In this document: one piece after another, positions 1 through 10,268 of the stretch
How positions within the stretch are numbered: position 1 is the stretch's first letter
How the letters are laid out: every line of letters starts with the position of its first letter
DNA from: Candidatus Electronema aureum
GTDB lineage: Bacteria > Desulfobacterota > Desulfobulbia > Desulfobulbales > Desulfobulbaceae
Direction of reading: 5' to 3'
DNA length: 10,268 nucleotides
Assembly (NCBI GenBank): GCA_004284765.1
Contig: NQJD01000057.1
Location: forward strand, 1-10,268
Made by a program: the position numbers and the translations under genes
The notes under the pieces: model-generated
What the model was told of the DNA's origin: nothing
Seen by the model: only the letters and a program-made list of their open reading frames with translations
Database searches by the model: none

Positions 1-1
1 A

Positions 2-151
2 GTCAAATTCATCCGAAAGCGCATCGAATCAGCATTCAGCGTCATCACCCAAAGATTTCCAGCGCATATTCATGCTGTCACCTCGCATGGCTTTGAATTG
101 AAGGTTTTTCTTTTTATCTTGGCTTACGGCATTGAAAAAACAATGTTATAG
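2..151 (+). CDS. 3' end of a DDE transposase gene entering from the left edge (IS982 / IS4-IS5-like C-terminus); partial
   Basis: The frame starting at nt 2 is open to TAG at 149-151. It reads VKFIRKRIESAFSVITQRFPAHIHAVTSHGFELKVFLFILAYGIEKTML. The block R-x-R-IE-x-x-F-x-x-I...F...HA.T..GF.LK is the conserved C-terminal signature I associate with IS982/IS5-type DDE transposases. It is absent from the ORF track because no start codon lies in the window. Confidence 0.45.
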   Translation, partial: VKFIRKRIESAFSVITQRFPAHIHAVTSHGFELKVFLFILAYGIEKTML

Positions 152-179
152 GTCACAACTTGGGTTCTGAGGTAAGATT

Positions 180-785
180 ATGCGTAAATTATTTCTAATT
201 TCTATTTTACTCCTTGCTTCAACGTCTGTCCATGCTGAGGAAAACAAGGGCGACTGGATTGCCGACGCGAAAACCGGCTGCAAGGTCTGGAATCCTGTTC
301 CTGCTTCGGATGAATCCATCACTTGGTTAGGCACATGCAAGGACGGCAAGGGGGACGGCAAAGGCTCCTTGGATTGGTATAAAAATAGCGAGCTGCAAAG
401 CACCATCACCGGCGTGATGCAAGATGGCCGCTGCGTTCAGGAATGCTCTGTCAAAACGAAGGGCGGAGACAGCTACGTCGGCGAAATGAAGGACAACCTG
501 CCGCACGGCAAAGGCAAAATCATCCGTGCTGATGGCGGAAAATATGAGGGGGAAATAAAAGACGGCGAACGGCATGGCAAAGGAACCTTTGTCGCCAAAG
601 ACGGCAGTTTGCAGGAAGAGTTGTGGGAGGCATACGGGAAGCTGCCTGCAGCTGTTCAAGAGCTGGTCGACAAAAATTTCGAGCTGCTGAAGGATGATCC
701 CTGTCATCCTTCTTTGCATCTCAAGCGCATTGAAGAGTTGTGGTCAGTGCGGGTTGGGACGGCAATATCGCGCCCTCGGCATTGA
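180..785 (+). CDS. Secreted MORN-repeat protein, 3'-truncated and fused in frame to a RelE/ParE-type toxin fragment (chimeric ORF)
   Basis: ATG at 180 is preceded by GAGGT (168-172). The signal peptide is MRKLFLISILLLASTSVHA/EE. MORN-type repeats are present: YVGEMKDNLPHGKGKII, YEGEIKDGERHGKGTFV and the degenerate WLGTCKDGKGDGKGSLDW. From about residue 145 the sequence switches to toxin-like LWEAYGKLPAAVQELVDKNFELLKDDPCHPSLHLKRIEELWSVRVG. Confidence 0.7.
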   Translation: MRKLFLISILLLASTSVHAEENKGDWIADAKTGCKVWNPVPASDESITWLGTCKDGKGDGKGSLDWYKNSELQSTITGVMQDGRCVQECSVKTKGGDSYVGEMKDNLPHGKGKIIRADGGKYEGEIKDGERHGKGTFVAKDGSLQEELWEAYGKLPAAVQELVDKNFELLKDDPCHPSLHLKRIEELWSVRVGTAISRPRH

Positions 786-854
786 CTCGCCCGACGGCAT
801 TCAGTGGATATGGATCGGCAGCTTCACGCGGAATACGACCGGCTCGTCAAGTGA
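612..854 (+). pseudogene. RelE/ParE-superfamily toxin remnant, N-terminally truncated, with two frameshifts
   Basis: The toxin sequence can be followed across three reading segments. Segment 1 (frame of nt 180) is ...KLPAAVQELVDKNFELLKDDPCHPSLHLKRIEELWSVRVG, ending at 758. Segment 2 (760-822, +1 frame) is RQYRALGIDSPDGIQWIWIGS. Segment 3 (825-854, original frame) is HAEYDRLVK then TGA. Joined, they give the canonical ...HPSL..K....WS.R.G..YRALG......W.WIGSHAEYD.L toxin C-terminus. The first 15-20 residues and any antitoxin gene are missing. Confidence 0.65.
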
Positions 855-874
855 ACACAGGCGGTAGCAACGAA

Positions 875-1915
875 ATGACAAGCTGGCAGGAAGAATTAAA
901 AAACGCTATCACCAACAGCGCAGGGTTGGCCTGTGCGCTGGGCTACGATCCGGCAGCGGCAGAGGCGATCATTGCCCGCTATCCAATGCGGATCACTCCC
1001 TATTATCTGGAGCTGATTAAAAAGGCAGGCGAGCCGCTGCGCCGGCAGGCAGTGCCGGATTTGCGCGAGCTGGAAGATCCAGTGGGCATGGAAGACCCGC
1101 TTGGCGAGGAAAACTTGAGTCCAGTACCCAATCTGGTGCATAAATACCCAGACCGGGTGCTGCTTTTAGTCAGCGGCCAGTGCGCCATGTACTGCCGTTT
1201 CTGCACCCGCAAGCGTAAGGTAGGTGGCGAGGCTCTGCGCTTCAGCGAGGAGCATTTCGTCGCCGCGCTGGACTATCTGCGTAACACTCCGTCCGTGCGC
1301 GAGGTGCTGATCTCCGGCGGCGATCCGCTGCTGCTTGCTGATGAGCGGCTGGAGGATATTCTGCGGCGACTGCGGGAAATCAAGAGCATCGAGATTATTC
1401 GCATCGGCACCCGCACGCCCTGCACCCTACCGATGCGCATCACGCCGAAACTCTGCGCTATGCTGCGTCAGTTCCATCCGCTCTACATCAACACGCACTT
1501 CAACCACCCGGCGGAGCTGACCAAAGAGGCAGAGCGAGCCTGCACATTGCTGGCCGACGCAGGCATTCCGCTCGGCTGCCAAACCGTGCTGCTGAAAGGG
1601 GTGAATGATTCTGCGGAAGTGCTGGGCAAGCTGTTTTGCGGCTTGCTGCGGCTGCGGGTTAAACCGTATTATCTCATGCAGGCTGACCTGACCAAAGGCA
1701 CCGGCCATTTTCGTACTCCGATCAAAGCCGGGCTGGAAATTATGCGCCAGCTTATCGGCACGGTCTCTGGCATGGCTGTGCCTAAATTTGTGTTAGATGC
1801 TCCCAGCGGTAAGGGAAAAATCCCGCTTACTCCAGACTACATCACCGCCATGCAAGAGGGCAGGCTGGAATTTGTCAATTTCCAAGGGCTGCCCTGCTCT
1901 TATCCCTTGGAATAA
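875..1915 (+). CDS. KamA-family radical SAM protein (lysine 2,3-aminomutase-like, short about 346 aa form)
   Basis: The radical-SAM cluster motif CAMYCRFCTRKR is present, followed by ISGGDPLL, HFNHP, VLLKGVND, PYYLMQADLTKGTGHFRT and VPKFVLDAPSGKGKIP. All are hallmarks of the KamA/EpmB family. I chose the ATG at 875 (MTSWQEELKNAI...). The track ORF start at 740 lies out of frame across the toxin remnant and is unlikely to be real. Confidence 0.9.
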   Translation: MTSWQEELKNAITNSAGLACALGYDPAAAEAIIARYPMRITPYYLELIKKAGEPLRRQAVPDLRELEDPVGMEDPLGEENLSPVPNLVHKYPDRVLLLVSGQCAMYCRFCTRKRKVGGEALRFSEEHFVAALDYLRNTPSVREVLISGGDPLLLADERLEDILRRLREIKSIEIIRIGTRTPCTLPMRITPKLCAMLRQFHPLYINTHFNHPAELTKEAERACTLLADAGIPLGCQTVLLKGVNDSAEVLGKLFCGLLRLRVKPYYLMQADLTKGTGHFRTPIKAGLEIMRQLIGTVSGMAVPKFVLDAPSGKGKIPLTPDYITAMQEGRLEFVNFQGLPCSYPLE

Positions 1916-1922
1916 GGGATGA

Positions 1923-2732
1923 TTAGAAATTACTCGGAAAATTTTCTTCAACATCAAGCTGCTGATTGATCATTACCACACTATTTTGCAGTAAACCTTT
2001 CCGCACAGCATACTTGTCATTTTCCGCTACGATATATGGCACCTGTCGTTCTTGCTCAAAGGCATCATAACCTTCTCGAAGATTTTCCCAAAAAGATATC
2101 CATTGGGAATTTTTGTTCTGTTCCATATTTTCCTTAGTCATGCGAAAGGGAAATATGTGAACGCTGAATTGTTTCTGGCCTTGAAGAAAAGCCTGATAAG
2201 CAAGTAAATAAATTTCCTCGACCTGAAGGTTACCCATTGCGAAACAACCTTGAGAAATGCACTTACCATGCACCATAATGTCGCCGCCGGTGCGCTGGTT
2301 CTCGCGATCAACTACATTGGGATAACCGATGTCAAAGGAAAGATGATATCTGCTGGCTGGATTGAGTTGGCCACCAGAAACGGTGTAAAAACCTTCTGGG
2401 CTTTGCATATCGCCTTCGCGCAACTTAGGACCAACAGACCCAGAATAGGTACAGATAGGATAAATTTTGAATAGCTCAAATTTATTTCCTTTCTGCACCC
2501 ATACTTCCATCTGTTTTGAGAGCTTGAAAATGCGGATAAATACCGGATCGCCAAGTTGTAGCCCTTTAGCTTTGAGCTGCCGCAAAACTCGAGGCTGGGC
2601 ATTGGCCATGTACGTTTCGGCCTTAGGGCTGGTGGGAGGATATCCGTCCAGCAGCTGCGCGGAGGACAAGACGGGAACAAGAAAAAAAGCCGCTCCCAGC
2701 AGGAGAGGGGCAAACAGGGTGCGGAGGCGCAT
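1923..2732 (-). CDS. yafK: YafK-type L,D-transpeptidase-fold periplasmic protein (YkuD domain)
   Basis: The signal peptide is MRLRTLFAPLLLGAAFFLVPVLSSA. By eye the protein aligns end to end with E. coli YafK: VFIRIFK, ICTYSGSVGPKLREGDMQSPEGFY, LNPASRYH, IGYPN, the catalytic MVHGKCISQGCFAM (H-G-x-C-x-S-x-GC) and IFPFRMT...FWENLREGYDAFE. Confidence 0.85.
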   Translation of the reverse strand: MRLRTLFAPLLLGAAFFLVPVLSSAQLLDGYPPTSPKAETYMANAQPRVLRQLKAKGLQLGDPVFIRIFKLSKQMEVWVQKGNKFELFKIYPICTYSGSVGPKLREGDMQSPEGFYTVSGGQLNPASRYHLSFDIGYPNVVDRENQRTGGDIMVHGKCISQGCFAMGNLQVEEIYLLAYQAFLQGQKQFSVHIFPFRMTKENMEQNKNSQWISFWENLREGYDAFEQERQVPYIVAENDKYAVRKGLLQNSVVMINQQLDVEENFPSNF

Positions 2733-2850
2733 GTCTGTTTGTTGGTGAATGTTAGGATTGATTCAGACGACCTGTTTCGCCCTAGCGTAAGCGGTTGTCG
2801 TACATTTAACCAGCATTGATCAGCAAAAGCTATTTACCGGATGGCTCTGG

Positions 2851-4005
2851 TTACAGCAATTCATCGCGTTGCTTGGATAATTTTTCTATTTTATCAGTAT
2901 CAACCTTCATGTAAATCTGAATAAATAAATCACCGAGATTGCTTCTTGTGTGCGGTATCAGCATATCATTTTCTGTCTCATACGAAGTAATAGCTCGTTG
3001 CAAATCAGCGTCATATTTTTTATCTATTTTACCGTTATAGTGATTCAACTCTTTCAACATCAGCTTGAGATATTTAATTCGTTCATGCTCATCAAGCGCA
3101 AGCCATTTCTGATATGCCGATACGGTCGCGTCAGGATTTGGCCCATCTACTGCAAAGCAAGGAGAAAAATCAATTTGCTTATATATGCCCCTAAGTGTCC
3201 ATAATACTGCGGCTTCAATCAGCGTTCGTTGTGCACCGTGTAAACCTTCTTTCAGTTTAGACTGCGCTGCAAAACTCATAGAACCTTCGCCGTAGCCAAA
3301 ACCAACAGAAAATTTGTCTGATTCAGTATAGCTATTGAGCGTCAGTGTCGTAGCGGCACCAACCGTATTTTTGAAGGCATCACCTAAATACACAGCCAAC
3401 GACAGGCTTCTTGAAGCTCTGGAAATGCCGTATTCAATTTCTGCTTGCCCATGACTGCCAGTTGTTTCTGCGCCGCTGCCTGATCCTTTATTCATGTAAT
3501 CAGAGGAATCATTTTGGGTATATACCCCTTTCACTCTGATTGCAGCTGAAGCACCGTACATTTTGGTCATATCCCGCATATAAATGGGATCAAGCATTCC
3601 GAACTTATTTTCATCCGCCAAACCAACGGGCATTGAATAAGGAATGACCATCTTTTTATGAGAGAGACTTCTTCTAATGATAGCCTCAAAATCATATTTT
3701 CCACTATCAGCCAGCGGTCCGTTTTCTCTTGCATATCTACCGGTCAATATCTTACTGTCCGGTACGACAGGAACTGTGCCATCGTAAAAATCGTCAACCA
3801 ACAGTAAGATAGCTGGAGTTTCAGATTTATTGATTTCCCGCCCCATACATTTCAAAGTTTCTGTCAGATTGGTGGAGGCAGGATGCGGTGTTTCAGCAGT
3901 AATATTGGACATCGAAGAATTAACATTAGAGCAGCCACTATTCGCAAGCAGAAAGAAGCCGCTCAAGCATACTGTTCCAATGAATATACTCCTTTGTTTT
4001 TGCAT
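2851..4005 (-). CDS. Outer-membrane lipoprotein, CsgG/HfaB-like putative secretion channel with a C-terminal helical extension
   Basis: The N-terminus MQKQRSIFIGTVCLSGFFLLANSGC/SN resembles the CsgG LLSGC lipobox, but Asn at -3 is atypical. The core follows CsgG block order by eye. ILLLVDDFYDGT matches IFVSVYNIQDETG. YDFEAIIRRSLSHKKMVIP matches ATAMLVTALKDSRWFIP. IRVKGVYTQND...GSGSG...SLSLAVYLGD...TLTLNSY...VGFGYGEG...EGLHGAQRTLIEAAVLWTL matches IMVEGSIIGYES...GGVG...AVNLRVVN...EGEVGYTSNEPVMLCLMSAIETGVIFL. No HMM search was run. Confidence 0.55.
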   Translation of the reverse strand: MQKQRSIFIGTVCLSGFFLLANSGCSNVNSSMSNITAETPHPASTNLTETLKCMGREINKSETPAILLLVDDFYDGTVPVVPDSKILTGRYARENGPLADSGKYDFEAIIRRSLSHKKMVIPYSMPVGLADENKFGMLDPIYMRDMTKMYGASAAIRVKGVYTQNDSSDYMNKGSGSGAETTGSHGQAEIEYGISRASRSLSLAVYLGDAFKNTVGAATTLTLNSYTESDKFSVGFGYGEGSMSFAAQSKLKEGLHGAQRTLIEAAVLWTLRGIYKQIDFSPCFAVDGPNPDATVSAYQKWLALDEHERIKYLKLMLKELNHYNGKIDKKYDADLQRAITSYETENDMLIPHTRSNLGDLFIQIYMKVDTDKIEKLSKQRDELL

Positions 4006-4034
4006 AGAAATATTATTGATCCGAATGCGAAAGC

Positions 4035-4062
4035 TGTATAAACAGGTTCAAACGCATGGCAA
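4035..4062 (-). promoter_or_regulatory. Possible sigma70-type internal promoter for the lipoprotein gene
   Basis: The minus strand reads TTGCCA (4062-4057), a 16-nt spacer, then TATACA (4040-4035), about 30 nt upstream of the ATG at 4005. This is a motif match only. Confidence 0.25.
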
Positions 4063-4194
4063 CCATCAGATCGGAATTTCAGCAGAAAATAAAAAAACTA
4101 CGCAAGTAGAAAAAATCAGCGTCGTTGATGTGAGTTACAAAAAAGATTTAGGATGTAGCAGCAAAACAGAATGAAGCTTATTTTCTGTAATCAT

Positions 4195-4530
4195 CTACTG
4201 GCATTCAAACACAATTGTATTGACATCAATATATTGAAAGGAATCTCCTGAGCCTTCATTGTAGTTTCCATAGAAAATACACTTGGGTTCAATCGGATTA
4301 TCAACAATGATATTTCCTTCAGGTAGCAAATACCCATTCGTTTCAGGAACTACGCTACTTTCACGGCTTTCTGCTGTATTTTGCTTAAGAACGCTATTTT
4401 TTTGATTCAGTACAGAATTTATGCTTGGATTCATCTGCACATCAGGTATGGCCACTTTTTTGATTTCTGCCGCACAAATTCCATGCCAGAGAGCGATGCT
4501 ACAGATGATGGGCATAAAATATTTCTTCAT
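4195..4530 (-). CDS. Small secreted protein (about 111 aa precursor), function unknown; candidate accessory factor of the fibre operon
   Basis: I prefer the ATG at 4530, which has AAGGTG 6 nt upstream, over the TTG at 4560 used in the track. The signal peptide is MKKYFMPIICSIALWHGICA/AE. The N-terminal half is N/S/Q-rich with the tandem NSVLNQK-NSVLKQN. The C-terminal part is compact, with two Cys (PKCIFYG and the terminal FECQ). Confidence 0.7.
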   Translation of the reverse strand: MKKYFMPIICSIALWHGICAAEIKKVAIPDVQMNPSINSVLNQKNSVLKQNTAESRESSVVPETNGYLLPEGNIIVDNPIEPKCIFYGNYNEGSGDSFQYIDVNTIVFECQ

Positions 4531-4556
4531 AACAGCACCTTGAGGCTGACAATTTT

Positions 4557-4988
4557 TCAATTGCAGGAATCGCAGCTTGTTATAACGTTAATGCCTTGAA
4601 TTCCACCGCTGGTGTTACGAGAAGTCAGCGTGACTACGCCGTTGATGATCGCCATCTGAGATATTGCATCCGCGCTGCCACGATAAATATTAACTCCTTG
4701 CACAACGTTATCTCCCTCTGAAGTTATCAGCAAAAGATCATATTCGATTGATGCAACCTGAACGGCTTTTCCGCTATAAGAAGAATTAGTGATCACGTTG
4801 ATCCCCTGAGTGCTGCTACTGTCGCTGTATGATTCTAAAGTAAGTTCACTGCCGACTTGAACACCCTGAAATAAACCTGCATCATAGGCATCTGTAAATT
4901 GATCAAAGACAGTAAAATCTGCACATACAGCTATCAACGGATTAAACAATATCCCTGCCAAGGATACGATTAGACATATTTTTACCAT
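4557..4988 (-). CDS. Secreted repeat protein, paralogue 1 (QG[IV]N-repeat protein; candidate fibre subunit)
   Basis: AGGAGG (5002-4997) lies 8 nt upstream of the ATG at 4988. The track starts one codon earlier, at the GTG at 4991. The signal peptide ends ...PLIAVCA/DF. The mature part is rich in G/S/T/V/I/N/Q and almost free of K and R. It has three units of about 20 aa: LTLESYSDSSSTQGINVIT, LLLITSEGDNVVQGVNIYRG and VVTLTSRNTSGGIQGINVIT. It ends SCDSCN. Confidence 0.8.
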   Translation of the reverse strand: MVKICLIVSLAGILFNPLIAVCADFTVFDQFTDAYDAGLFQGVQVGSELTLESYSDSSSTQGINVITNSSYSGKAVQVASIEYDLLLITSEGDNVVQGVNIYRGSADAISQMAIINGVVTLTSRNTSGGIQGINVITSCDSCN

Positions 4989-5144
4989 CACAGATTCCTC
5001 CTGGCAGTCGGGATATGCTCCGTAACGTATCCTCCTTACTCAAAGGCGACTGCGGAACATCACAACCTTGTTGCGGCAATCCTGATCCAACGACGACATA
5101 ATCCTTTAACTTGAACCATTCAGAATGGAATAATTAGATCACCG

Positions 5145-5195
5145 GACAGGAAAAAATTCGGATTACATAAGCTCCGATTTCAAGTTTTTCCTGTC
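5145..5195 (-). promoter_or_regulatory. Two-tier stem-loop 10 nt downstream of the first paralogue (possible attenuator or mRNA stability element)
   Basis: GACAGGAAAAA (5145-5155) is perfectly complementary to TTTTTCCTGTC (5185-5195), giving 11 bp. An inner 5-bp stem pairs TCGGA (5158-5162) with TCCGA (5173-5177). No U-tract follows on the minus strand, so this is not a canonical intrinsic terminator. Confidence 0.4.
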
Positions 5196-5204
5196 TCCGT
5201 CCAC

Positions 5205-5636
5205 TCATTCACAGTTTGTCCCGCAAGCGGTTACAAGGTTAATACCTTGCACAACGTCAGCACTGTTCGAGGAGGTGATAGCTACCGCACCAGTTACAGA
5301 TGCACCCTGCACCATCATTATAGGCACTTCCCCACGAAACACATTGACACCCTGACGTATTCCTGTTCCAGCACTGGTGGAAATTTCAATACCAGTATCA
5401 GCAGACACCTTTTGATGAAGCTCAGGCGAGCTTGCAAACGTGTTACCGATCACTACGTTACCGCCGAAAACGCCACTGTCGGCATAACTTGAGTCGATAG
5501 AAAGTTTATCGCCGCTGACCGCTAATCCTTGGGCGATACCCTCAACGATACCTGCGAAGGGATCGAATTCCGCCATAGCTGCTTGGGGATAAAGGGCTAA
5601 ACCTAATGCTACTGCAAAACTAATTTTTTTCCACAT
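5205..5636 (-). CDS. Secreted repeat protein, paralogue 2 (QG[IV]N-repeat protein; candidate major fibre subunit)
   Basis: AAGGAG lies 6 nt upstream of the ATG at 5636. The signal peptide is MWKKISFAVALGLALYPQAAMA/EF. The protein is colinear with paralogue 1: KLSIDSSYADSGVFGGNVVIGN, IEISTSAGTGIRQGVNVFRG and VAITSSNSADVVQGINLVT. It ends ACGTNCE. Confidence 0.8.
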   Translation of the reverse strand: MWKKISFAVALGLALYPQAAMAEFDPFAGIVEGIAQGLAVSGDKLSIDSSYADSGVFGGNVVIGNTFASSPELHQKVSADTGIEISTSAGTGIRQGVNVFRGEVPIMMVQGASVTGAVAITSSNSADVVQGINLVTACGTNCE

Positions 5637-5662
5637 GGTTATCTCCTTTTGACTAAAAAAAG

Positions 5663-5750
5663 CAAGTGAAAAGCAAAAACTTTTGCCTTTTTCTTACTTC
5701 CAGTATAAATCAACAGGCCAAGCAAATCAAGTGAAAAAGCAAAAAAACTT
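5663..5750. repeat. Pair of direct repeats in the fibre-operon control region
   Basis: CAAGTGAAAAGCAAAAACTT (5663-5682) and CAAGTGAAAAAGCAAAAAAACTT (5728-5750) are identical except for A-run lengths. Their start positions are 65 bp apart. One overlaps the putative -35 element and the other lies in the putative leader. Confidence 0.6.
5702..5730 (-). promoter_or_regulatory. Putative sigma70-type promoter of the fibre operon
   Basis: The minus strand reads TTGATT (5730-5725), a 17-nt spacer, then TATACT (5707-5702). This predicts a leader of about 60 nt to the ATG at 5636. This is a motif match only. Confidence 0.35.
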
Positions 5751-5977
5751 AATAAGATGCACCGCAAAGTAGGACTTTACGTCCTAATTGTTTCCTGCAT
5801 ATAAAAAGTTGAGTTTTTCCGCCTCTCGATAGCTTGTGGCTCTCTTCAAGAGAGTCAGCATTAGGAGTTACGCAGTTGGTAAAATCAGTCAATATCTGTT
5901 GATATTATTTGTTAAACTCCGACTAATTATAATTTCGAACAATTTCTTGAACTGGTAAAGTTTTTTGAACTTCGAGC

Positions 5978-6006
5978 TTGACAGAAACGTTTTTTTCACG
6001 TATCCT
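5978..6006 (+). promoter_or_regulatory. Putative sigma70-type promoter of the divergent DUF11-like gene
   Basis: A perfect TTGACA (5978-5983) is followed by a 17-nt spacer and TATCCT (6001-6006). This predicts a leader of about 100 nt to the ATG at 6113. Confidence 0.4.
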
Positions 6007-6112
6007 GCTAAGGAAGAGATATTTTAAAGCAGGTAGCTGGCGCGGAGGAAAGCCCGGACATAGTGTTGGCGGCGGCCAGAGTTTCCTGTTTTTCTGTTAT
6101 GGAGAAAAAACT

Positions 6113-6559
6113 ATGAAAATAACATTCCGCATTACTGCTCCGCTCTTGTTGGGCTGCGCTTTACTGGTCTCCAGTCTTGTTTCAGCAGAAGAAATGTTAA
6201 CCTGCGGTGGCGACAGCGGACATAGTCCTGCTGTCCGTAAAATTAAAGCAACGGTGGATGCACCGGGGATTGCCATTAAAACAGGCAGCGAGGCCGAACA
6301 AGATCAGTGGACGTATAACATCACCAACACTGGCAACGTCAAGCTGACTAATGTCCAAGTGACTGACGAGCGGTTCATCAAAATCAGCTGTCAGCAGGAT
6401 GTGTTAGATGTAGGTGAATCAATGGGGTGTACTGCTTCTGAGCCATCAGAAATTGCCGAGACTACGAACATGGGTTGCGCGGTTGCTGATCATGTCGTTT
6501 ACAATGAAGTTGGTGTAACCGTGACAACCAAGGGTGATTGCGTTGCCGCAATGCATTAA
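6113..6559 (+). CDS. Secreted Cys-rich protein with a single DUF11-like (TIGR01451 'conserved repeat domain') Ig-like module
   Basis: GGAGA lies 7-8 nt upstream of the ATG at 6113. The track start at 5978 is a TTG inside the promoter. The signal peptide is MKITFRITAPLLLGCALLVSSLVSA/EE. WTYNITNTGNVKLTNVQVTDE...VLDVGESMGCTAS matches the y-t-i-t-v-t-N-t-G-n-v-t-L-t-n-V-x-V-t-D...L-x-P-G-E-S-x-x-C-T-A signature. The mature protein has five Cys. Confidence 0.7.
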   Translation: MKITFRITAPLLLGCALLVSSLVSAEEMLTCGGDSGHSPAVRKIKATVDAPGIAIKTGSEAEQDQWTYNITNTGNVKLTNVQVTDERFIKISCQQDVLDVGESMGCTASEPSEIAETTNMGCAVADHVVYNEVGVTVTTKGDCVAAMH

Positions 6560-6613
6560 TCTGGTAGAATGCGCCGCAGTTAGATTGTACAGCTGAAAAT
6601 TTTGCTGCGTTCA

Positions 6614-6658
6614 AAGGGACACTTCGTTGATCAACGAAGTGTCCCTTATTTTTGATTT
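6614..6658 (+). terminator. Rho-independent terminator of the DUF11-like gene
   Basis: A perfect 34-nt palindrome AAGGGACACTTCGTTGA/TCAACGAAGTGTCCCTT (6614-6647) is followed by ATTTTTGATTT. Confidence 0.85.
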
Positions 6659-6714
6659 CAGTCTATTAAAGCCCACCTGTTTGCGCCGTAGCATTACTCA
6701 TTCTTAGATAACCT

Positions 6715-8058
6715 ATGAGCCATCCTTCCCTCCTTATTGCCGGAACCCACTCTGGTTGCGGCAAAACCACTGTCACTCTCGGCATCATGGCAGCACTACG
6801 TCAGCGCGGATTCACGGTGCAACCCTTCAAGTGCGGCCCGGATTTCATCGATCCCACCCTGCATCTATTAGCCACTGGGCAGGTCTCGCGCAACCTTGAC
6901 ATCCGCATGTGTGGCCCAGAGTACGTGCGGCAGGTCTTCGCCAACCATGCTCCGGCAACGGACGGCCCGGCTATCTCGGTGATCGAAGGAGTGATGGGCC
7001 TCTTTGATGGTGGCAGTGGCTCTGCGGCAGAGCTTGCTGTACTGCTCAAGGTACCGGTGTTACTGGTGTTAGATGTGTGTGCGGCAGCAGAGAGCGCAGC
7101 CGCTGTGGTCAAAGGTTTTGAGAGTCTTAATCCGCGCGTGCAGCTGGCTGGAGTGATCTTCAATCAGGTGGGCAGCACAAAACATCTTCAAATGGTGAGC
7201 GAGGCGGTCAAAGAGCATTGCCAAGCGGAGATCATCGGCTCGCTGCCCCGTGAAACCGGCATCAGTTTGCCCTCGCGTCACCTTGGCCTGCATCTTGGCA
7301 CTGAGGTTGCTCTCAATCAACAGCAGTTGATTAGTTTGATTGAAAAGCATCTTGACCTTGACCGTCTCATTCAGATAGCTGGAGAAGCCCAAGTTCCCGC
7401 AGTGCCGTCTATAACTCTACCATCAAAGATGATCGGAAAAGTGCGTCTTGGTTTAGCTTGGGACGAGGCATTTTGTTTTTATTATCAAGATAATTTTGAC
7501 CTGCTCACCGCTGCTGGAGCCGAGCTTGTTCTCTTTAGCCCTCTGCACGACAAGGTACTCCCAGAAAACGTAGATGGTCTCTATTTCGGCGGCGGTTATC
7601 CTGAGCTTCACGCGGCGCAGCTTGCTGCTAACCGGACGTTGCGCGAGCAAATTTTAGTCTTTTCTCGCACAGGCAGGCCAGTGTATGGTGAATGCGGTGG
7701 CTTCATGTACCTGTGCGAGGCAATTGTTGATAACGAAGGCTGCCAGCAACCAATGGTCGGGGTTTATCCAGTAATCACCCGCATGAGTCAGCGACTACGG
7801 CGACTGGGCTACTGCGAGGCAGAGCTACGCGAAGACAGTTTGCTTGGCTCGGCTGGCAGCGTTCTCTACGGTCACGAATTCCATTACTCCGAGATTGACC
7901 CCATGCCTGAGCAGGTGCGGCGCATCTACACGCTCGATGACGGCAGAGCTGAGGGCTATTTGATCAACAAAACCTTAGCCGGGTATGTCCACCTGCACTG
8001 GGGCAGAACCCCGGAAGCAGCGAAGCAGTTTGTTCAGGCGATGGTTGATAATTCATAG
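6715..8058 (+). CDS. cbiA: Cobyrinate a,c-diamide synthase (glutamine-hydrolysing)
   Basis: The N-terminal ATPase region is LLIAGTHSGCGKTTVTLGIMAALRQRGFTVQPFKCGPDFIDP, followed by EGVMGLFDG. The C-terminal glutamine amidotransferase region includes YGECGGFMYL and GHEFHYS. At 447 aa the length is typical of CbiA/CobB. Confidence 0.93.
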   Translation: MSHPSLLIAGTHSGCGKTTVTLGIMAALRQRGFTVQPFKCGPDFIDPTLHLLATGQVSRNLDIRMCGPEYVRQVFANHAPATDGPAISVIEGVMGLFDGGSGSAAELAVLLKVPVLLVLDVCAAAESAAAVVKGFESLNPRVQLAGVIFNQVGSTKHLQMVSEAVKEHCQAEIIGSLPRETGISLPSRHLGLHLGTEVALNQQQLISLIEKHLDLDRLIQIAGEAQVPAVPSITLPSKMIGKVRLGLAWDEAFCFYYQDNFDLLTAAGAELVLFSPLHDKVLPENVDGLYFGGGYPELHAAQLAANRTLREQILVFSRTGRPVYGECGGFMYLCEAIVDNEGCQQPMVGVYPVITRMSQRLRRLGYCEAELREDSLLGSAGSVLYGHEFHYSEIDPMPEQVRRIYTLDDGRAEGYLINKTLAGYVHLHWGRTPEAAKQFVQAMVDNS

Positions 8059-8226
8059 CAGCAGGCCATAACGAACGAAGAAGTATTGAGAAAATACAAG
8101 AGGCTGCCACAAGGAGACTTTTTTTTATTGCTAATCTTACGCAATCCCGGTAGTGGTAAAGATGAAGTATTTTTTAATTGGTCGCATCTCGGCCTTTCAG
8201 CTATCTCCTGCGGAGGACAGGAAATC

Positions 8227-9195
8227 ATGATTGAATCTATCGGTAGCCCGGTCTTGTATCTTGGCTTTACCCTACTTGTCATCGTCTTGCTGGCGGTTGA
8301 TTTCGTCGCTCTCAGAGTTCAAGGAAATCACCGGGTGAGCGTGAAGGAAGCGGCAGCTTGGTCAGCGGTATGGATTGCTATTTCGCTCGTGTTTTGCGGT
8401 GGCTTTTGGTGGTATCTTGATAGCAGCTTTGGGCGGGAGATTGCTAACAAAAAGGCTCTGGAATATCTCACCGGTTATCTGATTGAGAAATCGTTGGCGG
8501 TCGATAATGTCTTCATCTGGATTACCTTATTTGGTTTTTTCGCGGTGCCTCCCGCCTTCCAGAAGCGAGTGTTGCTGTACGGAGTGCTGGGTGCCATTAT
8601 AATGCGCGCTGTGCTGATTTTCATCGGGGCGATGCTGCTCGCCAAGTTTCATTGGATTTTGTATATCTTCGGCCTCTTCCTTGTACTAACTGGCGTAAAG
8701 ATGCTGATTTTTTCTAGCCACGAGCCTGATCTGGAGCAAAATCCTCTTCTGCGCTGGATGCGCGGTCACATGAAGATCACCAATGAATACCACGGAGAGC
8801 AATTTTTCGTACTCAAGGAAGGTGTGCGTTACGCCACTCCGATGTTCGTTGTTCTGATGTTGATCGAGGCAACAGACTTGATCTTTGCAGCCGATTCAAT
8901 TCCTGCCATCTTTGCTGTAACCAACGACCCCTTCATCGTTTTCACCTCCAACATTTTCGCCATCCTCGGCTTGCGAGCCATGTATTTCCTGCTTGCTGAT
9001 ATGGCAGAGCGTTTTCATCTGCTCAAGTACGGGCTGGCAGTCATCCTGATGTTCATTGGCGTGAAGATGTTACTGCTTGACATCTATAAAATTCCGGTTG
9101 GAATCGCCCTTGGCATTGTCGGACTGATTCTGGCATTATCCATTGCGGCCAGCTTCATTACCTCGCGCAGTGCCGATACAAAGAACGAACACTAA
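8227..9195 (+). CDS. alx: TerC-family integral membrane protein, Alx-like (putative Mn2+/redox-linked exporter)
   Basis: By eye the protein aligns along its full length with E. coli Alx: FWWYL, LEYLTGYLIEKSLAVDNVF, VPPAFQKRVLLYGVLGAI, ATDLIFAADSIPAIFAVTNDPFIVFTSNIFAILGLRAMYFLL and ERFHLLKYGLAVIL. The ATG at 8227 (MIESIGSPVLYLGF...) matches the Alx N-terminus and follows GGAGG (8212-8216). The TTG at 8086 in the track is an in-frame upstream artefact. Confidence 0.9.
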   Translation: MIESIGSPVLYLGFTLLVIVLLAVDFVALRVQGNHRVSVKEAAAWSAVWIAISLVFCGGFWWYLDSSFGREIANKKALEYLTGYLIEKSLAVDNVFIWITLFGFFAVPPAFQKRVLLYGVLGAIIMRAVLIFIGAMLLAKFHWILYIFGLFLVLTGVKMLIFSSHEPDLEQNPLLRWMRGHMKITNEYHGEQFFVLKEGVRYATPMFVVLMLIEATDLIFAADSIPAIFAVTNDPFIVFTSNIFAILGLRAMYFLLADMAERFHLLKYGLAVILMFIGVKMLLLDIYKIPVGIALGIVGLILALSIAASFITSRSADTKNEH

Positions 9196-9207
9196 AATTC
9201 TTCCCGA

Positions 9208-9242
9208 GGCAGAACCAGCAGCTTGCTGTTCTGCCTTTTTTT
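9208..9242 (+). terminator. Rho-independent terminator of alx
   Basis: GGCAGAAC (9208-9215) pairs with GTTCTGCC (9228-9235) around an internally paired loop. A T7 run follows (9236-9242). Confidence 0.8.
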
Positions 9243-9436
9243 ATATTAGACCTCTTGCATAAGTGAAACAGGACTTACGCAAAAGTCATATGGATAGCAG
9301 GTGACTTGAGTTGCTGCTTCAAATAGTCAGACAATAATCCGTGCTTGAGACGATAAACCGTCTGCTTGGTTTCATTGGCAACTTGTTTCAGACTTCAGAC
9401 GAACCCAGACCAGAATCGCACAGGCAATGTGATTGC

Positions 9437-9496
9437 GGACCTGATTTAAACCCGATAGAAAAATTTTGGGCTTCCATGAAGGCAAAAGTCAAGTAC
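9437..9496 (+). pseudogene. IS630/Tc1-mariner-family transposase fragment (C-terminal catalytic-E motif only)
   Basis: The translation GPDLNPIEKFWASMKAKVKY contains the highly conserved (S)PDLNPIE-x-x-W-x-x-[LM]K block of IS630-family DDE transposases. Neither the upstream nor the downstream sequence continues the family pattern, so only about 20 codons survive. Confidence 0.55.
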
Positions 9497-9514
9497 CACC
9501 GGCAGAGCCGGTGG
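9496..9514 (+). repeat. GC-rich palindromic hairpin unit, copy A
   Basis: CCACCGG-CAGAG-CCGGTGG forms a 7-bp stem with a 5-nt loop. The loop and core are identical to copy B. Confidence 0.6.
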
Positions 9515-9690
9515 CTTGCGGTTGCTGGCCCCTCAAAGGGGCCTGATCGCAACCGGAAGTGCTGCATGACGGGGAAATCTCTTTGCACCCGACAGGGCTT
9601 CATAACCAAGAGGGAAAAGCGGATATACGCCGTCATGCCACCACCCCAATTGCAAAAAAAATATTCCCGGAACTGTCAAACTTCGGGAGT

Positions 9691-9709
9691 CCCCCGGCAG
9701 AGCCGGGGG
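9691..9709 (+). repeat. GC-rich palindromic hairpin unit, copy B
   Basis: CCCCCGG-CAGAG-CCGGGGG differs from copy A at one stem position on each arm (A->C and T->G), so pairing is preserved. On the plus strand it is followed by TTTACTTGTTT. On the minus strand it is followed by a second weak hairpin (9687-9666) and a U8 run (A-run at 9654-9661). It may therefore act as a terminator for the toxin-antitoxin operon. Confidence 0.5.
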
Positions 9710-9777
9710 TTTACTTGTTTAAATTAAAAAAATAGCTGACGGCATCAAGAGTTTAAGCGTTTGCGTCGAGACGGTGT

Positions 9778-9987
9778 TCAAGACGATCTAAAAACTGAAG
9801 CACTATAGTCGCCGATGCGGACACGGTAGAACGTGTCATATCCTTTTAGCTTCTTCACTTGGCTGATCTCGGTCAGGCTTTCCGCCTCTTTACAGGCAAG
9901 CAGCAGCTCCTTGACCGCTTTCAGCAGTCTGCCGTTGCTGACCTGCTTCAGGTCTTTCGCAAACTTGGCCTCAAACCGGACGTTCAT
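9778..9987 (-). CDS. RelE/ParE-family type II toxin, apparently C-terminally truncated (69 aa)
   Basis: MNVRFEAKFAKDLKQVSNGRLLKAVKELLLACKEAESLTEISQVKKLKGYDTFYRVRIGDY matches the ParE_toxin/RelE pattern (F.K.LK...KKLKG....YR.RIGDYR). After GDY the frame gives SASVFRSS and a stop, so the usual 25-30 C-terminal residues are missing. The +1 frame reads IVLQFLDRLEHRLD, weakly like the expected V.F.R.LHR.D tail. Confidence 0.7.
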   Translation of the reverse strand: MNVRFEAKFAKDLKQVSNGRLLKAVKELLLACKEAESLTEISQVKKLKGYDTFYRVRIGDYSASVFRSS

Positions 9988-10193
9988 TCTGCCGCCCGGT
10001 CAAGAAGTGAGAGAACTTCCTCCTCTGAGACGAACTCGTTCTTACAGCCTTCGGCAATGGCGTTGGCTAAACCGACTTCCTCCAGAGCCTCCATTAAGAT
10101 GTCCCGGATCAGGTCGCGCTTGGTGCGGAGCAGCTCAATCATCACTTCGGTGAGCAGCTCCTTGGTCTTGTCATCGCTGATTGAAAGTTCCAT
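9984..10193 (-). CDS. Putative cognate antitoxin of the RelE/ParE toxin
   Basis: This is a 69-aa acidic, helical protein (MELSISDDKTKELLTEVMIELLRTKRDL...AIAEGCKNEFVSEEEVLSLLDRAAE). Its TGA stop overlaps the toxin ATG in an ATGA overlap (9984-9987), the classic type II toxin-antitoxin arrangement. I did not recognise the family. Confidence 0.65.
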   Translation of the reverse strand: MELSISDDKTKELLTEVMIELLRTKRDLIRDILMEALEEVGLANAIAEGCKNEFVSEEEVLSLLDRAAE

Positions 10194-10268
10194 GCTGGTT
10201 ATGCTGGTTGAATGTCCTTGGTGATTTTCATGCCCCTTGCCTTCCCTTCTGGCTCTGCCGCGCCAGCA

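Follow-up and report, generated by a model that had tools for sequence, protein, structure and literature searches.

A candidate curli-type secretion locus for amyloid-like fibres in the cable bacterium Candidatus Electronema aureum

To our knowledge, curli and Fap are the only well-characterised dedicated functional-amyloid export systems in Gram-negative bacteria. Curli of Escherichia coli are assembled by the type VIII system CsgBA/CsgEFG from subunits with a repeat of about 22 amino acids, S-x5-Q-x-G-x-G-N-x-A-x3-Q. In the holdfast anchor system HfaA-HfaB-HfaD of Caulobacter, small secreted Hfa proteins form stable high-molecular-weight assemblies on the cell surface. The Fap subunits FapB and FapC of Pseudomonas are encoded by adjacent paralogous genes and consist of three imperfect repeats of 37-39 amino acids, each forming one cross-β layer with conserved Asn/Gln arrays; a C-terminal CxxC motif is frequent and lies outside the core (PMC6173800, PMC12392863).

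Here, a locus in a stretch of 10,268 nucleotides (the window) from the freshwater cable bacterium Candidatus Electronema aureum is compared with these systems. The window is 99% identical to strains F1/F5. It contains four co-oriented open reading frames on the minus strand, P1, P2, S, and LP, all of which encode exported proteins, as had been read from the sequence alone. On balance, these genes seem to form one functional module that secretes and assembles amyloid-like fibres by a divergent type VIII (curli-type) route.

Gene layout and conservation

P1 (5205..5636, minus strand; 143 aa) and P2 (4557..4991, minus strand; 144 aa) encode secreted repeat proteins of predicted β-solenoid fold, each with a signal peptide. 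Their proposed paralogy is borne out by 35% identity (E 2e-16), and both have strong Shine-Dalgarno sequences, AAGGAGA six nucleotides ahead of the ATG of P1 and AGGAGG for P2. The third gene, S, encodes a small secreted accessory protein as proposed, but its start has to be revised: ATG at 4530 (4195..4530, minus strand; 111 aa), with the Shine-Dalgarno sequence AAGGTG ahead of it, is likelier than TTG at 4560 (121 aa). The fourth gene, LP (2851..4005, minus strand; 384 aa), encodes a putative outer-membrane lipoprotein.

A consensus scan placed a promoter-like site, TTGATT-17-TATACT (5702..5730, minus strand), some 65 nt ahead of the start of P1. The P1-P2 intergenic region contains a stem-loop (5145..5195, minus strand) with 11-bp arms, GACAGGAAAAA and TTTTTCCTGTC; the RNA fold of 5120-5215 has an energy of -26.7 kcal/mol (z = -2.6 versus shuffles). 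This structure may favour P1 over the genes downstream, either as a partial terminator or by stabilising the mRNA. Ahead of the LP start, no Shine-Dalgarno sequence is recognisable. LP may have its own, partly separate transcription, because the S-LP intergenic region of 189 bp (4006..4194, minus strand) contains the promoter-like sequence TATACA-17-AATAAT at 4012-4040. Such sites are consensus matches only, and the five in the region are below the chance expectation (shuffle mean 8.0).

The missing Shine-Dalgarno sequence and the promoter-like site of LP could also be read as signs that the genes are chance neighbours with unrelated functions and that LP is a generic peptidoglycan-binding lipoprotein. 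This is extremely improbable, because the gene arrangement is conserved far beyond chance: the order P-S-LP is kept in 14/14 cable-bacterium loci and recurs in eight distant loci. In each of the eight distant loci, the LP-like gene is immediately preceded by an S-like gene, and seven of these loci also have P-like genes, two of the seven with 10-11 repeats, while GC contents range from 37% to 63% and the neighbouring genes are otherwise unrelated. The 14 cable-bacterium loci have no genes other than P, S, and LP in common. The cluster is thus conserved, as the sequence-only reading had required, in every sampled cable-bacterium genome as well as beyond this clade, and the module is not specific to Ca. 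Electronema. No close orthologue of the module was found outside cable bacteria in a pattern scan of species-representative genomes. One distant locus belongs to Neisseria animaloris, with homologues of P (E 2e-18) and S (E 3e-7). Since the gene set occurs in such unrelated bacteria, it probably represents a widespread, overlooked surface-fibre route, and since N. animaloris is culturable, the module is directly testable.

Gene contexts differ among the loci. In one of them (L027), the module is flanked by a GGDEF-EAL gene and glycosyltransferase genes, which fits a surface or matrix role. In the window, a gene for a YafK/DpaA-like protein with L,D-transpeptidase fold (1923..2732, minus strand) follows 118 bp downstream of LP; its product matches the NCBIfam model LdtF_DpaA_YafK (E 6.8e-68, under the curated cut-off) and also Pfam YkuD. 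This gene is present in 10 of the 14 cable-bacterium loci and missing from Electrothrix and from the distant loci; it is a frequent neighbour, not a core component of the module.

The repeat proteins P1 and P2

The P1 signal peptide ends with ...AMA|EF. The N-terminal part of P1 has the conserved stretch F-D-P-F-x-G-I-V, after which come three repeats, each of about 35 amino acids, and a C-terminal C-G-T-N-C. P1 orthologues fall into 20 clusters, and every named one is from cable bacteria. P2 has an N-terminal V-F-D-Q-F, a Q...S...Q-G-[IV]-N ladder in each of its three rungs, and a C-terminal C-D-S-C. Of the two P types, P2 is the better conserved, and it adjoins S wherever both types occur. 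Across 60 P sequences, the invariant positions (F8, N41, Q54, N77, Q88, Q108, and N111) are limited to one Phe and to Asn/Gln residues with a period of 34-36 residues, and the repeat number among homologues ranges from 3 to 10-11.

The AF2 model of P2 (pLDDT 88.4, pTM 0.81) has nine strands arranged as 3 x 3, i.e. a predicted three-rung β-solenoid with Gln/Asn ladders; this argues against globular periplasmic proteins, which had been named as the counter-case. Among PDB structures, the FapC amyloid matches this model best, ahead of other β-solenoids including the CsgA fibril. The match to FapC (9u4u) has a Foldseek E of 4.7e-4 but is weak, with a probability of 0.30 and a TM-score of 0.15. Many further PDB neighbours are soluble β-helices, among them ice-binding proteins and the luminal domain of SV2. 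These neighbours would suit a function in which P is exported by LP and S as dedicated exporter and yet stays a monomeric or surface-bound β-helix, e.g. an adhesin, a coat, or an ice-binding-like protein. In this regard, a confidently modelled monomer is not proof of polymerisation, an N-terminal helix could cap the predicted solenoid, and the homologues with 10-11 repeats could serve as single rod-like adhesins. Three-rung forms, however, would be about 1.4 nm long and thus poor stand-alone adhesins. Moreover, the ladder strand Q-G-I-N-V-I-T is common to the first and the last rung of P2 and, according to the model, would run on across a head-to-tail interface, and the presence of two paralogues together with a six-fold amplification of upstream P copies in Electrothrix YB6 fits a bulk structural polymer. 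A monomeric function of P is therefore regarded as fairly unlikely, and assembly into fibres is preferred.

Within such fibres, P1 is proposed as the candidate major subunit because it has the first promoter and the strongest ribosome-binding site, is followed by the stem-loop, and resembles most of the amplified upstream copies of YB6 in its C-terminal Cys-pair ending. P2 is a candidate minor subunit or nucleator.

LP, S and the proposed assembly route

LP has a lipobox [SA]-G-C, with Ser or Thr at position +2; G24 and C25 (codon 3931-3933, minus strand) are at least 90% conserved in an alignment of 30 homologues. The CsgG-like core comprises residues ~45-275 (3181-3873, minus strand). In the AF2 model, which is of moderate quality (pLDDT 67.8, pTM 0.60) and of low confidence around the tips of the hairpins, the order of secondary structures equals that of the CsgG protomer: an α/β core, two long hairpins (TM1, TM2), and a C-terminal core helix. 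The hairpins (residues ~154-248) are Gly-rich and amphipathic, with alternating hydrophobic and polar residues and short polar tips. CsgG forms a nonameric 36-stranded barrel with a constriction loop; the corresponding loop of LP (residues ~80-100) is longer and in part variable, with a conserved E-N-G-P-L-A-D.

The five best Foldseek matches of LP are CsgG chains (including 6l7c, 4uv3, and 6si7; E 1.4e-6 to 3.4e-6, probability 1.0), with alignments of about 250 columns over the full length of CsgG and low TM-scores of 0.26-0.49. The block order of CsgG/HfaB that had been recognised by eye is recovered by hhalign, in which the broad LP family aligns with a CsgG/HfaB alignment of 11 members over 231 colinear columns (probability 86.7%, E 4.3e-6), from the lipobox through the last core helix (LP 1-273, CsgG 1-245). 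A narrow profile from cable bacteria gave only 25% probability, and comparison of the single sequences aligned the region of the first transmembrane hairpin. The curated CsgG/HfaB models (Pfam PF03783, NCBIfam) proposed as a check are silent, matching neither LP at E <= 1 nor any of 43 distant relatives at E <= 0.01, and an LP profile retrieved no CsgG chain from the PDB sequences. The similarity thus stands by structure and profile-profile comparison and fails with the family HMMs; LP is a remote CsgG homologue by predicted fold and profile.

In an alignment of 12 sequences, S is conserved towards both ends, with AEIKKxxIPDV...PSLNSV as its N-terminal segment and TNGY...VD...EPKC[VI]FYGNYN...C-x in a C-terminal domain of about 50 amino acids, where two Cys residues are invariant; the linker between these two parts is variable. 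Its alignment with CsgF (0.3% probability) and CsgE (0.8%) by hhalign indicates no similarity and no Pfam family was matched, so that S is an orphan at the sequence level. No curated protein family exists for P, S, or LP, and the module is therefore invisible to current annotation pipelines.

According to the proposed mechanism, P1 and P2 would cross the inner membrane via Sec and stay unpolymerised in the periplasm, before being handed to LP, probably via their conserved N-terminal F-x-x-F segment. LP would be lipid-anchored in the outer membrane and is predicted to oligomerise, with two amphipathic hairpins per protomer contributing to a barrel through which P would pass, while its C-terminal domain would tether the complex to peptidoglycan. 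S, with its N-terminal peptide, flexible linker, and small, putatively disulfide-bonded head, could act in a CsgF- or CsgE-like manner as adaptor, plug, or nucleation platform. Outside the cell, P would fold into a three-rung β-solenoid with about 35 residues per rung and stacked Gln/Asn ladders, and an amyloid-like fibre would arise by head-to-tail stacking of the subunits.

The C-terminal domain of LP (residues ~292-365; 2911-3132, minus strand) is helical and peptidoglycan-binding-like (PG_binding_1, E 0.003); it had been overlooked in the sequence-only reading. No CsgG channel is known to have such a domain, and its presence could point to a function of LP in the periplasm. The module might build a structure within the cell envelope, in which LP, as an outer-membrane, peptidoglycan-tied ring similar to PelC or FlgT, would nucleate or anchor periplasmic P filaments; in cable bacteria, these could contribute to the ridge/fibre compartment or to cell-cell junctions. 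In accordance with this, peptidoglycan-binding modules are interchangeable across the LP family (among 44 relatives, PG_binding_1 in 12, SPOR in two, and PG_binding_3 in one), the YafK/DpaA-like peptidoglycan-lipoprotein enzyme gene often follows LP, the module adjoins murB-ftsQAZ in Electrothrix GW3-4, and the fibres of cable bacteria are SDS-resistant and lie on a probable peptidoglycan layer (PMC8238962; PMC11976967). In addition, the LP core fold also occurs in the non-channel ring lipoproteins PelC, FlgT, HpaA, and GNA1162, which are weaker Foldseek matches of LP (E 1e-5 to 1e-2) and are likewise lipid-anchored. However, these proteins lack the two long membrane-type hairpins shared by LP and CsgG, and their genes are not located beside genes for solenoid repeat proteins. 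The best structural match of LP is CsgG in its membrane-bound form, uncontrolled polymerisation of an amyloid-like subunit in the periplasm is normally toxic, and the YafK and dcw neighbourhoods are confined to subsets of cable bacteria. Assembly within the envelope is hence considered unlikely, and export through LP remains the favoured route.

The protein basis of the SDS-resistant envelope fibres of cable bacteria is a long-standing question; these conductive periplasmic fibres resist SDS, and their protein has yet to be identified (PMC11976967, PMC8238962, PMC11247825). It is conceivable, albeit very unlikely, that P1/P2 solenoid filaments are a structural part of them. P filaments might then represent, for instance, the ~3 nm strands into which the fibres unwind, or an insulating protein shell. 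LP and S would serve to nucleate them beneath the ridges of the outer membrane and to fasten them to the peptidoglycan layer, while the Cys pair at the C-terminus would help to hold the sulfur-ligated nickel cofactor or cross-link strands. Besides the SDS resistance, the restriction of close orthologues in the pattern scan to cable bacteria, every sampled genome of which has the module, is consistent with this idea, as is the amplification of P in Electrothrix YB6. Furthermore, at least one P copy ending with C-x(2-4)-C is found in each cable-bacterium genome, whereas this ending is absent from most P-like proteins of other bacteria, and a rung of three strands and 35 residues should, from the model, be about 3 nm across, compared with 3.1 +/- 0.2 nm for the smallest fibre strands. 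Against it stand the presence of the module in non-electrogenic bacteria such as N. animaloris, the CsgG-type channel, which points to export, and the composition of P, which is sulfur-poor and without Trp. Even if unrelated to conduction, the module is a structural gene set that is directed to the envelope and conserved throughout cable bacteria, and it supplies concrete candidates for fibre-sheath proteomics.

Relation to curli, Hfa and Fap

The favoured curli-type export of P through LP, which had been suggested as a new type VIII-like or functional-amyloid system, is supported by the CsgG-like LP, the predicted P2 solenoid, and the conserved cluster. As in curli, a homologue of the channel lipoprotein CsgG is encoded beside a small secreted accessory protein and near two adjacent paralogous secreted subunits, which are (for P, predicted) β-solenoids with Gln/Asn ladders, and the repeat number varies among P homologues as it does among CsgA homologues. 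In contrast to CsgG, LP has the extra peptidoglycan-binding domain and escapes the CsgG family models. The P repeat has 34-36 residues and three predicted strands per rung, compared with about 22 residues and two strands in CsgA; by hhalign, P aligns with E. coli CsgA at 0.9% and with CsgB at 4% (signal peptide only), and Pfam Curlin is not matched. Likewise, S lacks any sequence relation to CsgE and CsgF (below 1%), equivalents of CsgC and CsgD are missing from the module, and its genes are all oriented in one direction, whereas curli genes form two divergent operons.

The Hfa system shares a gene for a CsgG-family lipoprotein, HfaB, that adjoins genes for small secreted proteins. HfaB, unlike LP, is a recognised CsgG/HfaB member, and comparison of P and S with the family libraries (NCBIfam, Pfam), the only comparison made here, revealed no similarity to HfaA or HfaD. 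The earlier statement that no named family fits the small proteins holds at the sequence level (Pfam, NCBIfam, hhalign, PDB profile search).

The FapB/FapC-like architecture of P had been overlooked. Like these subunits, P1 and P2 are adjacent paralogues with a C-terminal Cys pair and three repeats at a spacing of 34-36 residues, each predicted to form one rung with invariant Asn/Gln, a likeness of architecture, not proof of homology. The repeat motifs differ, being Q-G-hydrophobic-N...Q-x-A in P and G-N-x-G-x-N...N-q-Q-N in FapC (PMC12392863), P is almost without linkers, and a search of the PDB with a P profile (E <= 10) did not retrieve any chain of FapC, i.e. no similarity at the HMM level. 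Genes for FapA, FapD (a C39 peptidase), FapE, and FapF are present neither in the window nor in any of the 22 loci; in their stead, the P genes in the window adjoin the genes for S and the CsgG-like lipoprotein. While the Fap system (FapABCDEF) uses FapF, a trimeric 12-stranded barrel, the candidate exporter of the module is CsgG-like. The module is thus a system parallel to curli, Hfa, and Fap and a member of none of them. If the proposed function is true, it would be a third dedicated amyloid export system, in which Fap-like subunits of three repeats and an orphan accessory protein are combined with a CsgG-like channel of the curli type.

Organisation of the module and its surroundings

According to the best-supported reading, which is somewhat favoured, the genes at 2851-5636 constitute a divergent variety of the type VIII machinery that secretes and assembles an amyloid-like β-solenoid fibre. 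The lipoprotein LP would be a cell-wall-anchored outer-membrane channel and the small secreted protein S an adaptor or nucleator associated with it; of the paralogous secreted repeat proteins, P1 would serve as major and P2 as minor fibre subunit. The two main rival readings, both unlikely, are a structure inside the envelope that is anchored by LP as a non-channel ring, and P proteins that are exported as β-helix proteins and do not polymerise.

The four minus-strand ORFs proposed in the sequence-only reading are present in the window. P1 (5205-5636, 143 aa) and P2 (4557-4991, 144 aa) share 35% identity (E 2e-16) and are preceded by the Shine-Dalgarno sequences AAGGAGA and AGGAGG, respectively. 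They are followed by the ORF of S (4195-4560) and by that of LP (2851-4005, 384 aa), which has no Shine-Dalgarno sequence. For S, the original call had to be revised, as the likeliest start is the ATG at 4530 behind AAGGTG, resulting in a protein of 111 aa. LP is preceded by a gap of 189 bp containing a promoter-like site, and a further promoter-like site is located upstream of P1. The P1-P2 intergenic region can form a stem-loop whose folding energy (-26.7 kcal/mol) is modestly better than that of shuffled controls (z = -2.6); no RNA family from Rfam was found in the window. The corresponding F1 protein in GenBank, VU05_00565 (P0001), comprises 371 aa and is thus 13 residues shorter than the LP ORF. 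The 384-aa form, which provides the positively charged beginning of the lipoprotein signal peptide, is probably the correct one.

A YafK/DpaA-like protein with L,D-transpeptidase fold is encoded 118 bp downstream of LP (1923-2732, minus strand; NCBIfam 6.8e-68, under the curated cut-off), and 10 of the 14 loci from cable bacteria have such a gene 3' of LP. The E. coli representative of the YafK/DpaA family removes Braun's lipoprotein from peptidoglycan. The gene for a secreted DUF7507/DUF11-type protein (5978-6559, plus strand), divergent from P1, has a counterpart only in the F5 locus, which is nearly identical, and was therefore placed outside the module. The plus strand further encodes a secreted MORN-repeat protein (180-785) and, behind it, a KamA-like radical SAM enzyme related to lysine 2,3-aminomutase. 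As listed, the ORF of this enzyme (740-1915) begins within the 3' part of the MORN ORF, and translation probably starts at a more downstream codon. At the other end of the window, a RelB-like antitoxin gene (9984-10193), overlapped by a small partner ORF (9778-9987), is adjoined by an IS630-like DDE_3 transposase remnant (9341-9727).

Relationship of the lipoprotein to CsgG

LP shares 99% identity with a protein annotated as hypothetical in 'Desulfobulbus sp. F1' and with Ca. Electronema nielsenii F5, and all 40 close homologues with a named source belong to Electronema or Electrothrix, the genera of cable bacteria. A search with the CsgG and HfaB models of Pfam and NCBIfam, which the sequence-only reading had suggested, gave no match to LP at E ≤ 1; apart from a weak similarity of residues 307-346 to PG_binding_1, these collections yielded no signal. 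Comparison of the LP profile with PDB sequences returned nothing relevant, and tblastn searches of plasmids with LP and two distant relatives yielded only a weak match to an Azospirillum DUF4384 protein in the C-terminal half.

The AF2 model of LP, built from an alignment of 30 homologues, is of moderate confidence (pLDDT 67.8, pTM 0.60) and shows the order helix, strand, helix, strand, long hairpins (154-248), long helix (255-274) and helical C-terminal domain. In a Foldseek search of the PDB, CsgG chains (6l7c, 4uv3, 6l7a, 6si7) headed the list with E-values of 1.4e-6 to 3.4e-6 and a probability of 1.0 over about 250 columns. As TM-scores were low (0.26-0.49), independent sequence evidence was sought. 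About 45 full-length LP relatives outside the orthologous group, collected by a deep profile search, were aligned and compared by hhalign with a CsgG/HfaB alignment of the E. coli protein and ten annotated plasmid-borne genes (22-56% identity). The two alignments matched with a probability of 86.7% (E 4.3e-6, 231 columns), and the match is colinear: it begins at the lipobox, takes in β-1, which contains a D-x-T motif, and the regions of both hairpins, and ends with the last core helix. The CsgG-like character ascribed to LP beforehand was thus recovered by the predicted structure and by profile comparison.

The lower-ranking Foldseek matches are lipoproteins sharing the core fold (HpaA, FlgT, GNA1162, CT253, PelC). 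Hydrophobic and polar residues alternate in hairpin 1 (A188/I190/Y192/V194) and in hairpin 2 (L221/L223 and F232/I234/F236/Y238), and both resemble the transmembrane hairpins of CsgG in being Gly-rich with short polar tips. At the position of the LP C-terminal domain, LP relatives carry PG_binding_1 (12 of 44), SPOR (two, plus the protein of the distant locus L030, which ends in this domain) or PG_binding_3 (one), which points to a peptidoglycan-binding module. In summary, model and profiles argue for LP being a remote CsgG homologue; it represents a separate family that has no name and has gained a cell-wall anchor. In large marine Electrothrix species (P0028, P0035, P0037 and P0038 from Electrothrix TB, gigas, AUS3 and YB6), the peptidoglycan-binding-like domain is followed by a long Lys/Pro/Glu-rich tandem-repeat tail with units like KKQEKTLPGKTTKKFDAEPAEQRGRVHSP; Electronema LP proteins have no such tail.

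Predicted solenoid paralogues and the small protein

A profile search with the P family resulted in 59 clusters with E-values from 1e-51 to 1e-25 and none weaker, all named sources being cable bacteria. In the 60-sequence alignment, only one Phe of the N-terminal segment, N41, Q54, N77, Q88, Q108 and N111 are invariant. The confident AF2 model of mature P2 (pLDDT 88.4, pTM 0.81) consists of an N-terminal helix and nine strands in three groups of three, so that P2 is predicted to be a three-rung β-solenoid in which each rung is formed by a single repeat of 34-36 residues. Its closest PDB structure is the Pseudomonas amyloid FapC (9u4u; E 4.7e-4, probability 0.30, TM 0.15). The other matches are generic solenoids, comprising ice-binding proteins and bactofilin as well as the CsgA fibril. 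The claim that the paralogues belong to no named family held, as neither Pfam nor NCBIfam matched, no sequence similarity to CsgA or CsgB was found, and the similarity to FapC is absent at the sequence level, where a search of PDB sequences with the P profile gave no relevant match. The mature proteins carry a negative net charge (P1, -8; P2, -10) and are thus acidic. None of the 60 members has a Cys in the core, and Trp is absent from all of them. A C-x(2-4)-C terminus occurs in 40 of 60 members; a C-terminal CxxC was rejected as a family-defining feature, being absent in 14 of 60 members and in most homologues outside cable bacteria.

In S, conservation is confined to an N-terminal segment and a C-terminal domain of some 50 residues, in which two Cys are invariant; the linker between them varies. 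It matched no Pfam family and has no similarity to CsgE or CsgF.

Distribution and comparison with known systems

Only P, S and LP were found in all 14 cable-bacterium loci, and their order is constant. There is one P copy in Electrothrix GW3-4, two in most genomes and eight in Electrothrix YB6, where the array consists of one divergent copy, six copies that encode the same 141-aa protein and recur every 537 bp, and a P2-type copy adjoining S (L012 1905-6205, CP178758.1). This is either a real dosage amplification of the structural subunit or an assembly artefact. In GW3-4, the single-P module lies directly behind murB-ftsQ-ftsA-ftsZ and a radical SAM gene (L001 1-10162), and an omptin-family outer-membrane protease gene (Pfam 1.1e-10) is located 3' of it.

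Eight loci around distant LP relatives (L015, L026-L032; GC 37% to 63%) were examined, including Neisseria animaloris and the second paralogue of Electrothrix gigas; the metagenome scan was seeded with a single distant protein. Once these loci were read, specificity of the module for cable bacteria was rejected. Co-occurrence across genomes, proposed earlier as a check, was found here as well: in all eight loci, the immediate upstream neighbour of the LP-like gene was the best S-HMM match among the ORFs of its four-locus set (E 2.5e-14 to 0.23; below 1e-3 in four), and P-like genes are present in seven, with E-values of 2e-18 (Neisseria), 2e-14, 6e-9, 5e-6, 5e-6 plus 1e-6, 2.5e-7 and 0.018. 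In the short P-like forms, the Q-[AG]-x-N motif invariably occurs three times, spaced by 34-36 residues. Long forms of 496 and 472 aa with 10-11 Q-A-x-N repeats at 37-48 aa spacing are encoded upstream of S-LP in L030 (2963-7449) and L032 (2840-6925), respectively, each with an extra four-repeat P-like gene downstream of LP. None of these proteins was matched by a Pfam or NCBIfam family.

In L026 (1-8058), the P-(S)-LP module lies between genes for a TraG/TrwB-type coupling protein and a serine recombinase, a setting that suggests an integrative or conjugative element as carrier and thus horizontal transfer. L027 (832-8699) encodes a PAS-GGDEF-EAL protein upstream and a glycosyltransferase and mannose-1-phosphate guanylyltransferase downstream, a neighbourhood typical of biofilm matrix. 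The E. gigas locus (L029 4485-5840) harbours a second, divergent S-LP pair (LP paralogue P0081), upstream of which no P gene was recognised; a plasmid replication gene of the Rep3 type is located nearby. A further LP paralogue, P0067, occurs in Electrothrix AX5.

The conductive fibres of cable bacteria are SDS-resistant, and the strands into which they unwind measure 3.1 ± 0.2 nm (PMC11976967); their protein is still unidentified (PMC11247825, PMC13047784, PMC11976967). No literature linking cable bacteria with curli, CsgG, amyloid or solenoids was found. Every cable-bacterium genome sampled has the module and keeps the terminal Cys pair in at least one P copy, but non-electrogenic bacteria also carry the module, the channel is of the export type and the sulfur content of P is low; a link to the conductive fibres is thus very improbable. 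The module supplies candidates for this open question of cable-bacterium biology and, if the fibre-secretion reading is true, it would be a third, widespread functional-amyloid-type pathway that is testable in a culturable host.

FapB and FapC consist of three imperfect repeats, each forming one cross-β layer, with Asn/Gln arrays and a C-terminal CxxC outside the core, and are encoded by adjacent paralogues (PMC6173800, PMC12392863). P proteins parallel this architecture in repeat number, similar length, one layer per repeat, Asn/Gln arrays, C-terminal CxxC and paralogue pairing, but differ in their repeat motifs. S resembles CsgF in being built of three parts, purely as an analogy. Systems pairing a CsgG-type channel with solenoid subunits that have Gln/Asn ladders are already known in kind. 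None of the three component families has been described before, and it is new to find a curli-like channel combined with subunits of Fap-like architecture and with an anchor to peptidoglycan.

Follow-up and report, generated by a model that had tools for sequence, protein, structure and literature searches.

A cassette of four genes, coding for two paralogous subunits, a small protein with two mature Cys residues and a lipoprotein, is present in every match named as a cable bacterium, in both genera, and is probably a previously undescribed gene system for an amyloid-like fibre. Judged from the sequences and the predicted folds, the chances are about even that it is a curli-like fibre system in which the Cys residues at the C-termini of its products are disulfide Cys of two kinds, those of the subunits lying in a tail that would cap or staple the fibre. 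The subunit is a concrete candidate for a structural protein, be it of a surface fibre, of the sheath or of a part of the conductive apparatus. The window, that is, the whole stretch of 10,268 nucleotides of Candidatus Electronema aureum analysed here, is 94.6% identical in its DNA to Ca. E. nielsenii F5; the features under discussion are listed in Table 1.

Table 1. Position of the cassette genes, of the Cys tails and of the adjoining transpeptidase gene in the window
Feature	Position	Strand	Size and basis
YkuD-type L,D-transpeptidase	1923..2732	minus	Pfam match
Lipoprotein	2851..4005	minus	384 aa; lipobox Cys25; AF2 model, Foldseek
Small accessory protein	4195..4530	minus	111 aa from the ATG at 4530 (most likely start); signal peptide
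Subunit B (paralogue 1 of the earlier note)	4557..4991	minus	144 aa; ORF and translation
C-terminal Cys tail of subunit B, CDSCN	4560..4574	minus	codon coordinates
Subunit A (paralogue 2 of the earlier note)	5205..5636	minus	143 aa; ORF and translation, homologue alignments, AF2 model
C-terminal Cys tail of subunit A, CGTNCE	5208..5225	minus	codon coordinates

Three exported proteins end with Cys and a single residue

An earlier note on this DNA had drawn attention to three consecutive secreted proteins of one operon, the C-termini of which, ACGTNCE, SCDSCN and VFECQ, all close with a Cys followed by one residue. The three endings were confirmed from the DNA, as was the second Cys upstream in the two paralogues (CxxxC and CxxC), the mature parts of which are otherwise free of Cys. 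In subunit A, the C-terminus reads ...LVTACGTNCE, with C138-G-T-N-C142-E143 forming CxxxC plus one residue (Cys138, 5223-5225; Cys142, 5211-5213); in subunit B it reads ...VITSCDSCN, with C140-D-S-C143-N144 forming CxxC plus one residue (Cys140, 4572-4574; Cys143, 4563-4565), and CDSCN is the most frequent B-type ending among the loci compared. With 35% identity (E 2e-16), subunits A and B qualify as paralogues, so that the endings, although real in all three proteins, represent two independent occurrences and not three. The assignment to exported proteins of one operon is borne out, as all three carry signal peptides (that of subunit A is cleaved after AMA, and this protein also has a conserved FDPF motif) and a channel-like lipoprotein is encoded alongside; between A and B no terminator was called on the minus strand, where the fold is no better than that of shuffled sequence (z = -1.1).

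Searches of Pfam and NCBIfam gave no family for subunit A, subunit B or the small protein, and the profiles of the subunits, the small protein and the lipoprotein found no meaningful match among PDB sequences, the match of the subunit profile to a designed helical repeat protein being spurious. The AF2 model of subunit A (pLDDT 82, above 90 in the core and 54 in the tail) is all-beta, with nine strands that we read as three beta-solenoid rungs of three strands. Each rung has about 35 residues with a Q...QGxNV motif, and the Gln and Asn residues of the modelled subunits stack into ladders. Residues N60, Q75, Q95, N98 and N133 are invariant in the subunit alignment, and Q36, Q110 and Q130 nearly so. 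The best structural neighbours found by Foldseek are weak and consist of beta-solenoid amyloids and beta-helices, with the FapC fibril first and the CsgA fibril ninth. In the model, the Cys tail is unstructured and comes directly after the last predicted beta-strand. A redox CXXC of the thioredoxin type was considered and rejected for this tail, since the model is all-beta, the Cys residues lie in an unstructured segment and their spacing varies from 2 to 4.

The lipoprotein and the neighbouring genes

The lipoprotein combines an N-terminal domain modelled with a CsgG-like fold, and a divergent C-terminal PG_binding_1 domain, found in 22 of 28 members; it also has an invariant pair of Cys residues, Cys53 and Cys283, and two conserved amphipathic hairpin-like segments, recognized by their hydrophobic alternation. 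Its AF2 model is mediocre (pLDDT 67.5). The top Foldseek match is CsgG 4uv2 (E 5.7e-5, probability 1.0), with low TM-scores (0.45 for the target, 0.28 for the query), and HpaA, FlgT and PelC, which have a CsgG-like fold but are not pores, score almost as well. The lipoprotein is probably an outer-membrane secretion or assembly platform. Its 41 homologues are mostly metagenome sequences, and all those with a source name are from cable bacteria; one match without such a name is only 23% identical.

A gene for a YkuD-type L,D-transpeptidase is found downstream, on the same strand, in all seven of the Candidatus Electronema/Desulfobulbaceae loci examined and is absent beside the cassette in the three Candidatus Electrothrix loci examined, and its belonging to the system is uncertain; in one Electrothrix genome an omptin-like protein adjoins the cassette. 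In Ca. Electrothrix yaqonensis YB6, a repeat search (period >500 nt) revealed seven tandem copies of the subunit gene, an amplification consistent with a bulk structural protein. Each mature exported protein of the cassette has exactly one conserved Cys pair (138/142 in A, 140/143 in B, 84/110 in the small protein, 53/283 in the lipoprotein), which is the usual signature of periplasmic disulfides.

The Cys tail of the subunits is frequent but labile

The earlier note had proposed that homologues be aligned to see whether the terminal Cys and the Cys pair are invariant. Among 82 unique subunit homologues, 54 have a Cys tail, of 5-8 residues, and in 49 of these the last Cys is at position -2; C-x(2-4)-C follows the third rung directly in 51 of the 82, and three more have a single Cys at -2. 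Thus the penultimate Cys is frequent in the subunits, but the pair is not invariant in its spacing and the whole tail is missing from 28 sequences. Conservation of this degree, here and in the small protein (below), makes the terminal Cys more than a coincidence. Of the 49 subunits, 47 close with E, N, Q or D, in line with the terminal [NEQ] first described; other residues (K, R, L, P, F, H and Y, in subunits or small proteins) occur in different lineages, so that '[NEQ]' is a clade-level preference and not an invariant feature.

The 28 tail-less subunits end right after the last beta-strand, at genuine stop codons. Neither a frameshift nor a TGA coding for selenocysteine makes them artefacts; the stops are real, because a ribosome-binding site and the start of the next gene come after them. 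At least 11 events of gain or loss have affected the tail, and in one contig both paralogues lack it. Any stapling role is therefore dispensable, the tail being lost in one third of the subunits and once in both paralogues. The idea that each operon retains at least one tailed paralogue was also considered and dropped: both paralogues are tailed in seven cases, only A in three, only B in six and neither in one, counts that fit independent loss.

Two features of the tail bear on its chemistry. The single-Cys variants keep the Cys at -2 and have no other Cys in the mature part, which implies an intermolecular partner, and the variation in spacing between 2, 3 and 4 residues is easier to reconcile with a disulfide loop than with a fixed chelate. 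An inter-subunit disulfide staple, one of the roles suggested in the earlier note, is thus reasonable.

The small protein has its own Cys pair

The open reading frame of the small protein extends from 4195 to 4560, and translation most likely starts from the ATG at 4530, preceded by an AAGGTG ribosome-binding site. A variable linker joins two conserved parts of the protein, an N-terminal segment (EIKKxxIPDV..PSLxSV) and a C-terminal domain, and the latter holds both Cys residues: the penultimate Cys110 (4201-4203) in the ending ...VFECQ and Cys84 (4279-4281), within EPKC[VI]FYGNYN, which the earlier note had left unmentioned. An alignment of the family was also used for a metagenome scan. Cys is found at -2 in 35 of 35 unique homologues, distant Neisseria cassettes included, and an alignment of 24 sequences shows both Cys residues without exception; 30 of the 35 homologues end with E, N, Q or D. 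Because the partner Cys84 is invariant, an intramolecular disulfide is the simplest role of Cys110, and we infer a Cys84-Cys110 bond, separate from the subunit tail. In this respect, the common function first suggested for all three terminal Cys residues is not supported. A resemblance by eye between FQYIDVNTIVFECQ of the small protein and IQGINVITSCDSCN had raised the idea that the small protein mimics one rung of the subunits; it was dropped, since hhalign shows similarity in the signal peptides alone.

A model for the terminal Cys residues

In the explanation that we favour, subunits A and B would be three-rung beta-solenoids, their Gln and Asn residues stacked in ladders, and their end-to-end polymerisation would probably give an amyloid-like filament, export and assembly being handled by the small protein and by the peptidoglycan-tied lipoprotein with its CsgG-like fold. 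Pairing of Cys110 with Cys84 would staple the last beta-strand of the small protein, and this disulfide would be a structural feature of long standing, retained in both Neisseria and cable bacteria. The subunit tail, C-x(2-4)-C-x, would instead project from the solenoid at its open C-terminal end, the presumed docking site of the next subunit, where it could form a small disulfide loop, exchangeable into disulfides between neighbouring subunits or protofilaments. Such an exchange would cap the fibre or staple it covalently, as proposed for the CXXC of FapC; the tail would then modulate assembly and stability, and secretion would not need it. Polymerisation, the function of the channel and every disulfide are what we infer here from conserved sequences, synteny and predicted folds. 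A plain structural disulfide does not account for the single residue, no more and no less, behind the last Cys in 35 of 35 small proteins and 49 of 54 tailed subunits. Cable bacteria, moreover, span sulfidic zones, in which exposed disulfides may be reduced, and this counts against disulfides.

The same ending in two unrelated protein families of one cassette could also reflect a docking geometry, with the -2 Cys of the subunit entering into exchange with the disulfide that either the small protein or the lipoprotein carries, so as to anchor the base of the fibre to the platform. The single-Cys subunits need an intermolecular partner, the small protein is CsgF-like in its layout (conserved N-terminal peptide, linker, C-terminal domain) and the lipoprotein has an invariant Cys pair too. 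However, cassettes of the Neisseria type keep the Cys pair of the small protein although their subunits have no Cys at all, and thus the disulfide of the small protein needs no subunit partner; tail-less subunits are, in addition, frequent. We consider a mixed-disulfide tether rather unlikely.

Relation to the conductive fibres

Cable bacteria conduct electricity over centimetres through fibres in their envelope, the proteins of which have not been identified in the literature. The fibres are resistant to SDS and EDTA, non-helical and rich in sulfur, and nickel bis(dithiolene) (NiBiD) oligomers have been modelled as capped by cysteine through S-S bonds. Ca. Electrothrix yaqonensis YB6, the strain with seven subunit gene copies, has the widest ridges (threefold wider) and abundant extracellular sheaths. 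Our search of the literature found no link between cable bacteria and curli, CsgG or functional amyloid.

Against this background, the terminal thiolate or thiolates, together with the adjacent free alpha-carboxylate, might bind a metal or covalently cap nickel bis(dithiolene) oligomers, the subunits being the scaffold of the conductive fibre. The properties of the fibres and the gene amplification in YB6 are in keeping with this, as are the fixed length of one residue after the last Cys and the distribution of the family: among sequences with an organism name, the Cys-tailed version occurs only in cable bacteria, in both genera, the subunit family is matched by only 32 representative clusters in 1.84 billion proteins, and the Neisseria-type relatives have no tail. 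Yet the spacing varies (CxxC, Cx3C, Cx4C, single Cys), the tail is so often lost, and Neisseria, not known as electroactive, has a homologous cassette. An outer-membrane channel of the CsgG type would also suggest that the subunits are sent to the cell surface, while the conductive fibres lie in the periplasm; His and other typical Ni ligands are missing, the cassette contains no metal-handling genes, and the -2 Cys of the small protein has an invariant partner. A role as metal or cofactor ligand is, on balance, unlikely. The more specific proposition, that the Cys-tailed subunits are the SDS-resistant scaffold of the conductive fibres, or else of the insulating shell or the cartwheel of these fibres, to which Cys-X-COOH attaches nickel bis(dithiolene) nanoribbons covalently or by coordination, we regard as a long shot. 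If the scaffold reading were true, a curli-like cassette of older origin, which Neisseria still has, would have been taken over by cable bacteria and equipped with the Cys tail and the peptidoglycan anchor, and the subunit gene would have been amplified.

Least probable, and largely refuted for the subunits by natural deletions, is a C-terminal signal for sorting, recognition or processing, with the channel or a dedicated enzyme as its reader: the extreme C-terminal position is strongly conserved, the last residue is usually polar and a YkuD transpeptidase (in Electronema) or an omptin-like protein (in one Electrothrix genome) adjoins the cassette, but whole-tail deletions coexist with the same highly conserved lipoprotein, which shows that the tail is not a secretion tag and contradicts the recognition tag for the channel put forward earlier, the neighbouring enzymes differ between genera, the motif, in contrast to known C-terminal sorting domains, has neither a hydrophobic helix nor a basic tail behind it, and the conserved N-terminal FDPF/FDQF motif is a better targeting candidate. 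NCBIfam, which includes models of such domains, gave no match to PEP-CTERM, GlyGly-CTERM, MYXO-CTERM or LPXTG signals in these proteins, which end one residue after the Cys.

Comparison with known systems

Distant relatives of the cassette are found in Neisseria animaloris and N. zalophi (hypothetical proteins WP_107879492 and WP_151051689 and their neighbours). With an identical gene order, a subunit recognized by the family profile (E between 1e-4 and 1e-7) and hhalign probabilities of 95.4% for the small protein and 99.3% for the lipoprotein, these cassettes are truly homologous. The Neisseria small proteins end with IKGC[HFN] and keep both Cys residues, including the one at -2, and the Cys pair of the lipoprotein is kept as well. 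In contrast, there is only one subunit gene, the subunits have neither a Cys tail nor any Cys, the lipoprotein has no peptidoglycan-binding domain and a fourth gene, for a lipoprotein of about 180 aa, comes next.

The likeness to curli is one of layout: major and minor paralogous subunits with Q/N ladders, a small periplasmic accessory protein and an outer-membrane lipoprotein, the predicted fold of which best matches CsgG; the subunit model also has the CsgA fibril as a weak structural neighbour. The rungs differ, having about 35 residues and three strands in the cable subunits and about 22 residues and two strands in curli, and the cable lipoprotein has the extra PG_binding_1 domain; to our knowledge, curli subunits have no C-terminal Cys tail. 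Nor was a relationship detected by sequence: the curlin repeat (Curlin_rpt; S-x5-Q-x-G-x-G-N-x-A-x3-Q) gave no Pfam match at E<=1 in the subunits, the CsgG family PF03783 gave none in the lipoprotein, and hhalign probabilities were 1.7% for the subunit profile against E. coli CsgA, 0.6% for the lipoprotein against E. coli CsgG and 0.4% for the small protein against E. coli CsgF.

For the subunit tail, the nearest precedent, by analogy, is the conserved C-terminal CXXC of FapC. The Pseudomonas motif sits in a flexible segment (CTVCAAGTGSKLAF) that comes right after the third solenoid layer. It has been proposed to link molecules by disulfides in early oligomers and to favour fibrillation, which becomes slower when the tail is deleted. 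The statement in the earlier note that no signal of this form had been described thus holds only in part. The subunit profile did not retrieve FapC from the PDB sequences at E<=10, even though these include it, the hhalign probability is 0.2%, and Pfam gave no match to a FapF-type trimeric barrel or a FapD C39-type protease among the open reading frames of the operon in the window. Fap differs also in that FapC has ten more residues after the CXXC, where the cable tail ends one residue after the Cys, in that the cable subunits have no long linkers between repeats, and in the cable platform, a lipoprotein with a CsgG-like fold. Shared by the two are a secreted subunit with three imperfect repeats, forming a three-layer beta-solenoid, a paralogous minor subunit, a short G-[VI]-N-[VI] repeat core and, as an analogy only, the Cys pair right after the third layer or rung; the FapC fibril, as top Foldseek match of the subunit model, is a weak one (E 6e-3, probability 0.35). 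Even in its ordinary reading, the cassette would represent a third lineage of bacterial functional-amyloid systems beside curli and Fap, one that occurs in Neisseria too and combines a lipoprotein of CsgG-like fold with FapC-like three-layer subunits, the cysteine tail of which is lineage-specific.

A four-gene cassette with terminal cysteines

Subunits A and B, a small accessory protein and a lipoprotein (see the table) are encoded by four minus-strand genes of the window, arranged head to tail; all proteins of this cassette carry signal peptides. The most likely start of the small protein is the ATG at 4530, which has an AAGGTG ribosome-binding site ahead of it and gives a product of 111 aa. 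Translation and codon coordinates confirmed the C-termini and Cys codon positions of the earlier note, which had described three exported proteins ending in Cys plus one residue. The endings are real; A and B, however, are paralogues (35% identity, E 2e-16), and the coincidence thus spans two independent families, not three. Each of these mature chains has only two Cys residues, 138/142 in A, 140/143 in B and 84/110 in the small protein, where the earlier note had made no mention of Cys84; the lipoprotein has Cys53 and Cys283 in addition to the lipobox Cys25. Elsewhere in the window are a divergently transcribed gene whose secreted product (193 aa) has several Cys residues and a repeat of DUF7507/DUF11 type, a DDE_3 (IS630-type) transposase remnant, and a RelB-like antitoxin gene with a small partner ORF.

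Features of the window and of the comparison loci (L-numbers)
Feature	Position	Strand	Remarks
Subunit A	5205-5636	-	143 aa, ...ACGTNCE
Subunit B	4557-4991	-	144 aa, ...SCDSCN
Small protein ORF	4195-4560	-	...VFECQ
Lipoprotein	2851-4005	-	384 aa
Lipoprotein Cys pair, codons	3157-3159 and 3847-3849		Cys53 and Cys283
FDPF/FDQF motif, A	5556-5567		
FDPF/FDQF motif, B	4902-4913		
YkuD L,D-transpeptidase	1923-2732		
Secreted 193-aa protein	5978-6559		
DDE_3 transposase remnant	9341-9727	+	
Partner ORF of antitoxin	9778-9987	-	
RelB-like antitoxin	9984-10193	-	
Region downstream of the cassette	L004:10675-11841		Electronema/Desulfobulbaceae locus
GW3-4 locus	L007:1-6324 and 9182-10162		Ca. Electrothrix sp. 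GW3-4
YB6 subunit array	L008:2938-6573		Ca. Electrothrix yaqonensis, CP178758
Neisseria-type locus	L025:7001-9341		N. animaloris
Neisseria-type locus	L027:5001-6788		N. zalophi
Neisseria-type locus	L028:2106-4580		Metagenome contig

Conservation of the terminal cysteines

Cys residues were tallied over non-redundant sequences pooled from all loci and searches. The alignment of homologues proposed in the earlier note bore out the signature for the small protein, in which Cys occupies the penultimate position in 35/35 sequences, the Neisseria-type proteins included, and its partner Cys, in the motif [EK]P[KRT]C[VIA]FY, is present in every sequence inspected; the final residue is not fixed, being Q, E, N or D in some and K, R, L, P, F or H in others. 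In the subunits the Cys tail is frequent but not invariant: it is present in 54/82, with variable spacing, and absent from 28/82. Among the 54 are 24 CxxC, 19 Cx4C, three Cx3C and three single-Cys endings, each followed by one residue, and five with at least two residues beyond the last Cys; of the 49 whose last Cys is penultimate, 47 end in E, N, Q or D. The single-Cys variants (...GPQCN, ...GSLCN, ...GSMCN) keep the penultimate Cys and have no other in the mature chain. Tail-less subunits end directly past the last beta-strand (...NVITSD, ...NLVTR) at genuine stop codons. In a neighbour-joining tree of the subunits, tail presence switches at least 11 times, and within operons either A or B can lack the tail, and in one case both do, counts that fit independent loss.

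Distribution of the cassette

Positions 867-8241 of the window match a contig of the freshwater cable bacterium Candidatus Electronema nielsenii F5 at 94.6% DNA identity. Other genomes of Electronema and Desulfobulbaceae share the order subunit A, subunit B, small protein, lipoprotein, as does the marine genus Electrothrix; in the former a YkuD L,D-transpeptidase gene usually comes next (downstream in 7/7 Electronema/Desulfobulbaceae loci examined). In some loci a rhodanese and metallo-beta-lactamase fusion gene sits between the cassette and YkuD; in GW3-4, murB-ftsQ-ftsA-ftsZ and a 580-aa radical SAM gene are directly upstream, and an omptin-like outer-membrane protein takes the place of the transpeptidase. 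In YB6 the subunit gene is repeated seven times in tandem with a period of 537 nt, six of the seven copies encoding identical 141-aa proteins that end in NACEGCQ; after the array comes one B-type gene, whose product is a single-Cys variant (...GPQCN). The subunit family is tiny: a profile search retrieved only 32 clusters at E<1e-3 from 1.84 billion representative proteins. Most of the 41 lipoprotein homologues, one of them distant (23% identity), are metagenome sequences, and all those labelled by organism come from cable bacteria of both genera.

Through the remoter subunit matches, a genuinely homologous cassette came to light in Neisseria animaloris, N. zalophi and a metagenome contig. Its lipoprotein and small protein match at 99.3% and 95.4% (hhalign probability). 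Subunits of this Neisseria type lack the Cys tail, the small proteins end in IKGC[HFN] (...IKGCH, ...IKGCF, ...IKGCN), and the lipoprotein, of about 300 aa, has no PG-binding domain. In these loci the cassette is followed by another lipoprotein (about 180 aa, motif LPMIGQYGN.DSTGLG), and N. animaloris has a thioredoxin-like lipoprotein about 1 kb upstream.

Predicted folds

Pfam and NCBIfam held no family for the subunits, the small protein or the lipoprotein. The AF2 model of the subunit (pLDDT 82, core >90) has nine strands, which we read as three predicted rungs, each of three strands and about 35 residues; beyond the last strand lies the CGTNCE tail, unstructured in the model. Invariant or near-invariant ladders (Q36/Q75/Q110, Q95/Q130 and N60/N98/N133) run through the alignment. 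Foldseek returned nothing significant with this model; its weak neighbours were beta-solenoids, with the FapC fibril first, ice-binding beta-helices next and the CsgA fibril ninth.

For the lipoprotein, whose model is mediocre (pLDDT 67.5), the best PDB matches were CsgG structures (E 5.7e-5, probability 1.0, TM-scores 0.28/0.45), with HpaA, FlgT and PelC, other families of CsgG-like fold, close behind. Two conserved segments have the hydrophobic alternation of amphipathic beta-hairpins, in regions of low model confidence. In 22/28 family members the helical domain at the C-terminus gives a match to PG_binding_1. Cys53 and Cys283 are invariant, also in the Neisseria-type proteins, and probably form a disulfide between the first helix and the hinge ahead of the C-terminal domain.

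Proposed assembly and role of the cysteines

Beyond the export signals, conservation, synteny and predicted folds established here, we propose end-to-end stacking of the subunits to give an amyloid-like filament, with A as the likely bulk subunit in view of the seven tandem copies of its gene in YB6. The lipoprotein would be an outer-membrane platform tied to peptidoglycan, and the small protein an accessory with a disulfide-stapled C-terminal domain in a CsgF-like layout. The cysteines of the cassette would be disulfide cysteines, with the 84-110 pair as a structural staple of ancient origin. The subunit tail, dispensable and lineage-specific, would sit at the solenoid's open end and form either a small loop or bridges between molecules, capping or stapling fibres. 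The single-Cys variants suggest such bridges.

An ordinary structural disulfide does not require that exactly one residue follow the last Cys, as it does in 49/54 tailed subunits and, over widely separated lineages, in 35/35 small proteins; a free carboxylate beside the thiol could matter, in a chelate or a shared docking pocket. A more far-reaching reading makes the Cys-tailed, amyloid-like subunit the protein of the conductive fibres, still unidentified in the literature. Such subunits have so far been met only in cable bacteria, and their gene is amplified in YB6, a strain whose ridges are described as threefold wider and whose extracellular sheaths as abundant. The fibre sheaths are SDS- and EDTA-resistant, not alpha-helical and sulfur-rich, and may hold many disulfides, and nickel bis(dithiolene) oligomers have been modelled as capped via S-S bonds to cysteine. 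However, with a CsgG-like platform one would expect export to the cell surface, the cassette occurs in Neisseria, and the tail has no fixed Cys spacing and is frequently missing; we consider this legitimate candidate improbable, and an extracellular sheath or surface fibre the more economical role. Of the interpretations in the earlier note, a disulfide staple stays plausible, whereas the many natural losses of the tail, next to a highly conserved lipoprotein that stays the same, contradict a channel-recognition tag. A better targeting candidate than the tail is the FDPF/FDQF motif, conserved at the mature N-termini of both subunits and nearly invariant across the A-type alignment, which may be analogous to the N-terminal segment of CsgA.

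Comparison with curli and Fap

We found no description of the cassette in the literature searched. Profile comparisons with E. coli CsgG, CsgF and CsgA were all negative, as was that with a FapC query rebuilt from PDB alignments and a paper, with two short stretches as X. The gene logic resembles that of curli and Fap, and the predicted folds may do so too, yet no sequence family is shared, and the cassette is thus a member of neither. The small protein resembles CsgF in its conserved N-terminal peptide, variable linker and C-terminal domain. The earlier note knew of no described signal of the tail's form, but FapC offers a precedent, the closest one: its conserved CXXC directly follows the third solenoid layer (CTVCAAGTGSKLAF), may make intermolecular disulfides in early oligomers and, when removed, leaves fibrillation slower. 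We class the cassette as a further variant of functional-amyloid secretion systems.

Follow-up and report, generated by a model that had tools for sequence, protein, structure and literature searches.

Genes and features of the locus

Analysis of the window (the whole stretch of DNA that was analysed, 10,268 nt of a Candidatus Electronema aureum contig) revealed two adjacent genes for small secreted subunits, P2 and P1, followed by an accessory gene, ORF3, and a lipoprotein gene, LipoG (Table 1). A sequence-only reading of this DNA had described a pair of paralogues that are roughly one third identical. Both ORFs were found on the minus strand, together with all peptide strings quoted from them. 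BLASTP aligned P1 and P2 over their full length with 35% identity (E 2e-16), so that they represent adjacent paralogous subunits, as in CsgA/CsgB. P2 is preceded by a strong Shine-Dalgarno sequence (AAGGAG), and P1, whose probable start is the ATG at 4988, also has one. The signal peptide of P2 covers residues 1 to 22 (...AAMA, followed by EF), and that of P1 ends in ...AVCA, followed by DF. A conserved N-terminal segment reads FDPF in P2 and FDQF in P1, and the C-terminal ends are CGTNCE in P2 and CDSCN (CxxC) in P1. The proteins contain few aromatic residues and no His, and Cys is confined to the C-terminal pair. The mature subunit comprises ~120 residues without linkers.

Table 1. Positions of genes, repeats and predicted elements in the window
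Feature	Position	Strand	Basis or remark
YkuD-fold protein resembling LdtF/DpaA/YafK	1923..2732	-	228 bits, below the 365-bit cut-off
LipoG, 384-aa lipoprotein (lipobox ...NSGC)	2851..4005	-	AlphaFold2 model, Foldseek
ORF3, 111-aa secreted accessory protein	4195..4530	-	Synteny, alignment
P1, downstream subunit paralogue, 143/144 aa	4557..4991	-	ORF call; AlphaFold2 model
P1 repeat 1	4770-4877	-	Coordinates checked
P1 repeat 2	4668-4769	-	Coordinates checked
P1 repeat 3	4572-4667	-	Coordinates checked
Intercistronic stem-loop, right after the P2 stop codon (GACAGGAAAAA ... UUUUUUCCUGUC)	5141..5200	-	Predicted fold
P2, upstream subunit paralogue, 143 aa	5205..5636	-	ORF call; 20 orthologues
P2 repeat 1	5424-5540	-	~35 residues; coordinates checked
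P2 repeat 2	5319-5423	-	~35 residues; coordinates checked
P2 repeat 3	5223-5318	-	~35 residues; coordinates checked
Sigma-70-like promoter match TTGATT-17-TATACT, ~65 nt upstream of P2	5702..5730	-	Consensus match only
Divergent upstream DUF7507/DUF11-like secreted gene	5978-6559		Rejected as part of the system

In seven Electronema-type loci, a GGCAGGAG/CUCCUGCC stem occupies the position that corresponds to the stem-loop between P2 and P1, with a compensatory change in five of eight pairs. The stem-loop may set the P2:P1 ratio, either as an attenuator or by stabilising the mRNA. An Rfam search found no RNA families in the window, and sigma-70-like matches in the promoter region were no commoner than in shuffles.

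Of the 14 cable-bacterial loci that were fetched and extend past LipoG, 11 have the gene for the YkuD-fold protein after it (loci L003, L011 and L016 do not); this gene is a frequent downstream neighbour outside the core module. The divergent DUF7507/DUF11-like gene was considered as a part of the system and rejected; no locus other than that of Ca. Electronema nielsenii was found to share it. Many other loci have a DsbA-like gene and a gene for a repeat protein of ~220 aa upstream. Since both are missing from the window and from several loci, they were rejected as core components and are regarded as possible helpers only.

Repeats and predicted fold of the subunits

Each subunit contains three copies of a repeat of ~35 residues (period, 34 to 39; repeat length, 32 to 39) with three strands, a (h-h-Q-x-h-x-h), b (h-T-h-x-S) and c (Q-G-h-N-h-h). 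The sequence-only reading had described repeated QGxN units with a period of ~20 residues. The repetition was recovered, but the period was not, and the 20-residue units correspond to strands b and c of the longer repeat. The "degenerate N-terminal unit" (LFQGVQV / IAQGLAV) is likewise present, but it belongs to repeat 1 as its strand a and is not a separate unit; the segments of repeats 2 and 3 that align with it are AVQVASI and ISQMAII. The motif QG[IV]N[VIL] occurs three times in mature P1 and twice in mature P2, and either count was reached in none of 200,000 composition-preserving shuffles. HMMs of single repeats were scored against the other repeats of 39 family members, with shuffled controls, and generally scored them above these controls. 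The comparison of repeats 1 and 3 gave a median of 20.8 bits (shuffle maximum, 12.9) and that of repeats 2 and 3 a median of 17.2 bits (shuffle maximum, 9.9); the comparison of repeats 1 and 2 was weak, with medians of 7.0 and 3.6 bits, under the shuffle maxima.

Related loci were gathered with the LipoG alignment as the query. The subunits have some 60 or more full-length homologues, in which the reading frame, the signal peptide and the synteny are conserved. The expectation of a family that conserves the QGxN positions and their spacing was confirmed: in 39 sequences from both paralogue clades, the invariant, in-register residues comprise six Gln, three Asn and two Ser (listed Gln/Asn positions: Q42, N65, Q78, Q98, N101, Q112, Q132 and N135), and within each of the three repeats Q, Q and N are invariant. 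Remote members of the family, from Neisseria, Crenothrix and metagenomes, retain these positions as well. The C-terminal Cys pair is CxxC in most of the P1 clade and in several remote members and Cx4C in the P2 clade; it is absent from several P1 orthologues and from the Neisseria members. All cable-bacterial loci contain both clades, and the remote lineages Neisseria and Crenothrix contain a single subunit gene.

The AlphaFold2 model of P1, which was built from 24 sequences and is of moderate overall confidence (mean pLDDT 68.5), predicted an all-beta, repetitive fold with its nine strands arranged 3 x 3, and not a globular, non-repetitive one. The block-mean pLDDT was 70 to 91 over the repeat region, the N-terminal 36 residues were disordered, and no capping helix or loop was predicted at either end. 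A Foldseek search of the PDB returned only beta-solenoids as neighbours, with the FapC amyloid 9u4u in first place and the CsgA fibril also listed; these matches were weak (best E 4.7e-3, probability 0.21, TM-score < 0.2) and included non-amyloid beta-helices such as ice-binding proteins and CAP/CARP domains. The suggestion of a stacked beta-solenoid with Q/N ladders is supported by the repetitive model and, weakly, by its solenoid neighbours. The architecture of the subunits is closer to FapC than to CsgA.

In FapC, each of three imperfect 37-residue repeats gives one cross-beta layer, which conserved networks of Asn and Gln hold together, and a conserved CxxC lies outside this core; its shorter paralogue FapB is the proposed nucleator (PMC6173800, PMC12392863). 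The subunits described here likewise have three imperfect repeats (~35 to 37 residues in the two systems), each predicted to form one cross-beta layer, with highly conserved Asn/Gln, a C-terminal CxxC outside the repeats and a second paralogous subunit. In contrast to FapC, they lack long variable inter-repeat linkers, which accounts for the size of the mature protein, and three strands per layer are predicted instead of the five of the FapC Greek key. There is no sequence similarity to the Fap system, and no protein of the window has a Pfam or NCBIfam Fap match.

The likeness to curli lies in the gene order, in which two adjacent subunit paralogues precede a gene of ~110 codons (151/151/110 aa in csgBAC versus 143/144/111 aa here), and in the character of the subunits, which in both systems are Sec-dependent, charge-poor and Gln/Asn-rich, with imperfect repeats predicted to stack as cross-beta layers. 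However, the curli repeat is ~22 residues long, occurs five times and has two strands, whereas the repeat found here is ~35 residues long and occurs three times with three strands per layer. The motif is Q...S...QGxN instead of the curlin S-x5-Q-x-G-x-G-N-x-A-x3-Q. The earlier remark that motif and spacing differ from curlin therefore holds; no Pfam curlin match was obtained at E <= 1. Alignment of the subunit family with Escherichia coli CsgA by hhalign gave a probability of 0.4%. Most members of the family have the C-terminal Cys pair, and CsgA does not.

ORF3, LipoG and the distribution of the operon

The N-terminal part of ORF3 has a conserved peptide (EIKKxxIPDV..PSL.SV), from which a variable linker leads to a C-terminal domain that contains two invariant Cys (TNGY...EPKCVFYGNYNEGSGDAFQY...C). 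Of the cable-bacterial loci fetched, 16 extend past P1, and in every one of them the subunit genes are followed by ORF3. The ORF3 alignment was compared by hhalign with CsgC and CsgF, the two proteins covered, and gave probabilities of 0.3% and 0.5%, respectively.

The features of the CsgG fold, i.e., a lipidated N terminus, an alpha/beta domain and two long hairpins, which in CsgG build the transmembrane barrel, are predicted for LipoG. The AlphaFold2 model places a CsgG-like alpha/beta domain, which includes two amphipathic beta-hairpins, at residues ~45 to 275; the domain at residues ~290 to 384 is helical and resembles a peptidoglycan-binding domain. The leading Foldseek matches were all CsgG (4uv3, 6l7c, 7brm and 6si7; E 8e-7 to 7e-6, probability 1.00). 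The best of them was the membrane-inserted form (4uv3; E 8.3e-7, probability 1.00), and TM-scores with CsgG were modest (0.29 to 0.44). The predicted strands are 19 to 24 residues long. The hairpins (175 to 196 and 231 to 246) show alternation of hydrophobic and polar residues, one of them with a Glu-lined face, and both are conserved among the homologues, as is the lipobox (...SGC). At the sequence level, no Pfam or NCBIfam CsgG match was obtained at E <= 1, hhalign of the LipoG alignment with E. coli CsgG gave a probability of 0.6%, and sequence and profile searches of the PDB with LipoG and its alignment gave no meaningful match. The match of the helical domain to PG_binding_1 was weak (E 0.003, under the cut-off); precomputed Pfam annotation reports PG_binding_1 in Electrothrix orthologues.

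The operon was found in every cable-bacterial genome sampled. The order P2-P1-ORF3-LipoG is kept wherever the sequence extends among the fetched cable-bacterial loci (16, representing 11 GTDB species), and also in metagenome and Logan contigs. The trio of subunit, ORF3 and LipoG recurs in Neisseria, Crenothrix and metagenome contigs. Subunit and LipoG were found together in all seven remote loci, six of which also contain ORF3 (hmmsearch E 1e-11 to 1e-78; hhalign 99.2 to 99.5% for LipoG). In Ca. Electrothrix yaqonensis YB6, eight tandem subunit genes are present, consisting of a seven-unit array with a 537-nt period and the P1 orthologue. This strain reportedly produces abundant extracellular sheaths of "undefined nanofibers" (PMC12093952). 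The possible link between the gene array and the sheath comes from one genome.

Proposed fibre system and alternative interpretations

We consider it somewhat more probable than the opposite that P2, P1, ORF3 and LipoG form a four-gene operon, with the region as its subunit end, and that this operon encodes a secreted, curli/Fap-like fibre system belonging to a family not described before. The conserved repeats and the structural models suggest this reading, and the gene context gives it independent support. We infer the amyloid behaviour and the location of the P1/P2 product as follows. Judged by their signal peptides, P2 and P1 would be exported to the periplasm by Sec. The unfolded subunits would then cross the outer membrane through an oligomeric LipoG channel, as suggested by the fold similarity and the amphipathic hairpins, and cable-bacterial LipoG may be tethered to peptidoglycan by its added C-terminal domain. 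ORF3, in view of its strict co-occurrence, might be an adaptor, nucleator or anchor of the channel, like CsgF/CsgE. Outside the cell, the folded subunit would be a stack of three cross-beta layers, each with three strands, zipped together by in-register ladders of Gln, Asn and Ser. Because capping elements are not predicted, subunits would be added head to tail to give a thin beta-solenoid filament. The Cys pair outside the repeats may serve to crosslink filaments or to bundle them, a role also proposed for the FapC CxxC. The system would probably cover the filament surface with an extracellular layer or sheath of nanofibres. The gene in the P2 position probably encodes the bulk subunit, since the amplification in YB6 points to the upstream gene, and P1 probably encodes the minor or nucleating one.

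Alternatively, P1 and P2 could be stable monomeric or small-oligomer beta-helical proteins of the surface or periplasm (adhesins or binding modules) that form no fibres. The Gln/Asn ladders would then do no more than stabilise an ordinary beta-helix domain of three turns. Internal ladders of Asn, Thr or Gln are found in many non-amyloid beta-helices, for instance in the ice-binding proteins and CAP/CARP domains among the structural neighbours, and three turns are a small unit. The single subunit gene of Neisseria and Crenothrix also indicates that a nucleator paralogue is not required. The uncapped ends of the model, the strict linkage to a CsgG-like lipoprotein and the parallel of the overall architecture to FapC and FapB argue against this explanation, and the eight-fold tandem amplification in YB6 suggests bulk structural material. 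We regard it as rather unlikely.

Polymerisation in the periplasm, with LipoG as a peptidoglycan-tethered assembly platform and not an export pore, is judged distinctly improbable. The filaments would then be an envelope structure, e.g., the fibre sheath, the junction lamellae or the strands of the periplasmic conductive fibres. The peptidoglycan-binding-like domain of cable-bacterial LipoG, which is absent from the Neisseria and Crenothrix versions, is consistent with such a platform, as are the frequent DpaA/YafK-like peptidoglycan enzyme nearby and the presence of the operon in every sampled cable-bacterial genome. The CsgG fold is also used by non-pore lipoproteins, and HpaA, FlgT, LptE and PelC are non-channel proteins among the structural matches of LipoG. 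Moreover, the cable-bacterial fibre skeleton resists SDS and contains protein strands of 3.1 +/- 0.2 nm that lack an assigned protein (PMC11976967, PMC11774119). However, the best fold match of LipoG is the membrane-inserted CsgG, with both amphipathic hairpins conserved, and the module is shared by Neisseria and Crenothrix, both of which lack conductive fibres. The scarcity of aromatic residues, the lack of His and the restriction of Cys to the C-terminal pair leave no obvious electron path in the subunits.

The explanation that the two small ORFs are unrelated and owe their repeats to chance or composition, or that they are not real genes, has only the absence of database annotation in its favour and is already refuted by the shuffles, the homologues with their frames, signal peptides and synteny, the conserved positions and the Shine-Dalgarno sequences of both genes.

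In the secreted fibre system proposed here, the CsgG-fold lipoprotein encoded alongside the subunits is shared with curli. The differences from curli are an extra peptidoglycan-binding-like domain in the lipoprotein, the location of all genes in one operon, the lack of detectable homologues of CsgD, CsgE and CsgF, and the lack of sequence similarity for any component. Compared with Fap, of which the FapC fibril 9u4u is the top, weakly scoring PDB neighbour of the P1 model, the channel candidate is the CsgG-like lipoprotein and not a FapF beta-barrel; equivalents of FapA, FapD and FapE were not found, the neighbours being ORF3 and the CsgG-like lipoprotein. The Caulobacter holdfast anchor HfaA/HfaB/HfaD also combines a CsgG-type lipoprotein with small secreted amyloid-like proteins, in a surface-attached structure and not in a classical biofilm matrix. 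HfaB is, however, recognisable by sequence as a CsgG homologue, which LipoG is not, and the Hfa subunits differ in sequence and are not known to contain the 3 x 35 repeat. To our knowledge, only two well-characterised Gram-negative machineries for secreted functional amyloids exist, curli and Fap. If the proposal is correct, the operon would represent a third, with a Fap-like subunit plan and a CsgG-like channel. Neither the subunits (PDB set including FapC) nor ORF3 nor LipoG match Pfam, NCBIfam or the PDB by sequence, apart from the sub-threshold PG_binding_1 match of LipoG; for P1, P2 and ORF3, the Pfam scan gave none at E <= 1.

Literature searches found no identified fibre, sheath or amyloid proteins of cable bacteria. 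As a very unlikely extension, P1/P2 filaments might be the scaffold of the conduction structure, either as the ~3 nm SDS-resistant strands of the periplasmic conductive fibres or as the connected lamella sheet, with the Cys pair contacting the Ni/S cofactor. Standard proteomics would have missed P1 and P2 in this case, because amyloid-like polymers need formic acid to dissolve. In a less radical version, P1 and P2 would make up the 3.8-nm surface layer, or else the extracellular nanofibre sheath of YB6. Since the proteins of the surface layer, the sheath and the SDS-resistant fibre skeleton all lack a name, the operon supplies named candidate genes. The tiny, linker-free mature subunit makes the system attractive for structural work and fibre engineering.

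Repeat architecture of two secreted paralogues

The genes P2 and P1 are each preceded by a Shine-Dalgarno sequence and encode proteins whose N-terminal signal peptide ends in an AxA-type site. Both were described in the sequence-only reading as diverged paralogues, which alignment bore out (35% identity, E 2e-16), and all peptide strings quoted there were found in P1 and P2. The number of QG[IV]N[VIL] motifs in mature P1 and in mature P2 was reached by 0 of 200,000 shuffles each. The ladder is confirmed, with a period of about 35 residues and not about 20 as proposed. Segment alignment revealed three repeats per protein, each composed of strand a (h-h-Q-x-h-x-h; h, hydrophobic), strand b (h-T-h-x-S) and, after a five- to seven-residue loop, strand c (Q-G-h-N-h-h). 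The 20-residue units correspond to strands b and c, and the supposed degenerate N-terminal unit is present as strand a of repeat 1. Across 39 family members, single-repeat HMMs generally scored other repeats above shuffled controls; the comparison of repeats 1 and 2 was weak and under the shuffle maxima. The C-terminal ends are CDSCN in P1 and CGTNCE in P2, and such a Cys pair occurs in most, not all, members of the subunit family.

An AlphaFold2 subunit model built from a 24-sequence alignment (mean pLDDT 68.5; block means of 70-91 over the repeat region) showed disorder in residues 1-36 and nine strands arranged 3 x 3, an exact match to the sequence repeats. No cap-like element was found at either end of the model. 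Foldseek comparison with the PDB gave weak matches (best E 4.7e-3, TM-score < 0.2), 100% of which were beta-solenoids. The FapC amyloid fibril ranked first, followed by ice-binding proteins, SV2 luminal domains, CARP domains, and the CsgA fibril. Structure prediction, suggested earlier as a check, pointed to a repetitive beta fold.

A word-indexed search retrieved 22 P1-type and 20 P2-type proteins of 138-149 aa, save one 187-aa call; the named proteins among these matches were all from Electronema. Joint alignment revealed the invariant residues F32, G39, Q42, S54, N65, Q78, Q98, N101, Q112, S124, Q132, and N135; these include, for each repeat, one Asn and two Gln, all in register. The QGxN positions and their spacing are thus conserved in homologues, although some P2-clade members have Ala in place of the Gly. 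HMMER, run exhaustively over 1.84 billion representatives, yielded no more than 37 clusters. Remote members retain this layout, with at least three '...N-T-Q-G-h-N-V...' repeats behind a signal peptide, and the named ones belong to Neisseria zalophi, N. animaloris, N. dumasiana, Neisseria sp. 74A18, Crenothrix sp. D3, and Electrothrix. The interpretation of P1 and P2 as stackable beta-solenoids is supported by every available computational test. The N. animaloris homologue (P0105) is labelled 'WxL domain-containing protein' in one UniRef entry, which looks like automatic annotation because Pfam comparison of the window proteins at E <= 1 gave neither WxL nor any other domain.

Features of the window
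Feature	Position	Strand	Remarks
Secreted MORN-repeat protein	180-785	plus	upstream of radical SAM gene
Lysine-2,3-aminomutase-like radical SAM enzyme	740-1915	plus	follows MORN-repeat gene
YkuD-fold protein	1923-2732	minus	immediately 3' of peptidoglycan-binding-type lipoprotein; best likeness LdtF/DpaA/YafK peptidoglycan-Lpp amidase
LipoG	2851-4005	minus	384-aa lipoprotein, downstream of ORF3
ORF3	4195-4530	minus	111 aa, secreted, downstream of P1
P1	4557-4991	minus	ORF, 144 aa; ATG at 4988 suggested as start by orthologues
Stem-loop	5141-5200	minus	directly after P2 stop codon
P2	5205-5636	minus	ORF, 143 aa
DUF7507/DUF11-matching secreted protein	5978-6559	plus	divergent from operon; E 4.5e-8
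Putative transposase C-terminal fragment	9341-9727	plus	appearance by eye
Putative truncated toxin and antitoxin	9778-9987 and 9984-10193	minus	small gene pair, appearance by eye

Gene context and the lipoprotein LipoG

Gene context, unused in the sequence-only reading, is decisive independent evidence that strengthens it. The order P2-P1-ORF3-LipoG was kept in 16 of 16 fetched cable-bacterial loci (11 GTDB species plus metagenome and Logan contigs), as far as the sequence extends, and in most of them a YkuD-fold DpaA/YafK-like gene follows LipoG. The YkuD-fold protein of the window scored 228 bits against LdtF/DpaA/YafK, under the 365-bit cut-off. In the remote loci (Neisseria zalophi, Crenothrix, and further contigs), a LipoG homologue comes after the subunit gene in seven of seven cases, and an ORF3 homologue was found in six (hmmsearch E 1e-11 to 1e-78; hhalign 99.2-99.5% for LipoG). 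The conserved module has three components: the subunit, ORF3, and LipoG. The window is cable-bacterial DNA whose genes agree with Candidatus Electronema nielsenii: its LipoG is 99% identical to that of L007, the locus of this species; a 'Desulfobulbus sp. F1' protein is likewise 99% identical to the window protein.

The AlphaFold2 model of LipoG (pLDDT 67.7) matched best in the PDB to the curli secretion channel CsgG in its membrane-inserted form (E 8.3e-7, probability 1.00), then to the more distant CsgG-fold members HpaA, FlgT, PelC, and LptE. By sequence, LipoG is not a member of the CsgG family. Its lipobox is conserved, and residues 175-196 and 231-246 form two conserved hairpins with hydrophobic/aromatic residues alternating with small/acidic ones, as would be expected of barrel-forming hairpins. 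The C-terminal helical domain gave a PG_binding_1 match below threshold, and precomputed Pfam annotation reports this domain in Electrothrix orthologues. The Neisseria and Crenothrix lipoproteins end after the CsgG-like domain and contig L021 retains the tail. The putative peptidoglycan-binding tail is therefore an addition that cable bacteria share with only a few others. On L021 (1-10444; ERZ21862645, 3.7-Mb genome), the remote subunit/LipoG pair is flanked on one side by a TraG/TrwB-type coupling protein and on the other by a serine recombinase, which suggests carriage by an integrative mobile element; such carriage would agree with the module's patchy distribution. In ORF3, a variable linker joins the conserved N-terminal peptide to a small C-terminal domain with two Cys; the protein has no sequence resemblance to CsgC or CsgF.

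The hairpin stem GGCAGGAG/CUCCUGCC occurs at the equivalent place in seven Electronema-type loci (the window, L001, L009, L010, L012, L015, and L017), with compensatory changes between species in five of its eight pairs. Possible roles of the stem-loop are attenuation and mRNA stabilisation, and it could set the P2:P1 ratio.

Relation to curli and Fap and the possible product

The order and sizes of P2-P1-ORF3 echo csgB-csgA-csgC of curli (151/151/110 aa), and the predicted LipoG fold resembles that of the curli channel CsgG. The subunit plan is nearer to that of Fap. FapC has three imperfect 37-residue repeats, one cross-beta layer each, held by conserved Asn/Gln networks, and, beyond the fibril core, a conserved CxxC; its paralogue FapB is the proposed nucleator (PMC6173800, PMC12392863). 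Because no component of the operon is a sequence member of the curli or Fap systems, the operon is best described as a new form within the secreted functional-amyloid systems, with predicted amyloid behaviour and pore function.

Candidatus Electrothrix yaqonensis YB6 (CP178758.1; L016, 1905-6205) carries eight tandem subunit genes: seven upstream-type (P2-position) units that recur every 537 nt, six of them coding for the same 141-aa protein, and then the P1 orthologue, directly upstream of ORF3 and LipoG. This amplification points to the upstream paralogue as the bulk subunit. YB6 is reported to have abundant extracellular sheaths of 'undefined nanofibers' and unusually wide ridges, and its description makes no mention of the tandem array (PMC12093952). 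Outside their outer membrane, cable bacteria carry a 3.8-nm surface layer; their periplasmic fibres resist SDS and fray into 3.1-nm protein strands (PMC11976967, PMC11774119). The CsgG-like model of LipoG, the putative exporter, favours an extracellular product, e.g., a surface layer or sheath, and a periplasmic role is less likely; if true, the latter would be more consequential. Crenothrix, too, is a sheathed filamentous bacterium.

Other genes of the window

The DUF7507/DUF11-like gene is found only in the Candidatus Electronema nielsenii version of the locus. In many other cable bacteria, the same position holds a roughly 220-aa secreted repeat protein alongside a DsbA-like thioredoxin (related loci L002, 5501-7214, and L003, 5577-7076), which have an N-terminal domain in common. 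In its long ORF call, the radical SAM gene shares about 45 nt with the MORN-repeat gene; it probably starts further downstream. Judged by eye, an apparent transposase fragment and an apparent toxin/antitoxin pair occupy 9341-10193.
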